DNA of 42,962 bases from a virus. The notes below the pieces were generated by a model, which was given only the letters and a program-made list of their open reading frames with translations, had not been told where the DNA came from and ran no database searches. How positions within the stretch are numbered: position 1 is the first letter of the stretch; every line of letters starts with the position of its first letter. Where the stretch lies: positions 1 through 42,962 of IMG/VR virus record IMGVR_UViG_3300034069_000448, one strand, 5' to 3'. This document shows, piece by piece, positions 1-42,962 of this stretch. A program made the position numbers and the translations under genes.

Positions 1-141
1 CCTACTACACCTATTGGGCTCGGTACGGCCTCGCGATGGCGCAGCTGCTAGCCCTTCCGGGCGGGACTGATTGGGGTCGCGTGCGCCGGACGTGGTGCTG
101 CTACCGAAAGAGCGCGACGGTCGACTGGTTCGCCCGTCTGC
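1..141. repeat. Terminal overlap copy 1 (identical to 42822..42962)
   Basis: Direct comparison of the two ends: cctactacacctattgggctcgg...ttcgcccgtctgc is present at both ends. Confidence 0.95.
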
Positions 142-164
142 TGGCCCGTCGTCATGCACTATGA
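1..164 (+). CDS. C-terminal end of the wrap-around multi-pass membrane protein (N-terminus at 42536)
   Basis: The frame-3 reading continues the ORF that runs off the window end. Stop TGA at 162..164 overlaps the next ATG (ATGA). Confidence 0.75.
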   Translation, partial: YYTYWARYGLAMAQLLALPGGTDWGRVRRTWCCYRKSATVDWFARLLARRHAL

Positions 165-574
165 GCCGCACCTTCCATTTGGCCCTGCTCTGGCTTTCGT
201 TGCTGGGAGCATCGGAGCCGCCTCGCACCGCCATGCCGGACGCGGTGGAGGCCGGACGAGTAGCGGCGGGGCTCTCGGATTGGCAAACTATCACCTACTT
301 CCTGATCGTCCTTCTGGCGATCTCAACCGTGGAACGGCTGATCGCGGGCTGGCAGTCCCGATCCACCGCGGCGAAGCTGGCGGAGGCAATCGATGGCTTG
401 GCGGAGGCGACGCAGAGCCGCGCGACCGATATCAAGGTAACGCTAGCGCTGATCCAACAGGCGGAGGGCGACCTGAAGGGGCTGCTGACCAACGTCGGCG
501 CCAATCAGGCAGCGATCATCGGCCGCCTGGATCGCTTGGCCGAGGAGTTGAAGGACTCGACGGTGAGGACGTGA
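161..574 (+). CDS. Membrane-anchored coiled-coil protein (i-spanin-like architecture), 137 aa
   Basis: ATGA overlap with the upstream stop. Hydrophobic segments FHLALLWLSLLGA and ITYFLIVLLAISTV are followed by a heptad-like region (AKLAEAIDGLAEA...LDRLAEELK). Confidence 0.65.
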   Translation: MSRTFHLALLWLSLLGASEPPRTAMPDAVEAGRVAAGLSDWQTITYFLIVLLAISTVERLIAGWQSRSTAAKLAEAIDGLAEATQSRATDIKVTLALIQQAEGDLKGLLTNVGANQAAIIGRLDRLAEELKDSTVRT

Positions 575-750
575 AAGCCATAGGCCGCGCTCTCGGATCG
601 GTGTTCCGCGGCATCTACGACAAAGCCGGGCAGGTGTCGCCCGACGACGCTCTACTCGCGTCAATCGAAAAATTGAACCGCGTGACGGACGCCATGCGCG
701 ACGATGACGCAAGGGGACGGGCTGCCGACGATGTTGCGAGCAATCGATGA
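571..750 (+). CDS. Small hypothetical protein, 59 aa
   Basis: GTG start in a GTGA overlap with the upstream stop. GAGGAC lies just upstream. ATGA overlap with the next gene. Confidence 0.5.
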   Translation: MKAIGRALGSVFRGIYDKAGQVSPDDALLASIEKLNRVTDAMRDDDARGRAADDVASNR

Positions 751-1160
751 CAACCGCTGATCTGACGCTTTGGCTATACGGCCTATGCTGCTGGGGCGCG
801 TCGCTGAACTTTCCGGCTTGGGCGCGGCTGCTGTTCCGCCAGATGAGCCCGGCGCGCTTGGTGCCGTGGCATCGCGACGTGCGCTTCATGAGCCGGCTAG
901 GTCTAACGATCCTCTCGTTCGGGATCGCCGGGCTGTCGGGCGCCCGGTTCTTCGGTGCGCTGTTCACGGGCACCACAATCGCTTTGCCGGGTGCTTGGGT
1001 GACCGTGTTCATCGCCTGCATGGCATGCGCCGAGCCTTTCTTCCTGCGCATCGACGAGGTCCACGCGATCGAGCGCGGCGGTAAGTCAATCGGTTGGCGA
1101 CTCTATTGGATCGGCGTCGTGACGGGAACGACGCTGCTTATCGTGATGAGGATGGCATGA
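747..1160 (+). CDS. Multi-pass membrane protein (holin candidate), 137 aa
   Basis: ATGA overlaps at both ends. Three to four hydrophobic helices (LTLWLYGLCCWGA, LGLTILSFGIAGL, ALPGAWVTVFIACMA, LYWIGVVTGTTLLIV). Confidence 0.7.
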   Translation: MTTADLTLWLYGLCCWGASLNFPAWARLLFRQMSPARLVPWHRDVRFMSRLGLTILSFGIAGLSGARFFGALFTGTTIALPGAWVTVFIACMACAEPFFLRIDEVHAIERGGKSIGWRLYWIGVVTGTTLLIVMRMA

Positions 1161-1768
1161 TGACCGACCAACGCACCGCCCTATTCGACGCGATCCGGCC
1201 GTTGATGCCGGACAAGCGGTTTCAGCCCGATCATGTGCAGGCAATCGACATGCTGGCGGACAAGCTTGGCTATCAGCGCCTCGACGCGGTGCCGACCAAA
1301 GCAAACGGCCCAACTATCCCCGACAGCTATTGGCCGATGCTCGCCAAGATCGAAAGCGGCGGGAACCCCATGGCGAAGGCGGGAACGTCGTCGGCGTCGG
1401 GCCTGTACCAGTTCATCCGGGCGACGTGGATCGGAGAAGGCGGCGCTTGGGGTAGCGACATGTCGAAGCCCTTTGGTGGGCTGAAGCCTACACCGGATGA
1501 ACAGACAGCACGTGCTAAAACGTTCACCGCCAAGAACGCGGTGGCGCTCCTGCGTGCCGGCATCCCAGTCAACAACGCCTCGCTCTACGCGGCCCACTTT
1601 GCCGGGGTAGGCACGGCTGCCAAGCTGATCGGCGCGGATGTGAAGGCACGGGCAGACCTGATCGCAGGAGAGGCCGCGACCAAGGCAAACGAGTCGATCC
1701 TTCGCGGTAAGACGGTCGGCGACTTCCTGTCGTGGCTTCAGCGGAAAACGGGAGCATGGGCGCGATGA
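1157..1768 (+). CDS. SLT-type lytic transglycosylase / endolysin candidate, 203 aa
   Basis: ATGA overlap start. Motif AKIESGGNP...SSASGLYQFIRATW matches the E-S...GLxQ...TW signature of soluble lytic transglycosylase domains. Confidence 0.75.
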   Translation: MMTDQRTALFDAIRPLMPDKRFQPDHVQAIDMLADKLGYQRLDAVPTKANGPTIPDSYWPMLAKIESGGNPMAKAGTSSASGLYQFIRATWIGEGGAWGSDMSKPFGGLKPTPDEQTARAKTFTAKNAVALLRAGIPVNNASLYAAHFAGVGTAAKLIGADVKARADLIAGEAATKANESILRGKTVGDFLSWLQRKTGAWAR

Positions 1769-2004
1769 CTCTCGCCGCGCAACAGGACGCCACAGCACGG
1801 TGGATGGGCTACCCTGACGCCGAGGCAATGAACCAAGACCACGACACGACGCACATGCTCTTGACCGCCTGGCTCGGCATCCCCTCGCATTCGCTAATGT
1901 GCGCTCGCGGTGAGGATCACGACGCCAAGCTGGCCGCGATCGAGGAGGACGCTGTGCTGTATGTGCAGCGGCTCATGGCGCATCATGGGAAGGCTTGGAT
2001 GTGA
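1765..2004 (+). CDS. Hypothetical protein, 79 aa
   Basis: ATGA overlap with the endolysin stop; GTGA overlap with the next gene. Confidence 0.6.
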   Translation: MTLAAQQDATARWMGYPDAEAMNQDHDTTHMLLTAWLGIPSHSLMCARGEDHDAKLAAIEEDAVLYVQRLMAHHGKAWM

Positions 2005-2249
2005 CCGAACAAGCGCGCTGGGAAATTGGCTTACTCGCACTAGTGGCCCTTGCCGCTGCCTGCCTAGCGGGGTGGTCAATTCAGAAAAACGACGCGTCCG
2101 GTGCGGCTGCCTGGTCGGCGCTGCTCATGGCGATCATCAATACCGTCAAGGAAGCGCGTCAATCCCGCACCATTGACCGGATGCAAGAAGGATTGCAGCG
2201 ATCTGCGCCTACGCCTGAGACTGTCGACAAGACGACGGTGGAGGGGTGA
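2001..2249 (+). CDS. Small two-helix membrane protein (holin/antiholin-like), 82 aa
   Basis: GTG in a GTGA overlap. Hydrophobic helices IGLLALVALAAACLAGW and AAWSALLMAIINTV. Last gene of the coupled cassette. Confidence 0.6.
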   Translation: MTEQARWEIGLLALVALAAACLAGWSIQKNDASGAAAWSALLMAIINTVKEARQSRTIDRMQEGLQRSAPTPETVDKTTVEG

Positions 2250-2250
2250 T

Positions 2251-2276
2251 GCTGCGGGCCGGGCTTGATACCGGCT
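2251..2276 (+). repeat. Repeat A copy 1: gctgcgggccgggcttgataccggct (contains hairpin gccgg/ccggc)
   Basis: The identical 26-mer recurs at 2646..2671. Each copy starts within 2 nt of a stop codon. Confidence 0.9.
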
Positions 2277-2432
2277 ACCCCTGGTTGTTCGCCTCTACCT
2301 CAGACCGCCTGCTACTTCCCAGCGGAGCGACCGCTGATATCTCACAAGTTAGGTTCGGCTCGTTCCCTTGGTTGCTTTTCACCTAGTTCCGGACTTCAGA
2401 TCAAAGCAGGGGTGCTAACCGTCGAATAACTC

Positions 2433-2457
2433 GCGTGTCCATCCACGCCGCCGCAGC
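2433..2457 (+). repeat. Repeat B copy 1: gcgtgtccatccacgccgccgcagc (hairpin gcgtg/cacgc, then ccgcagc complementary to the repeat A 5' end)
   Basis: 24/25 identity with 2742..2766. ccgcagc can pair with gctgcgg at 2251..2257. Confidence 0.85.
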
Positions 2458-2481
2458 CCAACGATACTACGGAGAACCCGA

Positions 2482-2646
2482 ATGAAAATCAACCTCACTC
2501 GCCTCGCCAAATCCGCCGTCCGCGTCGTCAAGCAGAACCCCGACAAGGCGCTGATCGTCGCGTCCATGCTGGCGCCGGGGATTGTGGCTAAGGTCGCGTC
2601 CAAGGTGGTGCCGGTCGTGGTGGCGTTGGGGAAGCCTAAGCGGTAG
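2482..2646 (+). CDS. 54-aa strongly cationic amphipathic peptide (MKINLTRLAKSAVRVVKQNPDKALIVASMLAPGIVAKVASKVVPVVVALGKPKR)
   Basis: ATG is preceded by GGAGA at -11..-7. Composition is 8 K + 3 R against 1 D (net about +10). It is below the ORF-track length cutoff and is bracketed by repeats B and A. Confidence 0.5.
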   Translation: MKINLTRLAKSAVRVVKQNPDKALIVASMLAPGIVAKVASKVVPVVVALGKPKR

Positions 2647-2671
2647 CTGCGGGCCGGGCTTGATACCGGCT
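2646..2671 (+). repeat. Repeat A copy 2
   Basis: Identical to 2251..2276. It begins at the last base of the TAG stop of the 54-aa ORF. Confidence 0.9.
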
Positions 2672-2741
2672 TCTACCAGCGGGCGAAGTAGGCTGGTAGT
2701 CTATATGGTCCTTGCCTAATCGCAGTTGCCTCGCCGACAAA

Positions 2742-2766
2742 GCGTGTCCTTCCACGCCGCCGCAGC
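2742..2766 (+). repeat. Repeat B copy 2: gcgtgtccttccacgccgccgcagc
   Basis: One mismatch to copy 1, located in the hairpin loop. It closes a stem with 2646..2652. Confidence 0.85.
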
Positions 2767-2811
2767 ACATCGCGGCTAGCATAGTCTAGCGCGATTTGCT
2801 AGTGTTATAGG

Positions 2812-2895
2812 GCTGCGGCATGTAGCTCAGTTGCGTCTAGAGCGTCCGATGCGTCGGGAGGTATGTGGGTTCGATTCCCGCCTTGTCGCAGCACC
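2812..2895 (+). ncRNA. tRNA-like element / degenerate tRNA with canonical D-arm and T-arm, an 11-bp acceptor-type stem, and the anticodon arm replaced by a 5-bp hairpin with a UGCG tetraloop
   Basis: Hand fold:
- Acceptor-type stem: gctgcggcatg (2812-2822) pairs with cttgtcgcagc (2882-2892).
- D-arm: gctc-agttgcgtcta-gagc.
- Anticodon-arm position: tccga-tgcg-tcggg.
- T-arm: gtggg-ttcgatt-cccgc.
- An alternative register gives only a 3-bp anticodon stem with loop aTGCGtc (GCG, Arg). Confidence 0.55.
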
Positions 2896-2943
2896 TTAAG
2901 TCCGGTTCGCCGGCCGCCTGGGTTGATCGCCGGGTGACGTGAT

Positions 2944-2970
2944 GGGCGGAGTCGCTTGGTGTCTCCGCCC
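2944..2970 (+). terminator. GC-rich hairpin, candidate terminator for the lysis/tRNA-like transcript
   Basis: gggcggag-tcgcttggtgt-ctccgccc forms an 8-bp stem followed by tcaccttta. The T tract is weak. Confidence 0.35.
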
Positions 2971-3305
2971 TCACCTTTAGCCGCCGTTGTCCATAGCCGC
3001 CTCCCTTCCTCACTCCCTACCAGCATGTCACGGGTGGGCGGGGTTGTCAGCCCTGCACGCGTGGCAGGTAATGCAGCCGCCCGCATGGACTGCGCCTATA
3101 CCAGTGGAAACCGGGCTTGAGGGTGAACGCGCCGCCCCAATGCCAGCCATGCGACCACAGCAGCACACGAAACCAGCGCGGGAGACGCCGACGCCTCACG
3201 ACCGATCTCCGAGAAGGGCGCGGGCGACCAAGGTGGCGAGTGAGCCCGTGACCACCGGGTAGGAACAACGCCCGCCTCCGATGAACTCACTCGCCGCCAT
3301 GATCG

Positions 3306-3476
3306 TCACTGACGTTTCACCTTCTGTGTATGTAGATGACGAGCATAGCAGAACCTCGACCACATGTCCCCGTATTCTGCTTCGGAAAGGCCAGGCTTGA
3401 GCGTTCGGCTGATATCAAACCACTCATCGCGGTCATATTCATTGAGCCGAACTGTAACTTTAGCGTTCACTGGCAT
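3306..3476 (-). CDS. Small hypothetical protein, 56 aa (MPVNAKVTVRLNEYDRDEWFDISRTLKPGLSEAEYGDMWSRFCYARHLHTQKVKRQ)
   Basis: Found by hand (below the track cutoff). The ATG overlaps the end of the upstream gene by 17 nt. The composition looks protein-like and the segment is visibly more A/T-rich. Confidence 0.45.
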   Translation of the reverse strand: MPVNAKVTVRLNEYDRDEWFDISRTLKPGLSEAEYGDMWSRFCYARHLHTQKVKRQ

Positions 3477-3858
3477 TCCCGTTGAGCAAGGCTCGCGCCT
3501 CTGTAATCGTCATCATGTCCCGGTCATAGCGGCGCTTCATGGCGGGATGGTCAAGCATGTTCGCGTACCGGCTGTCCAACTCGCTCGCCAGTTCGTCAGC
3601 CAGTTCGCGCACTCGCGCCAACGCGGCTTCGTGCTCGGCGATGAGGGTGGGCAGGTTGTTGCGGGACCAGATGATAAAGGCGGCATCTTCGTCGCTAAGC
3701 TGGCCACCCTCCCCCTGCACTGCGTCCACCTCGCCAGGCGTGGTGATCTCGCGAAACTGGCCGCCGTGGTCATCGTAGCCGACGCCACGATCTTCCCAAG
3801 GCCCCGGCGTCGCCGCCTCCACCAGCCGCTTTGCTTCGGTTAGGTCGGTCACCACCAC
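3460..3858 (-). CDS. ead/Ea22-like protein, 132 aa
   Basis: An ATPGPWE motif near the N-terminus and a coiled-coil C-terminus, as in lambdoid Ea22-like proteins. Confidence 0.7.
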   Translation of the reverse strand: MVVTDLTEAKRLVEAATPGPWEDRGVGYDDHGGQFREITTPGEVDAVQGEGGQLSDEDAAFIIWSRNNLPTLIAEHEAALARVRELADELASELDSRYANMLDHPAMKRRYDRDMMTITEARALLNGNASER

Positions 3859-3989
3859 GATCCTTTCACAAACGCCAGCAGTGCCACGTCAAGTGGGTCG
3901 GGCCTGCCATAATCCATGATGTCCCCTCCCTTATCGCGCTGATCGGCGATGCGCTTTTCGAGCCCTGCGATCAGTTCCTTGCGAGTCAT
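3849..3989 (-). CDS. Small hypothetical protein, 46 aa
   Basis: ATGA overlap with the upstream stop (3986..3989). In frame with the tail of track ORF 3849..4097. Confidence 0.45.
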   Translation of the reverse strand: MTRKELIAGLEKRIADQRDKGGDIMDYGRPDPLDVALLAFVKGSWW

Positions 3990-4153
3990 GGGCGTTCCTC
4001 TAGGATGCGGCGTGGGCGTTTGCCGACGATACGTAGCGGCGGAGAGGTTCGGCCGCGATCGGCTTCCAGAAACGGCACGCCAACAACATCGCGCCACACC
4101 GGACGCCCCGCCGCCACCTCCCTCGCGCGCTCGCTTGCGTCAGGATGGGTCAT
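3986..4153 (-). CDS. Small hypothetical protein, 55 aa
   Basis: ATGA overlaps at both ends. Hand-translated as MTHPDASERAREVAAGRPVW... Confidence 0.45.
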   Translation of the reverse strand: MTHPDASERAREVAAGRPVWRDVVGVPFLEADRGRTSPPLRIVGKRPRRILEERP

Positions 4154-4377
4154 GCGCCGTGTTCCTCAATGGCAGCAGACAGACGATCCATCGTCCATCC
4201 CGGACCTGTCGGCCGTTGCGCTGGCTGACCATCGAGAAAGCCGAGCGCGGTTTTAGCGATGGCAGTGTGCCGTTTGCGCTGGGACTTAGGCGCGCTCTTA
4301 GGTAGGCTCTCCAGCGTCGCAGCTTGGCATGACGCGAGATAGCAGAGGCAATCTAGCAGACGCTCTTGTTCGGTCAC
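4150..4377 (-). CDS. Hypothetical protein, 75 aa
   Basis: Track ORF with a GTG start 1 nt after the upstream stop. Confidence 0.55.
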   Translation of the reverse strand: MTEQERLLDCLCYLASCQAATLESLPKSAPKSQRKRHTAIAKTALGFLDGQPAQRPTGPGWTMDRLSAAIEEHGA

Positions 4378-4380
4378 CTC

Positions 4381-4500
4381 TCACTCTCCCTTGCTAGGAT
4401 GCGCGGCGCGTATTTCTGCTTCAGCACGGACGAACCACCGCCATGCAGAAGCCCGAATACGCTTCTCACGCTCCACCTCGGCTGCTTTGGGGGCGTTCAT
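4381..4500 (-). CDS. Small hypothetical protein, 39 aa
   Basis: ATGA overlap with the upstream stop at 4497..4500. Translates as MNAPKAAEVEREKRIRASAWRWFVRAEAEIRAAHPSKGE. Confidence 0.35.
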   Translation of the reverse strand: MNAPKAAEVEREKRIRASAWRWFVRAEAEIRAAHPSKGE

Positions 4501-4664
4501 CTGGTGGCGCCGTCCGAGCGTCGGCGAACCGTTACGCGCCAGCCGAACAGCAGCGGAATGACGCGACAGCTACGGCGATACCGCTCGCTGAATAGCACCG
4601 GGTAACCGGGCGACTTAAGGCCGTAGCGCGACCGACCGATATTGATGAAGAAGGCATGCCCCAT
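4497..4664 (-). CDS. Small hypothetical protein, 55 aa
   Basis: TGATG overlap with the upstream stop at 4664. Confidence 0.4.
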   Translation of the reverse strand: MGHAFFINIGRSRYGLKSPGYPVLFSERYRRSCRVIPLLFGWRVTVRRRSDGATR

Positions 4665-4960
4665 CACTCCCCCTCCTCCAGCGCGGGCGGGGCGGGGAGA
4701 GACTGCCAGTAGGTGGGCTGCAAGTCCAAGCTTACCCAATCTGGCATCCATCCGGTAAGTTCGCCGCCCATGCTGCCGCAGTCCTCAACCTCGACTGACT
4801 GCCAACGACCATGACGCCAAAAGCCCAGCGCATAGAATGGAGCGTCATCCGCTACGATCCACTGTCGATCGGCTTTGACAGCGAGGTAGAGAAGGAGAAC
4901 CGTCCCATCCCGCGGCGCCTCAGCGATCGGCCGCCAACCGTTGGGGTCAGTCATGCTCAT
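4664..4960 (-). CDS. Hypothetical protein (DUF551-like N-terminus GWRPIAEAPRDGTVLL), 98 aa
   Basis: The ATG at 4960 (or 4954) overlaps the upstream gene end. The W..I.E.P..G..VL pattern resembles DUF551 phage proteins. Confidence 0.55.
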   Translation of the reverse strand: MSMTDPNGWRPIAEAPRDGTVLLLYLAVKADRQWIVADDAPFYALGFWRHGRWQSVEVEDCGSMGGELTGWMPDWVSLDLQPTYWQSLPAPPALEEGE

Positions 4961-5201
4961 GGTTCTGCACCAGCCATTCGCGGCCATCGGCGGTGATCCG
5001 AGCGTCGCCGACATAGCAGGTCTTGCCGGACGGCTGGTAGAACGTCTGGCCGTAGCGCTCGACAAAGCCGAGTTCCTGCAACACCTCATTAGCGCGCCGG
5101 CTGCTGTTCCAATGGCTTGTCGTGGTCGCGTCGTATCGCTTCTGGTCGAGCTGGTTCAGCTGCCGTAGTCTGCGGACCTGAAGATGGGTTAGCTCACTCA
5201 C
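4947..5201 (-). CDS. Hypothetical protein, 84 aa
   Basis: GTGA overlap start; track ORF. Confidence 0.6.
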   Translation of the reverse strand: MSELTHLQVRRLRQLNQLDQKRYDATTTSHWNSSRRANEVLQELGFVERYGQTFYQPSGKTCYVGDARITADGREWLVQNHEHD

Positions 5202-5371
5202 GCTCTTCGCTCCTCGTTGGGTGGGTTAGGCGGGCGGGTCGCGATGGCGGTACGGATCGTCGCCTTGAACCGTTCTGCCCATGCGAGGTCTTCCGGCGTT
5301 GCCTCGGCAAGCACCTCCTCATCGGTCATCGCCATGATGCGCGCGACCTCTGCATCAATGGCCGGCGTCAC
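5198..5371 (-). CDS. Small hypothetical protein, 57 aa
   Basis: GTG at 5371 in a GTGA overlap with the upstream stop. Confidence 0.45.
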   Translation of the reverse strand: MTPAIDAEVARIMAMTDEEVLAEATPEDLAWAERFKATIRTAIATRPPNPPNEERRA

Positions 5372-5760
5372 AGCATCACCTCTCGGCGCGCACGCTCCTG
5401 CATGAGACTGTTGCCGCGTTCGACCCAAGGCACCCAACCAGCTTGGCCGCTCCACGTGTCGTAGAGGGCCTTGGCAGCGTCGTCGTTGGCGAAGCGATCA
5501 GACCTTTCTGCGGGCTTCACCAAATCAGCTGTTAGATGGTCAATCTGCGTAATCACCCCAAGCAGATCGGGTGCAGGCTTCCAACCAGTTGCGGCTGGAT
5601 GGTGCTTCTCCATCAATACCATCGCCAACCGGACAGCCGAACGATAGCCATTGTCGCAATCGGCAGTCGTGTTGAACTCGTCGCGATAAGACCCATGCTC
5701 GCTTGCGTGCGGCACGCCCGTGGGCTCGCGATAGAACCGATTGTTGGTCGCGTCACTCAC
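5368..5760 (-). CDS. Hypothetical protein, 130 aa
   Basis: GTG at 5760 in a GTGA overlap; track ORF 5368..5772. Confidence 0.6.
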   Translation of the reverse strand: MSDATNNRFYREPTGVPHASEHGSYRDEFNTTADCDNGYRSAVRLAMVLMEKHHPAATGWKPAPDLLGVITQIDHLTADLVKPAERSDRFANDDAAKALYDTWSGQAGWVPWVERGNSLMQERARREVML

Positions 5761-6005
5761 AGCCGCCCCCAAATATGCTTAGCATTGCGCATGGCTTGGC
5801 AGCCAAGCGCGAAGTTGTAGCGATGCATGACGCCGGTCGAAGCAGCGCAAATGAACCAGCGCCCCTTAGTGCCGATGTCGAGTAGAGCGGCCTTGACGGC
5901 ATCACGACACGCACGACGTGCCTGAAGCGCGCCAGCTTTATCGGTCCAGACGACCCAATCGCGGTGCCCAAACCTAGCTTTGCGCTGCACCTCGTTGATC
6001 GTCAC
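5757..6005 (-). CDS. Hypothetical protein, 82 aa
   Basis: GTGA overlap start; track ORF. Confidence 0.6.
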   Translation of the reverse strand: MTINEVQRKARFGHRDWVVWTDKAGALQARRACRDAVKAALLDIGTKGRWFICAASTGVMHRYNFALGCQAMRNAKHIWGRL

Positions 6006-6157
6006 GCCCGCGCCTCCACCTTCCAGCTTCCGGCGAAAGTAGCGTGCACGACAACCCCATCAGCACGGCTGAAGCGATGCGGATCGAACATGTCTGCAAC
6101 AAAGCCGCGACGGGTCAGGGCCTTCGCTAGCGCATAGTGTGTCGGGTAGCTCTTCAC
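6002..6157 (-). CDS. First gene of the accessory operon, 51 aa
   Basis: GTG start preceded by GGAGA with a 7-nt spacer. Hand-translated as VKSYPTHYALAKALTRRGFVADMF... Confidence 0.45.
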   Translation of the reverse strand: MKSYPTHYALAKALTRRGFVADMFDPHRFSRADGVVVHATFAGSWKVEARA

Positions 6158-6173
6158 CGCTTGTCTCCGTAAC

Positions 6174-6203
6174 CGATGGCGCTTATATAAGCGATGGCGC
6201 TTA
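6174..6203. promoter_or_regulatory. Divergent control region: direct repeat cgatggcgctta x2 (6174..6185, 6192..6203) around the perfect palindrome cgcttatataagcg (6180..6193)
   Basis: Read directly from the sequence. It lies between the divergent starts at 6157 (-) and 6231 (+). The tatataa core is a possible -10 element. Confidence 0.5.
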
Positions 6204-6230
6204 GCTCGTCAATAAGAGGTGGCGGGAATA

Positions 6231-6449
6231 ATGCAGGGGATTGCGGAAAAAGCGGTGGCGGATAATGGCGTTCGCATGGGACGCCCGCCGCTTGGCTCGA
6301 CAGCCGCCGACACGAAGAAGACGCACGTCCGCCTGGAAGCGTCGATGCTGGCTGATATCGAGCGGGTGCGAGGGCCGCGAACCATGGCGGCATACCTGCG
6401 CGAAGCCGTTGCCGAGAAGCTGGCGCGGGAGGGCGGGAAGGACGGGTGA
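6231..6449 (+). CDS. Ribbon-helix-helix (CopG/Arc-type) DNA-binding protein, 72 aa
   Basis: GRPPLG...KKTHVRLEASMLADIE...RTMAAYLREAVAEKL matches the typical RHH beta-strand plus two helices. The start could instead be 6219 or 6276. Confidence 0.65.
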   Translation: MQGIAEKAVADNGVRMGRPPLGSTAADTKKTHVRLEASMLADIERVRGPRTMAAYLREAVAEKLAREGGKDG

Positions 6450-6693
6450 CGGTTTGCAATCGCACCCGAAAGTGGCGGAAAACCGTGGCTGGAACGAAGC
6501 GTGAAGATAGAAAACTTGTGAGGACTTCCGCCACCTGAACGCGGATTTGCAGTCCTCTGCGTCACCACTCCGCCATCGGGCCATTTCAACGACTTAGCGG
6601 GAATTTTCGAACCAGTTTTCAGTCCGGTCCAAGGTGGGTTTGCAAACCCCCGCTTGTGTGGTGCCGGCCGAGTGCCCGCGAGCCCACCCACTG
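6450..6693. other. Candidate attP region next to the integrase 3' end
   Basis: The 244 nt are non-coding. They hold a tRNA-Cys-like 5' fragment (6543..6582, - strand), the palindrome gggtttgcaaaccc (6636..6649), and three TTTGCA motifs starting at 6453, 6546 and 6639. Confidence 0.45.
6543..6582 (-). pseudogene. Fragment resembling the 5' two-thirds of tRNA-Cys(GCA): acceptor 5' strand, D-arm and anticodon arm; no T-arm or 3' acceptor strand
   Basis: The minus strand reads GGCCCGA-TG-GCGGAGTGGTGACGC-A-GAGGA-CTGCAAA-TCC. Sequence downstream does not fold as a T-arm. Confidence 0.4.
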
Positions 6694-7683
6694 TCAACTG
6701 ACTTTCGCCATCGCAGCCGCGCTTTGCCGACGCGCCAACAGGTACTTCATGGCCATCTGATAGGTGCGGTGACCAAGCACGGCGGTGATCTCACCGACCG
6801 TGCAGCCGACCTCCTCCATCATGCCGGCCGCTGCATAGCGGAGCCCGTGAGGCGTCCGGTGCGGCATGGCCTCGATAGCCTCTACCGCGTCGCCGATCGC
6901 CTTCCGCATGGCGTTGGCGGTGTACGGCTGGCCGACTGCATTGCGGCAGATGCGGCCCTTGCGGATCGATACCGCGTCCAGCACCTCGCGCAGCCTCGGG
7001 TGGCAGGCGATCGACATGGACTCGCCGGTCTTGGACTGGCGGACGCGGATGTAGTCGCCCTGGTAGGCGGTCCACTGCATCATCGCCACGTCTTCGCCGC
7101 GCTGGCCCGTGTAGAGCATCAGCATGATCGGCAGGCGCAGGAACAACGGCCCTTCCGCAAGGAACAGCGCGATCTCTCGATCCGACCACGGCTCGATCGT
7201 CTCGGCGCGCACCTTAAGCGCTTTGAATTCGGCAGCCGGGTTGTGGCCCTTCTTCACCCGGCCGTCCTCCTGCCCCCACGAGTAGAGACGGCTGACCATC
7301 TGCTTGACCTTGTGTGCCTTGCGCGGGGTGGCGTCGAGGTCGTCTCGTACCGCCTTCACCATCTTGCCTGTGACCAGTCGGTAGGGCTCGTCACCAAGCT
7401 CTGCGATGATGATGTCGAGCGTGCGGTTATAGTCGGTCTGCGTCGGCGTCCGCAGGAGGCGAAACTCGGAACTTGCACGATAGGCGGCGACCAGCGCGGC
7501 AACGCTCGACTCGGCAGGTGCGGCGGCTTCCTTCTTCGCCGTCAGCTCCATCATTTCGCCGTAGCGCCGGTGGAACTCCGCATCCCCGGGCTTGCCGGGT
7601 AGGGCGACATTCACGCCAGCCCGCCGGAAACGCCAATAGCAGCCCTTCACGACGTACGTGTACGGCAGGTTAGCCACGACCAT
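6694..7683 (-). CDS. int: Tyrosine recombinase / phage integrase
   Basis: The C-terminal catalytic region has ...TGQRGEDV..., HGLRYAAAG and LGHRTYQMAMKYL (R..H-x-x-R..Y pattern). The start may be 7683 (MVVANLPYTYV) or 7743 (74-nt overlap with xis). Confidence 0.9.
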   Translation of the reverse strand: MVVANLPYTYVVKGCYWRFRRAGVNVALPGKPGDAEFHRRYGEMMELTAKKEAAAPAESSVAALVAAYRASSEFRLLRTPTQTDYNRTLDIIIAELGDEPYRLVTGKMVKAVRDDLDATPRKAHKVKQMVSRLYSWGQEDGRVKKGHNPAAEFKALKVRAETIEPWSDREIALFLAEGPLFLRLPIMLMLYTGQRGEDVAMMQWTAYQGDYIRVRQSKTGESMSIACHPRLREVLDAVSIRKGRICRNAVGQPYTANAMRKAIGDAVEAIEAMPHRTPHGLRYAAAGMMEEVGCTVGEITAVLGHRTYQMAMKYLLARRQSAAAMAKVS

Positions 7684-7930
7684 TCTTTCGGCGCTCCAGG
7701 AACCGCTTTTCGACGAGCGCAGCTTCCGCTTCTTCGTCGGCATCGTCCAGAGGCTGATCGGCTAGCCGGTCCGCCCAACGGTCCAGATCACGGATGTCGT
7801 ACAGCACGCGCCGGCCGACGCGCCGCGGATCGGGCCCGCGAGTTCGCAGCAGCGTCTTACCGATCGACAGGTATTCCGCCGCCTCAGGCTCGGCCAGGAG
7901 CCTGGGCCAGCGGGCGGCGGCTTGGGTCAC
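7670..7930 (-). CDS. xis: Excisionase / AlpA-family HTH DNA-binding protein, 86 aa
   Basis: LLAEPEAAEYLSIGKTLLRT...GRRVLYDIRDLDRWA matches the HTH_17/AlpA pattern. GTGA overlap start. The gene lies directly upstream of int. Confidence 0.75.
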   Translation of the reverse strand: MTQAAARWPRLLAEPEAAEYLSIGKTLLRTRGPDPRRVGRRVLYDIRDLDRWADRLADQPLDDADEEAEAALVEKRFLERRKNGRG

Positions 7931-8358
7931 CGCCCCTCTCCCTTCGTGTCGGGTAGGAGGCGGATGGCGGTGGCGAGGTTGCGCGCGGTGCGTTCCGAAT
8001 GCGAACCTGTAGGGCACGCCTTGGATTTACGTGCCGCTTCGGCATCGCAGGCCCTCGCCGCGTCCTCCACCCCTCGCCGGTACTCCGCCCCCGGGTGGCG
8101 GAGGGCGGCAAGAGCCGTCTCGGCATCAAGCGCCCGCTGCTCGATTGATTTCCATTCCGGCGAGAACATGCTGTCGCGCGCGAACCGCGGCTCGTGGTCA
8201 AGGCGATGCTCTAGCCAGCCAGCATCATAGGCCTTGCGGACCGCGTCATTGAACATGCCGACCGCGTAGGATTGGCGACCATCTGCATAACGCCGTGCCA
8301 TCCAGTAGATGTCGCGCACGATCTGACGGGCTTCGTCCCGCTCGTCCTGCGGGCTCAT
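7927..8358 (-). CDS. Hypothetical protein, 143 aa
   Basis: ATGA overlap at 8355..8358; track ORF 7927..8364. Confidence 0.65.
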   Translation of the reverse strand: MSPQDERDEARQIVRDIYWMARRYADGRQSYAVGMFNDAVRKAYDAGWLEHRLDHEPRFARDSMFSPEWKSIEQRALDAETALAALRHPGAEYRRGVEDAARACDAEAARKSKACPTGSHSERTARNLATAIRLLPDTKGEGR

Positions 8359-8585
8359 GGGCACACCTGTTGGACACGCGCTACCTGACGTAGCGCCATG
8401 GTGATCCCGACTTGCGTATTAATCGGCGGCACAGGATTGGTCATCAGGCTGCGAATGGCGGACAGCACGTCACCGCGCCGGACAAGGTCGTCATCCGCCT
8501 CGCCGGTGATGGCACGACGCATACGCTCTTTCTCCTCAGCGGGCATATTGCGAAGTCGATGTGTCAACGCTGCGAAATTATCCAT
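8355..8585 (-). CDS. Hypothetical protein, 76 aa
   Basis: The ATG at 8585 overlaps the upstream gene end by 8 nt. Confidence 0.6.
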   Translation of the reverse strand: MDNFAALTHRLRNMPAEEKERMRRAITGEADDDLVRRGDVLSAIRSLMTNPVPPINTQVGITMALRQVARVQQVCP

Positions 8586-8766
8586 GGTCCCGCCCCTCCT
8601 TTGCAAGCAGGTGGGCGTCAGCGAGGCATGGACAGTTGCCGAACCGGCAGCATTTGGAACACAGGGCCATCGGATAAGCCTTCTGATTGCCGCAGTGTGG
8701 GCAGGTGTGCCGATGCCGCCGATGCCCCTTCGCCACCTCCTCGACGCGCTCTGCTTCGCTCGTCAT
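8578..8766 (-). CDS. Cys/His-rich small protein (zinc-ribbon-like), 62 aa
   Basis: ATGA overlap start. Sequence contains HRRHRHTCPHCGN...CSKCCRFGNCPC. Confidence 0.55.
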   Translation of the reverse strand: MTSEAERVEEVAKGHRRHRHTCPHCGNQKAYPMALCSKCCRFGNCPCLADAHLLAKEGRDHG

Positions 8767-9485
8767 GAGGGGGTGCCTTCCGTGAGGGCGGCACGGGCTT
8801 CTTCGGCGGTCGCGTGCAGCGTGTAATCGTAGTCGTCGTCGCTCTGGCGTTCGTCCTTCTCGGCGTCCGACCACACGCGAACAGCGGCGTAGACTGAGGG
8901 CAGCGAGGCGGCTCGTTCAATGCAGACGACACGGCTGACCGCCTCGCCTTCAAGCGCGTAGTCGATCACCTCGTCAGGAGAGAACCTGCACTCGTCCGAA
9001 GAATGATCTCCTTCGGGGTAAAACCATTCGCCGTCCGCGACGCTGGCCGGTGCGGGCGGGGAGAGGGCAGTACCGGCGGCGAAAGCTGCCACTAGCCGAT
9101 CTGCCCCATTCGTATCGACAGCGGCCGGATAGTTGCGCTCGACCCACAGGCGGGCTTCCCGCATAATCTCCCCCGCCTCCCCGTCACCTTGTACGGACGT
9201 GGAAGGTGTGGGGGTCACCGCTTCGTAGGTGGCAGCAAACACATCCGGCTTGATCGGCCAATGCTCGCCATGAACACCGGTCGCGATCCAGTCTCCTGGC
9301 GTGACAACGTGGCCGCCTTCCAACGTCGGGCACCATGGGATGCCTTCGTCTGCATAGCGGTTCCGTACGGTCTTGCGGATTACGGCCGGGTGATCGCCGT
9401 CCTGCCACCATTGCGTAGCTCGAATAGTTGCAGTCTTGCGGTACTCACGGCCCGCCAGCACTTCGGCCTGGGTGGGGTCGGTCAT
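8763..9485 (-). CDS. PGDYG-domain-like protein with a C-terminal extension, 240 aa
   Basis: TLEGGHVVTPGDWIATGVHGEHWPIKPDVFAATYE is paralogous to the product of 19760..20071. ATGA overlap start. Confidence 0.7.
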   Translation of the reverse strand: MTDPTQAEVLAGREYRKTATIRATQWWQDGDHPAVIRKTVRNRYADEGIPWCPTLEGGHVVTPGDWIATGVHGEHWPIKPDVFAATYEAVTPTPSTSVQGDGEAGEIMREARLWVERNYPAAVDTNGADRLVAAFAAGTALSPPAPASVADGEWFYPEGDHSSDECRFSPDEVIDYALEGEAVSRVVCIERAASLPSVYAAVRVWSDAEKDERQSDDDYDYTLHATAEEARAALTEGTPS

Positions 9486-9598
9486 GCGATGATCCACTTA
9501 ATTGCAGCCGCGACGATGAAGACCACCGCAGCAAATAGAGCGAGAGTGCCGACGATCAGGCAGCCGATCGTAGCAGCGGCGTCGTTATGCGGCGCCAT
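9482..9598 (-). CDS. 38-aa single-pass membrane peptide
   Basis: TGATG and ATGA overlaps. Hydrophobic core IGCLIVGTLALFAAVVFIVAAAI. Confidence 0.4.
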   Translation of the reverse strand: MAPHNDAAATIGCLIVGTLALFAAVVFIVAAAIKWIIA

Positions 9599-10086
9599 CA
9601 CCCCTCCCCCTGCTCATTGAGCGCGAGGCGGGTGGGTGCCGAGCGAACGCCCAACGCTGCAACCGGTGCGTAAATGCAGCTTGCCTCATGGCCACCGCCG
9701 CCTACGCCGCATTGCGGACATTGAGCCGGTACATCCCCCGCCCCTTCCGATCCGGGCGCTTCGGTGGGGGAGGCGGATCGGAGACGCTTCAGTTCGTGCA
9801 AACAGAGCGCCAAGCTTTCAGTAAAGCTGACCTCGTTCTCAACTTCACATAGGATTGTGCAATCGCGTTCAAACGCGTCCAATTCTGCTATGGATCGCTC
9901 CAAAGCACTTGAATTAGCCGGGTAGACCTCCCCCGCCCCCGACGTGGCGCGGGCTTCGGCTTGCTGGCGGAGAAGGTTGGCCGCACGATCAAGCGCGACG
10001 GCGGTCAGCGACGACTGCCGCAAGGCACCGTACATCGCCGCACGCTCTTCACAGAGGCGGATCACCGCCACCATCTCACTCGACAT
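9598..10086 (-). CDS. Hypothetical protein, 162 aa
   Basis: Internal ATG of track ORF 9598..10287, overlapping the upstream gene by 11 nt. Confidence 0.6.
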   Translation of the reverse strand: MSSEMVAVIRLCEERAAMYGALRQSSLTAVALDRAANLLRQQAEARATSGAGEVYPANSSALERSIAELDAFERDCTILCEVENEVSFTESLALCLHELKRLRSASPTEAPGSEGAGDVPAQCPQCGVGGGGHEASCIYAPVAALGVRSAPTRLALNEQGEG

Positions 10087-10291
10087 CGGTGGTCTCCCGA
10101 CTAGCGGAGCGCGCCTTTTCCAGCGCGTACAGGCTTTGCGCGGTGGCCGCGTACCGCGAGAAAGCGTCTGCCGTGCGCTCGGCACCCGACCAGCCGCCGG
10201 TGCGCCGACGGTCACGCATGAGACCGGCAGACATTTCGAGACCTCGGTAAAGCCGCCGCAGCTGCTCAAGCATGTCCAAGCCTTCACTCAT
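10076..10291 (-). CDS. Hypothetical protein, 71 aa
   Basis: Track ORF with an 8-nt overlap with the upstream gene. Confidence 0.55.
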   Translation of the reverse strand: MSEGLDMLEQLRRLYRGLEMSAGLMRDRRRTGGWSGAERTADAFSRYAATAQSLYALEKARSASRETTDVE

Positions 10292-10739
10292 CGGTGCTCT
10301 CCTGGGTGCGGGCGCGTAGAGCAGCGGCGCAGATTGCGAGAGGCATCGTTGCAGCTTCGGACGGCTCGGCGGCTTTCGCGCTTCCCCCTGGAGCGATCAG
10401 CGCAGTTGCGCGTCCAACCTTCTCGGGATCGGCCAACGTGCTGTTGACGACGGCGACGAAGTACCCCTCCGGCACCAACGTCATCGCGGCGTCGAGGGAG
10501 GCGGTGAACTCCCCAAGCCGCTGTACCTGCGTCAGAGTGAGCGCTTCCCATCCGCGTGGACGGCCGTCGCGTGTCTCACCGTCGTAGATGCACCATGCTC
10601 CGTTGAACGGTGACATAGCGACGTACGCGGTCGCCGGCGCGAACACGGCGCATCGGATCAGCGCATCCAACTCCCGATCCGCCCCCGTCGCCGCTTCGCA
10701 ACGATCCGCCAGCGCGTCCAAAGCCGTAGGGGCGGTCAC
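10284..10739 (-). CDS. Hypothetical protein, 151 aa
   Basis: GTGA overlap start; track ORF. Confidence 0.65.
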   Translation of the reverse strand: MTAPTALDALADRCEAATGADRELDALIRCAVFAPATAYVAMSPFNGAWCIYDGETRDGRPRGWEALTLTQVQRLGEFTASLDAAMTLVPEGYFVAVVNSTLADPEKVGRATALIAPGGSAKAAEPSEAATMPLAICAAALRARTQESTDE

Positions 10740-10894
10740 GCTGCGTCACCGTTGTGGACGGCATCGTAGCCATCCATCCAGGCGTCGTAGAACATGGTCC
10801 CACGCTCGCGATTGTTAGAAGCGCGCGGCTTTCCGGCCCGAGCGGCTTTGGCCCCAGCCTTGGCGGCGAGGTGGCAGCGATATTCGGGGCTCAT
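10736..10894 (-). CDS. Small Rmf/CrpP-like protein, 52 aa
   Basis: ATGA overlap start. ...AAKAGAKAARAGKPRASNN...FYDAWMDGYDA resembles the ribosome-modulation-factor-like fold pattern. Confidence 0.5.
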   Translation of the reverse strand: MSPEYRCHLAAKAGAKAARAGKPRASNNRERGTMFYDAWMDGYDAVHNGDAA

Positions 10895-11112
10895 GCTGCG
10901 TCACCACGGGGCTTGCCCGCAGCCTCCCAGGAAGCGACGGCCTCAAGCCAGCTTTCCTGCTCGTCCACCAAATACTGCGCCTTGGTGCGCTCTTCCTCGA
11001 TTTCTTCATCGCTCATGGCGTTGAAGTCGGCCGCGTACTCGCGCCACGCTTCCCGCCCCTTCACCGCCCGGCTCCCACGCGGGTGAGGAATGAAAAACGG
11101 CTGTTTTCGCAT
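10891..11112 (-). CDS. Hypothetical protein, 73 aa
   Basis: ATG 1 nt after the NinB stop; tail of track ORF 10891..11187. Confidence 0.55.
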   Translation of the reverse strand: MRKQPFFIPHPRGSRAVKGREAWREYAADFNAMSDEEIEEERTKAQYLVDEQESWLEAVASWEAAGKPRGDAA

Positions 11113-11113
11113 G

Positions 11114-11515
11114 TCATGCGGCGTCCTTTCGAGGCTCGCTCCACCGCACGTCGTGCTTCGCGCCAAACGCGTAGATAAGCTCAACAAGGGCGGAAAATTG
11201 ATCGACGGTTAGGGTCGAGGAGCGCAGGCCGACCGGGAAAGCCCCCTGCCCTTCTAGCGTCGGCAAGAAGCGCATTTCGGTGCCGAGCGCGTTCAGGAAG
11301 CGCAGCTTGAGATCGTCCAGGCTGAACATCGCACAGCCTTCGATCTGCTTCTGTAAATCGGTGAGCATCGGCCACAGCTTGCGGTTCTGTGCGTCCCGGC
11401 GCGTCTCGGCAGCAATCTTGACGACGTAGCCTTGCGGGGCTTGGTCAATCATGCGCTTGGCGTAGGCGCGCTGGGTGTCGCCGGTCAGGCGGACTTGGGG
11501 AAAGGTACTACCCAC
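11114..11515 (-). CDS. ninB: NinB/Orf-family recombination mediator, 133 aa
   Basis: By-eye alignment to lambda NinB: AQNRKLWPMLTDLQKQI against DQNRKLWACLGDVSRQV, and STLTVDQFSALVELIYAFGAKHDVRWSE against SRMRVGEFAELLELIQAFGTERGVKWSD. The GTG start has GGAGG 8 nt upstream. Confidence 0.8.
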   Translation of the reverse strand: MGSTFPQVRLTGDTQRAYAKRMIDQAPQGYVVKIAAETRRDAQNRKLWPMLTDLQKQIEGCAMFSLDDLKLRFLNALGTEMRFLPTLEGQGAFPVGLRSSTLTVDQFSALVELIYAFGAKHDVRWSEPRKDAA

Positions 11516-11858
11516 GCTCAGCCTCCATGGATTGCGCCCACAGCACGTCGGCTGCGGCGAGCAGATCAATGCCGTAGGTCGTTTCGAACCCAGCGTGACC
11601 CAGCGCCTCAACGCTCTCGTGCGGGCCGAACTGGATCATGTGGTGGCGCGGGCAGAGCGGCACGACGCGTTCGTGCGTACGGGTCAGACGCTTGTGACCG
11701 TCGCTGGTGACGTGGTGGACCGTCGAGGGCGAGCCGCACACGAGGCACGGCAGCGCGGCGACGCGGGCGAGGTGACGCCGCTCGACGGCGGTGGATGCCT
11801 TGCGTGGCTTCACCTTCATGGGTGAGCGGCGGAGCAAGGGGGCGGTGCGGGAGGGCAT
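11508..11858 (-). CDS. Ref/DUF968-like HNH-type protein, 116 aa
   Basis: LPCLVCG...VHHV...PLCPRHH matches the Cys/His pattern of DUF968/P1 Ref-like nucleases. TGATG overlap start. Confidence 0.6.
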   Translation of the reverse strand: MPSRTAPLLRRSPMKVKPRKASTAVERRHLARVAALPCLVCGSPSTVHHVTSDGHKRLTRTHERVVPLCPRHHMIQFGPHESVEALGHAGFETTYGIDLLAAADVLWAQSMEAERG

Positions 11859-12592
11859 CACGCGGCCACTTGCTCGGACCAAGCGCGCACGCCAGGCAGA
11901 TCTCGGGCACCGCCACGAACGGCTCGTGCCGCCCACTCGTCAAGGAACGCGGACAGGTCATCCGGCGCGACGCGGGCGATGTGGTTCAGCAGCGCGCGGC
12001 GGTCCTCAACGTCACTGCGCCACGTCGTGCGGAGCGACACGCGGCGGGCCATCCCCTCGCCTTTCGCGCTGGCCGTATCGCGGACTGCGGCAGCGGCTTG
12101 TGCCTCGGCAGCCTTGGCCCGCTCGATCGCTTCATCGCGTGCCTCTACGGCCAGCAGCGACCCCGTGTTCTGTTCCGCCAGCCGCCGCGCTTCGGCCGCG
12201 GCTTCGTCGGCAATGCGGCGGGCCTCGGCTTCAGCCTCGCGCTTCACGCGGTCCTGCTCTTTGAGCCACACGGCCGAGGTCGCCTTCGCCGCTTCCACGA
12301 TGCGGTCGGCATCGGCGATCAGCGGCTTCCACGTTGCATCCACCGCCTTGGCGGCGTCGTCGTGCGGCTTCTTCTCGGTCTTACGATCCGCGTCGAACCG
12401 CTTGCTGGCCTTGCGGGCTGCGTCGAGGATGCGCGCGACCTCGTCGGCCTGCGCGGCGTTCTCGATCTCGGCGCCGTCGAGCCAGTTGCCAGCTTCTAGG
12501 TGGATGTCGGCAAGCTGCTCGCGGGCGGCTTCGACCAGCGTCGGCGCAGGCGGGTTGTTGTCGCCGATCACAGCGTCGCGTGCAGTAGCCAT
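11858..12592 (-). CDS. Ala/Glu-rich coiled-coil protein with an N-terminal GDNNPP motif, 244 aa
   Basis: Track ORF with a TAATG overlap start. From memory, the motif is common in alphaproteobacterial prophage proteins. Confidence 0.7.
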   Translation of the reverse strand: MATARDAVIGDNNPPAPTLVEAAREQLADIHLEAGNWLDGAEIENAAQADEVARILDAARKASKRFDADRKTEKKPHDDAAKAVDATWKPLIADADRIVEAAKATSAVWLKEQDRVKREAEAEARRIADEAAAEARRLAEQNTGSLLAVEARDEAIERAKAAEAQAAAAVRDTASAKGEGMARRVSLRTTWRSDVEDRRALLNHIARVAPDDLSAFLDEWAARAVRGGARDLPGVRAWSEQVAA

Positions 12593-13356
12593 TAGTAGGG
12601 CACCTCATCATCAAGGATGTCGTTGGAGACGGGAGCCGGCACCGGCTTGTCGGGCTGCTTGGCGATCCAGCGTTTGCACTGATCGAACATGCTGGCGGGC
12701 ATGTTCTTCACGGCGTCGATCCCGCCCACCTCGCAAAGGCGGCGCGCGTCGATGCCCTTAGCCGTGGCGAGCGTCATCAGCATGCCGCGCTGGTCATCAG
12801 TGATGATGTCGGACGCCGGCTGCTCGCGAGGCTGCTCGCGACGGGCTTCCGGCTCGTGCCGTGGTGCGGCATCGTCGAAGCCGCCGAGCGGCACCTCCTC
12901 CGCCGGCGTGGTCGCCAGTCCCGCCTTCATCATCACGACGACGTGGGCGAAGGCTGAGCGGCCAGCGCGGCTGATAGCGCGGGTCTGTGCCATGGCGCGG
13001 ATCGCATAGTCGGCGCGCTTGACGTGGGTCTTGCCGCGTCCATCCCGGCCACCGAACCACACCGGTTCATCCTCGCCGACGAACCCTTCGGCCGTGGCGA
13101 TCACCTGCCCGTCGACCATACGCCTGATCTCGCCGATCGCGCGTACCCCGCCGTCAACCCGCTCCACGTCGCGCGCGCTGGCGGTGCAGCCGTGGGCGAT
13201 AGCGATAGCCTGCCACCCCTCGACGCAGACGTACTTTCGCCCCTGAATGGTGGTTGCCGATGCGACGACAATCTCTTTGCAAAGCTCGGCGGCATCGGTG
13301 GAGGCGCGATACGCCTCGACGTTGCTGGCTGGCTCGATGACGGTCAAAGCGTTCAC
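12592..13356 (-). CDS. Putative single-strand annealing / recombination protein with an SSB-like acidic C-terminal tail, 254 aa
   Basis: The GTG start is preceded by AAGGA. AIRAMAQTRAISRAGRSAF resembles the conserved helix of Erf/RecT-type SSAPs. The C-terminus DILDDEVPY resembles the SSB tail DDDIPF. Confidence 0.5.
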   Translation of the reverse strand: MNALTVIEPASNVEAYRASTDAAELCKEIVVASATTIQGRKYVCVEGWQAIAIAHGCTASARDVERVDGGVRAIGEIRRMVDGQVIATAEGFVGEDEPVWFGGRDGRGKTHVKRADYAIRAMAQTRAISRAGRSAFAHVVVMMKAGLATTPAEEVPLGGFDDAAPRHEPEARREQPREQPASDIITDDQRGMLMTLATAKGIDARRLCEVGGIDAVKNMPASMFDQCKRWIAKQPDKPVPAPVSNDILDDEVPY

Positions 13357-13486
13357 GCTGCGTCCTTTCGAACAGGAAGAATGAGAGAGGGCCGGTCGCT
13401 GTCGCGCAGGGGCCACACGGGTCCGGAGCCGTCCGGGCGCATCCGCTCGGAGCGGCGCAGCACGTCGCGGTAGGAAGGCGCGGTCT

Positions 13487-13597
13487 TCACAGCAGCACCA
13501 ACGTGATGACAAACGCGGCGACCAAAGCGAGCGCGGCCCAGTCAGCAACGGCGTTCGCAGCTAACTGCGTGAGGATGCTGGCGGACGAGCGGGTCAT
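13487..13597 (-). CDS. 36-aa hydrophobic peptide
   Basis: ATGA overlap with the upstream stop. Translates as MTRSSASILTQLAANAVADWAALALVAAFVITLVLL. Confidence 0.3.
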   Translation of the reverse strand: MTRSSASILTQLAANAVADWAALALVAAFVITLVLL

Positions 13598-13881
13598 GCG
13601 TCACCGCCCATCTTGCGGGTCGCTGCAACGGTGCTGCCATCTGGCATGAGGACCGAAACGGTGCCCTCGCCCTTGTCGTCGTCCGTCCAGCTTGCACCGG
13701 CCAACGGTTGCATCTCCATCTCGCCCACAAAGGCGCCGTTGAAGATATTTATCACGCCGAGCACGCGCCGAACTTCGCCGAGGATCATTGGCAGTTCGGC
13801 TAGGAAGCGCGGCAATGCCTCCTCCGGAATAGCTGCCATGTCGGCGAGCGTATCGATCGGGTACTGAGCGGCCTCAGACAT
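13594..13881 (-). CDS. Hypothetical protein, 95 aa
   Basis: Internal ATG of track ORF 13594..14001, overlapping the upstream gene by 8 nt. Confidence 0.6.
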   Translation of the reverse strand: MSEAAQYPIDTLADMAAIPEEALPRFLAELPMILGEVRRVLGVINIFNGAFVGEMEMQPLAGASWTDDDKGEGTVSVLMPDGSTVAATRKMGGDA

Positions 13882-14092
13882 GTGCAATCTCCCCCATGTC
13901 CCCAGCCGGCAGCGGCAGAAACCGACCAGCACCGTCACGGGCACGGGGTGCGGTGAACTTGGCGAGGCGGGCGCGAAGGGTCGCGATGGTGCGGCCGTCA
14001 ACCTCGTGCATGTCGCGGTAAGTCGCGAGACTGTCGGCGAGGAAAGCGCGCTCCCGCTCCAAGGCGTCGTACTTCTTACGGGTGACGAGCAT
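13874..14092 (-). CDS. Hypothetical protein, 72 aa
   Basis: TGATG overlap start; track ORF. Confidence 0.55.
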   Translation of the reverse strand: MLVTRKKYDALERERAFLADSLATYRDMHEVDGRTIATLRARLAKFTAPRARDGAGRFLPLPAGDMGEIAHV

Positions 14093-14268
14093 CACTGATA
14101 CTCCTTGAGGGCAGCAGCCAGCAGCCGATCGTAATCGGTGTCCTGGCTAGCGGCGGTGAGAATGGCGACGATCTCGGTCCGGTCAGCGTCCATGTCAGCG
14201 GCAAGCGCGTGCATGGCGTCGACCTCGGCCGTGATCCGAGCGGCGGGGAGCGGAGTGTAGACGCTCAC
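14092..14268 (-). CDS. Small acidic protein, 58 aa
   Basis: GTGA overlap start. Hand-translated as VSVYTPLPAARITAEVDAMHALAADMDADRTEIVAIL... Confidence 0.45.
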   Translation of the reverse strand: MSVYTPLPAARITAEVDAMHALAADMDADRTEIVAILTAASQDTDYDRLLAAALKEYQ

Positions 14269-14483
14269 GACGCCCTCCCCGTCTCGACCCAGCGATACGC
14301 AACGGCGAGCGCGGCATCGCGGGTGGCGTAGAAATGCGTCGGCTGACCTTCGGCGCAGAACCGCAGCTCGAACGGCAAGCCCTGACGCGTGCGCAGGTGC
14401 CAGTCGAAGCGACTGTTATCGATCAGCTCGTAGGTGCGCTCAATCGCCGTCACGTCGGCGGGCGGGAAGAAGGGGGCGTTCAT
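14265..14483 (-). CDS. Hypothetical protein, 72 aa
   Basis: ATGA overlap start (MNAPFFPPADV...). Confidence 0.55.
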   Translation of the reverse strand: MNAPFFPPADVTAIERTYELIDNSRFDWHLRTRQGLPFELRFCAEGQPTHFYATRDAALAVAYRWVETGRAS

Positions 14484-14827
14484 GCCGCCTCTCCGCGCGC
14501 TTTGGCGAGGGCGGCGCAAGCCTGGTCGGCACACGCTTGCCAAAAGCCAGCCTGGTCTTGTTTTGCGTCGGCAAGCTGTTGCGCTTTGACGGCGATGCTC
14601 TTCAACGCCTCGTATAGATCAGGCGCAGCGGCGATCAGGCGGGCGTTGGCTTCCGCTTCCGTCGCGCCAGTGTCGCTCTCAAACACTTCGCCAAGGACGA
14701 CAGTCTCTGCGTCCGAGCTGGTAGCCGTGACTTCGCGCCAGTGTGCGCCGGCGACGTGAGTGTTCTCGGTCGTGCGGACAGACCAAGGCCCACCCGTCCA
14801 ACCCGCGGGGTTGTTGGCGGGGGTCAT
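14480..14827 (-). CDS. Ea22-like / GPW-motif protein, 115 aa
   Basis: GGPWSV near the N-terminus and AAPDLYEALKSI in the C-terminal half. ATGA overlap start. Confidence 0.65.
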   Translation of the reverse strand: MTPANNPAGWTGGPWSVRTTENTHVAGAHWREVTATSSDAETVVLGEVFESDTGATEAEANARLIAAAPDLYEALKSIAVKAQQLADAKQDQAGFWQACADQACAALAKARGEAA

Positions 14828-15081
14828 GCTGCGTCACCACGGGCGGCGAGCATTGCGTCGGCTTGGGCGTATGCGTATGCCGCCCGCAAAGGGTGCATCA
14901 AATCGGCAGTCTGAACGCCGATCGGCCAACCCTCTTCCGGACACGGCGCCCAAGTTCCGATTCCAGCAAGCATCTGACCTGCGAACCAGTCGCGTAAGGT
15001 CATGCCGTGAAAATCAGGCTGCTGCTGAAACGCTGGCGCCATGTGCTGCGGGAATGCTGACGGGTTTTTAGGCGCGGTCAT
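14824..15081 (-). CDS. Hypothetical protein, 85 aa
   Basis: Track ORF with an ATGA overlap. Contains GMTLRDWFAGQMLAG. Confidence 0.6.
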   Translation of the reverse strand: MTAPKNPSAFPQHMAPAFQQQPDFHGMTLRDWFAGQMLAGIGTWAPCPEEGWPIGVQTADLMHPLRAAYAYAQADAMLAARGDAA

Positions 15082-15275
15082 GCCGACACCGAAGCGTTGT
15101 GCAGGCCGGCGATGCGCTCGGCGACGGCGAGAGCTCTGCTGCGGGCGTCTTCAACTGCATCGAGCAGCTTCATGCCCTCTCGCTCGCGGGTTGCGCGCAC
15201 GATGACGGTCACGCCTTCATCGGTCTGGATTTCGACGTCGTTGACGCCGTACCAAGCGGGCTGCCAGCGGGTCAT
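15078..15275 (-). CDS. Hypothetical protein, 65 aa
   Basis: Track ORF with a TAATG overlap with the upstream gene. Confidence 0.55.
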   Translation of the reverse strand: MTRWQPAWYGVNDVEIQTDEGVTVIVRATREREGMKLLDAVEDARSRALAVAERIAGLHNASVSA

Positions 15276-15439
15276 TAGTAGACCCGCCCGCGCACGATGT
15301 CGTACGACGAAGCACCGACAATCCGCGCCATCATCGCGCGACAGCGCTCCTGCGGCGTCATGGCGACTGAAGCAACCGCGCGGGCATCAACCGCTGCACG
15401 TTCAATCTTGCCGCCGAAGGTTTTGGTGATCGTCGCCAT
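15275..15439 (-). CDS. First early-left gene, 54 aa
   Basis: Strong SD GAGGAGG 6 nt upstream of the ATG at 15439. Translates as MATITKTFGGKIERAAVDARAVASVAMTPQERCRAMMARIVGASSYDIVRGRVY. Confidence 0.55.
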   Translation of the reverse strand: MATITKTFGGKIERAAVDARAVASVAMTPQERCRAMMARIVGASSYDIVRGRVY

Positions 15440-15481
15440 GCTTGCCTCCTCATTCGAGCCGGGGCTCGGGGTGTGAGAGGA

Positions 15482-15523
15482 CAGTTACTACCGATATTCG
15501 GTTACGTCAACCGGTTTTCGGTA
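15482..15523 (-). promoter_or_regulatory. Candidate PL promoter with operators OL1 and OL2
   Basis: On the minus strand: -35 TTGACG (15505..15510), a 17-nt spacer, then -10 TAACTG (15482..15487). OL1 taccgatattcggtta (15489..15504) fills the spacer. OL2 caaccggttttcggta (15508..15523) overlaps the -35 element. A half-site taccgatt lies at 15553..15560. Confidence 0.5.
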
Positions 15524-15558
15524 GGAAAGGTACAAAAAGGCGATGGCAGCCTTACCGA

Positions 15559-16140
15559 TTAAACAGGAGAACCCTTCCATACGACGCGGCCGACGATCAC
15601 GAAGTCCGTCGCGCTAACGAGGAATTCCTTATGCTCTGGGTTAGTCGACACCGGCTCAAAACGCGCGGGCAGCTTCTGATAGCGTTTGACCGTCACGCCG
15701 AACTCGGCATTCTGAAGCATATAGCATTTGCCGGGGGAGAGGACCTGGTCGTCGGGGTCGATTGCGATCCAGCCGCCGTCCTCAATCAGTAGGTTCATGC
15801 TATCACCGGCAACCTCGACCGCAAAAGCGCGCTCGCCTGCTACGTGTGATGGAAGAACCATACGCCCAATCGGCAACTCGACAGCCTCTCTCCATGTACC
15901 AGCGGCCGTCAGTCCTATAATGGGGATCGCCCGCGTCGCACTGTGCTGGACAGGTACGATCCTTAATTCATGATAGATGCGCGCAGCTTCGTCAACTTTG
16001 ACATTCCTGTCACCTTTCAGGATTTTATCGAGCGCGCTAACGTGTGTTAACCCCACTGCGGCTGCGAATTCCTCGCGCTTCCGCTTCTGGGCCTTCATGG
16101 ACGATCGAACCAGATCGGGGTCAAAGATGAAATCCGACAT
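15559..16140 (-). CDS. CI-like repressor: N-terminal HTH plus C-terminal S24 (LexA-type) peptidase domain, 193 aa
   Basis: EFAAAVGLTHVSALDKILKG is the HTH. AFAVEVAGDSMN...KRY is the S24 Ser/Lys autocleavage signature. The gene is divergent from the cro-like gene. Start taken at the MSDFIF ATG. Confidence 0.88.
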   Translation of the reverse strand: MSDFIFDPDLVRSSMKAQKRKREEFAAAVGLTHVSALDKILKGDRNVKVDEAARIYHELRIVPVQHSATRAIPIIGLTAAGTWREAVELPIGRMVLPSHVAGERAFAVEVAGDSMNLLIEDGGWIAIDPDDQVLSPGKCYMLQNAEFGVTVKRYQKLPARFEPVSTNPEHKEFLVSATDFVIVGRVVWKGSPV

Positions 16141-16200
16141 GCGCCGCTTATGACTCGCGCCTTGAAAAGCGCACCCTAGCTTTTTCGGCAAGGGTGGGGC

Positions 16201-16236
16201 TTGCAAAACTAACCGATAATCGGTAGCTATGCTGGC
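16201..16236 (+). promoter_or_regulatory. Candidate PR promoter with operator OR
   Basis: TTGCAA (16201..16206), a 17-nt spacer, then TAGCTA (16224..16229). The operator taaccgataatcggta (16210..16225) matches the reverse complement of OL1 at 14/16 positions. The ATG at 16237 lies about 8 nt after the -10 element with no SD sequence. Confidence 0.5.
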
Positions 16237-16488
16237 ATGAGCGTAGTTCATACCATCATCGATGCGTTCGGCGGGGTCAATGCTACCGCGACCGCGACAG
16301 GCACCCCGCAGCAGACGGTTAGCGAGTGGCGCACTCGCAACCCGCCGGAGATTCCACCTTGGCGTCGTTCGTCGCTGATCGACGCGGCCCAACGCGAGAA
16401 GGTCAAGCTACCGGCCAATGCGCTCGCGTATCTTGCGTCGACTGAGCGGACCAGAAAGTCGCCGGTTGTTGAGGCGATGGCGTCGTGA
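16237..16488 (+). CDS. Cro-like / YdaS-type small DNA-binding protein, 83 aa
   Basis: Divergent from the repressor. GTPQQTVSEWRTR is an HTH-like segment. Confidence 0.7.
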   Translation: MSVVHTIIDAFGGVNATATATGTPQQTVSEWRTRNPPEIPPWRRSSLIDAAQREKVKLPANALAYLASTERTRKSPVVEAMAS

Positions 16489-16706
16489 CTGCCGAGCCGT
16501 GGCAGCGGTGTGAGGTACGCCCCACGCTGCGGGTGATCGACTCCACCGAGCGGGGGTCGCACGCAACTATTCTGCGCCTGTCGTGCGGCCACGATCGGTC
16601 CATTGGCGGTAACACCATCCGCGACTCTTGGGCGTCTGGCGCGGCCCACATGATGACCGGCATGACTTACCCGTGCTTCGACGGGCATTGCGGGAAGCGC
16701 GCCTAG
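16485..16706 (+). CDS. Hypothetical Cys/His-containing protein, 73 aa
   Basis: GTGA overlap start; track ORF. Confidence 0.55.
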   Translation: MTAEPWQRCEVRPTLRVIDSTERGSHATILRLSCGHDRSIGGNTIRDSWASGAAHMMTGMTYPCFDGHCGKRA

Positions 16707-16919
16707 ATGTCCGCCCTCGCCTTCATCGCCGCGAATTGGGCCTTGTGCGCCCTGGCGTTCCTGCTCGCCGGCCCGATCGTCGCAGCGCTGATCTGCGCCG
16801 CTCTTCCACCGCGCCTGAACCTGTCGCGCATCGTCGGCCCCACGTACGACCATCCCGGCAGGGACAGCGATCGACAGCGGGGCGGCACTCATACTCATAC
16901 CCATCGGAGTAACGTATGA
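16707..16919 (+). CDS. Small membrane protein, 70 aa
   Basis: Hydrophobic N-terminus ALAFIAANWALCALAFLLAGPIVAALICAAL. Confidence 0.55.
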   Translation: MSALAFIAANWALCALAFLLAGPIVAALICAALPPRLNLSRIVGPTYDHPGRDSDRQRGGTHTHTHRSNV

Positions 16920-17395
16920 TACTCGATACCGTCGTTGTGAAACCGCAACCGCTTTCGAAAGCCCGGTTACACGCGAAATTGATGCGCGGCGTATCCCGCG
17001 GCATTGACAAGGCTGGCGGCAAAGGCCGCTTCGCTGACGCGATCGACCTTTCCGTTCAGGCGCTCGACAAGCAGCTGTCCGGCTCAATGCCCGGCGTCGA
17101 GGTGCTTGACCGGATGATGGACGCCGAGCCGAGTGTGCTCGACGACTGGATGCGGGCCAAGGGCAAGCGGATCGTCGACGAGGACGCGGTGTGCGACAGC
17201 GACGACCTGAACGTCCTGCTCGCGCGTGTGTCGCTGATGCTGGCGGAAGCCGAGCATCCGGATAGCCCCGGCGGTCGCACGATCGTGCCGCAGGAATATC
17301 TCACGGGCGAGGAGGCGATCCGCAAGCTGCACGCCATGACCGGCCGATGGCTGGCGCGGTGTGCTGACATTCGGCGGCCGAGGGCGGTGGCATGA
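16916..17395 (+). CDS. Hypothetical early protein (possible CII/CP76-like regulator), 159 aa
   Basis: Track ORF with an ATGA overlap. The position matches a CII-type regulator, but I see no decisive motif. Confidence 0.6.
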   Translation: MILDTVVVKPQPLSKARLHAKLMRGVSRGIDKAGGKGRFADAIDLSVQALDKQLSGSMPGVEVLDRMMDAEPSVLDDWMRAKGKRIVDEDAVCDSDDLNVLLARVSLMLAEAEHPDSPGGRTIVPQEYLTGEEAIRKLHAMTGRWLARCADIRRPRAVA

Positions 17396-17739
17396 TGCGT
17401 TGGACACCCGAGGCCATCGGCAAGCTTGTCGATCTGTTGGATGCGGGCCGCACCTATGCCGAAGTTGCTAACGCTCTCGGGTGCAGCGTCAACTCAGTTT
17501 CAGGTCGCATATCCCGCATTCGCGAAAGCAATCGGGATAGCCTGCCGCCTCAATACCGATTTGCTGATCCGGCAAAGCGCAACCACCGGCGGTCACCCTC
17601 GCACAATTTCGTACAGACGATTGAGCGACTGCCGGCACGGGTCGACCGCGACCCGTGCTTCTCCTGCGGCACCCGCTTGGACGCGCCCGCTGACATGGGC
17701 TGCGCGCGCTGTCGGCATCTCCGGACCCTGGTCGCATGA
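17392..17739 (+). CDS. GcrA-like regulator (N-terminal GcrA-type HTH), 115 aa
   Basis: WTPEAIGKLVDLLDAGRTYAEVANALGCSVNSVSGRISRIRE parallels the GcrA N-terminus WTDERVELLKKLW.EGLSASQIA..LG.VSRNAVIGKVHRL. Confidence 0.6.
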   Translation: MMRWTPEAIGKLVDLLDAGRTYAEVANALGCSVNSVSGRISRIRESNRDSLPPQYRFADPAKRNHRRSPSHNFVQTIERLPARVDRDPCFSCGTRLDAPADMGCARCRHLRTLVA

Positions 17740-17894
17740 CGCTTGTTGACCGCATCACCGCACACCTCGCGGATCGCCGCCAGCGCACCGCACAGGCCCG
17801 CCTTGCCGCGATGGTGGAAGCCGCTCGCCAGGCGCCCGCGACGGTCCAGTATCGCCAGCGTCGGGCTGCTGCGCTGAAGGCGACGCGGGCGTGA
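17736..17894 (+). CDS. Small basic protein, 52 aa
   Basis: ATGA overlap start and TGATG overlap end; hand-translated. Confidence 0.4.
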   Translation: MTLVDRITAHLADRRQRTAQARLAAMVEAARQAPATVQYRQRRAAALKATRA

Positions 17895-18232
17895 TGATCG
17901 TGCTGCCCTGGCCCCCTGCGAGCCTGTCGGGCCATGCCAAGGGGCATTGGCGCGGCAAGGCGGCGATAACCGCCAAGCATCGCGAGTGGGCGCGTAACGC
18001 GGCCCTTGCGGCTAAAATGGATGGTAGCATCCATGATGACGGCGACATTCGCGTCATCGCTACTTTCTACCCGCCTTCCCGGCGCGGCGATCGGGTCAAT
18101 TTCCCGAACCGCATGAAGCCCTATTGGGATGGGATCGCCGACGCACTGAAGGTGAACGACAGCCGCTTCTTGCCTTCGTTCGTGTTCGGCGAACCGGTCA
18201 AGGGCGGGCAGGTTGTGGTGACGCTGCCATGA
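17894..18232 (+). CDS. rusA: RusA-family Holliday-junction resolvase, 112 aa
   Basis: ...GDRVNFPNRMKPYWDGIADALKVNDSRF... matches the RusA D..N..K...D pattern. The size is typical for the family. Confidence 0.7.
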   Translation: MIVLPWPPASLSGHAKGHWRGKAAITAKHREWARNAALAAKMDGSIHDDGDIRVIATFYPPSRRGDRVNFPNRMKPYWDGIADALKVNDSRFLPSFVFGEPVKGGQVVVTLP

Positions 18233-19104
18233 GCCGCTGGTTCCGCCTCTACGACGAGATGCTGGACGATCCCAAGGTCCAGAAGCTTCACCCGGCGCTG
18301 TTCAAGGTGCTGGTCAATATCTGGTGTGTCGCCAGCCGCAATGACGGTCGGCTGCCCTCACACGCAGACATCGCGTTCGCCCTCCGCATGTCGGAGGATG
18401 AAACGTTTCGTGCTGTTTCAAAGCTCGCGGACTTCGGTTTCATCGACACCGACGCCGCCACCGGTGAGCAGCGCCCCCACGCCTGGGATCAGCGACAGTT
18501 TCGCTCCGACGTGTCCACTGATCGTGTACGCGCGCACCGTAACAAGCTGAAAGGTAGGGGAAAAACTCCGCCGAATGGTGGCGGGGAAAAGGTGAGAGAT
18601 TCTCATCTTAACGACCAAAGAAACGACCATGAAACGTTTCATGGAACGGCCCCAGAGACAGATACAGAGACAGATAATTCCGTAGCTAAAGCTACGGGCA
18701 CGGTCGTGCCGCATCCGGCGGCAGACTTCTGCAAAGCCATCTTCGACAGTGGGGTGACCCTCCTAGCCGGCACCGGGATGGCAGAACGCCATGCCCGCTC
18801 CCTGCTTGGACGCCTTCGCCAGAAACTGAACGACGATCCTGCGATGCTGGTGATCCTTCGACAAGCCGAAACCGAACAACCCAGCGAGCCGGCCGCATGG
18901 CTGACCGCTGCTGTGGAGACACGCAATGGCAACCGATCCAACCGACGCCTGGATGGACAATCCGATCTTCGCGGGGCGCGGCCCGACCCCTCCGTTGATC
19001 TCTACCGTGCCGCCTGTGCAGCCGAGCAAGAAGCCGGTTCCACCAGCGATTGGTCGGATCATAGCGGAGCTTGGCTTTCGCTACCGTCCAGCGGCGCAGG
19101 CTGA
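18229..19104 (+). CDS. Replication organiser/initiator-like protein (winged-helix N-terminal domain, low-complexity linker), 291 aa
   Basis: MSRWFRLYDEMLDDPKVQKL... is typical of phage replisome-organiser/DnaD-like N-termini. ATGA overlap start. The last 179 nt overlap the next ORF. Confidence 0.6.
   Translation: MSRWFRLYDEMLDDPKVQKLHPALFKVLVNIWCVASRNDGRLPSHADIAFALRMSEDETFRAVSKLADFGFIDTDAATGEQRPHAWDQRQFRSDVSTDRVRAHRNKLKGRGKTPPNGGGEKVRDSHLNDQRNDHETFHGTAPETDTETDNSVAKATGTVVPHPAADFCKAIFDSGVTLLAGTGMAERHARSLLGRLRQKLNDDPAMLVILRQAETEQPSEPAAWLTAAVETRNGNRSNRRLDGQSDLRGARPDPSVDLYRAACAAEQEAGSTSDWSDHSGAWLSLPSSGAG
18400..18697. repeat. ori-like cluster inside the replication gene
   Basis: Read directly from the sequence:
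- GAAACG iterons/palindromes: gaaacgtttc at 18400..18409 and ccatgaaacgtttcatgg at 18627..18644.
- Tandem repeat cagagacagata x2 at 18653..18676.
- Inverted repeat ccgtagct-aa-agctacgg at 18680..18697.
- The segment is visibly A/T-richer than its surroundings. Confidence 0.5.
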
Positions 19105-19414
19105 TCTAGAGGCGCACGCGCACCGGCTCCGGCTGCTGTCAGAGGACGTGGCGGACGTTCCAGCGAACCTACTGGAGATCGCCGCCAAGCGGTGGGCGCT
19201 CGCAAACAAGTTCATGCCGACCGCGAGTGAGCTGATCGACCTCGCTAAGGGTCAGGTGAGCGATGCTGCGCGCGGCAGCGACTTCGGCTTGCGTCAGCTT
19301 CAGGCGCACTGTGACCGGCTGAACGCCATGAACGACGGGCGCGATGGCTGGCACGTCGTTGGCCAAGCGCCCAACCGCACGATTGCGAAGGCCGATGAGC
19401 AGTCGGCGGCATGA
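18926..19414 (+). CDS. Hypothetical replication-module protein, 162 aa
   Basis: Track ORF. By eye, third-position GC in the overlap region favours this frame over the upstream ORF tail. Confidence 0.6.
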   Translation: MATDPTDAWMDNPIFAGRGPTPPLISTVPPVQPSKKPVPPAIGRIIAELGFRYRPAAQADLEAHAHRLRLLSEDVADVPANLLEIAAKRWALANKFMPTASELIDLAKGQVSDAARGSDFGLRQLQAHCDRLNAMNDGRDGWHVVGQAPNRTIAKADEQSAA

Positions 19415-19571
19415 GAACCCCGGTAGCCCGCCGCGCAATTGGCCCGCTGACACCCGTCTCGGCATCGAATGGGCCAACGGCGCCGAGGCACGTCACACGT
19501 ACCTCGCGTCGCAGCTGCGGTGGACGCTTACGGGTCACGACTTCGACATCGGCCGGTTCTGGAAAGCCTGA
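19395..19571 (+). CDS. Small hypothetical protein, 58 aa
   Basis: Internal ATG of track ORF 19344..19571. Contains IEWANGAEARHTYLASQLRWTLTGHDFDIGRFWKA. Confidence 0.5.
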   Translation: MSSRRHENPGSPPRNWPADTRLGIEWANGAEARHTYLASQLRWTLTGHDFDIGRFWKA

Positions 19572-19610
19572 CCTGGTGACCGGGTATCTCAAGCTGAGGG
19601 CGGGGGTGTG

Positions 19611-19760
19611 ATGGTAGGTCGCCGCTCCCCCTGGCGCGACTGCCGCGATGGAACCTGGGTGCCGGTGGACAAGCCTCGCTGGCCCCCTCCCCGACGATCG
19701 GCGGAGCGGTTGCGGGCGGACAGCACACGAATGACGGCAAGCTATCGGGAGACGTGGTGA
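19611..19760 (+). CDS. Small Arg/Pro-rich protein, 49 aa
   Basis: ATG after a G-rich stretch. TGATG overlap with the next gene. Confidence 0.35.
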   Translation: MVGRRSPWRDCRDGTWVPVDKPRWPPPRRSAERLRADSTRMTASYRETW

Positions 19761-20071
19761 TGGGACAGTTTCGAAAGAAGCCGGTTGTGATAGAGGCGGT
19801 TCAATATCTCGGGCTGGATGCTATAGGCGTTCAGGTGTTCGCGGAGATGCCGGGTTGGCTCCAAGCCGCAACCCGCAAGATGTCGCACCTTAAGGGCAGC
19901 GTAAGCGCGGCTGAGAACGGTCATCCTTGGATCGCAACCCTTGAAGGTGGGCATGTCGCGTCGCCGGCTGACTGGATCATTCGGGGCGTTCAGGGCGAGC
20001 TTTACCCCTGCAAGCCAGACATTTTCCAAGCAACGTACGAGCCCGCTCTCACGCGGGAGGACGCAGCATGA
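19760..20071 (+). CDS. PGDYG-domain-like protein, 103 aa
   Basis: TLEGGHVASPADWIIRGVQGELYPCKPDIFQATYE is paralogous to the N-terminal domain of 8763..9485. Confidence 0.7.
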   Translation: MGQFRKKPVVIEAVQYLGLDAIGVQVFAEMPGWLQAATRKMSHLKGSVSAAENGHPWIATLEGGHVASPADWIIRGVQGELYPCKPDIFQATYEPALTREDAA

Positions 20072-20553
20072 CGACGGTGGATGGGCCATGCCGGAACTGC
20101 GCCGGCACCGGTTGGGTGTGCGAGAATCATCGTGATTATCCGTGGGTCGGCATGACGAACGGTGCGGAGTGCTGCGGCGGTGCTGGTGTGCCGTGTGGCG
20201 CGTGTAACGAAGCCATGGCATGTGCGGGGCATGTAGACACGGCGCTTCGGAAGGCTGCTGCCGCTGAACTACCGCAAAATATGCGGTCGTTGCCCCCCGA
20301 GCTACGGCAGCGGATGGTGGCGTTCATCCAGGGTATCGCGTCCAATCAGGATTGGCGGAAGCTAGTCGAGGCGCCCATCGAAGCCCGCGCCATCGTCGCT
20401 GATCCCGGCTTTCCGGCGGAGGTGGATGGGGATGAGCGTGAAGTGGACGCGCTGGTAGACGCAAGCCGTTGGTCAGAATTCGGAGCGGCGGAGGCCAGGA
20501 AAGTGGCCTTAGCCGCCCTTCGCCGTGGCAAGCAGATGGCGGGGGAAGCGTGA
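20068..20553 (+). CDS. Cys-rich N-terminal domain protein, 161 aa
   Basis: CRNCAGTGWVCENH...CCGGAGVPCGACNEAMAC; ATGA overlap start. Confidence 0.65.
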   Translation: MTTVDGPCRNCAGTGWVCENHRDYPWVGMTNGAECCGGAGVPCGACNEAMACAGHVDTALRKAAAAELPQNMRSLPPELRQRMVAFIQGIASNQDWRKLVEAPIEARAIVADPGFPAEVDGDEREVDALVDASRWSEFGAAEARKVALAALRRGKQMAGEA

Positions 20554-20684
20554 TGCAGATCACCGCGCCATCCTACAGCTACGACCCTCGTCTCACTGGC
20601 GTTCTCTACGCCAATCCCGGTCGCAGCCTCATCGCCACGCTCGACGCCATCAAGCAAGCAGCCAACCGGGGGGCCAGAGCATGA
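20553..20684 (+). CDS. Small hypothetical protein, 43 aa
   Basis: TGATG and ATGA overlaps. Confidence 0.4.
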   Translation: MQITAPSYSYDPRLTGVLYANPGRSLIATLDAIKQAANRGARA

Positions 20685-20950
20685 ACGATCAGTACGAGCA
20701 GCACTGGCATAATGGGGCGAAATCGCCCGCTAAGGCACCGCCAGGGCACGAAAGGCTCGCCGCCCATGCTCGGGCTACCGTCGAGGCGGAGGGGGCTGAG
20801 ACGTGGCCGGAGGGGTTGGTGTGCCATCTCGCGCAGCATTTGGCTGACCGGGCCGCCGACCACTATTGCGATGAAAAGCATTGGGACGACTACCGCGAGG
20901 ACGCGACCGCCGCCCTCGACGCTGTTCGGGCTTGGAAGGGGCGGGAGTAG
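20681..20950 (+). CDS. Hypothetical protein, 89 aa
   Basis: ATGA overlap start (MNDQYEQHWHNG...). Confidence 0.55.
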   Translation: MNDQYEQHWHNGAKSPAKAPPGHERLAAHARATVEAEGAETWPEGLVCHLAQHLADRAADHYCDEKHWDDYREDATAALDAVRAWKGRE

Positions 20951-21166
20951 ATGGGTGCGATGGGTCGCCCTCTATGCCCCCCACCTGACGGTTGGGAAGA
21001 GGTCTACGTCGAGCACGGGTGGGAGGCTCGCGATCGGCTGGGTATGGATACGCCACGGTTCAAGCGAACACTCGACCAAGCCGGTGAAGAACTGAAACGC
21101 AAGCGACGCAATTACGTGATGGGCAGGCGACTTTCCTCCCTAAAACTGGAGCCGAGGCGGGTGTAG
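20951..21166 (+). CDS. Hypothetical protein, 71 aa
   Basis: Track ORF. The ATG immediately follows the upstream TAG. Confidence 0.5.
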   Translation: MGAMGRPLCPPPDGWEEVYVEHGWEARDRLGMDTPRFKRTLDQAGEELKRKRRNYVMGRRLSSLKLEPRRV

Positions 21167-21179
21167 TTGGTGCGCTGTT

Positions 21180-21602
21180 ATGGCGCGCCCCCTTCTTCTC
21201 ACACCTGAGATCGCGGACGAGATTTGCGCCCGCCTGTCTGACGCGCGCTCCCTCCGGTCCATCTGCCTTGATGAGGATATGCCAGGGCAGACGACTGTCT
21301 TCAAATGGCTCCGACAGCATGAAGAATTCGCGAAGCAGTACGCGCGCGCGAGAGAAACGCAGGCGGACGCGCTTTTCGACGAAATCCTCGACATTGCCGA
21401 CAATGGTTCCAACGATTGGATGGAGCGCCACGACGACGAGGGGGGCAACATTGGCTGGCGTGAGAATGGAGAGGCGCTGAACCGCTCCAAAATCCGCATT
21501 GATGCTCGCAAGTGGATGGCCGGCAAGCTGCGGCCGAAGGTGTACGGTGAAAAGCTGGACGTGGAACACAGCGGCGGCGTCATCGTGGAGATCCACGAGT
21601 GA
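21180..21602 (+). CDS. terS: Terminase small subunit, 140 aa
   Basis: LTPEIADEICARLSDARSLRSICLDEDMPGQTTVFKWL...KWMAGKLRPKVYGEK matches the common HTH-type TerS family. The gene lies directly upstream of TerL. Confidence 0.8.
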   Translation: MARPLLLTPEIADEICARLSDARSLRSICLDEDMPGQTTVFKWLRQHEEFAKQYARARETQADALFDEILDIADNGSNDWMERHDDEGGNIGWRENGEALNRSKIRIDARKWMAGKLRPKVYGEKLDVEHSGGVIVEIHE

Positions 21603-22924
21603 CCGACACGCGCGTCCGACTGCCCCATGATTGGGCTCCCCGATCCTACCAACAGCCAATCTGGGATTATTTGAAGGCGGGCGGCAAGCGCGCCGTTGCA
21701 ATCTGGCCACGGCGGCACGGCAAGGATGATGTCGCGCTCCATCGCACGGCGATTGCTGCTCACAAGCGCGTGGGCGTCTACTGGCATCTGCTCCCGCAGC
21801 AAAACCAGGCGCGCAAGGCGATCTGGGACGCGGTAAACCCGCACACCGGCCGGCGCCGCATCGACGACGCCTTCCCTGCTGCGATCCGGGCCACGACCCG
21901 CGAACAGGACATGATGATCCGGTTCAAGAACGGTTCGACGTGGCAGGTGATCGGATCGGATAACTACGACGCCTTGGTCGGGACGCCTCCGGTAGGCGTC
22001 GTGTTCTCGGAATGGGCGTTGTCGAACCCGCAGGCGTGGTCGCTGATCCGTCCCATTCTCGCCGAGAACGGCGGGTGGGCGATGTTCATCACCACGCCCC
22101 GCGGCCGCAATCACGCGCACCGCATGTACGAGATGGCGCGCCAGTCGGACGACTGGTTCGCCGAACGTCTGACCGCAAATGACACGACCGTGTTCTCCGC
22201 GGAGACGCTGGCATCGGAGCGCGCCGAGATCATTGCCGAGCGCGGCGAGGACGACGGCGACGCGATTTACCAGCAGGAATACATGACCAGCTTTAGCGCT
22301 GGCTTGCCGGGCGCTTACTACGCCAAGGTCATCGACCGGCTTGAAGCGGACGGGCGCATCACCGCCGTTCCGTACAATCCGCAGGCGCAGGTCCACACGG
22401 CCTGGGATCTGGGTCGCAACGATCAGACCGCGATCTGGTTCGTACAGCGGTACGGCACGGGTTGGGCGGTTATTGACTACCTCGTGAACACCAGCGTCGG
22501 CATCGACTGGTACGTGAAAGAAGTGCGCGCCAAGCCGTATCTCTACGGCGAGCACCTGATGCCTCATGACGCCGAGAACGAGCAGCTTGTCAGCGTGACG
22601 GGCTCGATCGCCGATACCGCCAAGGGGATGGGCCTTGAGGGTATCCGCATCGTGCCTCGGACGGCGAGCGTCGCCAACGACATCAACGAGGTCCGGCAGA
22701 CGCTGCCGCTGTGCTGGTTCGACAAGGACAAGACCGAGAAGGGCGTTGACGCGCTGCGAGCCTATCGTCGCATCTGGGATGAGAAGCTGAAGGCATATCG
22801 GGACACGCCGCTCCACGATTGGGCAAGCGATCCGGCGGATGCCTTTCGCACCTTCGCCATTGGCAAGCCGCGTGATCGCCAAGCGCCGCGCGAGATCAAA
22901 TACACCAACCGGGGGATTGCGTAA
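21599..22924 (+). CDS. terL: Terminase large subunit, 441 aa
   Basis: Walker-A-like WPRRHGKDD, Walker-B-like VVFSEWA, and C-terminal nuclease-like acidic motifs. Position and size fit TerL. GTGA overlap start. Confidence 0.88.
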   Translation: MTDTRVRLPHDWAPRSYQQPIWDYLKAGGKRAVAIWPRRHGKDDVALHRTAIAAHKRVGVYWHLLPQQNQARKAIWDAVNPHTGRRRIDDAFPAAIRATTREQDMMIRFKNGSTWQVIGSDNYDALVGTPPVGVVFSEWALSNPQAWSLIRPILAENGGWAMFITTPRGRNHAHRMYEMARQSDDWFAERLTANDTTVFSAETLASERAEIIAERGEDDGDAIYQQEYMTSFSAGLPGAYYAKVIDRLEADGRITAVPYNPQAQVHTAWDLGRNDQTAIWFVQRYGTGWAVIDYLVNTSVGIDWYVKEVRAKPYLYGEHLMPHDAENEQLVSVTGSIADTAKGMGLEGIRIVPRTASVANDINEVRQTLPLCWFDKDKTEKGVDALRAYRRIWDEKLKAYRDTPLHDWASDPADAFRTFAIGKPRDRQAPREIKYTNRGIA

Positions 22925-25062
22925 TGGCCGTCGTGGACAATCCCGAACTGCTGCGGTTCCTGCGCGAAGAAGCCAGCAACGCGCGCGACGACATTCTCGA
23001 TCAGCAGCGCGCGGTCGCCATCGACTTCTACAACGGCGAGCCCTTCGGCGACGAGGAGGAAGGCCGCTCGCAGCTCGTCACCCGCGATGTGGCGGAGGTC
23101 ATCGACTACATGGTCCCGTCGATCATGCGGACGATGGTCAGCGGCGACAAGGTCGTCGAATTCGAGAGCAACGACCAAGGCGGCAAGCAGGCCGCGGACG
23201 ACGCGACGGCGCTGATCCAGTACGACCTCATGCGCCGGCAGCGCGGCTATCGCATGCTGCACGACTTCCTCAAGGCCGGGCTGCTGGAGAAGTCCGGCGT
23301 AGCCAAGTCGTGGGTCGAGCAGCGCAGTGAGCGCGTCGAGGTCGAGGTGCCCGAGGACGCGGTTGTGCTGACGCCAGAGGGCGGCGCGCACCTGATCGAT
23401 GGAACGCCTGTGCTGGACATTGTCGCGGGCGCTGATGAACGGCTGATCGCGGCACCTGATGGCATCGACGTTACACCAGCCACGGTACGCGCCGTCATCG
23501 AACGCCCTCTGCCCCCGCTGTTCCGCGACATGGCAGTGCCGAACGAAGAGTTTGGCGTCTCGCGCGATGCCCGGTCGTTGGATGAGGCGGCGTACCTTTA
23601 CCATAAGACCCGTGTCAGCCTCGCGACGCTGATCGCCATGGGGTACGACCCTGATGACGTGCAGTCGCTGTACGACGACGGTCAGCCTGGCACGGTGGTG
23701 CAGCAGGCCCGTGATCGTGATCGCACCAACGCAGGCGATGTGCAGCGCATCGATACGTCACGCCTCGTCTGGCTTTGGGAGGAATACCCGCTGTGGTCGA
23801 ATAGTCCCGACAGCGAGCCCCAGCGGATGGTCGTCCACCGCGTCGGTAATACGATCCTGTCGGCGGAGGTCTACGAGAGCGGCAAGCCCGAGGATCAGCC
23901 CTTCGAGGTGTGGACGCCCTTCCCGATGCCGCATCGCATCGTGGGGCAGTCGCTCGCGGACAAGGTCATGGACGTGCAGCGCGTCCGGTCGGTGTTGCTA
24001 CGGCAGGCGGCGGACAACCTGTATCAATCGAACAGCCCCCGTGTGCTGGTCCCGGAGAACGACCAGTCGCCGAACCTGATCGACGACCTTCTGACCGTTC
24101 GGCCGGGCGCGCTGATCCGGTACAGCGGCACTGTCCCGCCGTCCGCGTTCGCCGTGCCGTTCACCGCCGACAAGGCGTTCACCGCCATGGAGATGATGGC
24201 GGGCGAGAAGGAATCCCGCACCGGCATTACGCGGCTCAATCAGGGTCTGGACGCCGACACGCTGAACAAGACGGCGACCGGCACGGCGTTGATGCAGGCG
24301 AGCGGGCAGCAGATCGAAGAGTATCTGGCCCGCAATTTTGCCGAAGCCGTCGCACGCGTCGCTGATCGCAAGCGCCGGCTCATGAAGCGGTACGCCGCGC
24401 TGACCCGCATTCTCGTCGATGGCAAATACCGCGAGATCAACCCGCAGTCGTGGCCCGACGACATGGAGGTCAACGTCCGGGTTGGTCTTGGCACTGGTCG
24501 CAAGGACGTGCGGCTTCAGTACCGCCAGATGATCCTAGCGCTTCAGCAGGCCGCGGTGCAGGCGAAGGCGCCGGTCGGATCGTGGAAGGGTGTCTACAAC
24601 AACCTGTCGGGGATCATCGCCGACACCGCGCTCGGCAACGTGACCGACTTCTTCACCGATCCGGGCGACCAGCCGATCCAGCAGGACGCGCAATCGCCCG
24701 AGATGGCGGCAGCGCAGGCGAAAGCGACGATCGAGGCGCAGAAGCTACAGGGCGACCAGCAGAAGCAGCAGGCCGAAATCCAGATGAAGGCGCGCGGTCA
24801 GGAGATTGAGCGCGAGGTGAAACTTGCCGGGGTCCAAGCGTCGGCGGAGGTGCAGCAGTGGGAGGCGCAGCAGCGTGTCGATCGCGATCAAGCGCGGGCC
24901 GAGGCAGAAGCCGCGCTGGCGGTGCAGCGCCTCGACTTCGACATGGGCCTCGCCCGCGAACGTCAGGCCTTCGACATGGAACTGGCACGCGAGCGGGCAA
25001 GCGGCGCCGATAGCGGCGGCGGGCTGCCGGCGTATCGGCCTGGCGGGGAGTTGGACAAGTGA
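22924..25062 (+). CDS. Portal protein with a long Q/E/A-rich coiled-coil C-terminus (P22-like barrel architecture), 712 aa
   Basis: It immediately follows TerL (TAATG overlap). Size and C-terminal heptad-rich region fit a P22-type portal. Confidence 0.85.
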   Translation: MAVVDNPELLRFLREEASNARDDILDQQRAVAIDFYNGEPFGDEEEGRSQLVTRDVAEVIDYMVPSIMRTMVSGDKVVEFESNDQGGKQAADDATALIQYDLMRRQRGYRMLHDFLKAGLLEKSGVAKSWVEQRSERVEVEVPEDAVVLTPEGGAHLIDGTPVLDIVAGADERLIAAPDGIDVTPATVRAVIERPLPPLFRDMAVPNEEFGVSRDARSLDEAAYLYHKTRVSLATLIAMGYDPDDVQSLYDDGQPGTVVQQARDRDRTNAGDVQRIDTSRLVWLWEEYPLWSNSPDSEPQRMVVHRVGNTILSAEVYESGKPEDQPFEVWTPFPMPHRIVGQSLADKVMDVQRVRSVLLRQAADNLYQSNSPRVLVPENDQSPNLIDDLLTVRPGALIRYSGTVPPSAFAVPFTADKAFTAMEMMAGEKESRTGITRLNQGLDADTLNKTATGTALMQASGQQIEEYLARNFAEAVARVADRKRRLMKRYAALTRILVDGKYREINPQSWPDDMEVNVRVGLGTGRKDVRLQYRQMILALQQAAVQAKAPVGSWKGVYNNLSGIIADTALGNVTDFFTDPGDQPIQQDAQSPEMAAAQAKATIEAQKLQGDQQKQQAEIQMKARGQEIEREVKLAGVQASAEVQQWEAQQRVDRDQARAEAEAALAVQRLDFDMGLARERQAFDMELARERASGADSGGGLPAYRPGGELDK

Positions 25063-25313
25063 AGCGCCGCCTCAGGGTCATACCCTCAGATGAATGCCGC
25101 GTAGACCGCGTTTGTGTGGCTACGCTAGCGAAAGCGTATCGGCGGGCGCTGGCCGGCGAGTTCCAAGCGATGGCTATCGCGACCGTAACCGAAGGCGCTG
25201 GTGGAGGATCCTTTGGCGCGTGCTGGAGTGATCCTGAGAGCCGTGCGCAGATGGCCGGATCGGTCGCCTACCTCAACCATCGTTTTATGCAGGAGGCGAT
25301 CTATGAGCGGTGA
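25059..25313 (+). CDS. Hypothetical head-module protein, 84 aa
   Basis: GTGA overlap start; track ORF. Confidence 0.55.
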   Translation: MKRRLRVIPSDECRVDRVCVATLAKAYRRALAGEFQAMAIATVTEGAGGGSFGACWSDPESRAQMAGSVAYLNHRFMQEAIYER

Positions 25314-25626
25314 CACCCTCTCCACCCGCATCGTCAATGCCGAGCAGGCGCGCGCTGCCATGGACACCTTCGTCGGCCCGGCGTTCGGCATCATCCGCGG
25401 CGCGTACATCGAGAAGCTGGCATCCTTGGCCGCTCAACCGCTCACCGTCGACGCCCGAGCCGGTATTGAGAAGTTGGCGCTTGCTGTGAAGGTGCTCGAC
25501 GAGGTGCAGGCTCAAGTCGATCAGGTCGCGCAGGACGGCAAAGTCGCGCGCGAGCAGAAGGCTTATACCGACCGCATCCAGCAACTGCCCGCCGAGCGCC
25601 GCAAGATACTCGGGATCGGCCTATGA
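25303..25626 (+). CDS. Hypothetical head-module protein, 107 aa
   Basis: Internal ATG of track ORF 25201..25626; helical, coiled-coil-like sequence. Confidence 0.55.
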   Translation: MSGDTLSTRIVNAEQARAAMDTFVGPAFGIIRGAYIEKLASLAAQPLTVDARAGIEKLALAVKVLDEVQAQVDQVAQDGKVAREQKAYTDRIQQLPAERRKILGIGL

Positions 25627-25778
25627 GCGAGTCGGTCGCTTGGGCATCCGACGCCTACGCCCGCGTGAAGGCCGGCGAGCAACCAGAAACACCCGAACAG
25701 CGCGTGATCCGTGAAGCCGAAGAGCAGCGGGTCAGCGACAACATCCGCGTGCGGCGTCGTCTGCCGCGCGTAGCCTGA
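25623..25778 (+). CDS. Small hypothetical protein, 51 aa
   Basis: ATGA overlap start; hand-translated. Confidence 0.4.
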   Translation: MSESVAWASDAYARVKAGEQPETPEQRVIREAEEQRVSDNIRVRRRLPRVA

Positions 25779-25789
25779 GGAGACGAGAG

Positions 25790-26752
25790 ATGGCGACCAA
25801 TCCCGATACCGTCACGCAGCCCGCTCCCGAAGCGCCGGCAGCCGACATCGCGCAGCAGCTATACGGCGAGCAGCCGGCTGCTAACGACGTGGAATCTGTC
25901 GTTGGCGGTGAGCAGCAGCCCAGCGAAGAGCAGGCGCCGGTCGATCTCGATCCCGATCCTAACGCGGAACTGACCGAGGGCGAGCAGCAGCCCGACCCGA
26001 TCGAGCCGCCGATCAGTTGGGCCAAGGATTACAAGGAACAGTTCTCCGCGCTTCCTCGCGAGATGCAGGAGATCATCTCCACGCGCGAGGCGGAGCGCGA
26101 GCGGTACGTCGCCACCAAGGCGAATGAGGCGGCGCGCACTCGGCAGACGGTCGAGGCGGAAGCACGCGGCCAGTTCGAACAGGTTCTGCGCTCCCACGCC
26201 GAGCAGTTGCAGCGGTACATGCCGGCCGAACCGCAGCGTCCGGACCCGCGTCTATTGCAGGGCGGCGAGGAACATCGGGCGCTTTACTATCAGCAGCAGG
26301 CGGAGTATGACTATGCTACCGCCCAGCGCTCGGATGCGCAGCGGCAAGCGCAGGAAGCGCAGGCTCAGGCCGATCAGATGCAAGCTTACCAGCTTCAGCA
26401 GGAGATCACCGAGCAAAACCGCATCCTCGCTGAAGCACTACCCGAATGGTCCGAACCATCGGCACGGTCGAAACTCCTGTCTGACCTGGGGTCCATCGGC
26501 GGCGAACTCGGATACACGCAAGAGCAGATGAGCGAGGCACGCGCTTCGGACATCATGGCATTGAGAACAGCGCATGGCTGGAAGGCGAAAGCCGACAAGT
26601 ACGACGCGCTGATGAAAGCCAAGATGCAGCCGGTCCGCGCGGCCAGACAAGCTTCTCCCGCTCGTATCGCGGTGCCTGGAACGGCCACAGGCCAAGCCCA
26701 GCCGCCACGCAGTCTCGCAGCAACCCTTTACCCCAACGACGTGCGGAGGTGA
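25790..26752 (+). CDS. Scaffolding protein (Q/E/A-rich helical), 320 aa
   Basis: Composition and its position between the portal and the major capsid gene. Confidence 0.7.
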   Translation: MATNPDTVTQPAPEAPAADIAQQLYGEQPAANDVESVVGGEQQPSEEQAPVDLDPDPNAELTEGEQQPDPIEPPISWAKDYKEQFSALPREMQEIISTREAERERYVATKANEAARTRQTVEAEARGQFEQVLRSHAEQLQRYMPAEPQRPDPRLLQGGEEHRALYYQQQAEYDYATAQRSDAQRQAQEAQAQADQMQAYQLQQEITEQNRILAEALPEWSEPSARSKLLSDLGSIGGELGYTQEQMSEARASDIMALRTAHGWKAKADKYDALMKAKMQPVRAARQASPARIAVPGTATGQAQPPRSLAATLYPNDVRR

Positions 26753-26790
26753 GCCAGAGGGGCCTCTCCGCCTGACAGCAGGAGGCCAAT

Positions 26791-27822
26791 TTGGCTACTA
26801 TCGGAAATAGCTTCCGGGGCCTGATCGACCATTTCTCGTCGGTCGACCGCTCCGGTCGGGTTACCCCCATCATCGAGGCGCTACACCAGCTTAACCCGCT
26901 GATGCAGGATGCCTACGTCATCGAAGCCAACGAGGGCTCGCAGCACCTGTCCACGATCCGCACGGGACTCGGCGAGGTCGCTTGGGGGCAGCTCTACAAG
27001 GGCATCATCCAGTCCAAGGGCACGACCGCGCAGGTCCGTGACACCACGGGCTTCGTCGAGCGGCTGTCGACCATCGACACGCGCTATCTCGATCGGATCA
27101 AGGACCCCGCTCAGGAGCGCATGAACGAGGCGAACGCGGCGCTGGAGGCCATCGCGCAGGATGTTCAGGCGAACTTCTTCTATTCGGACACCGCCACCAC
27201 GCCTGAGCGTTTCAAGGGCGTCGCGTCGCGCTACTCATCGATTGCCAACGGCGGTGCAGCAGCAGCGCAGATCGTCGATGGCGGCGGTCGCGGTGCGGAC
27301 AACACCTCGATCTGGATGATTGGCTGGGGCGCTCCGGCCACCGCGCTGATCTATCCCGAAGGCTCGACGGGCGGTGTCGTCCGCGAGGACAAGGGCGAGC
27401 AGCGCACGACCGACGAACTCGGCCGTCCGTACTACGTCAAGGAGGAGTACTTCGCTCAGCACGTCGGCGTGAAGGTCGGCGACTGGCGGTACAACTCGCG
27501 CATCGCCAACATCGACGTGTCGGATGCGCTCGCAGGTACGGTTGACCTCTTCGCTCTGCTCCGCCGGGCTTATTACAAACTCCAAGAGCGTCGGAATACC
27601 CGTATTGAGAACGGCGGCATGGTGCAGGGCGTCAAGCCTGTCATCTACATGAATCGCGACATGATGCAGGTGCTCGACACGCTCAGCACCAACGCCGGCA
27701 GCGCCGACAACCGCATCCGCCTCGTCCCCGACGAGATCGCCGGCAAGGAAGTGCAGACATATCGCGGCATCCCGATCCGCGAGACCGACGCGCTCATCAA
27801 TGCCGAAGCGGTCGTCGCCTGA
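26791..27822 (+). CDS. Major capsid protein, 343 aa
   Basis: TTG start with AGGAGG 5 nt upstream (the strongest SD in the window). Size and position fit a coat protein. Confidence 0.85.
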   Translation: MATIGNSFRGLIDHFSSVDRSGRVTPIIEALHQLNPLMQDAYVIEANEGSQHLSTIRTGLGEVAWGQLYKGIIQSKGTTAQVRDTTGFVERLSTIDTRYLDRIKDPAQERMNEANAALEAIAQDVQANFFYSDTATTPERFKGVASRYSSIANGGAAAAQIVDGGGRGADNTSIWMIGWGAPATALIYPEGSTGGVVREDKGEQRTTDELGRPYYVKEEYFAQHVGVKVGDWRYNSRIANIDVSDALAGTVDLFALLRRAYYKLQERRNTRIENGGMVQGVKPVIYMNRDMMQVLDTLSTNAGSADNRIRLVPDEIAGKEVQTYRGIPIRETDALINAEAVVA

Positions 27823-27846
27823 GCCTGGCATAGGGAGAACCAAGAC

Positions 27847-28290
27847 ATGATCCTCGATCGTACCGGCCTGCTCTCCGAGAACCAGGTCATCACCGCAACC
27901 ACGGCGTCCACCAACGTCATCGACATCGGCCCGTTCGGTACTCCGTACGGCGCCGGTTCCCCGCTCCGCCGCGACCTCGGCCGCGGTACGGACATTCCGA
28001 TCGTCGTGCAGGCGACGGAATCGTTCAACAACCTGACGGGCTTCCAGATTAGCGTCCAGACCTCGGCGGATGCGGCGTTCACGTCGCCTACCACCGTGTT
28101 CACGTCGCCGACCTACACGCTGGCCCAGATGGCGGTGAACGGCGCCCACCTCCTGCCCGACACGCTGCCCGTCAACACGGCGCAGCGCTACTTCCGCCTG
28201 CTCTACACCGTGACTGGCACCGCGCCGTCCACGGGCCGCATCACCGCAGGCATCACGCTGGCACGCCAGACCAACCGGGGAGTGTACTGA
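27847..28290 (+). CDS. Capsid cement/decoration-like protein (Bbp16-like), 147 aa
   Basis: It immediately follows the capsid gene. LSENQVITATTASTNVIDIG...FQISVQTSADAAF matches, from memory, the pattern of BPP-1-type cement proteins. Confidence 0.55.
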   Translation: MILDRTGLLSENQVITATTASTNVIDIGPFGTPYGAGSPLRRDLGRGTDIPIVVQATESFNNLTGFQISVQTSADAAFTSPTTVFTSPTYTLAQMAVNGAHLLPDTLPVNTAQRYFRLLYTVTGTAPSTGRITAGITLARQTNRGVY

Positions 28291-28592
28291 TGAGCGCGCA
28301 GCCCAAGACCTACACGGCACCGCACGCCGTCTACGTCGACAACCGTCTCTACGCCGCAGGGGAGCCGTTTACGACGGCTTCCGTCAAGGGCGACAAGTGG
28401 GAGGCAGTCGATGCAGGCGAGAAGGCGGCGGCAGAGGCCGCATCCAAGATCATCACCGTTCAGCCCTCTCTTGAGGACATGGACATTACCGTCCTGCGCG
28501 CGCTGGCGACCGAGAAGTCGGTCAACAGCAGCGGGTTGAGCAAAAAGGACCTCATCACGGCCATCAAGGCCGCTGACGAAGTCCACCTGTAA
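28290..28592 (+). CDS. Head protein with a C-terminal HeH/SAP-like motif, 100 aa
   Basis: MDITVLRALATEKSVNSSGLSKKDLITAIKAA resembles the Rho-N/HeH helix-extension-helix motif. Confidence 0.6.
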   Translation: MSAQPKTYTAPHAVYVDNRLYAAGEPFTTASVKGDKWEAVDAGEKAAAEAASKIITVQPSLEDMDITVLRALATEKSVNSSGLSKKDLITAIKAADEVHL

Positions 28593-28610
28593 GGCGACGG
28601 GGGAGTCGGT

Positions 28611-29267
28611 ATGCCACTCGCGAGAGCTTTTGCTGGCAGCGATCATGCCGGCTTCCCCGTCACCATGCCGGACGGCACGCAAGGCTTCGCGCCGGCTGTC
28701 GTTTCGGTGGACCAGGCTGGTTCCGTCCTATCGGGAACCACCCCCTCGTACGAAGACCAGCGTGTCTTCGACGGGTTCGGCTTCACGACCAGCACGAACA
28801 TCGTCGCGGTGCCAGCTAACAATTACCTGCTGACCGAATTGGCCAACCCCGCGGGCTCGGGTGTTAATTTCGTCATGACGGTGCGTTCGTTCAGCGACAA
28901 CATCGTGGGCGGCAACGCGCCCCTCGAATATCTGCGCTACGCGAACATGTCGTACCTACCGGCGGGCACAGCCACAACCGTAGCGGTTAACAATCGCCTT
29001 GGCGGAGGCGCAGCACCGCCTACCGGGACGACCTTCCGATACATGACCGGCACCGGCTTGCCTGTGACGACCAATGGCGGATCGACGCTGGCGGCGTCTA
29101 CTTCGGCGGGTTTCGTGCCGACGAATGGCGAGGAACTGCGGATCAAGGACATCGTGTTGATCGCGCCGGGGCAGCGACTTGTTTACGCGGTGGGCGGTTC
29201 TGGCGGCGGGCTCGCTACGACCGCCCGTATCAAATCCACCCTCCTCTTCTACACGAGGCCGATCTGA
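28611..29267 (+). CDS. Virion structural protein, 218 aa
   Basis: Track ORF in the structural operon; beta-rich composition. Confidence 0.65.
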   Translation: MPLARAFAGSDHAGFPVTMPDGTQGFAPAVVSVDQAGSVLSGTTPSYEDQRVFDGFGFTTSTNIVAVPANNYLLTELANPAGSGVNFVMTVRSFSDNIVGGNAPLEYLRYANMSYLPAGTATTVAVNNRLGGGAAPPTGTTFRYMTGTGLPVTTNGGSTLAASTSAGFVPTNGEELRIKDIVLIAPGQRLVYAVGGSGGGLATTARIKSTLLFYTRPI

Positions 29268-29533
29268 TGCCGGAAACTATCCTCGACAACATGGACTCGT
29301 GGAAGCGCCTCGCGGGCACCGCGGCGGATGATGGTTCGTTCACGCCGTTCGTGCAGGACAAAGCGGCGCTAATCCTATTGCAGCAGCTTGTGGCGACGAT
29401 GGGCCAAGTGCTTGCTGCGGTGCAGGCTGTCAGCGTTGATACCAAGGACGCGGTGACGAAGCTCGCTGGCATTCGTGCGCGCCTCGAAGGCGGCATCAAA
29501 ACGCAGGCCGGCACGATTGCCGTTAACGTTTGA
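29267..29533 (+). CDS. Hypothetical structural-module protein, 88 aa
   Basis: TGATG overlaps at both ends. Confidence 0.6.
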   Translation: MPETILDNMDSWKRLAGTAADDGSFTPFVQDKAALILLQQLVATMGQVLAAVQAVSVDTKDAVTKLAGIRARLEGGIKTQAGTIAVNV

Positions 29534-30192
29534 TGGCCGTCGCCTTCTCATACATCCCGCCCGGCTCAATCGGCAACTACGACGATCTGGTCGACAAGGT
29601 CGCGCTGTGGATGGACCGCGACGATCTGGTCGAGCGCGTGCCCGACTTCGTGGCGCTGCTGGAAGCGCGGCTCAACCGCATCCTCCGTGTGCCGGAGATG
29701 GAAACGGCGGCTATGCTGTCGGCGACGGCGGAGCGCACCGCCCTGCCGCTAGACTTCCTCCAGATGCGCTCGCTTCACGTCGAGGGCGTGCCGGATCGAC
29801 CGTTGCGAGCGATGGCGCCGGGTGGCGTATCGGAGACGTTCAGCGGCCGGGCTGGTCTTCCCGTCGCCTACAGCATTGCCGGTCGCAACCTCACCTTGGC
29901 GCCCCCGCCTCAGGAACCGGTTACGCTGGCCATCGCTTATTGGCAGCGCATCCCGTCGCTGTCGTCGATCACGCCGACGAACTGGCTGCTCGAACAGCAT
30001 CCCGACATCTACCTCTACGGTTCGCTGATCCAGGCGGAGGCGTACCTGTCGAACGATGAGCGCGTAGCCTTGTGGAAAGCCGCGCACGATGAAGCGGTAG
30101 GCGAACTGCAACAGGCTGGTCAGCGCGCCCGCTGGGGTGCGGGACCGCTGGTACCGAATACCGTCCACCAAACGCGTGGCGCACGGTGCTGA
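29533..30192 (+). CDS. Putative head-to-tail adaptor protein, 219 aa
   Basis: Assigned from position and size in a podovirus-type module. No diagnostic motif verified. Confidence 0.5.
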   Translation: MAVAFSYIPPGSIGNYDDLVDKVALWMDRDDLVERVPDFVALLEARLNRILRVPEMETAAMLSATAERTALPLDFLQMRSLHVEGVPDRPLRAMAPGGVSETFSGRAGLPVAYSIAGRNLTLAPPPQEPVTLAIAYWQRIPSLSSITPTNWLLEQHPDIYLYGSLIQAEAYLSNDERVALWKAAHDEAVGELQQAGQRARWGAGPLVPNTVHQTRGARC

Positions 30193-31601
30193 CACGAATT
30201 CCGTTCGGCGAGTGGGCACCCGATCTCGCCCCGGTGCAGGGCGGGGTCGAACGGTGCGTCAACGTCCTACCGATGCCAAATGGATACCGGCCGGTTGAAT
30301 CATTCGCCGCGATCACTGTCGCGCTACCGGAACGCTTTGCCGGCGGTGGCGCTTTCCTGTCTTCTAGTGGCGTGGCGCACCTGCTTGCCGGCACGGCGAA
30401 CCGTCTGACGCGCTATGATGCCGGCGCATGGGCAAGCAAGGTGTCGGGCCTGTCGGTCACTCGCTGGCGATTTGGGCAGTTCGGCAACAACATCGTAGCG
30501 GTCAATGGCGGCGCGCCGATCAAATACGACCTGACGACCGCCACGGCGAGCAATCTTGGCGGCTCACCTCCAAACGCCTCGTTGGTCGCCATCGTGCGCG
30601 ATTTCGTGGTGCTGGCGGGCGATCCGGCTGATCGGCTGACCGTGCGGTGGTCGGGCTTCAACAACTCCGAGCAATGGGCGATCGGCACGAACCAGGCCGA
30701 TAGCCAGCCGATGCTCTCCGGTGGTCCGATCACGGGCCTGACCGGCGGAGAATATGGCCTGATCCTGCAACCCGACCGTATCGTCCGCATGACCTACACC
30801 GGCGGTGAGGCCATCTTCCAGTTCGACGAGATCGCTTCGAACATCGGCTGCATGGTGTCGGGATCGGTCGCGCAGGCCGGGCAGATGGTGTTCTTCCTGT
30901 CTGAACGCGGATTCATGGTGTGCAACGGCACCAGCGTGCAGCCGATCGGCAAGGAAAAGATCGACCGCACGTTCTTCGCTCGTCACTCACGCACCGACAT
31001 CATCGCCGGCATCATGTCGGCCGTCGATCCGCGTCAGACGCTCGTCATGTGGGCGATGCCGGGCGATCCTGGCGTCGTGTGGTGCTACGATTGGACATTA
31101 GAGCGGTGGTCGACGATTGAGGTCGCCAACAACGGCTTGTTCACGGGCTTCACGGCCAATGTGTCGTTGGAAGGCATCGACACGCTCTATCCCGATGGCA
31201 TCGATAGCGTGCCGTACTCGCTAGACGCACCGCGGTTCAACGCCGGCAACGCGCGCATTCTGCCCGTCAGCTCGGCCAACGTCATCGGTGCCTTCGGCGG
31301 GCCGAATATGCCGGCGATGGTGCAGTCGTGCGATCAGGAGTTGGCGCCCGGCCGCACTGTTCGCGCTCGTTTCTGCCGCGCCCTGAGTGACGACGTGAGC
31401 GGTACTGTGTCACTCGACATGCGGCGACGTGCCGGTGACCCCGAGAAGGTCACCGCCTCCGCTGCGATCCGCCCGAGCGGAAACGTACCGATCCGCGCGA
31501 CCGGCCGCCACGTTCAAGCGACGCATATCGTCCCGGCGGGCGCTGTGTGGGGATACACACAAGGGATCGAGGTCGAAGGCGATCAGGCGGGGCGGCGCTA
31601 A
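30186..31601 (+). CDS. Putative tail tubular/nozzle protein, 471 aa
   Basis: A large beta-rich ORF following the adaptor candidate. Confidence 0.55.
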   Translation: MLTRIPFGEWAPDLAPVQGGVERCVNVLPMPNGYRPVESFAAITVALPERFAGGGAFLSSSGVAHLLAGTANRLTRYDAGAWASKVSGLSVTRWRFGQFGNNIVAVNGGAPIKYDLTTATASNLGGSPPNASLVAIVRDFVVLAGDPADRLTVRWSGFNNSEQWAIGTNQADSQPMLSGGPITGLTGGEYGLILQPDRIVRMTYTGGEAIFQFDEIASNIGCMVSGSVAQAGQMVFFLSERGFMVCNGTSVQPIGKEKIDRTFFARHSRTDIIAGIMSAVDPRQTLVMWAMPGDPGVVWCYDWTLERWSTIEVANNGLFTGFTANVSLEGIDTLYPDGIDSVPYSLDAPRFNAGNARILPVSSANVIGAFGGPNMPAMVQSCDQELAPGRTVRARFCRALSDDVSGTVSLDMRRRAGDPEKVTASAAIRPSGNVPIRATGRHVQATHIVPAGAVWGYTQGIEVEGDQAGRR

Positions 31602-31774
31602 TGTTGCGGGTGCCAACCAACCCCGATGCACCGCGCATCCCCGAATGGGCGCGCAAGGTCGCAACCGCACTGAACGAGATGATCGGCCTCGTGGCGGAGC
31701 CGCAGGAAGGGCAAGTGCGCTACGCAAACGGTCGACTGGAGCATTATGAGGGCGGGACGTGGAAGGCGGTGTGA
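31601..31774 (+). CDS. Small hypothetical protein, 57 aa
   Basis: TAATG overlap start. Confidence 0.45.
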   Translation: MLRVPTNPDAPRIPEWARKVATALNEMIGLVAEPQEGQVRYANGRLEHYEGGTWKAV

Positions 31775-31817
31775 TGCTGTGGCGGAACCCTGCCGGTGAA
31801 GGTAGCTATCTCCTTCA

Positions 31818-32303
31818 GTGGTCCTTGATCCCCAAGGCAAGCCATTCGCGCGTACAGTCGGCCTCGTTCGTCAGGCAGCATACGTATTACCTACGCCGCC
31901 ACAGCAATTTGACACTACCATGCTGATCGGCATCTGGCCAGACGTTCAGCACACTCGCGAATGGGATCGCATCGTCCCGCTCCTGCAAGCCGCAGCAGAT
32001 CGCGGCGACGGCACAATATACCTCGACGGCCGGCAAGTATGGACCTGTCATGACGAGTGTGGTAACCTTCTTGCAGCCGCCACCACGCGTACAACGCTGG
32101 ACGGCCATTCCGAGGTGGAATTGGTCGGTGGTCACTCGTTCAAACGCTGGCTGATACCCCTCCGGGACAAAATTGAGGCTTGGTCTCGCGACGAAGGCAT
32201 GCGTGCCGTTCGCGCGTATGGCCGGCCAGGTTGGGCCAAGGTGCTCGGATGGCAGGTACTTGGGGTCGATAGCGGCTCTACGGTGTACGAGAGGCGGTTG
32301 TAG
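31818..32303 (+). CDS. Hypothetical protein with atypical codon usage (possible GNAT-like fold), 161 aa; start uncertain (GTG 31818 or ATG 31920)
   Basis: Track ORF. It has more A/T-ending codons than its neighbours and no strong SD sequence. Confidence 0.5.
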   Translation: MVLDPQGKPFARTVGLVRQAAYVLPTPPQQFDTTMLIGIWPDVQHTREWDRIVPLLQAAADRGDGTIYLDGRQVWTCHDECGNLLAAATTRTTLDGHSEVELVGGHSFKRWLIPLRDKIEAWSRDEGMRAVRAYGRPGWAKVLGWQVLGVDSGSTVYERRL

Positions 32304-33148
32304 TGGCGAAGAAGACCAGCAAATCTTCAACGGGGCCGTCCACTGCGGCGATGCCCTATATCACTGGCGCTTCGTCGGCGATCGGCGATGCGGTGGCGAA
32401 CAACGCCGGCAACTTGGCTGGTATCGGGTCGACCCTCACCAGCCAGTTCAACAACTACGCCGGCAACATGGGCGCAGGGCTACAGCCGGCGCAATCCTAC
32501 ACGTCGGATGTGCTTGGCGGGAAGTATCTGACCGGCAATCCCTACCTGCAAGGCCAGATCGACACGACGGCCAACGATGTGACGGATCGCGTGAATTCCA
32601 TCTTTGGCGCGGCTGGCCGCACGGGATCGGGCGCGCACACCGAAAGCCTGTCGCGCGGCCTTGCAGAGGCGGAGAACGGCCTCCGTTATCAGGATTACAG
32701 CGCGGAGCGCGCCCGACAAGACAGCGCCGTGGGGCAGTCGATCGGGCTCAATCAGGCGGGCAACGCCAACCTCGGCACGCTGCTACAGCTTGGCCAAGGG
32801 GCGGCGGAGTTGCCGTATCTCGGCGCGAATACGCTAGCACGGGGTTACGGTTCGCTGTGGGGTGGGGCAACGACTAGCGGCCAAACGCCTAGCACGGCTC
32901 AGTCTATTCAACAGGGCCTCGGAACGGCGTTGCAAGCCGCTGCGCTCTTCTCGGATCGCCGTCTGAAGGTCAACGTGCGGCGTGTGGGGACGCGGGATGA
33001 TGGCCTTGGCGTCTATGACTACCGCTATGCTTGGGGCGGACCTGTTCACCGTGGTGTGATGGCCGATGAGGTCGCTCGCGTTCGACCCGACGCGCTCGGA
33101 CCTATCGCGGCGGGGTATCGGACGGTCAATTACGAGGCACTGCGATGA
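32303..33148 (+). CDS. Virion protein with a C-terminal peptidase-S74 intramolecular-chaperone domain, 281 aa
   Basis: SDRRLKVNVRRVG...YDYRY...GVMADEVARVRPDAL...VNYEAL matches the SDxRLKxNI...GvmAqEv signature of self-cleaving tail-fibre chaperone domains. Confidence 0.7.
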   Translation: MAKKTSKSSTGPSTAAMPYITGASSAIGDAVANNAGNLAGIGSTLTSQFNNYAGNMGAGLQPAQSYTSDVLGGKYLTGNPYLQGQIDTTANDVTDRVNSIFGAAGRTGSGAHTESLSRGLAEAENGLRYQDYSAERARQDSAVGQSIGLNQAGNANLGTLLQLGQGAAELPYLGANTLARGYGSLWGGATTSGQTPSTAQSIQQGLGTALQAAALFSDRRLKVNVRRVGTRDDGLGVYDYRYAWGGPVHRGVMADEVARVRPDALGPIAAGYRTVNYEALR

Positions 33149-33789
33149 TCGGAGCCAATTTCGCGCGGCTTATTGGCGGTAACTCGCTCGCGCGACCAGA
33201 CTTCTACACGCCTCCATACGCACCAACACTTGGTCAAATCGGGGCTGAGCAAGGTTCGCCCATGTTGCCTGGGTCGCAGCCGACGATGGCTGCTAGCGAT
33301 GCGCAGCCAGCCACTCCCTTCAAGCTAAGCACAGCTGACAAGCTGGGGCTTTTTGGCGATGCACTCACGGGGCGTTCGATCTTTGCTCCGATGGTCAATG
33401 ACCGGCGCCAAGCATACGAGCAACAGCAAGCCGAAAAGCGCCGCGCCGCGACGGCGTTCGATCAGTGGCGGATGCAGCAGGATTATGAGCGGGCGAACCC
33501 GGCACCGCGCTATTTCGAGGCGAACAACGGCGATCAGTACCGCATCGGCGCGGACGGTCAGCCGCAGCGGGTGTTTCAAGACCCGACGCCGAAGGTCACG
33601 TGGACCTCTGTCGACCTTCCGAACGGTCAGAAGCAACTCATCCCGACGATCAATGGGCAGATCGTCGGTGGCAGCCAAGCGCCTGCCGCCGGTGCGCCGA
33701 CGCTGCCGCAGGGCTTCACGGTTCGACCCAAGGGAGGCGCGGCATCGCAAGCCGGCGCCCCTTTCCCGCTACGCCCTTCGACGCGGTGA
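33145..33789 (+). CDS. Virion-associated protein (N-terminal part of a possible frameshift fusion), 214 aa
   Basis: ATGA overlap start. Contains the slippery heptamer CCCTTTC at 33759..33765, 24 nt before its stop. Confidence 0.65.
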   Translation: MIGANFARLIGGNSLARPDFYTPPYAPTLGQIGAEQGSPMLPGSQPTMAASDAQPATPFKLSTADKLGLFGDALTGRSIFAPMVNDRRQAYEQQQAEKRRAATAFDQWRMQQDYERANPAPRYFEANNGDQYRIGADGQPQRVFQDPTPKVTWTSVDLPNGQKQLIPTINGQIVGGSQAPAAGAPTLPQGFTVRPKGGAASQAGAPFPLRPSTR

Positions 33790-34121
33790 TCGCGCAGGAG
33801 AGCGGCGGTCGGGCTGGTGTGACCGGGCCGCAGACCAAATGGGGCCGCGCGCAGGGTTTGGCGCAGTTGCTGCCGTCCACCGCGCAAGGTGTGGCGCGCA
33901 ATCTCGGCGTGCCGTGGAGGGCCGACCTGATGACCGGACGTACGCCTGAAGCGGCACAGTATCAGCGGGCGCTCGGCGAGGCGTATTTCGCGGAAGGGCT
34001 GAACCGCACGGGCAACTACTACGACGCGGCTCGCTACTACCACGGCGGGCCGAACCGGCGGCAGTGGGGACCGAAAACCAACGCTTATGCCGACGCGGTT
34101 CTCCGTCGGCTCGGGGGCTGA
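33786..34121 (+). CDS. SLT lytic-transglycosylase domain (virion muralytic enzyme); minimal GTG-initiated version, with homology extending upstream to about 33765 in this frame
   Basis: PFDAVIAQESGG...GLAQLLPSTA...YYHGG. This aligns with YWPMLAKIESGG...GLYQF of the 1157..1768 protein. GTGA overlap with the upstream stop. Confidence 0.7.
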   Translation: MIAQESGGRAGVTGPQTKWGRAQGLAQLLPSTAQGVARNLGVPWRADLMTGRTPEAAQYQRALGEAYFAEGLNRTGNYYDAARYYHGGPNRRQWGPKTNAYADAVLRRLGG

Positions 34122-34123
34122 GA

Positions 34124-36577
34124 ATGTACGAAGAAGGCGACATCGCAGACGGCCCGAACGGGCAAACGCTGGTCTATCGTGGTGGGCAGTGGGTGCCGAT
34201 GAGCGGCGGGCCGGCGCCGGTGACGATCGGTGCTCCTGACCCTACCGCGCAGTACGCTGCACCCAAAGCCGCGGTTGATTTGCAGGCGGCTCAGGCGGCA
34301 GCGGCTCGCGCGGCGGCTGCGGCACCAGTCCAACTTGCTACGCAGCAAGCGCAATTAGAAACCGCTCGACTAGCGGCGGAAAAGACGCGGCGCGAATTGG
34401 CGACGGCACCGAAGGCGGATACCGAACAGCGCGGACGAGCCGGCACCATCGACTCGTTAACCAACCAGATCAACGAGGTCGCGCGCCTTTACAACGCCGG
34501 CCCCGGCGCGACCTCGGGCATTGCGGGACTTGCTGACTACCTGCCGACCGCTGGCAATGCCGCGTTCGATGCCGCAGCGGTGTCACTCGAAGATCAGGCC
34601 GCAGCCGCCTTTCGCGTTCCAGGTTCCGGTTGGCAGTCGGACGCGGACGCCGCCCGTATCGCGGCCGCCAACAAGCCAAGCCGCTTCAATCGCGACGCCT
34701 TCACCAATCAGCAGCTTAGCCAGCTCCGGTCGCGCGTGGACACGATGCGTGCTGCGGCGGGACTTCCAGCGGCTCGGTGGTATGCCGATCCGGGGCAGGG
34801 ACAGCGCACGGTTGCCAGCGGCGCGACCAAGACGGTCACCGACGACAGCAAGGCGCCCGCCATCGCGGCGCTTCAGACGCTGTTGCGGTCCGGCGCCCCT
34901 GACGACCAGGTGCAGGCGGCTGCGGCGGCTCTCAGCGCCTCGCCCGAGTCCGTATCGCGTGCGCTGGAGTTCCGCCGCAAGAACCCCGGCTACAAGGGCA
35001 GCTACAACCTCGGCGCGCTTGGCACGCGTGAAGAAGCGACTACGGCGCGCGAGCGGATCGCGGGTTCCGCAGCGGGCGCCTTCACCTCTAACGCTCTGAA
35101 CGACGCGGCAGCGGGCATCCCCGGCGCGGTGTTGGGGACCGACGCCCTAGAGGCGCAACAGGCAGCGTTCCCGAACGCCTCGACCGCCGGCAGCTTAGTC
35201 GGCGGTGTAGCAGGCGCGGCCGGATTGGAGCTTGGGTTGGCGCGGGGCGCTACTCGTCTAGGCTTTAACGCTGCATCGCGTTGGCTGCCACGTGCCGCCG
35301 ACGCGACTTATGGTGGTATTCAGGGTGCCACGACGACAGGAACACCGGAGGGCGCTCTGCTTGGCAGCGTTGCCGGTGTGAGCGGCGGGATGCTGGGGCG
35401 TGGCGCTGCTCGAACAGCAGGGCGCGCTCTTCGCGGCGTGACCAACCCCGCCGTTCGCTACCTTGCTGACCAAGGCGTCAATCTGACCGTTGGGCAAACC
35501 GTGGGCGGCAGCGGGTTCGTCGGGCCGACCTTCAAGGCGATCGAGCAGCGTCTCAGCGGGCTGCCGGTCGTCGGAAGCGCAATCGGCCGTCGCTATCGTG
35601 AAGGCTTGGAGGGCTTCAATCGCCTTGGGAACGCAGAAGCGGTCGCGCCGCTGGCCGATCAGACAAACCCGCTAAATATCACTATTCCTGAGGTCGGGGA
35701 GCGAGGCGTAGAGGCCCTGCGCCAAGCAAACAGCGCCGGTTACGCGAATGCGGTCGGCGGTAGGTTCGCCACCGCTGATCCAACCTACGACGCAGCGTTC
35801 AACAACGCTCGAACCATGGCGAGCGCAATCCCAAACACCGGCCCGGCGGTAGCAGACGAACTCGACGCCGTGGTTCCCGGCTACTTCGCTGCGGGCAGCA
35901 TCAGCGGCGACAATGGCCGGGCGGCAGTAAGTGAGCTGCGGGCCCTCCGCCGCGCTCGAATGAATGACCCGCTCGGCAACCGCACCGGCAACGCCATCAG
36001 GCAAGCCGAAAACGCTGTCACGGACCTGTTTGAGCGCCAGTCGCCCGGGTTTACTGGCGACCTTGCCGCAGCCAACAGCGTGAACGGCAACGTCAAGACC
36101 ATCGAGACGGCAGTCCGCAACGCTGGTCGCAACGACGGCCTGTATTCGCCTGCGCAGCTTGACCGCGCCGCTCAGCAATCAGCGGCCCGATACGGTAACA
36201 ACGCTGCCACGACACAGCGCCCATTCTTCGACCTGGCGCGGGCTGGACAGGCAGTCCTCCCGAACACCATCCCGGACAGCGGCACGGCTGGCAGGCTTGC
36301 CACACTGGCACTGCCGGCTGCACTGACCGGAGCTGGCGCGGGCGCAGGCTACGCAGGAGGCGATGCTTCGACCGGGACCTACAGCGGTCTTGCGTTGGGA
36401 GCGTTGCTTACCGCTGGCGGCTCCCGCGGCGCTCAGCGGCTTGCCACGCGCGCGCTACTTAACCGTCCAGATGCTCTTATCCGCATTGGGAACCGCGTCT
36501 ATGACCGTGCCGCCTTGGGTGGCATGCTGGGGGCCGGCTTGGGCGCGAGCGGCGCGTCGATGCTTGCGGGTCGATAG
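34124..36577 (+). CDS. Large Ala/Gly-rich internal virion / ejection-type protein with C-terminal glycine-zipper hydrophobic segments, 817 aa
   Basis: ATG 2 nt after the SLT stop. C-terminal segments LALPAALTGAGAGAGYAGG, GLALGALLTAGG and GGMLGAGLGASGASMLAG. Confidence 0.7.
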   Translation: MYEEGDIADGPNGQTLVYRGGQWVPMSGGPAPVTIGAPDPTAQYAAPKAAVDLQAAQAAAARAAAAAPVQLATQQAQLETARLAAEKTRRELATAPKADTEQRGRAGTIDSLTNQINEVARLYNAGPGATSGIAGLADYLPTAGNAAFDAAAVSLEDQAAAAFRVPGSGWQSDADAARIAAANKPSRFNRDAFTNQQLSQLRSRVDTMRAAAGLPAARWYADPGQGQRTVASGATKTVTDDSKAPAIAALQTLLRSGAPDDQVQAAAAALSASPESVSRALEFRRKNPGYKGSYNLGALGTREEATTARERIAGSAAGAFTSNALNDAAAGIPGAVLGTDALEAQQAAFPNASTAGSLVGGVAGAAGLELGLARGATRLGFNAASRWLPRAADATYGGIQGATTTGTPEGALLGSVAGVSGGMLGRGAARTAGRALRGVTNPAVRYLADQGVNLTVGQTVGGSGFVGPTFKAIEQRLSGLPVVGSAIGRRYREGLEGFNRLGNAEAVAPLADQTNPLNITIPEVGERGVEALRQANSAGYANAVGGRFATADPTYDAAFNNARTMASAIPNTGPAVADELDAVVPGYFAAGSISGDNGRAAVSELRALRRARMNDPLGNRTGNAIRQAENAVTDLFERQSPGFTGDLAAANSVNGNVKTIETAVRNAGRNDGLYSPAQLDRAAQQSAARYGNNAATTQRPFFDLARAGQAVLPNTIPDSGTAGRLATLALPAALTGAGAGAGYAGGDASTGTYSGLALGALLTAGGSRGAQRLATRALLNRPDALIRIGNRVYDRAALGGMLGAGLGASGASMLAGR

Positions 36578-36639
36578 CTGGTGGATGCCCTCTAGCAAAG
36601 CGCCTTTGCACACGAGTACGAGGGCGATCGTGCCCGGCG

Positions 36640-37065
36640 TCAAAGGTACTTGACCACTAGAAGCTGTGAAGTGGTGTCGGTGATGACCTTTCCTGACATC
36701 CACCCGTTGTAGCCGCCACCACTCCCGGCAATGCCGCCTACAGCGTTTGACCCGGCGATCTGTCGGTCTTGCCCCATCAAGATCACGGCATCGCCGCCCG
36801 CATTCTTAACTTGCTTGGCGATGGACTTGCTACCGAGCGCTTGTCCCCTGAACGGCTTATTGCTGCGGGTGTCTGTTATGACGCCGAGCACTCGATAGCG
36901 TCGCGAGGGTGAGCCTGCCGTCCACCAATCGACCCCGTTCTTCGTAATACGCGTGCCGCCTCCACCTACTCGCTCAGCATTGGGGCCATCGTACTGCGCG
37001 AAGGTCACCCGCGCTGATAACGGCGAGGCAAACGCGAGAACAGCTGTAGCAACGAGAATGCGCAT
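36640..37065 (-). CDS. Secreted moron protein with a signal peptide, 141 aa
   Basis: It is the only minus-strand gene in the 21-kb structural block. The N-terminus MRILVATAVLAFASPLSA-RV is signal-peptide-like. The core YRVLGVI...IAKQVKNAGGDAVILM resembles DUF1471/YbjQ-like folds. Confidence 0.7.
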   Translation of the reverse strand: MRILVATAVLAFASPLSARVTFAQYDGPNAERVGGGGTRITKNGVDWWTAGSPSRRYRVLGVITDTRSNKPFRGQALGSKSIAKQVKNAGGDAVILMGQDRQIAGSNAVGGIAGSGGGYNGWMSGKVITDTTSQLLVVKYL

Positions 37066-37200
37066 CCGGCGATGCTATACCTGCCGCTGCTTCCCTGCAA
37101 ACCGATTCTCTTGCCCCCCGCCCCGCAATGATGTAGCGTGCCCGCCAACGTCGGAGGCTAATGCCCCACCGGCCTGAACTCTATTCAGGTGGTGGCACGC

Positions 37201-37530
37201 ATGGCGGTCAGTGACTGGTCTACGGACCCGACGAAGAACCTCAAGATCGACGGCGTGGACATCGCAGAAGGCTGCGATGCCGGCAATCTAAACGATGCCG
37301 TTCGCCGGGTCATGGCGGCGGTCAAGGCGCTATCCGACAGCCTGACCGAAGTCGATGCCATGCCGATCAGCGGCGGCGAGTTCACCGGCCAAATTAAGCG
37401 CAAGGGCCGTGGTGGCTACCTTCACAACGCGCCAAGCGACAGCACGGGCGGCGCGATCTACGTCATTACCGCAGGCAGCGCGCTTCCGAAAAGCCTCACC
37501 AACGGCGACTTCGTGGTCGAGATCGCATGA
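37201..37530 (+). CDS. Tail-fibre-associated protein, 109 aa
   Basis: MAVSDWSTDPTKN...IAEGCDAGNLNDAVRRVMAAVK is an N-terminal pattern that, from memory, is common in alphaproteobacterial phage fibre proteins. Confidence 0.6.
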   Translation: MAVSDWSTDPTKNLKIDGVDIAEGCDAGNLNDAVRRVMAAVKALSDSLTEVDAMPISGGEFTGQIKRKGRGGYLHNAPSDSTGGAIYVITAGSALPKSLTNGDFVVEIA

Positions 37531-37664
37531 AGGTCCGTTTTCAGAATGAGGCGCGAGAGATCGTCGCCGTCCGCATCGTCGTAGGCGGTGTCGCCAAGCC
37601 GGTCGCGCGCATCCGTCTTCAGCGGCCAGAAGGTCTCGCCATCGCGTTCGAGGCGGCGGCATGA
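37527..37664 (+). CDS. Small hypothetical protein, 45 aa
   Basis: ATGA overlaps at both ends. Confidence 0.4.
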   Translation: MKVRFQNEAREIVAVRIVVGGVAKPVARIRLQRPEGLAIAFEAAA

Positions 37665-40504
37665 GCTGGCACGCGCACGACGTAGCGATCAACGCGGCTT
37701 CAGGGCGCCCCATGGCGGGCGTGAAGGTGCAGGTCCTCCGTTCGGCTGATCTGTCGCCCGCCAACCTGTATTCAAACCGCACCGGAACGCCGCTCGCCAA
37801 CCCGGTCACGACTGACGCTGACGGCAACTACGATTTCTACATCGTCAACGGCACGTACGACCTGGAATTCCGGGTCGGATCGCAGCTCATCAAGGCGGTT
37901 CGCAGCCTGGAGCTGGTGAGCGTCTACGACGAACTCGACGCGCTGGAAGGCATGATCGGCGCGGACAAGTCACAGGTGGCGACCTTCACCACGACCGCCG
38001 GCCAGACCCGTTTTCCACCTTCCGGGCCGCTGATCGACGACCTCGGGTTTGAGTTCGACGGCTCGATCCGCAACGTCTTGGTGACGTTGAGCGGCACGAC
38101 GCTAAGCCCCACGCGAGACTTCGACTACGGCGGGGGCTCCGCTCCGGTCATCATGACCTCGCCACAGCCGGCGGGGCTGGACGTAGTGGTCGTCGGGCAG
38201 CCGCTGGTCGGAAAAGCCGCGCCACCAACCGGCGAGGGCGTACCTCTCCACTCCTACGCTGGTACTTCGATCGCTGAAGACCCGAACCGTTGGGACCACT
38301 CCAATGCGCAGCTTGCCGCCGCGCAGGCAGACACAACCGACCCAACCAGCCCGAACTTCGGCAAGTGGATCGATATCTACCCGTTCAAGGGTGAGGGTAA
38401 GCCCCATGACGACGAGGCAAACGGCGTTGTAAGCACCGTCACCGGTAAAGCTGTTCCAGCGAAATTTCTAGCGGCGCTTGGTGATACGCTGATCGATTGT
38501 TGGTCGCAGAACGGCGTCGTGCCGGATAACTACCCAACCGCTCCGATCTACGGTCAGAATCAGCAGCCTGGCAACCTCGTATCCGGTTCTCGCATCCGCA
38601 TCCTCGATGGCGCGCGTGTCCGGCGCGCGCCCCGTCCGAACGGCGGGAGTGTGTTGCGCCCGCTAATTTTCTGCGGCGACCCCAACCCGACATCTGCCAC
38701 GACGGTAAACGGCGTCGATACGCAAAGCGATGTATACCTGAATAACGAGATCGTGTGCGTCGGCTCGGGCTGTTTTCTGGGCGAGGTGCATCGCTGGAAA
38801 TACCGCGAGCATCATAACGACATCTCGCTGAATGGGTTTTCGGACTTTAGCACGGATACGATGCACCTCGGGCAGATGTCCGATGGCCCCTACGCGGGCG
38901 CCGGCAACGTCGGAGGTGGCAGCTACAACCGCCGCAACAAGCGGGGTCGCATTCGGTTCTGGGCTGACGGTCTGGATACAAATAACCGCAATGGTTGCTC
39001 AATCGTGTCCGGCGAGGACGTTGAAATCCTCGGCTATTCGCAAAACGTTGGCAAGGCCGGTGGTGCAGCGGCCCTTGATCCCGCCAACCCGGCGACGGGC
39101 GTCCCAGCTCCTGCGGGTGGTCTCGATTGCGAGCCGGACGTCAGCTTCACCACCGACCCGCATGTTCGCGACATTCGCGGGCATCTGACCGTCGTCAACA
39201 GCGGCGCAACCGGCGTCGCGCTCCTGCTGGGCAACAACAACAACTACCCGACGCCGACGCGGGGCTTCCGGCTCACTTGCGTCGCTTATAACTGCCAGCA
39301 CGGCGCGTTTTCGACCATCGGCGCCAACGATCAGCGCGTAGGATACGACGCCATCCTGACGGGCTCCGCGACCGACTGCTACAGGCCGTTCGAAATTCTC
39401 AGCGGACAGGAAATCACGCTTCAGAACTTCAAGGCGCTGCGATCGGCCGCGTCGGCGTACATCGGCTATTTCAGCCAGCGCCCGCAGGATTTCTGGCTCG
39501 ATAACGTCGTCCTCCAGGAATGCGGAAGGGCCGATACCGCGGCCGTTCAGGTGTTCGGGTGGAAGGGTGGTGGACGGCGCAACGTCACCGTCACCGATGG
39601 CGGAAATCGCGCTTACCACTACCTGAATGGCTTGCCGATTGAAGGACTGACGCTCGTCAACGACCTGTACCGCCGCACTGGTACGACAGGCGCTCCGGTT
39701 ATGACGTTCGGCGATTACGTCGACACCTCAAATGGCAGTGGCTTGGTGGTGCCGGGAAGCATCACGACGCAAGGTGCCAAGGTTGAGGGAGCAATCACCA
39801 ACTACCGCTGGGCGCCTCCCGGCTCGAAGGTATCGTCTGTCCCGATCGATGGCGCCTACAAGGCCAATCAGATCGTGTTCGCAGCGGATTGGTTGCCGCC
39901 CGGCTCCCCATTCTCGTGGCGGACTGTCGCTGCCAACGCGGCCGGAACGGTGCCCGCATTCGTGGTTCATCAAATCATGGGCGGGGCCAACCCGGACCCC
40001 TCCGTATCCGGGCTCCCGACGTTCACTCTGACCAACATGGTGGTGACCAACGGTCGCTTCACTGCCATGACGCAGAACGCCCGAGCGGTTTCCACGTCGA
40101 GCTACAACAGCTTCGACGTGCAGATGCGCGGTGTTTACCCCGGCTCTGGCACCGTTTATTTCGGGCTGTCGAAAGTCGCCAATCCCACCTCTACCGCACA
40201 GCTGTGGGGCGGCTGGTGGCTGGGCGATGACGGCCCGCCCGACGAACCGAAACGCGCCAAGCCCATTTACAATGGTGGCGCAGCGAACGCGACCCCGGCG
40301 TCGGTGCCTGAAGGCTACGATACGATTTTCCGGGTCACGGGCTCGACCGGCGCGGCGACACAGTTCGCGTTCCAGTACTCGACGGACAACGGCTCCACTT
40401 GGACAACGGCTTCCGCACCGAACGTCAACGTCGACTCCGCACCGCTCTACCCTGTCGTGTTCATCAACGCCCGGTCTGAAACCGGCCAGCTTCTGAGAGT
40501 GTGA
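37661..40504 (+). CDS. Tailspike-like protein (probable right-handed beta-helix), 947 aa
   Basis: Assigned from size, position and a Gly/Asn/Val-rich repetitive beta composition. No catalytic motif verified. Confidence 0.7.
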   Translation: MSWHAHDVAINAASGRPMAGVKVQVLRSADLSPANLYSNRTGTPLANPVTTDADGNYDFYIVNGTYDLEFRVGSQLIKAVRSLELVSVYDELDALEGMIGADKSQVATFTTTAGQTRFPPSGPLIDDLGFEFDGSIRNVLVTLSGTTLSPTRDFDYGGGSAPVIMTSPQPAGLDVVVVGQPLVGKAAPPTGEGVPLHSYAGTSIAEDPNRWDHSNAQLAAAQADTTDPTSPNFGKWIDIYPFKGEGKPHDDEANGVVSTVTGKAVPAKFLAALGDTLIDCWSQNGVVPDNYPTAPIYGQNQQPGNLVSGSRIRILDGARVRRAPRPNGGSVLRPLIFCGDPNPTSATTVNGVDTQSDVYLNNEIVCVGSGCFLGEVHRWKYREHHNDISLNGFSDFSTDTMHLGQMSDGPYAGAGNVGGGSYNRRNKRGRIRFWADGLDTNNRNGCSIVSGEDVEILGYSQNVGKAGGAAALDPANPATGVPAPAGGLDCEPDVSFTTDPHVRDIRGHLTVVNSGATGVALLLGNNNNYPTPTRGFRLTCVAYNCQHGAFSTIGANDQRVGYDAILTGSATDCYRPFEILSGQEITLQNFKALRSAASAYIGYFSQRPQDFWLDNVVLQECGRADTAAVQVFGWKGGGRRNVTVTDGGNRAYHYLNGLPIEGLTLVNDLYRRTGTTGAPVMTFGDYVDTSNGSGLVVPGSITTQGAKVEGAITNYRWAPPGSKVSSVPIDGAYKANQIVFAADWLPPGSPFSWRTVAANAAGTVPAFVVHQIMGGANPDPSVSGLPTFTLTNMVVTNGRFTAMTQNARAVSTSSYNSFDVQMRGVYPGSGTVYFGLSKVANPTSTAQLWGGWWLGDDGPPDEPKRAKPIYNGGAANATPASVPEGYDTIFRVTGSTGAATQFAFQYSTDNGSTWTTASAPNVNVDSAPLYPVVFINARSETGQLLRV

Positions 40505-40785
40505 TCATGAAGCCTGCCGCCCTATCCGCGACCGACAACGCGCTGGTCGACAAGTACCCCGAGGGCCTGATCGTGAGTGCCGATGGCGAAACGTTCGCTA
40601 GCATTCTCACCTATCTAAACCGGTGGGACGATCGACGCATCCGAGAGACACGGTACGAGGAGGTGCCGATCTACTGTTCGCTTGCACAGATACCCGGTGG
40701 GTTCGCGGTGCGGCGCCTGGATGGTCACGACCGCCGCGACGAAGCGACGGGGCAGTTCCTGTCACGAGAGGCCGCCCATGGCTGA
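40501..40785 (+). CDS. Hypothetical protein, 94 aa
   Basis: GTGA overlap start (or ATG at 40507). Confidence 0.55.
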   Translation: MIMKPAALSATDNALVDKYPEGLIVSADGETFASILTYLNRWDDRRIRETRYEEVPIYCSLAQIPGGFAVRRLDGHDRRDEATGQFLSREAAHG

Positions 40786-42370
40786 CGTTTCCGACGCGAT
40801 GTTCTTTGCGCAGAATATCGCAAACTTGCGCGCCTTTCTCGAAGGCATCTACGAGATTGCCGGCGTCGACGATCCTGCTGCGGCGGTTGAAGAGGTGCTG
40901 GGCTCGATCGCGTCCGCCGGGTTCGTGCCGACAAACGGCGCCCCTGCCCCGTCGCTCGGCATGGACGGCCAGTACGCGCTCGATGTGAACGCGTCGATCA
41001 TGTACGGGCCCAAGGCAAACGGCGCGTGGCCAGCGGGCGTGTCGTTCCGAGGTATTCAAGGGGTGCAAGGCGCTACGGGTCTCACCGGTGCCACTGGCCC
41101 CCAAGGTGCCCAAGGCATAAAGGGCGAAACCGGAGCTACTGGTGCAACCGGGCCACAAGGTGCCCCCGGCACCGGCAACGGCGACATGCTGAAGTCGGAC
41201 AATCTGTCTGGTTTAGCCAACTACGGCACAGCTCGTCAGAACCTGTCGCTTGTCCCCGGCACCCACGTGCAGACGCAGGACGCCGACCTACAGGCAATTG
41301 CGGACCTCGCCACTCAACCTTTCGGGCGGTCGGTTCTGACGCAAGCGGACGCTGCGGCAGTGCGGGCGCTGATCCAGCTCGGCAGCGCGGCGCTGCTGGC
41401 GTCGGATAACGACAACACGCTGAACGGCAACAATCCCGCAGCACTGCCGACCCAACAGGCCGTGAAGGGCTATATCGACGCGAAAGTAGCGGGCCTCGCC
41501 TGGAAGCAGTCGGTGCGTGTCGCCACGGTTGCGAACGGTGCGCTGGCTACGGCGTTCGCGGCCGGACAAGTCGTGGATGGCGTGACGCTCGTCACCGGCG
41601 ACCGCATTCTCGTAAAGGCGCAGACCACGGCTTCCGAGAACGGCATCTACGTCGTCACGGCCGGTGCGCCGACCCGCGCGACGGACGCCGACACCGGGGC
41701 TGAACTGAAGAACGCGACTGTTACCGTCGATGAGGGTTCGCAGAGCGAGTGGCAGTGGACCTGTTCGAACAACGGTACGATCACCCTCGGCACGACGGCG
41801 CTGGTGTTCGTCACCACGGGCGGCGGTGGGCGGTTGCTTGTCGCCAACAATCTGTCGGATGTAGCGAACCCTGCGACCGCACGGACTAACATCGGCGCGC
41901 AAACCCAAGACGCCGATCTTGACCAACTCGCCGCGATTACCGCGACCGGCATCGTGTTGGTCCGCACCGCCAACGGCATGAAGCCCGCAACACTCTCGGG
42001 GATCACGCTTGGCGGCACGGCTGACGCGCCCGTGCTGACGGCGAGTGGTGGCAAAGTAACGGCCACATTGGCAAATACTAGCACGCTTGATGGTAATCAG
42101 GCGAACACTATGGTCAATGACGTGTACGTGGCTACCTCTGCAAAAGCGTTTGCAGCCACTTTGTGGAAAGAAAATGGCGGAGGTTTGCAAGTCCAGAAGA
42201 TGCCAAACGGCTATCCTGGGGCCACTCCGGTTACTAGCTCAATCAGCTTTACTGGTGATCCTATAAGTTCGGCTGGCGCTACGGCGACGATTTCTGTCTC
42301 GACGGGTCAGGCAATCCGTTTGCAGAATTATTCAGGCGGATCAGCGGTTCTGCTGCTGGTCGAACAGTGA
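40778..42370 (+). CDS. Tail fibre with a collagen-like triple-helix segment and an A/T-richer C-terminal domain, 530 aa
   Basis: The ATG at 40778 overlaps the upstream gene by 8 nt. Fourteen consecutive G-X-Y triplets are present. Confidence 0.8.
   Translation: MADVSDAMFFAQNIANLRAFLEGIYEIAGVDDPAAAVEEVLGSIASAGFVPTNGAPAPSLGMDGQYALDVNASIMYGPKANGAWPAGVSFRGIQGVQGATGLTGATGPQGAQGIKGETGATGATGPQGAPGTGNGDMLKSDNLSGLANYGTARQNLSLVPGTHVQTQDADLQAIADLATQPFGRSVLTQADAAAVRALIQLGSAALLASDNDNTLNGNNPAALPTQQAVKGYIDAKVAGLAWKQSVRVATVANGALATAFAAGQVVDGVTLVTGDRILVKAQTTASENGIYVVTAGAPTRATDADTGAELKNATVTVDEGSQSEWQWTCSNNGTITLGTTALVFVTTGGGGRLLVANNLSDVANPATARTNIGAQTQDADLDQLAAITATGIVLVRTANGMKPATLSGITLGGTADAPVLTASGGKVTATLANTSTLDGNQANTMVNDVYVATSAKAFAATLWKENGGGLQVQKMPNGYPGATPVTSSISFTGDPISSAGATATISVSTGQAIRLQNYSGGSAVLLLVEQ
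41051..41176 (+). repeat. Collagen-like G-X-Y repeat tract (14 triplets) within the fibre gene
   Basis: Translation reads GIQGVQGATGLTGATGPQGAQGIKGETGATGATGPQGAPGTG. Confidence 0.9.
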
Positions 42371-42406
42371 CGCGCACCCGGCGCTTTCCGGGACAGGAGT
42401 AGAGAG

Positions 42407-42532
42407 ATGACGAAGCCGACCAAGCCCGTGGATGACGTGATCGAGAAGGTGGCGCCGGTGAAGCCGCAGGATAGCGGGCCGAAGACGCCTCCCCCGCCTC
42501 CGCCCACGCCTCCGCTTCCCGGCGACGACTGA
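42407..42532 (+). CDS. 41-aa proline-rich peptide (MTKPTKPVDDVIEKVAPVKPQDSGPKTPPPPPPTPPLPGDD)
   Basis: GGAG 8 nt upstream of the ATG. It sits directly before the wrap-around membrane protein. It has no Cys, so it is not a lipoprotein. Confidence 0.4.
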   Translation: MTKPTKPVDDVIEKVAPVKPQDSGPKTPPPPPPTPPLPGDD

Positions 42533-42535
42533 CGC

Positions 42536-42962
42536 ATGTCGCTCCCCGAACTCTCGTATCAGGCCGGCCTTGTCGCCGCGCTGCTGCTCGCCCCGTTCAA
42601 TCGAATGGCGGCGGTGGTGATCCTGGTGTGGGTGTTCGGGGTGTTCGGCATGCATCTCGGTGTGCCGGAAGGGCAGATCGACATCATCGGCGACACCGCC
42701 GGCCTCTGCTACGCGCTCGCATACTGTATGGTTCGCTATCAGCCGTCGAGCCTGTTCGCCGCCATCCTGTTCGCGCCGATGATCGCCAATGACGTTGCGG
42801 TCATCAAAGGGTGGGCTGACTCCTACTACACCTATTGGGCTCGGTACGGCCTCGCGATGGCGCAGCTGCTAGCCCTTCCGGGCGGGACTGATTGGGGTCG
42901 CGTGCGCCGGACGTGGTGCTGCTACCGAAAGAGCGCGACGGTCGACTGGTTCGCCCGTCTGC
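42536..42962 (+). CDS. N-terminal part of the wrap-around multi-pass membrane protein (continues at 142..164 after removing the overlap; 149 aa in total)
   Basis: An ATG at 42536 with an open frame to the window end. The frame continues in phase at the window start. Hydrophobic helices include AGLVAALLLAPF, AAVVILVWVFGVFG and LFAAILFAPMIA. Confidence 0.7.
   Translation, partial: MSLPELSYQAGLVAALLLAPFNRMAAVVILVWVFGVFGMHLGVPEGQIDIIGDTAGLCYALAYCMVRYQPSSLFAAILFAPMIANDVAVIKGWADSYYTYWARYGLAMAQLLALPGGTDWGRVRRTWCCYRKSATVDWFARL
42822..42962. repeat. Terminal overlap copy 2 (identical to 1..141)
   Basis: Same 141-nt string as the window start. It lies inside a CDS that closes only when the ends are joined. 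Confidence 0.95.

What the first reader, a model, noticed from the sequence alone, without database searches (positions are those of the whole stretch)
2251..2895. Array of three stem-closed RNA modules sharing the same GCTGCGG...C(C/T)GCAGC closing helix
Three consecutive non-coding segments downstream of the lysis cassette each begin with gctgcgg and end with its complement:
- 2251..2457, about 207 nt.
- 2646..2766, about 121 nt.
- 2812..2892, 81 nt.

The first two modules share two elements:
- An identical 26-nt 5' element with the hairpin gccgg/ccggc.
- A 25-nt 3' element with the hairpin gcgtg/cacgc.

Their interiors are unrelated but contain strong local hairpins: cagcgg-agcga-ccgctg at 2320..2336, and ctaccagc-(11 nt)-gctggtag at 2673..2699.

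The third module is a tRNA-like cloverleaf, and modules 2 and 3 share the 3' end CGCAGCAC. This looks like a family of tRNA-derived structured RNAs: processing signals, RNase P/E substrates, or a new phage ncRNA class. It does not look like ordinary intergenic spacer. Each module starts within 2 nt of a stop codon, which suggests they punctuate a polycistronic transcript.
Basis: seen in the sequence. Interest (0 to 1): 0.72.

Follow-up and report, generated by a model that had tools for sequence, protein, structure and literature searches.

The report
Phage tRNA-like small RNA genes
Two of the three "modules" are genes, read from the opposite strand, for a large and so far unannotated family of phage small RNAs that copy the top half of a tRNA around a swappable variable insert; the third is a different RNA, a tRNA-Phe-like gene without an anticodon.

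Summary
The repeats are real. Modules 1 (2251-2457) and 2 (2646-2766) share 50 of 52 end positions but have unrelated interiors.

They are not signals in the lysis mRNA. They are separate genes on the minus strand. On that strand each has a 7-bp closing helix, a 2-nt linker, a D-like hairpin (loop GAWGGA), a variable insert, and a T-like arm (GCCGG-UAUCAAGC-CCGGC) that abuts the 3' strand of the closing helix. This is tRNA connectivity without an anticodon arm.

All three helices covary, and the closing helix has at least 49 sequence variants. Four signals fix the strand:
- G.U versus A.C pair asymmetry.
- A sigma-70-type promoter placed so that transcription starts at the first helix base.
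- GNRA loops (35 on this strand versus 3 on the other).
- Downstream tRNA genes in the same orientation.

There is no Rfam or literature match. Module 3 (2812-2892, + strand) is a tRNA-Phe-like cloverleaf with a UGCG tetraloop in place of the anticodon loop, and it is not a family member.

Function is unknown. My best guess is a tRNA-like scaffold, matured by host tRNA enzymes, that carries an exchangeable RNA cassette.

The parts
2251..2457 (-). Module 1: a tRNA-like small RNA gene of 207 nt. The RNA 5' end is at 2457 and the 3' end at 2251. In + coordinates: 3' strand of the closing helix 2251-2257; T-like arm 2258-2275; variable insert of about 155 nt, 2277-2432; D-like hairpin 2433-2448; linker 2449-2450; 5' strand of the closing helix 2451-2457.
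   Evidence: Covariance model R1 scores 54.2 bits, E 7.6e-10, on the minus strand. The minimum-free-energy fold shows the closing helix, the D-like hairpin and the T-like hairpin. Repeats.
2464..2492 (-). Promoter of module 1: -35 TTGATT (2492-2487), a 17-nt spacer, -10 TAGTAT (2469-2464), then 6 nt to +1 = G at 2457. It overlaps the ribosome-binding site (GGAG, 2471-2474) and the start codon (2482) of the small + strand ORF.
   Evidence: Read. The same geometry is seen across the family: the -10 hexamer ends at -7 in 43 of 70 elements, with T-12 in 44/70, A-11 in 51/70, T-7 in 42/70 and TTG at -35..-33. The generic scanner did not call it, because it matches 8 of 12 positions against a threshold of 9.
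2646..2766 (-). Module 2: a tRNA-like small RNA gene of 121 nt. The RNA 5' end is at 2766 and the 3' end at 2646. In + coordinates: 3' strand of the closing helix 2646-2652; T-like arm 2653-2670; variable insert of about 69 nt, 2672-2741; D-like hairpin 2742-2757; linker 2758-2759; 5' strand of the closing helix 2760-2766.
   Evidence: R1 scores 84.8 bits, E 2.5e-16, on the minus strand. Fold: (z -2.08).
2773..2801 (-). Weak putative promoter of module 2: -35 TAGCAA (2801-2796) and an extended -10, TGcTAGCCG (2781-2773). It lies back to back with the module 3 promoter in the 45-bp spacer.
   Evidence: Read in the register defined. It matches the consensus poorly: best scan score 6.5. This part is inferred.
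2812..2892 (+). Module 3: an anticodon-less tRNA-like gene with an 11-bp acceptor helix (one U.U mismatch), a D arm, a 5-bp 'anticodon' stem capped by a UGCG tetraloop, and a canonical T arm (GUGGG-UUCGAUU-CCCGC). It is not a member of the module 1/2 family.
   Evidence: Rfam tRNA match at 2816-2889 on the + strand, 37.2 bits. ARAGORN is negative. The cloverleaf costs -29.5 kcal/mol against an MFE of -31.9. The first 19 nt are identical to a phage tRNA-Phe(GAA) gene plus its 4-nt leader in L106. R1 gives no hit.
2797..2805 (+). Putative extended -10 of module 3: TGcTAGTGT, then 6 nt (tatagg) to G2812. It mirrors the module 1 arrangement (TAGTAT-cgttgg-G).
   Evidence: Read. Inverted repeat I2, 2450-2469 / 2800-2819, is 80% complementary. 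This part is inferred.
2482..2646 (+). Context: a small ORF of 54 aa, hydrophobic and basic, lying between the two RNA genes. Its stop codon overlaps the 3' end of module 2. It is probably the last gene of the late/lysis operon.
   Evidence: ORF list. tblastn finds homologues just upstream of family elements in L105, L025, L035 and L052. No PHROG family matched.

Best explanation
**What it is (well supported).**
- Modules 1 and 2 are paralogous genes of a large, unannotated family of small RNAs in temperate phages of Alphaproteobacteria. They are transcribed from the window's minus strand, towards the end of the lysis/late operon.
- Each RNA starts at the first base of a 7-bp terminal helix. 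It then has, in order:
  - a 2-nt linker (C-R);
  - a 5-bp D-like hairpin with loop GAWGGA;
  - a hypervariable insert of 29-172 nt (155 and 69 nt here);
  - N-A;
  - a 5-bp T-like arm with an 8-nt loop, N-N-U-C-R-A-N-N;
  - immediately afterwards, the 3' strand of the terminal helix.
- This is the connectivity of a tRNA whose anticodon arm has been replaced.
- Module 3 is a separate + strand gene for a tRNA-Phe-derived cloverleaf. A UNCG tetraloop replaces its anticodon loop.

**How it most likely works (inferred).**
- The terminal helix stacked on the T arm, together with a D-loop GG / T-loop UC 'elbow', makes the RNA look like the top half of a tRNA.
- Host tRNA enzymes would then define and protect its ends. 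RNase P would act where a leader or an upstream tRNA exists. 3' trimming would remove the trailer, since no CCA is encoded and a terminator is rare. CCA addition is possible.
- The chassis would thus be a natural 'tRNA scaffold' that makes a stable RNA out of whatever insert it carries.
- The insert is built from hairpins that are often GNRA-capped. It is exchanged as a cassette between otherwise identical chassis, which suggests the insert is the working, specificity-bearing part.
- The RNA cannot decode. It is probably made in lysogens from its own sigma-70-type promoter, as morons are.
For: **Spread.**
- The exact 25-nt ends occur in 45 and 58 IMG/VR contigs.
94 model matches at E<=0.01 fell in about 90 of 100 of those new loci.
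- There are one or two copies per genome in Acetobacter, Komagataeibacter, Roseomonas, Sphingomonas, Novosphingobium and Rhizobiaceae.
- It is present and unannotated in Caulobacter phage DMCA and in Komagataeibacter phages phiKX1 and phiKX2.

**Structure.**
- 99.8% and 99.5% of cells form pairs. All five D-stem pairs, 3 of 5 T-stem pairs and 6 of 7 terminal-helix pairs show double changes. 0 of 500 shuffles reached the observed covariation score.
- When the D hairpin was located by its motif alone, the 7-mer upstream paired fully with the 7-mer after the T arm in 82 of 97 elements. These had 49 different sequences.

**Strand and transcription.**
- G.U versus A.C is 19 to 5.
- The promoter register is fixed relative to the first helix base.
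- GNRA hairpins number 35 on this strand and 3 on the other.
- tRNA genes lie 5-7 nt downstream, in the same orientation, in L074, L092 and L095.
- In L140 two copies sit 15 nt apart with no room for a promoter between them, so they must be cut apart.
- DMCA carries a U2.G71 wobble pair on this strand.

**It is not a decoder.**
- A 5-bp stem / 7-nt loop / 5-bp stem (5/7/5) hairpin follows the D arm in 4 of 149 inserts, against 2.9 expected by chance.

**Cassette behaviour.**
- Modules 1 and 2 differ at 2 of 52 chassis positions, yet their inserts are unrelated.
- L013 and L031 share the promoter, the chassis and 115 nt downstream at 100% identity in otherwise unrelated phages, but their inserts differ.

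**No known family.**
Against: - There are no expression data, so transcription, the RNA ends and CCA addition are all inferred.
- The generic promoter scanner did not call any of the three promoters in the window. Module 2's promoter is weak.
- The T loop has 8 nt, not 7. Position 8 is C, not U. The elbow cannot be tested by covariation, because the loop bases involved never vary.
- The inserts fold no better than shuffled sequence (mean z -0.03). They could therefore be tolerated filler rather than cargo.
- No target complementarity was found in the window.
- No conserved neighbouring protein was found in 160 contexts.
- Only 8 of 70 elements have a terminator within 100 nt. Read-through antisense to the late genes may be part of the function, or the whole of it.
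- The family was collected with exact-match seeds. The apparent invariance of whichever part served as the seed is partly an effect of how the set was gathered.
Confidence: 0.6

Rival explanations
1. The RNA gene is mainly the structured 5' end of an antisense transcript. Its promoter fires into the 3' end of the late/lysis operon. It would damp leaky lysis-gene expression, or block read-through, by transcriptional interference or antisense pairing. The tRNA-like fold would only stabilise or process that transcript.
For: - The element converges on the last late gene. Its 3' end lies 0-3 nt from that gene's stop codon in about 21-27 of 69 cases.
- Endolysin is the commonest neighbour, mostly downstream and convergent.
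- Only 8 of 70 elements have a terminator within 100 nt.
- In the window, read-through from module 2 would be antisense to the small ORF, and read-through from module 1 would be antisense to the ORF at 2001-2249.
Against: - DMCA, phiKX1 and L088 have a clear terminator hairpin 12-15 nt after the element.
- In DMCA the element lies between a transposase and an integrase, not next to lysis genes.
- In six loci it lies upstream of a terminase-like gene in the same orientation.
- In three loci a tRNA follows it directly.
- Interference alone would not explain the near-invariant D and T loops.
Confidence: 0.12
2. It is an immunity-type antisense RNA like P1/P7 c4 or P4 CI. Those have a terminal helix processed by RNase P, and variable loops that pair with targets in the same phage to set heteroimmune specificity.
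For: - The architecture is similar: a terminal stem enclosing hairpins with variable sequence.
- The insert behaves as a cassette, as expected for a specificity determinant.
- The host is a temperate phage with an integrase and an S24-type repressor.
Against: - There is no Rfam C4 match on either strand at E<=10.
- The window holds no complementarity beyond chance. The best exact match is 12 nt, E 0.31.
- No ORF lies downstream in the same transcript for the RNA to control. It faces the ends of convergent genes or a tRNA.
- c4 and CI have no D/T elbow mimic (this point is from my own knowledge).
Confidence: 0.08
3. One reading: plus-strand structures within the lysis/late polycistronic mRNA that act as processing or stability signals (RNase P or RNase E substrates) and punctuate the transcript.
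For: - The modules follow stop codons of plus-strand ORFs.
- The complement of a helix is also a helix, so the plus strand folds similarly.
Against: - On the plus strand the non-Watson-Crick positions are A.C mismatches: 19 against 5.
- GNRA loops number 3 on this strand and 35 on the other.
- The promoter signal is in register only on the other strand.
- tRNA-like connectivity exists only on the minus strand: a 2-nt linker after the 5' strand and a T arm abutting the 3' strand.
- Adjacent downstream tRNA genes are in the same orientation as the minus-strand reading.
Confidence: 0.04
4. It is a DNA-level element: a REP/MITE-type repeat, an integron attC-like or att-type recombination site, or a decayed tRNA gene or integration scar.
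For: - It has conserved ends with short inverted termini and a variable middle.
- It often lies near an integrase or the prophage end.
- Three inserts carry tRNA T-arm fragments. One has 22 nt nearly identical to the 3' end of a tRNA-Ser gene.
- Folded single-stranded DNA would also tolerate G.T better than A.C.
Against: - There are one or two copies per genome, not many.
- No partial duplicated copies occur, as att sites would leave. The only partial model matches are L058 and L039, which are cut off by locus ends, plus one weak partial hit in L010.
- A promoter lies in fixed register and GNRA loops are enriched, which points to an RNA.
- It sits in operon-like arrangements with tRNA genes.
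- Strong purifying selection on the loops together with compensatory changes in all the stems is the opposite of decay.
Confidence: 0.05

Closest known systems
tRNA (Rfam RF00005), in particular phage-encoded tRNA genes
   Same: - A 7-bp terminal helix, a 2-nt linker and a D-like hairpin with GG in its loop.
- A 5-bp T-like arm with U-C-R-A in its loop that abuts the 3' strand of the terminal helix.
- Own promoter, or a place in a tRNA operon.
- Module 3 passes the tRNA model.
   Different: - Modules 1 and 2 have no anticodon arm. They have an 8-nt T loop, C at position 8, a 5-bp D stem with a 6-nt loop, and a 29-172 nt insert.
- They do not match the tRNA model even at E<=10.
- Module 3 has a 4-nt UGCG loop in place of the anticodon loop, and an 11-bp acceptor helix.
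Engineered 'tRNA scaffold' for recombinant RNA (Ponchon and Dardel; from my own knowledge), and the tRNA-like parts of murine gammaherpesvirus 68 TMER transcripts
   Same: A tRNA-like chassis whose anticodon arm is replaced by, or linked to, an unrelated RNA. The chassis recruits tRNA-processing enzymes and makes the RNA stable. This is the best match for how it would work.
   Different: One is man-made and the other is eukaryotic and viral (RNA polymerase III, tRNase Z). No natural bacterial or phage counterpart with exchangeable inserts is known to me. Nothing here shows that the insert is released or functional.
P1/P7 c4 and P4 CI antisense RNAs (Rfam C4 family)
   Same: A phage-encoded small RNA closed by a terminal helix and processed like a tRNA, with variable internal loops that set specificity.
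   Different: There is no Rfam match, no cis target and no complementarity. c4 and CI do not mimic the D/T elbow.
Bacteriophage T4 stable RNAs species 1 and 2 (rnaC, rnaD) in the tRNA gene cluster (from my own knowledge)
   Same: Non-decoding stable RNAs encoded among phage tRNA genes, with tRNA-like ends, matured by the tRNA machinery. Their function is still unknown.
   Different: No sequence relationship was tested here, because no model or sequence was available in the tools. T4 is virulent and enterobacterial. A hypervariable cassette is not known for these RNAs.
tmRNA tRNA-like domain, and the bacterial Y RNA YrlA tRNA-like module
   Same: An acceptor/T-arm mimic joined to a non-tRNA body.
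   Different: - ARAGORN finds no tmRNA. There are no tag ORF, no pseudoknots and no G3:U70 pair.
- There is no YrlA or Y RNA match in Rfam.
- In Y RNAs the ends lie in the Ro-binding stem, not in the acceptor mimic.

Membership tests
tRNA (RF00005) | Scores at or above the Rfam gathering threshold | tested here: not met
   Modules 1 and 2 give no tRNA match, even at E<=10, on either strand. Module 3 does meet this: 37.2 bits against 29.
tRNA (RF00005) | Anticodon arm: 5-bp stem and 7-nt loop, following the D arm | tested here: not met
   Only 4 of 149 non-redundant inserts have a 5-bp stem / 7-nt loop / 5-bp stem (5/7/5) hairpin at that place, against 2.9 expected by chance. Module 3 has a 4-nt UGCG loop. 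ARAGORN finds nothing in the window.
tRNA (RF00005) | 7-bp acceptor helix, 2-nt linker to the D arm, and a T arm abutting the 3' acceptor strand | tested here: met
   This holds on the minus strand for modules 1 and 2 and across the family.
tRNA (RF00005) | 7-nt T loop (T-Psi-C-R-A-N-N), and U8 | tested here: not met
   The loop has 8 nt (9 in a few members), with U-C-R-A at loop positions 3-6. Position 8 is C in all 127 elements examined.
tmRNA | Detected by ARAGORN; has a tag reading frame and pseudoknots | tested here: not met
   ARAGORN finds 0 tRNA or tmRNA genes in the window. Rfam gives no match.
C4 / CI antisense RNA (Rfam C4) | Match to the covariance model | tested here: not met
   No match at E<=10 in 2100-3100 on either strand.
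C4 / CI antisense RNA (Rfam C4) | Loops complementary to target sites in the same phage | tested here: inconclusive
   A short-word BLAST of both inserts against the window found nothing beyond chance: at most 12 nt exact, E 0.31. Seeds of 7-10 nt cannot be excluded. A duplex-energy scan timed out.
REP / MITE-type dispersed repeat | Many copies dispersed in a host chromosome | tested here: not met
   20 hits in 185,579 species genomes, one per genome and two in one genome. There are two copies in the window.
Phage attachment site (tRNA-type att) | Partial duplicated copy of the 3' part at prophage ends; the core lies next to the integrase | tested here: inconclusive
   Apart from matches cut off at a locus end (L039, L058), the only partial copy the model found in about 200 loci is one weak hit in L010. 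The element is often within a few kb of an integrase. The true attP of this phage was not located.
Bacterial Y RNA (YrlA) | Match to the Rfam model; adjacent Ro60 (rsr) gene | tested here: not met
   No Rfam match. No recurrent neighbouring protein other than endolysin in 160 contexts. Ro60 was not searched for specifically.
The new family itself (chassis model R1) | Terminal helix, then C-R, then D-like hairpin (GAWGGA), then insert, then N-A, then T-like arm (N-N-U-C-R-A-N-N), then terminal helix | tested here: met
   Modules 1 and 2 score 54.2 and 84.8 bits. Module 3 gives no match.

The most novel reading that the evidence does not exclude
Temperate alphaproteobacterial phages may carry a natural 'tRNA scaffold' system. 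A near-invariant tRNA-top-half chassis is made and stabilised by host tRNA enzymes. It displays a hypervariable RNA cassette that is swapped between phages by recombination at the conserved ends. The cassette would act as a specificity determinant, for example in competition or exclusion between phages, in counter-defence, or in host-specific regulation. Phages with two or three such genes, as here, would carry several specificities. The anticodon-less tRNA-Phe mimic (module 3) would belong to the same strategy of non-decoding tRNA look-alikes.
Probability: 0.2. Interest if true: 0.85.

Novelty: new variant of a known kind. Interest (0 to 1): 0.7.

Why it matters
Phage genomes are usually annotated for proteins and canonical tRNAs only. 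This element is missed by both approaches.

- **It is widespread and unannotated.** It is more conserved at the nucleotide level than the phage proteins around it. It is present in hundreds of viral contigs and in phages that can be grown in the laboratory. It is nevertheless absent from Rfam and from the annotation of those phages.
- **It poses a concrete biological question.** It combines a strongly constrained tRNA-top-half mimic with a freely exchanged insert. Known phage tRNA-like RNAs do not share this design. Which conserved host factor reads the T arm and D loop, and what does the cassette specify?
- **It matters for annotation.** Intergenic 'spacers' next to lysis cassettes, integrases and tRNA clusters in alphaproteobacterial prophages can now be annotated. 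The chassis is a convenient marker of a mobile, moron-like module.
- **It may be useful as a tool.** If the scaffold idea is right, it is a ready-made natural chassis for expressing stable RNAs in Alphaproteobacteria.

Tried and rejected
Rejected on G.U/A.C asymmetry, promoter register, GNRA strand bias and tRNA co-orientation.
- **Invariant closing helix as an identity element, for example for an aminoacyl-tRNA synthetase.** I first thought GCUGCGG/CCGCAGC was invariant. I then realised that both seed patterns contained one strand of it. A scan seeded on the T arm alone showed at least 49 variants, so this idea was dropped.
- **Position near contig ends as evidence for an att site.** Dropped because locus lengths reflect how the data are stored in chunks, not where contigs end.
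- **Self-targets of the inserts.** BLAST within the window found nothing beyond chance. BLAST of all inserts against all loci found only other family members and tRNA T arms. A duplex-energy scan exceeded the time limit.
- **Thermodynamic stability of the inserts.** No signal.
- **Close relatives of this phage's own inserts.**
  - A 27-mer from the module 2 insert is absent from IMG/VR.
  - A 20-mer hit five metagenome contigs, but these are unrelated ORF ends (...YQRAK stop), so they are chance matches.
  - The window region has no match in the GenBank phage collection at E 1e-5.
- **A conserved partner protein near the element.** None found. The largest neighbour cluster, endolysin, occurs in 16 of 160 contexts.
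- **Literature.** No paper holds the sequences or describes such a family. The paper on acetic acid bacterium phages that reports phiKX1 and phiKX2 did not surface it in a term search for att sites and tRNA genes.
- **Module 3 as a family member.** Rejected.
Full report
**1. The observation**

- The 26-mer GCTGCGGGCCGGGCTTGATACCGGCT occurs exactly at 2251-2276 and 2646-2671.
- The 25-mer GCGTGTCCWTCCACGCCGCCGCAGC occurs at 2433-2457 and 2742-2766.
- Neither is found anywhere else in the 42,962 bases, even with 3 mismatches allowed, and none is expected in shuffles.

Modules 1 and 2 close with GCTGCGG/CCGCAGC in their minimum-free-energy folds. Module 3 (2812-2892) matches the Rfam tRNA model at 2816-2889 on the + strand, with 37.2 bits against a gathering score of 29. 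ARAGORN calls no tRNA or tmRNA in the window. No other Rfam family matches 2100-3100 on either strand, even at E<=10.

Folding energies are unremarkable, with z between -0.6 and -2.1. The case for function therefore rests on comparison with other sequences, not on thermodynamics.

**2. The elements belong to a large family**

- The two 25-nt ends occur exactly in 45 and 58 IMG/VR contigs. Where both are present, they flank 29-180 nt of unrelated sequence.
- A scan of one genome from each of 185,579 species found the 5' end only 20 times. There was one copy per genome and two in one Sphingomonas. The hosts were Acetobacter, Komagataeibacter, Novacetimonas, Roseomonas, Tanticharoenia, Ameyamaea, Sphingomonas, Novosphingobium and a Rhizobiaceae MAG, plus three MAGs assigned to Planctomycetaceae, Alcaligenaceae and Spartobacteria, outside the Alphaproteobacteria. 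This is the opposite of a dispersed REP or MITE element.
A covariance model then gave 94 matches at E<=0.01, falling in about 90 of 100 of those new loci.
- Cultured phages carry the element too: Caulobacter phage DMCA (PQ480021, 25556-25686), Komagataeibacter phages phiKX1 and phiKX2, and a phage deposited as Pseudanabaena phage Pan3. Nothing is annotated under the match in any of them.
- The window is itself a temperate phage. It has an integrase at 6694-7743 (-), an S24 (LexA/CI-type) repressor at 15559-16392 (-), and a transglycosylase-type endolysin at 1157-1768 (+).

**3. The strand**

- **(a) Wobble pairs.** In the two hairpins and the closing helix, the non-Watson-Crick positions are G.U on the window's minus strand and A.C on its plus strand. 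The A1 alignment has 8 G.U cells against one unpaired cell. The closing helix has 19 G.U against 5 A.C. DMCA has a U2.G71 pair on this strand.
- **(b) Promoter.** Upstream on that strand, 70 distinct elements show a sigma-70-type promoter in fixed register.
  - The best -10 hexamer ends at -7 in 43 of 70.
  - T-12 occurs in 44/70, A-11 in 51/70 and T-7 in 42/70.
  - T-15/G-14 (an extended -10) occur in 34 and 41 of 70.
  - T, T and G occur at -35, -34 and -33 in 40, 32 and 34 of 70.
  - Transcription would therefore start at the first base of the closing helix.
  - For module 1 this reads TTGATT (2492-2487), 17 nt, TAGTAT (2469-2464), cgttgg, G2457.
  - The generic scanner missed it, because it matches 8 of 12 positions against a threshold of 9. 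I count that as a caveat.
- **(c) GNRA loops.** Tetraloops closing stems of at least 4 bp occur 35 times in 149 non-redundant inserts on this strand and 3 times on the other. CGAAAG is the most enriched hexamer, at 18 against 2.
- **(d) Neighbouring tRNA genes.** Seven of 70 elements have a tRNA gene within 400 nt.
  - All four downstream tRNAs are in the same orientation, three of them only 5-7 nt away (tRNA-Asn, -Met and -Trp).
  - None is convergent.
  - In phiKX1 a tRNA-Met lies about 120 nt upstream in the same orientation.
  - In L140 two copies are 15 nt apart, with no room for a promoter between them.
- **(e) Connectivity.** Only on this strand is the layout tRNA-like.

**4. Anatomy (RNA sense)**

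The order is:
- 5' strand of the terminal helix, 7 nt;
- a C-R linker;
- a 5-bp stem with loop GAWGGA;
- the insert;
- N-A;
- a 5-bp stem with an 8-nt loop, usually UAUCAAGC, in which U-C-R-A at loop positions 3-6 is essentially invariant;
- 3' strand of the terminal helix, 7 nt, with no spacer before it.

The 7 + 5 bp coaxial stack, the 2-nt linker, the GG in the first loop and the UC(R)A in the second loop are the hallmarks of the tRNA acceptor/T-arm minihelix and of the D/T elbow.

Covariation is strong.
- On 38 distinct chassis, 99.8% of cells pair. All five D-stem pairs and three of five T-stem pairs show double changes. 0 of 500 shuffles reached the observed covariation score, and sliding the partner column drops pairing to 31-40%.
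- On 64 chassis seeded on the T arm alone, six of seven terminal-helix pairs show double changes, with up to six pair types per position.
- In a test that does not presuppose pairing, I located the D hairpin by its motif alone. The 7-mer upstream was fully complementary to the 7-mer after the T arm in 82 of 97 elements, with 49 different sequences. About 10 of 97 were complementary when partners were permuted.
- I had first taken the terminal helix to be invariant. That was an artefact of seeding the searches with one of its strands. GCUGCGG is one variant, roughly a tenth of the family.

These RNAs are not tRNAs.
- Only 4 of 149 inserts begin with an anticodon-arm-like hairpin of 5-bp stem, 7-nt loop and 5-bp stem (5/7/5), against 2.9 expected by chance.
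- The T loop has 8 nt, and position 8 is C in all elements examined.
- The tRNA model does not match them.

**5. The inserts**

- 149 non-redundant inserts span 29-172 nt, with a median of 81.
- Only six pairs among about 68 inserts are alignable.
- As a set they fold no better than shuffles, with mean z -0.03.
- The 8 nt before the T arm are more often the 3' side of a helix than in shuffles: 4.9 against 4.0 of 8, p about 0.001.
- GNRA caps are common.
- Three inserts contain a canonical T arm (GGTTCGARTC) in sense orientation, against 0.09 expected. The one in L053 is 22 nt nearly identical to the 3' end of a phage tRNA-Ser gene.

The most telling feature is cassette behaviour.
- Modules 1 and 2 differ at 2 of 52 chassis positions, yet their inserts (155 and 69 nt) show no similarity: local score 17 against a null of 13.9 +/- 2.1.
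- L013 and L031 are identical from about 45 nt upstream of the RNA start, through the chassis, to about 115 nt downstream. The phages are otherwise unrelated, and the inserts differ.
- Gradual divergence cannot randomise the insert while leaving 34 freely covarying stem positions untouched. Either the inserts are replaced, or the ends are homogenised by recombination.
- The L013/L031 pair also shows that promoter, RNA gene and a short tail move as a unit between phages, like a moron.

**6. Context**

- The commonest neighbour is an endolysin, in 16 of 160 distinct contexts. It mostly lies downstream and convergent, as in the window.
- Other positions are:
  - upstream of a terminase-like gene (six loci);
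  - between a transposase and the integrase in DMCA;
  - about 1.8 kb from a probable integrase next to tRNA-Arg in a Sphingomonas prophage.
- So the gene sits at module junctions and near prophage ends. No protein family accompanies it consistently, which points to a host partner or to none.
- The 3' flank has a loose A-W-C consensus and no encoded CCA. Only 8 of 70 elements have a recognisable terminator within 100 nt, although DMCA, phiKX1 and L088 have a clear one 12-15 nt downstream. 3' ends must therefore usually be made by processing.
- In 21-27 of 69 cases the stop codon of the convergent gene lies 0-3 nt from the RNA's 3' end.

**7. Module 3**

- Module 3 is a + strand cloverleaf with:
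  - an 11-bp acceptor helix with one U.U mismatch;
  - a D arm whose loop lacks GG;
  - a 5-bp stem capped by UGCG, a UNCG-type tetraloop, where the anticodon loop should be;
  - a canonical T arm.
- Its first 19 nt are identical to a tRNA-Phe(GAA) gene plus its 4-nt GCTG leader, in a phage tRNA cluster in L106.
- It has a mirror-image extended -10: TGcTAGTGT, 6 nt, then G2812.
- Model R1 does not match it.
- A neat stem-plus-tetraloop replacement looks selected rather than decayed. This phage therefore seems to encode three non-decoding tRNA look-alikes of two kinds.
- I cannot explain why module 3 shares GCUGCGG with modules 1 and 2. I note that paired copies in other genomes also share their terminal helix: L025/L105, L095, L051 and L155.

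**8. Mechanism**

Shown by computation:
- independent minus-strand genes;
- a tRNA-type chassis under strong selection;
- no decoding capacity;
- cassette-like inserts;
- co-organisation with tRNA genes.

Inferred:
- the elbow forms;
- RNase P, 3' trimming and possibly CCA addition mature and protect the RNA;
- the chassis acts as a natural tRNA scaffold for the insert;
- the gene is expressed in lysogens.

What the RNA does is not known. The options, in order of my preference, are:
- a stable carrier for a specificity-bearing RNA cassette;
- a decoy for a conserved host or defence factor that reads the tRNA elbow or minihelix;
- the structured 5' end of an antisense transcript against the late operon;
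- a c4/CI-like immunity RNA.

**9. Comparison and novelty**

- In how it would work, it most resembles engineered tRNA scaffolds and the tRNA-like parts of gammaherpesvirus TMERs.
- Among phage RNAs it recalls the T4 species 1 and 2 RNAs and c4/CI.
- It fails the tested membership criteria for tRNA, tmRNA, C4, YrlA and REP/MITE elements.
- No paper in the library holds the sequences or describes such a family. A term search of the paper that reported phiKX1 and phiKX2 for att sites and tRNA genes did not surface the element.
- I rate it a new variant of a known kind, phage tRNA-like small RNA, with interest 0.7.

Noticed in passing
window 2482-2646 (+): A small ORF of 54 aa, hydrophobic and basic, with a good ribosome-binding site (GGAG, 2471-2474). 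Homologues lie just upstream of family elements in L105, L025, L035 and L052, and no PHROG family matched. The module 1 promoter on the other strand overlaps its ribosome-binding site and start codon. Read-through from module 2 would be antisense to it.
   Followed up: partly
window 2812-2892 (+): A tRNA-Phe-like gene whose anticodon loop is replaced by a UGCG tetraloop and whose acceptor helix is extended to 11 bp. This looks like a deliberate non-decoding tRNA mimic, not a decayed pseudogene.
   Followed up: partly
window 2251-2892; L025/L105, L095, L051, L155: Copies within one genome share the same, or nearly the same, terminal helix, although the family has at least 49 variants. Module 3, on the other strand and of another kind, also starts GCUGCGG. 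The L106 tRNA-Phe gene has the same 19 nt, including a GCUG leader. This is unexplained.
   Followed up: partly
window 2944-2970 (+): A GC-rich hairpin, GGGCGGAG-(11 nt)-CTCCGCCC, followed by TCACCTTT, about 50 nt after module 3. It is a possible terminator for module 3 or for the late operon, but the terminator scan did not call it. The 2893-3305 gap has no credible ORF and could hold attP.
   Followed up: no
L013 about 6570-6687 and L031 (downstream of the element in RNA sense): A stretch of about 115 nt after the RNA gene is 100% identical between two otherwise unrelated phages. It folds better than shuffles (z -2.4) and has no Rfam match above noise. It may be a second small RNA or a processed tail that travels with the gene.
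   Followed up: partly
L053 1346-1489, L083 5327-5519, L101 7611-7778: The inserts of these family members contain a canonical tRNA T arm (GGTTCGARTC) in sense orientation. The insert in L053 looks like a nested tRNA-like unit, with 22 nt nearly identical to the 3' end of a phage tRNA-Ser gene.
   Followed up: partly
L140 5232-5545: Two family members lie in tandem, 15 nt apart, with no room for a second promoter. This implies co-transcription and endonucleolytic separation, as in tRNA operons.
   Followed up: no
L107 (Caulobacter phage DMCA, PQ480021, 25556-25686): In a cultured temperate Caulobacter phage, the element lies between a transposase gene and the 3' end of the integrase gene. It has a TATAAA -10 element and a terminator hairpin, and the record does not annotate it. 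This is a convenient experimental system.
   Followed up: partly
L220-L224 (metagenome contigs): The 20-mer CTACCAGCGGGCGAAGTAGG from the module 2 insert matches the 3' ends of unrelated ORFs (...YQRAK stop) in soil metagenomes. These are chance matches and not relatives.
   Followed up: yes

What the first reader, a model, noticed from the sequence alone, without database searches (positions are those of the whole stretch)
2482..2646. 54-aa highly cationic amphipathic peptide at the end of a lysis cassette that lacks an o-spanin: disruptin-like candidate
- The ORF has a GGAGA SD sequence and encodes 11 basic residues against 1 acidic residue, with two hydrophobic/amphipathic stretches.
- I could not find a lipobox-containing o-spanin, either embedded or separate, anywhere in the cassette.
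- Established precedent: phage phiKT gp28, a 56-aa cationic peptide, replaces spanins for outer-membrane disruption.
- The ORF is bracketed by complementary repeat elements. ccgcagc lies 25 nt upstream of the ATG and gctgcgg starts at the stop codon. Together they could close a stem around the whole ORF, reminiscent of the fold-back control of hok-type type I toxin mRNAs.
Basis: inference. Interest (0 to 1): 0.62.

Follow-up and report, generated by a model that had tools for sequence, protein, structure and literature searches.

The report
Cationic lysis peptide replacing phage spanins
A real, conserved 54-residue positively charged peptide gene closes the cell-bursting gene set of a complete Sphingomonas-type phage that has no outer-membrane-breaking spanin genes. 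Sister phages carry ordinary spanin genes at exactly that position, so the peptide is a good but untested candidate for a new outer-membrane-disrupting lysis peptide.

Summary
ORF 2482-2646 is real. Its GC by codon position is 0.62/0.38/0.89, it has a GGAGA ribosome-binding site, and dN/dS in close pairs is 0.09-0.42. It founds an undescribed family of 46-54 residues (invariant N19, P20, A31, P44) with no Pfam, PHROG or NCBIfam match.

I found the family in 13 distinct phage or prophage loci. It is always the last gene of the lysis cassette and usually overlaps (ATGA) a small 2-TM protein gene.

The window is a complete 42.8-kb genome, and lipobox scans validated on controls find no o-spanin. 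Eleven sister loci with an orthologous 2-TM gene carry Rz/Rz1 spanins in the same slot and lack the peptide. The two states are interleaved on the 2-TM tree.

Like phiKT gp28, the peptide has no segment predicted to insert as a transmembrane helix, but the two are not homologous. The disruptin-like reading is therefore supported by comparison, not shown (confidence about 0.5).

The hok-like fold-back is not supported. The two 7-mers are closing helices of two copies of a widespread phage RNA module, and no other family locus has the bracket.

The parts
2482..2646 (+). 54-aa cationic peptide gene, founder of an undescribed 46-54 aa family; candidate outer-membrane disruptor
   Evidence: ORF. 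GC1/2/3 0.62/0.38/0.89. Homologs. Family alignment. dN/dS. AF2 gives three helices (5-18, 20-30, 32-50) at pLDDT 68.
2471..2475 (+). Shine-Dalgarno GGAGA, 6 nt before the ATG. It replaces the ATGA translational coupling seen in relatives.
   Evidence: Sequence. Relatives overlap the upstream gene stop.
2001..2249 (+). 82-aa 2-TM membrane protein (class II holin-like architecture, function not shown). This is the gene that normally precedes either the peptide or an Rz/Rz1 spanin pair.
   Evidence: At least 50 homologs, some in Sphingomonas genomes. Alignment. Downstream slot classified. Tree.
1160..1768 (+). Endolysin with an SLT/transglycosylase-like domain
   Evidence: Pfam PF06737 and PF01464 (weak); phrog_4067 transglycosylase 1.9e-17.
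1765..2004 (+). 79-aa soluble protein of the cassette, 95% identical in L001
747..1160 (+). 137-aa 4-TM membrane protein (holin or antiholin candidate)
   Evidence: Translation. No family match.
161..574 (+). 137-aa protein with one TM segment plus a coiled coil. It looks like an i-spanin, but the same architecture coexists with true Rz/Rz1 in L075, and it matches no Rz-like PHROG.
2251..2460 (+). RNA module 1 (5' GCTGCGGGCCGGGCTTGATACCGGCT ... 3' GCGTGTCCATCCACGCCGCCGCAGC), inserted between the 2-TM gene and the peptide gene.
2646..2769 (+). RNA module 2, starting at the G of the peptide's TAG stop.
2813..2889 (+). tRNA-like module 3, with the same GCTGCGG...CGCAGC closure
   Evidence: Rfam tRNA 37.2 bits at 2816-2889 (gathering 29). 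The anticodon loop is replaced by a 4-nt loop. ARAGORN calls nothing.
42536..42962 (+). Start of a 149-aa 4-TM protein gene that runs through the terminal repeat to position 164. The cassette begins at 42407 with a 41-aa Pro-rich ORF.
   Evidence: Circularised ORF call.

Best explanation
ORF 2482-2646 encodes a small, helical, strongly cationic lysis peptide made late in infection from the lysis operon. It takes over the last step of lysis, breaching the outer membrane, which in sister phages is done by an Rz/Rz1 spanin pair encoded at the same position.

Proposed mechanism (inferred):
- The peptide is made in the cytoplasm without a signal peptide.
- It binds membranes through an amphipathic N-terminal helix (residues 4-18) and a proline-kinked hydrophobic C-terminal part with a basic tail.
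- Once holin and endolysin have opened the inner membrane and the wall, or already before, it weakens the anionic outer leaflet, as phiKT gp28 does.

Shown: the gene is real, conserved and under purifying selection. It is always the last lysis-cassette gene. The genome has no lipoprotein spanin. Peptide and spanins replace each other at one slot.

Inferred: that the replacement means functional equivalence, and how the peptide acts.
For: 1. Coding and conserved. GC3 is 0.89. There are 13 distinct loci plus 4 orphan proteins, with invariant N19, P20, A31 and P44. dN/dS is 0.09-0.42 in close pairs.

2. Position. The gene is the last gene of the lysis cassette in every locus. It overlaps (ATGA) a small 2-TM gene in 10 loci. 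Where an RNA module separates the two genes (window, L011), the peptide gene is still kept; in the window it has its own SD.

3. No spanin. The window is a complete genome, and two lipobox scans found no credible o-spanin. The scans recovered the o-spanins in all control loci.

4. Slot swap. Eleven loci with orthologs of the same 2-TM protein carry i-spanin/o-spanin pairs, or a lipoprotein, right after it (L074, L075, L081, L083, L084, L088, L091, L093, L096, L097, L098). Four of the predicted i-spanins and one o-spanin match PHROG 'Rz-like spanin' families. None of the eleven has the peptide, and none of the 13 peptide loci has an o-spanin. Fisher's test gives p=4e-7, not corrected for relatedness.

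5. Gene-by-gene orthology. L070 (peptide) and L074 (spanins) are orthologous gene by gene except for the last slot. On the 2-TM tree the states are interleaved: the clade (window, L070, (L074, L097)) has 93/90 support, and the tree needs 8 label changes.

6. Physical class. Net charge is +4 to +10 and the N-terminal helix has muH 0.68. The best 19-residue window scores +6.8 to +9.1 kcal/mol for membrane insertion, like gp28 (+9.2). True TM segments of the same cassettes score -1.1 to +2.5.

7. Other peptides in the slot. In spanin-less sister loci the same slot holds other, unrelated small peptides with a cationic amphipathic N-terminal part (L078; L085-L090).
Against:
- The peptide is not homologous to gp28 (hhalign probability 0.1%).
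- It is more hydrophobic than gp28 (GRAVY +0.4 to +0.9 against -0.06; Kyte-Doolittle 19-residue maximum up to 1.9). Inner-membrane residence is therefore not excluded.
- The invariant N-P, A-P and P positions suggest a specific fold or partner rather than generic membrane damage.
- The L002 copy has an in-frame TAG at codon 15, so the gene can be lost or broken, or the read is wrong.
- For the relatives only +/-3-6 kb was scanned, not whole genomes.
- The exclusivity count is not phylogenetically independent, and the 2-TM tree is weakly resolved (1 starred branch).
- The insertion scale was recalled from memory and ignores position in the helix.
Confidence: 0.5

Rival explanations
1. The peptide is an inner-membrane accessory of the holin system (an antiholin, a holin co-factor like LambdaSo Lcc6, or a pinholin-type depolariser). 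It acts with the 2-TM protein it is usually coupled to. In these phages outer-membrane rupture needs no dedicated protein or uses an unrecognised one.
For: - It is translationally coupled to a small 2-TM (class II holin-like) gene in 10 loci.
- Its C-terminal half is hydrophobic, with a Kyte-Doolittle 19-residue maximum of 1.3-1.9.
- The invariant prolines suggest a defined fold or partner.
- Lcc6 (65 aa) shows that extra small membrane factors can be needed at the holin step.
Against: - The same 2-TM family works without the peptide in 11 spanin-bearing loci.
- The peptide pairs with four unrelated 2-TM families, so no obligate partnership exists.
- Its presence tracks spanin absence, not holin type.
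- No segment is predicted to insert as a TM helix (+6.8 to +9.1 kcal/mol, against -1.1 to +2.5 for real TM segments).
Confidence: 0.22
2. The peptide is a non-lysis 'moron' at the end of the late operon, for example a superinfection-exclusion factor, a membrane-active toxin or a lysogenic-conversion peptide. This is the position bor and lom occupy downstream of Rz/Rz1 in lambda.
For: - In the window, L011 and L030 the gene is uncoupled from the cassette and has its own SD.
- It lies at the operon end next to mobile-looking RNA modules.
- The family is rare: 1 of 401 Sphingomonadaceae-type species genomes searched.
Against: - In 10 of 13 loci it overlaps the preceding lysis gene, which implies co-translation with late lysis genes.
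- No promoter-like site lies upstream in the window.
- A moron reading does not explain the mutual exclusion with spanins.
Confidence: 0.13
3. The ORF is a hok-type type I toxin whose mRNA is kept closed by pairing of ccgcagc (2451-2457) with gctgcgg (2646-2652).
For: The two 7-mers are perfectly complementary and flank the ORF. The peptide is small and hydrophobic, like Hok.
Against: - Each 7-mer has its own partner inside a separate RNA module (2251-2257 with 2451-2457; 2646-2652 with 2760-2766).
- Of 57 distinct modules elsewhere, 54 carry both conserved ends, and the hairpin in the conserved 3' block covaries.
- None of the 11 other peptide loci examined has the bracket.
- No promoter-like site for an antisense RNA was found.
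- The fold of 2240-2900 is no more stable than its shuffles (z = -0.53).
Confidence: 0.03
4. The ORF is a chance open frame and is not expressed.
For: It is short, has no database family, and one relative carries a stop codon.
Against: - GC3 is 0.89 with GC2 0.38.
- Length, frame and motifs are conserved over 13 loci at 36-79% identity.
- dN/dS reaches as low as 0.09.
- It has an SD or ATGA coupling in all twelve loci examined.
Confidence: 0.03

Closest known systems
Disruptin gp28 of Escherichia phage phiKT (Holt et al., bioRxiv 10.1101/515445; cited as Holt et al. 2022 in PMC12819732)
   Same: - Similar size (54 against 56 aa).
- Strongly cationic (+10 against +7).
- Predicted helical, with no signal peptide, lipobox or predicted TM helix.
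- Encoded inside the lysis cassette of a phage of a Gram-negative host with no lipoprotein spanin.
   Different: - No sequence relationship (hhalign probability 0.1%).
- Much more hydrophobic (GRAVY +0.52 against -0.06).
- Invariant N-P / A-P / P kinks.
- Sits last in the cassette after a 2-TM gene, not between endolysin and holin.
- The host is an alphaproteobacterium, probably Sphingomonas.
- Function untested.
Two-component spanins Rz/Rz1 (lambda type), as found in sister loci L074, L075, L081, L084, L088, L091, L096, L097, L098
   Same: They occupy the same genomic slot, directly after the orthologous 2-TM gene at the end of the lysis cassette. The presumed role is the same: the last step of lysis.
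   Different: The peptide has no TM anchor, no periplasmic coiled coil, no lipobox and is a single small protein. It cannot span the periplasm.
Lcc6 of Shewanella prophage LambdaSo (bioRxiv 10.1101/2024.01.23.576932)
   Same: A small (65 aa) extra lysis factor of unknown family found in a lysis region.
   Different: Lcc6 is a transmembrane protein acting at the holin step, and it coexists with Rz/Rz1. Here no TM helix is predicted and spanins are absent.
Hok/Sok-type type I toxin loci
   Same: A small hydrophobic peptide, with complementary sequences on either side of the ORF in this one genome.
   Different: The complementary 7-mers belong to separate RNA modules and are absent from all relatives. 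No antisense promoter was found. The gene is part of a late lysis operon.
Cationic helical antimicrobial peptides (LL-37; melittin-type proline-kinked hydrophobic helix with a basic tail). Comparison from general knowledge; LL-37 as discussed.
   Same: Net positive charge, an amphipathic helix (muH 0.68), and a proline-kinked hydrophobic helix ending in a basic cluster (GKPKR).
   Different: Made inside the cell that it would kill. The sequence is conserved at defined positions. No activity data exist.

Membership tests
Disruptin (functional class founded by phiKT gp28) | Small cationic, helical peptide without signal peptide, lipobox or TM helix | tested here: met
   54 aa, net +10. AF2 predicts all-helical at pLDDT 68. 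The best insertion score is +6.9 kcal/mol, like gp28 at +9.2, while real TM segments score -1.1 to +2.5 (scale recalled from memory).
Disruptin (functional class founded by phiKT gp28) | Encoded in the lysis cassette of a phage of a Gram-negative host that has no spanin of any type | tested here: met
   Whole 42.8-kb genome scanned in six frames, with controls recovered. Relatives lie in Sphingomonas genomes.
Disruptin (functional class founded by phiKT gp28) | Sequence relationship to gp28 | tested here: not met
   hhalign probability 0.1%, E 0.54. The class is functional, and gp28 itself had no homologs beyond one near-identical phage.
Disruptin (functional class founded by phiKT gp28) | Complements a spanin defect; its loss gives spherical-cell arrest; the synthetic peptide permeabilises the outer membrane | not testable with these tools
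   Needs bench work. The nearest proxy is the natural slot swap with Rz/Rz1.
o-spanin (Rz1 type) or u-spanin | N-terminal lipoprotein signal with a lipobox Cys | tested here: not met
   The peptide has no Cys and no signal peptide. No lipobox ORF lies in the cassette.
Holin / antiholin | At least one transmembrane helix plus a charged cytoplasmic tail | tested here: inconclusive
   Kyte-Doolittle 19-residue maximum is 1.73, borderline. The insertion score is +6.9 kcal/mol with 2 Lys and 2 Pro in the segment. A basic tail is present.
Hok-type type I toxin-antitoxin | Conserved long-range fold-back of the mRNA and an antisense RNA gene | tested here: not met
   The bracket is absent from 11 of 11 other family loci examined. 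The 7-mers pair within the modules. No antisense promoter-like site was found.
tRNA (module 3, 2816-2889) | Cloverleaf with a 7-nt anticodon loop | tested here: not met
   Rfam tRNA scores 37.2 bits (gathering 29), but the anticodon loop is reduced to 4 nt, and ARAGORN finds no tRNA. It is tRNA-like, not a decoding tRNA.

The most novel reading that the evidence does not exclude
Small cationic peptides of at least three unrelated families have repeatedly replaced the Rz/Rz1 spanin pair at one and the same slot of the lysis cassette in Sphingomonas-type phages. The families are this one, the 55-aa L078 type and the 'MGLGKITRGLGKVG' type. Disruptins would then be a common, polyphyletic third solution for outer-membrane rupture. 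They would also work in hosts whose outer leaflet is glycosphingolipid rather than LPS (general knowledge about Sphingomonas). That would question the LPS cation-displacement model proposed for gp28.
Probability: 0.4. Interest if true: 0.75.

Novelty: new variant of a known kind. Interest (0 to 1): 0.6.

Why it matters
Only one disruptin (phiKT gp28) has been shown experimentally. A 2026 paper still calls it an open question whether the roughly 13% of spanin-less phages use disruptins, and notes that such genes cannot be predicted systematically (PMC12819732).

This locus offers three things:
- A defined, conserved new family with a natural genetic control: near-isogenic cassettes that differ only in peptide versus Rz/Rz1.
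- A simple rule for finding further candidates, namely the slot after the conserved 2-TM gene.
- A test of the mechanism in a host group with a different outer-membrane lipid.

If confirmed, the family would add membrane-active peptide scaffolds and improve phage lysis-gene annotation.

Tried and rejected
- Family libraries. Pfam, PHROGs and NCBIfam on the peptide and on all 14 family members gave nothing meaningful. A TraQ hit at E 0.0035 in 4 members was treated as noise from a hydrophobic peptide.
- Phage records. tblastn of the peptide against 50,697 phage records found no match.
- GTDB species genomes. A pattern scan for the peptide found none. A profile search of 401 genomes of the family of Sphingomonas sp. 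Leaf32 found only that genome itself.
- Homology to gp28 or to the other slot peptides was rejected.
- The TM plus coiled-coil protein 161-574 as an orphan i-spanin was rejected as unsupported. It has no Rz-like PHROG match, and the same architecture coexists with true spanins in L075. Sequence similarity to that protein is not significant.
- The fold of 2240-2900 is not more stable than its shuffles (z = -0.53), so thermodynamics alone does not decide which 7-mers pair. Comparison decides.
- The 20-nt inverted repeat 2450-2469 / 2800-2819 is, by my inspection of the sequence, the shared GCCGCAGCCC/GGGCTGCGGC plus 6 of 10 chance matches. It is not a specific long-range helix.
- Rfam found nothing over modules 1 and 2, at the gathering threshold or at E up to 10.
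- The promoter and terminator scan found nothing near the gene.
- The look-up of encoding contigs found no record for P0002.
- A structure search was not run, because a 54-residue helical model at pLDDT 68 would give meaningless matches.

Full report
**What the window is**

The window is a whole genome record of 42,962 nt with a 141-nt terminal direct repeat and 63.8% GC. Its large terminase is closest to those of Acetobacter, Stenotrophomonas, Bradyrhizobium and Rhizobium phages, at 47-55% identity.

Homologs of its lysis proteins lie in Sphingomonas genomes. The flanking RNA element occurs in Acetobacteraceae, Sphingomonas and Novosphingobium genomes. The host is therefore a Gram-negative alphaproteobacterium, probably a Sphingomonas.

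**The observation**

ORF 2482-2646 encodes MKINLTRLAKSAVRVVKQNPDKALIVASMLAPGIVAKVASKVVPVVVALGKPKR.
- GGAGA lies 6 nt before the ATG.
- The peptide has 11 basic and 1 acidic residue.
- GC at codon positions 1/2/3 is 0.62/0.38/0.89, a clear coding signature for this genome.
- The genome-wide absence of an o-spanin holds. Two six-frame lipobox scans gave only antisense TTG-start mini-ORFs with non-coding composition. Every o-spanin of the control loci was recovered by at least one of the scans.

**A real, undescribed protein family**

Word-indexed and exhaustive HMMER searches found small proteins of 49-54 aa at 45-79% identity. A profile search over all fetched loci, plus look-ups, raised this to 13 distinct loci:
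- the window, L001, L002, L003, L004 and L005;
- L070/L077, L072/L079 and L095;
- L030/L069, L040, L011 and L050.

The 14-sequence alignment has invariant N19, P20, A31 and P44, and nearly invariant N4, K17, A23, P32, A39 and V47.

Close pairs give dN/dS of 0.09-0.42. Distant pairs are saturated and uninformative.

AlphaFold2 with a 7-sequence alignment gives three helices (5-18, 20-30, 32-50) at modest confidence, pLDDT 68.

Pfam, PHROGs and NCBIfam hold nothing, and no deposited phage matches. The family is rare: 1 of 401 species genomes of the family of Sphingomonas sp. Leaf32 has it.

**Context**

In every locus the gene is the last gene of the lysis cassette, downstream of the endolysin and of a small 2-TM protein gene.
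- It overlaps the 2-TM gene's stop (ATGA) in 10 loci.
- The endolysins differ: SLT-like, GH19-like and GH24 lysozyme.
- The 2-TM proteins fall into four unrelated families.

The peptide therefore travels as a module that is not tied to one partner.

In the window the coupling was broken by the insertion of a 210-nt RNA module (2251-2460) directly after the stop of the 2-TM gene. The peptide gene then has its own SD. L011 shows the same kind of insertion.

**The key result: a slot swap with spanins**

The window's 2-TM protein (2001-2249) has at least 50 homologs. I examined what follows them in 21 loci.
- Four loci carry this peptide family: the window, L070, L072 and L095.
- Eleven loci carry an N-terminally anchored i-spanin-like protein with an embedded, overlapping or separate lipobox o-spanin, or a lipoprotein: L074, L075, L081, L083, L084, L088, L091, L093, L096, L097 and L098. 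Four of the predicted i-spanins (L074, L088, L097) and one o-spanin (L074) match PHROG 'Rz-like spanin' families; the best hit is L088 to phrog_2466 at 3e-8.
- Five loci carry other small peptides with a cationic amphipathic N-terminal part and no spanin in the locus: L078 (55 aa, net +7), and L085, L086, L089 and L090 (63-71 aa, starting MGLGKITRGLGKVG). These are not homologous to the present family.
- One locus (L092) carries something else. L082 ends at the contig edge and L087 repeats L086's peptide; neither went into the tree.

Across all loci, 0 of 13 peptide loci have an o-spanin and 0 of 11 spanin loci have the peptide. Fisher's test gives p=4e-7, uncorrected for relatedness.

L070 (peptide) and L074 (spanins) are orthologous gene by gene: 39%, 37%, 26% and 70% identity for two membrane proteins, the endolysin and the 2-TM protein. 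Only the last slot differs.

On a tree of the 2-TM proteins the states are interleaved:
- The clade (window, L070, (L074, L097)) has 93/90 support.
- L088 (spanins) and L089 (other peptide) have identical 2-TM proteins.
- The tree needs 8 label changes where 3 is the minimum.

The tree rests on 89 columns and is weakly resolved, so I take it only as evidence that the swap happened more than once.

**Physical character**

The family has net charge +4 to +10 and an amphipathic N-terminal helix (muH 0.68 over 18 residues). The C-terminal part is hydrophobic and proline-kinked, and in the window it ends in a basic cluster, GKPKR.

It is more hydrophobic than gp28: GRAVY +0.52 against -0.06.

With a position-independent biological hydrophobicity scale (values recalled from memory), the best 19-residue windows score as follows:

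| Sequence | Best 19-residue window (kcal/mol) |
|---|---|
| This family | +6.8 to +9.1 |
| phiKT gp28 | +9.2 |
| L078 peptide | +9.6 |
| L086 peptide | +6.5 |
| Real TM segments of the 2-TM protein, the i-spanins and the TM plus coiled-coil protein | -1.1 to +2.5 |

The peptide therefore falls in the class of membrane-surface-active peptides, not of integral membrane proteins. This favours the disruptin-like reading over a holin accessory, without excluding the latter.

**Comparison with the known disruptin**

gp28 of phiKT is 56 aa with net +7, is membrane-bound without a TM segment, complements lambda Rz/Rz1 mutants and acts like LL-37. The present family shares its size, charge, helicity, lack of targeting signals and spanin-less context. 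It shares no sequence with gp28 (hhalign probability 0.1%), and it sits last in the cassette rather than between endolysin and holin.

The disruptin class is functional, so membership cannot be settled without an assay.

**The flanking 7-mers**

They are the outer helices of two copies of an RNA module. Each copy has an exact 26-nt 5' block (GCTGCGGGCCGGGCTTGATACCGGCT; 2251 and 2646) and a 31-nt 3' block (GCGTGTCC(A/T)TCCACGCCGCCGCAGC...; 2433 and 2742). Each module folds on its own into an outer helix, a 5-bp hairpin just inside the 5' strand, a variable core and a 5-bp hairpin in the 3' block.

The exact 26-mer occurs in 45 IMG/VR contigs and 19 species genomes. Of 57 distinct instances:
- 54 carry the 3' block, and the modules are 81-207 nt long;
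- the cores are hypervariable;
- the hairpin in the 3' block shows compensatory changes (GCGTG/CACGC, GCACG/CGTGC, GCCCG/CGGGC, ACTCG/CGAGT, GTGTG/CACAC and others).

No Rfam family covers them. None of the other 11 peptide loci examined has the bracket. The hok-like fold-back is therefore an accident of two module insertions.

Whether the modules act as processing sites that release a separate peptide mRNA is an open idea that I could not test.

**Weaknesses**
- The L002 copy has an in-frame TAG.
- Relatives were scanned only over +/-3-6 kb.
- The exclusivity statistics ignore relatedness.
- The hydrophobic C-terminal half and the invariant prolines leave room for an inner-membrane or partner-specific role.

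**Verdict**

The disruptin-like interpretation is supported by comparison but not shown (about 0.5). The hok-like regulation is rejected.

The scan has reported the same kind of case before on other DNA: a different 35-residue peptide in spanin-less HP1-like E. coli prophages. I did not use those notes as evidence.

Noticed in passing
window 2251-2460, 2646-2769; loci L006-L069: A widespread, unnamed structured-RNA module of alphaproteobacterial phages and prophages. It has an exact 26-nt 5' block, a conserved 25-31-nt 3' block with a covarying 5-bp hairpin, a closing helix GCTGCGG/CCGCAGC, and a hypervariable 30-150-nt core. I counted 57 distinct instances, 81-207 nt long. It often starts at or 1 nt after the stop codon of the upstream gene (TAG sharing its G, or TGA-T). 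No Rfam match.
   Followed up: partly
window 2813-2889; L002 6193-6285: The third module is tRNA-like: Rfam tRNA 37.2 bits, a G3:U70-type pair in the Rfam alignment, and a 4-nt loop in place of the anticodon loop. ARAGORN calls nothing. L002 has the same flanks (GGCTGCGGC ... CGCAGCAC TTAAGTCCGGTTCGCCGGCC) around a different, non-tRNA-like core. The flanks are conserved while the cargo changes.
   Followed up: partly
L002 6001-6162: The peptide gene of this 44-kb IMG/VR contig has an in-frame TAG at codon 15 (AAG in the relatives). It is a broken copy or a sequencing error. No spanin lies in that locus either.
   Followed up: no
L078 4249-4416; L085 4311-4502; L086/L087 4317-4532; L089 4338-4553; L090 4219-4431: Two further unrelated small peptide families, each with a cationic amphipathic N-terminal part, occupy the same post-2-TM slot in spanin-less sister cassettes. 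One is 55 aa (MKIPGLGKIATFALKIGVKF...). The other is 63-71 aa (MGLGKITRGLGKVG... with an acidic tail).
   Followed up: partly
L088 4302-4814 versus L089 4219-4553: These two IMG/VR phages have identical 2-TM proteins. One carries Rz/Rz1 spanins downstream. The other carries a 40-aa hydrophobic ORF plus a 71-aa cationic peptide. This looks like a near-isogenic natural swap.
   Followed up: partly
window 42407-42532; L011 1039-1215; L030 4232-4393: A small proline-rich ORF (41-58 aa, runs of PPPPPP, no signal peptide) recurs near the start of these lysis cassettes, after the tail fibre gene. Its role is unknown.
   Followed up: no
window 1-141 and 42822-42962: A 141-nt exact terminal direct repeat shows that the record is a complete, circularly closed or terminally redundant genome. 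The lysis cassette runs across the junction; a 149-aa 4-TM gene spans 42536 to 164.
   Followed up: yes
L030 5696-5926: In L030/L069 a 76-aa soluble ORF lies between the 2-TM gene and the peptide gene, and the peptide has its own GGAGGG site. The coupling is therefore not universal.
   Followed up: no
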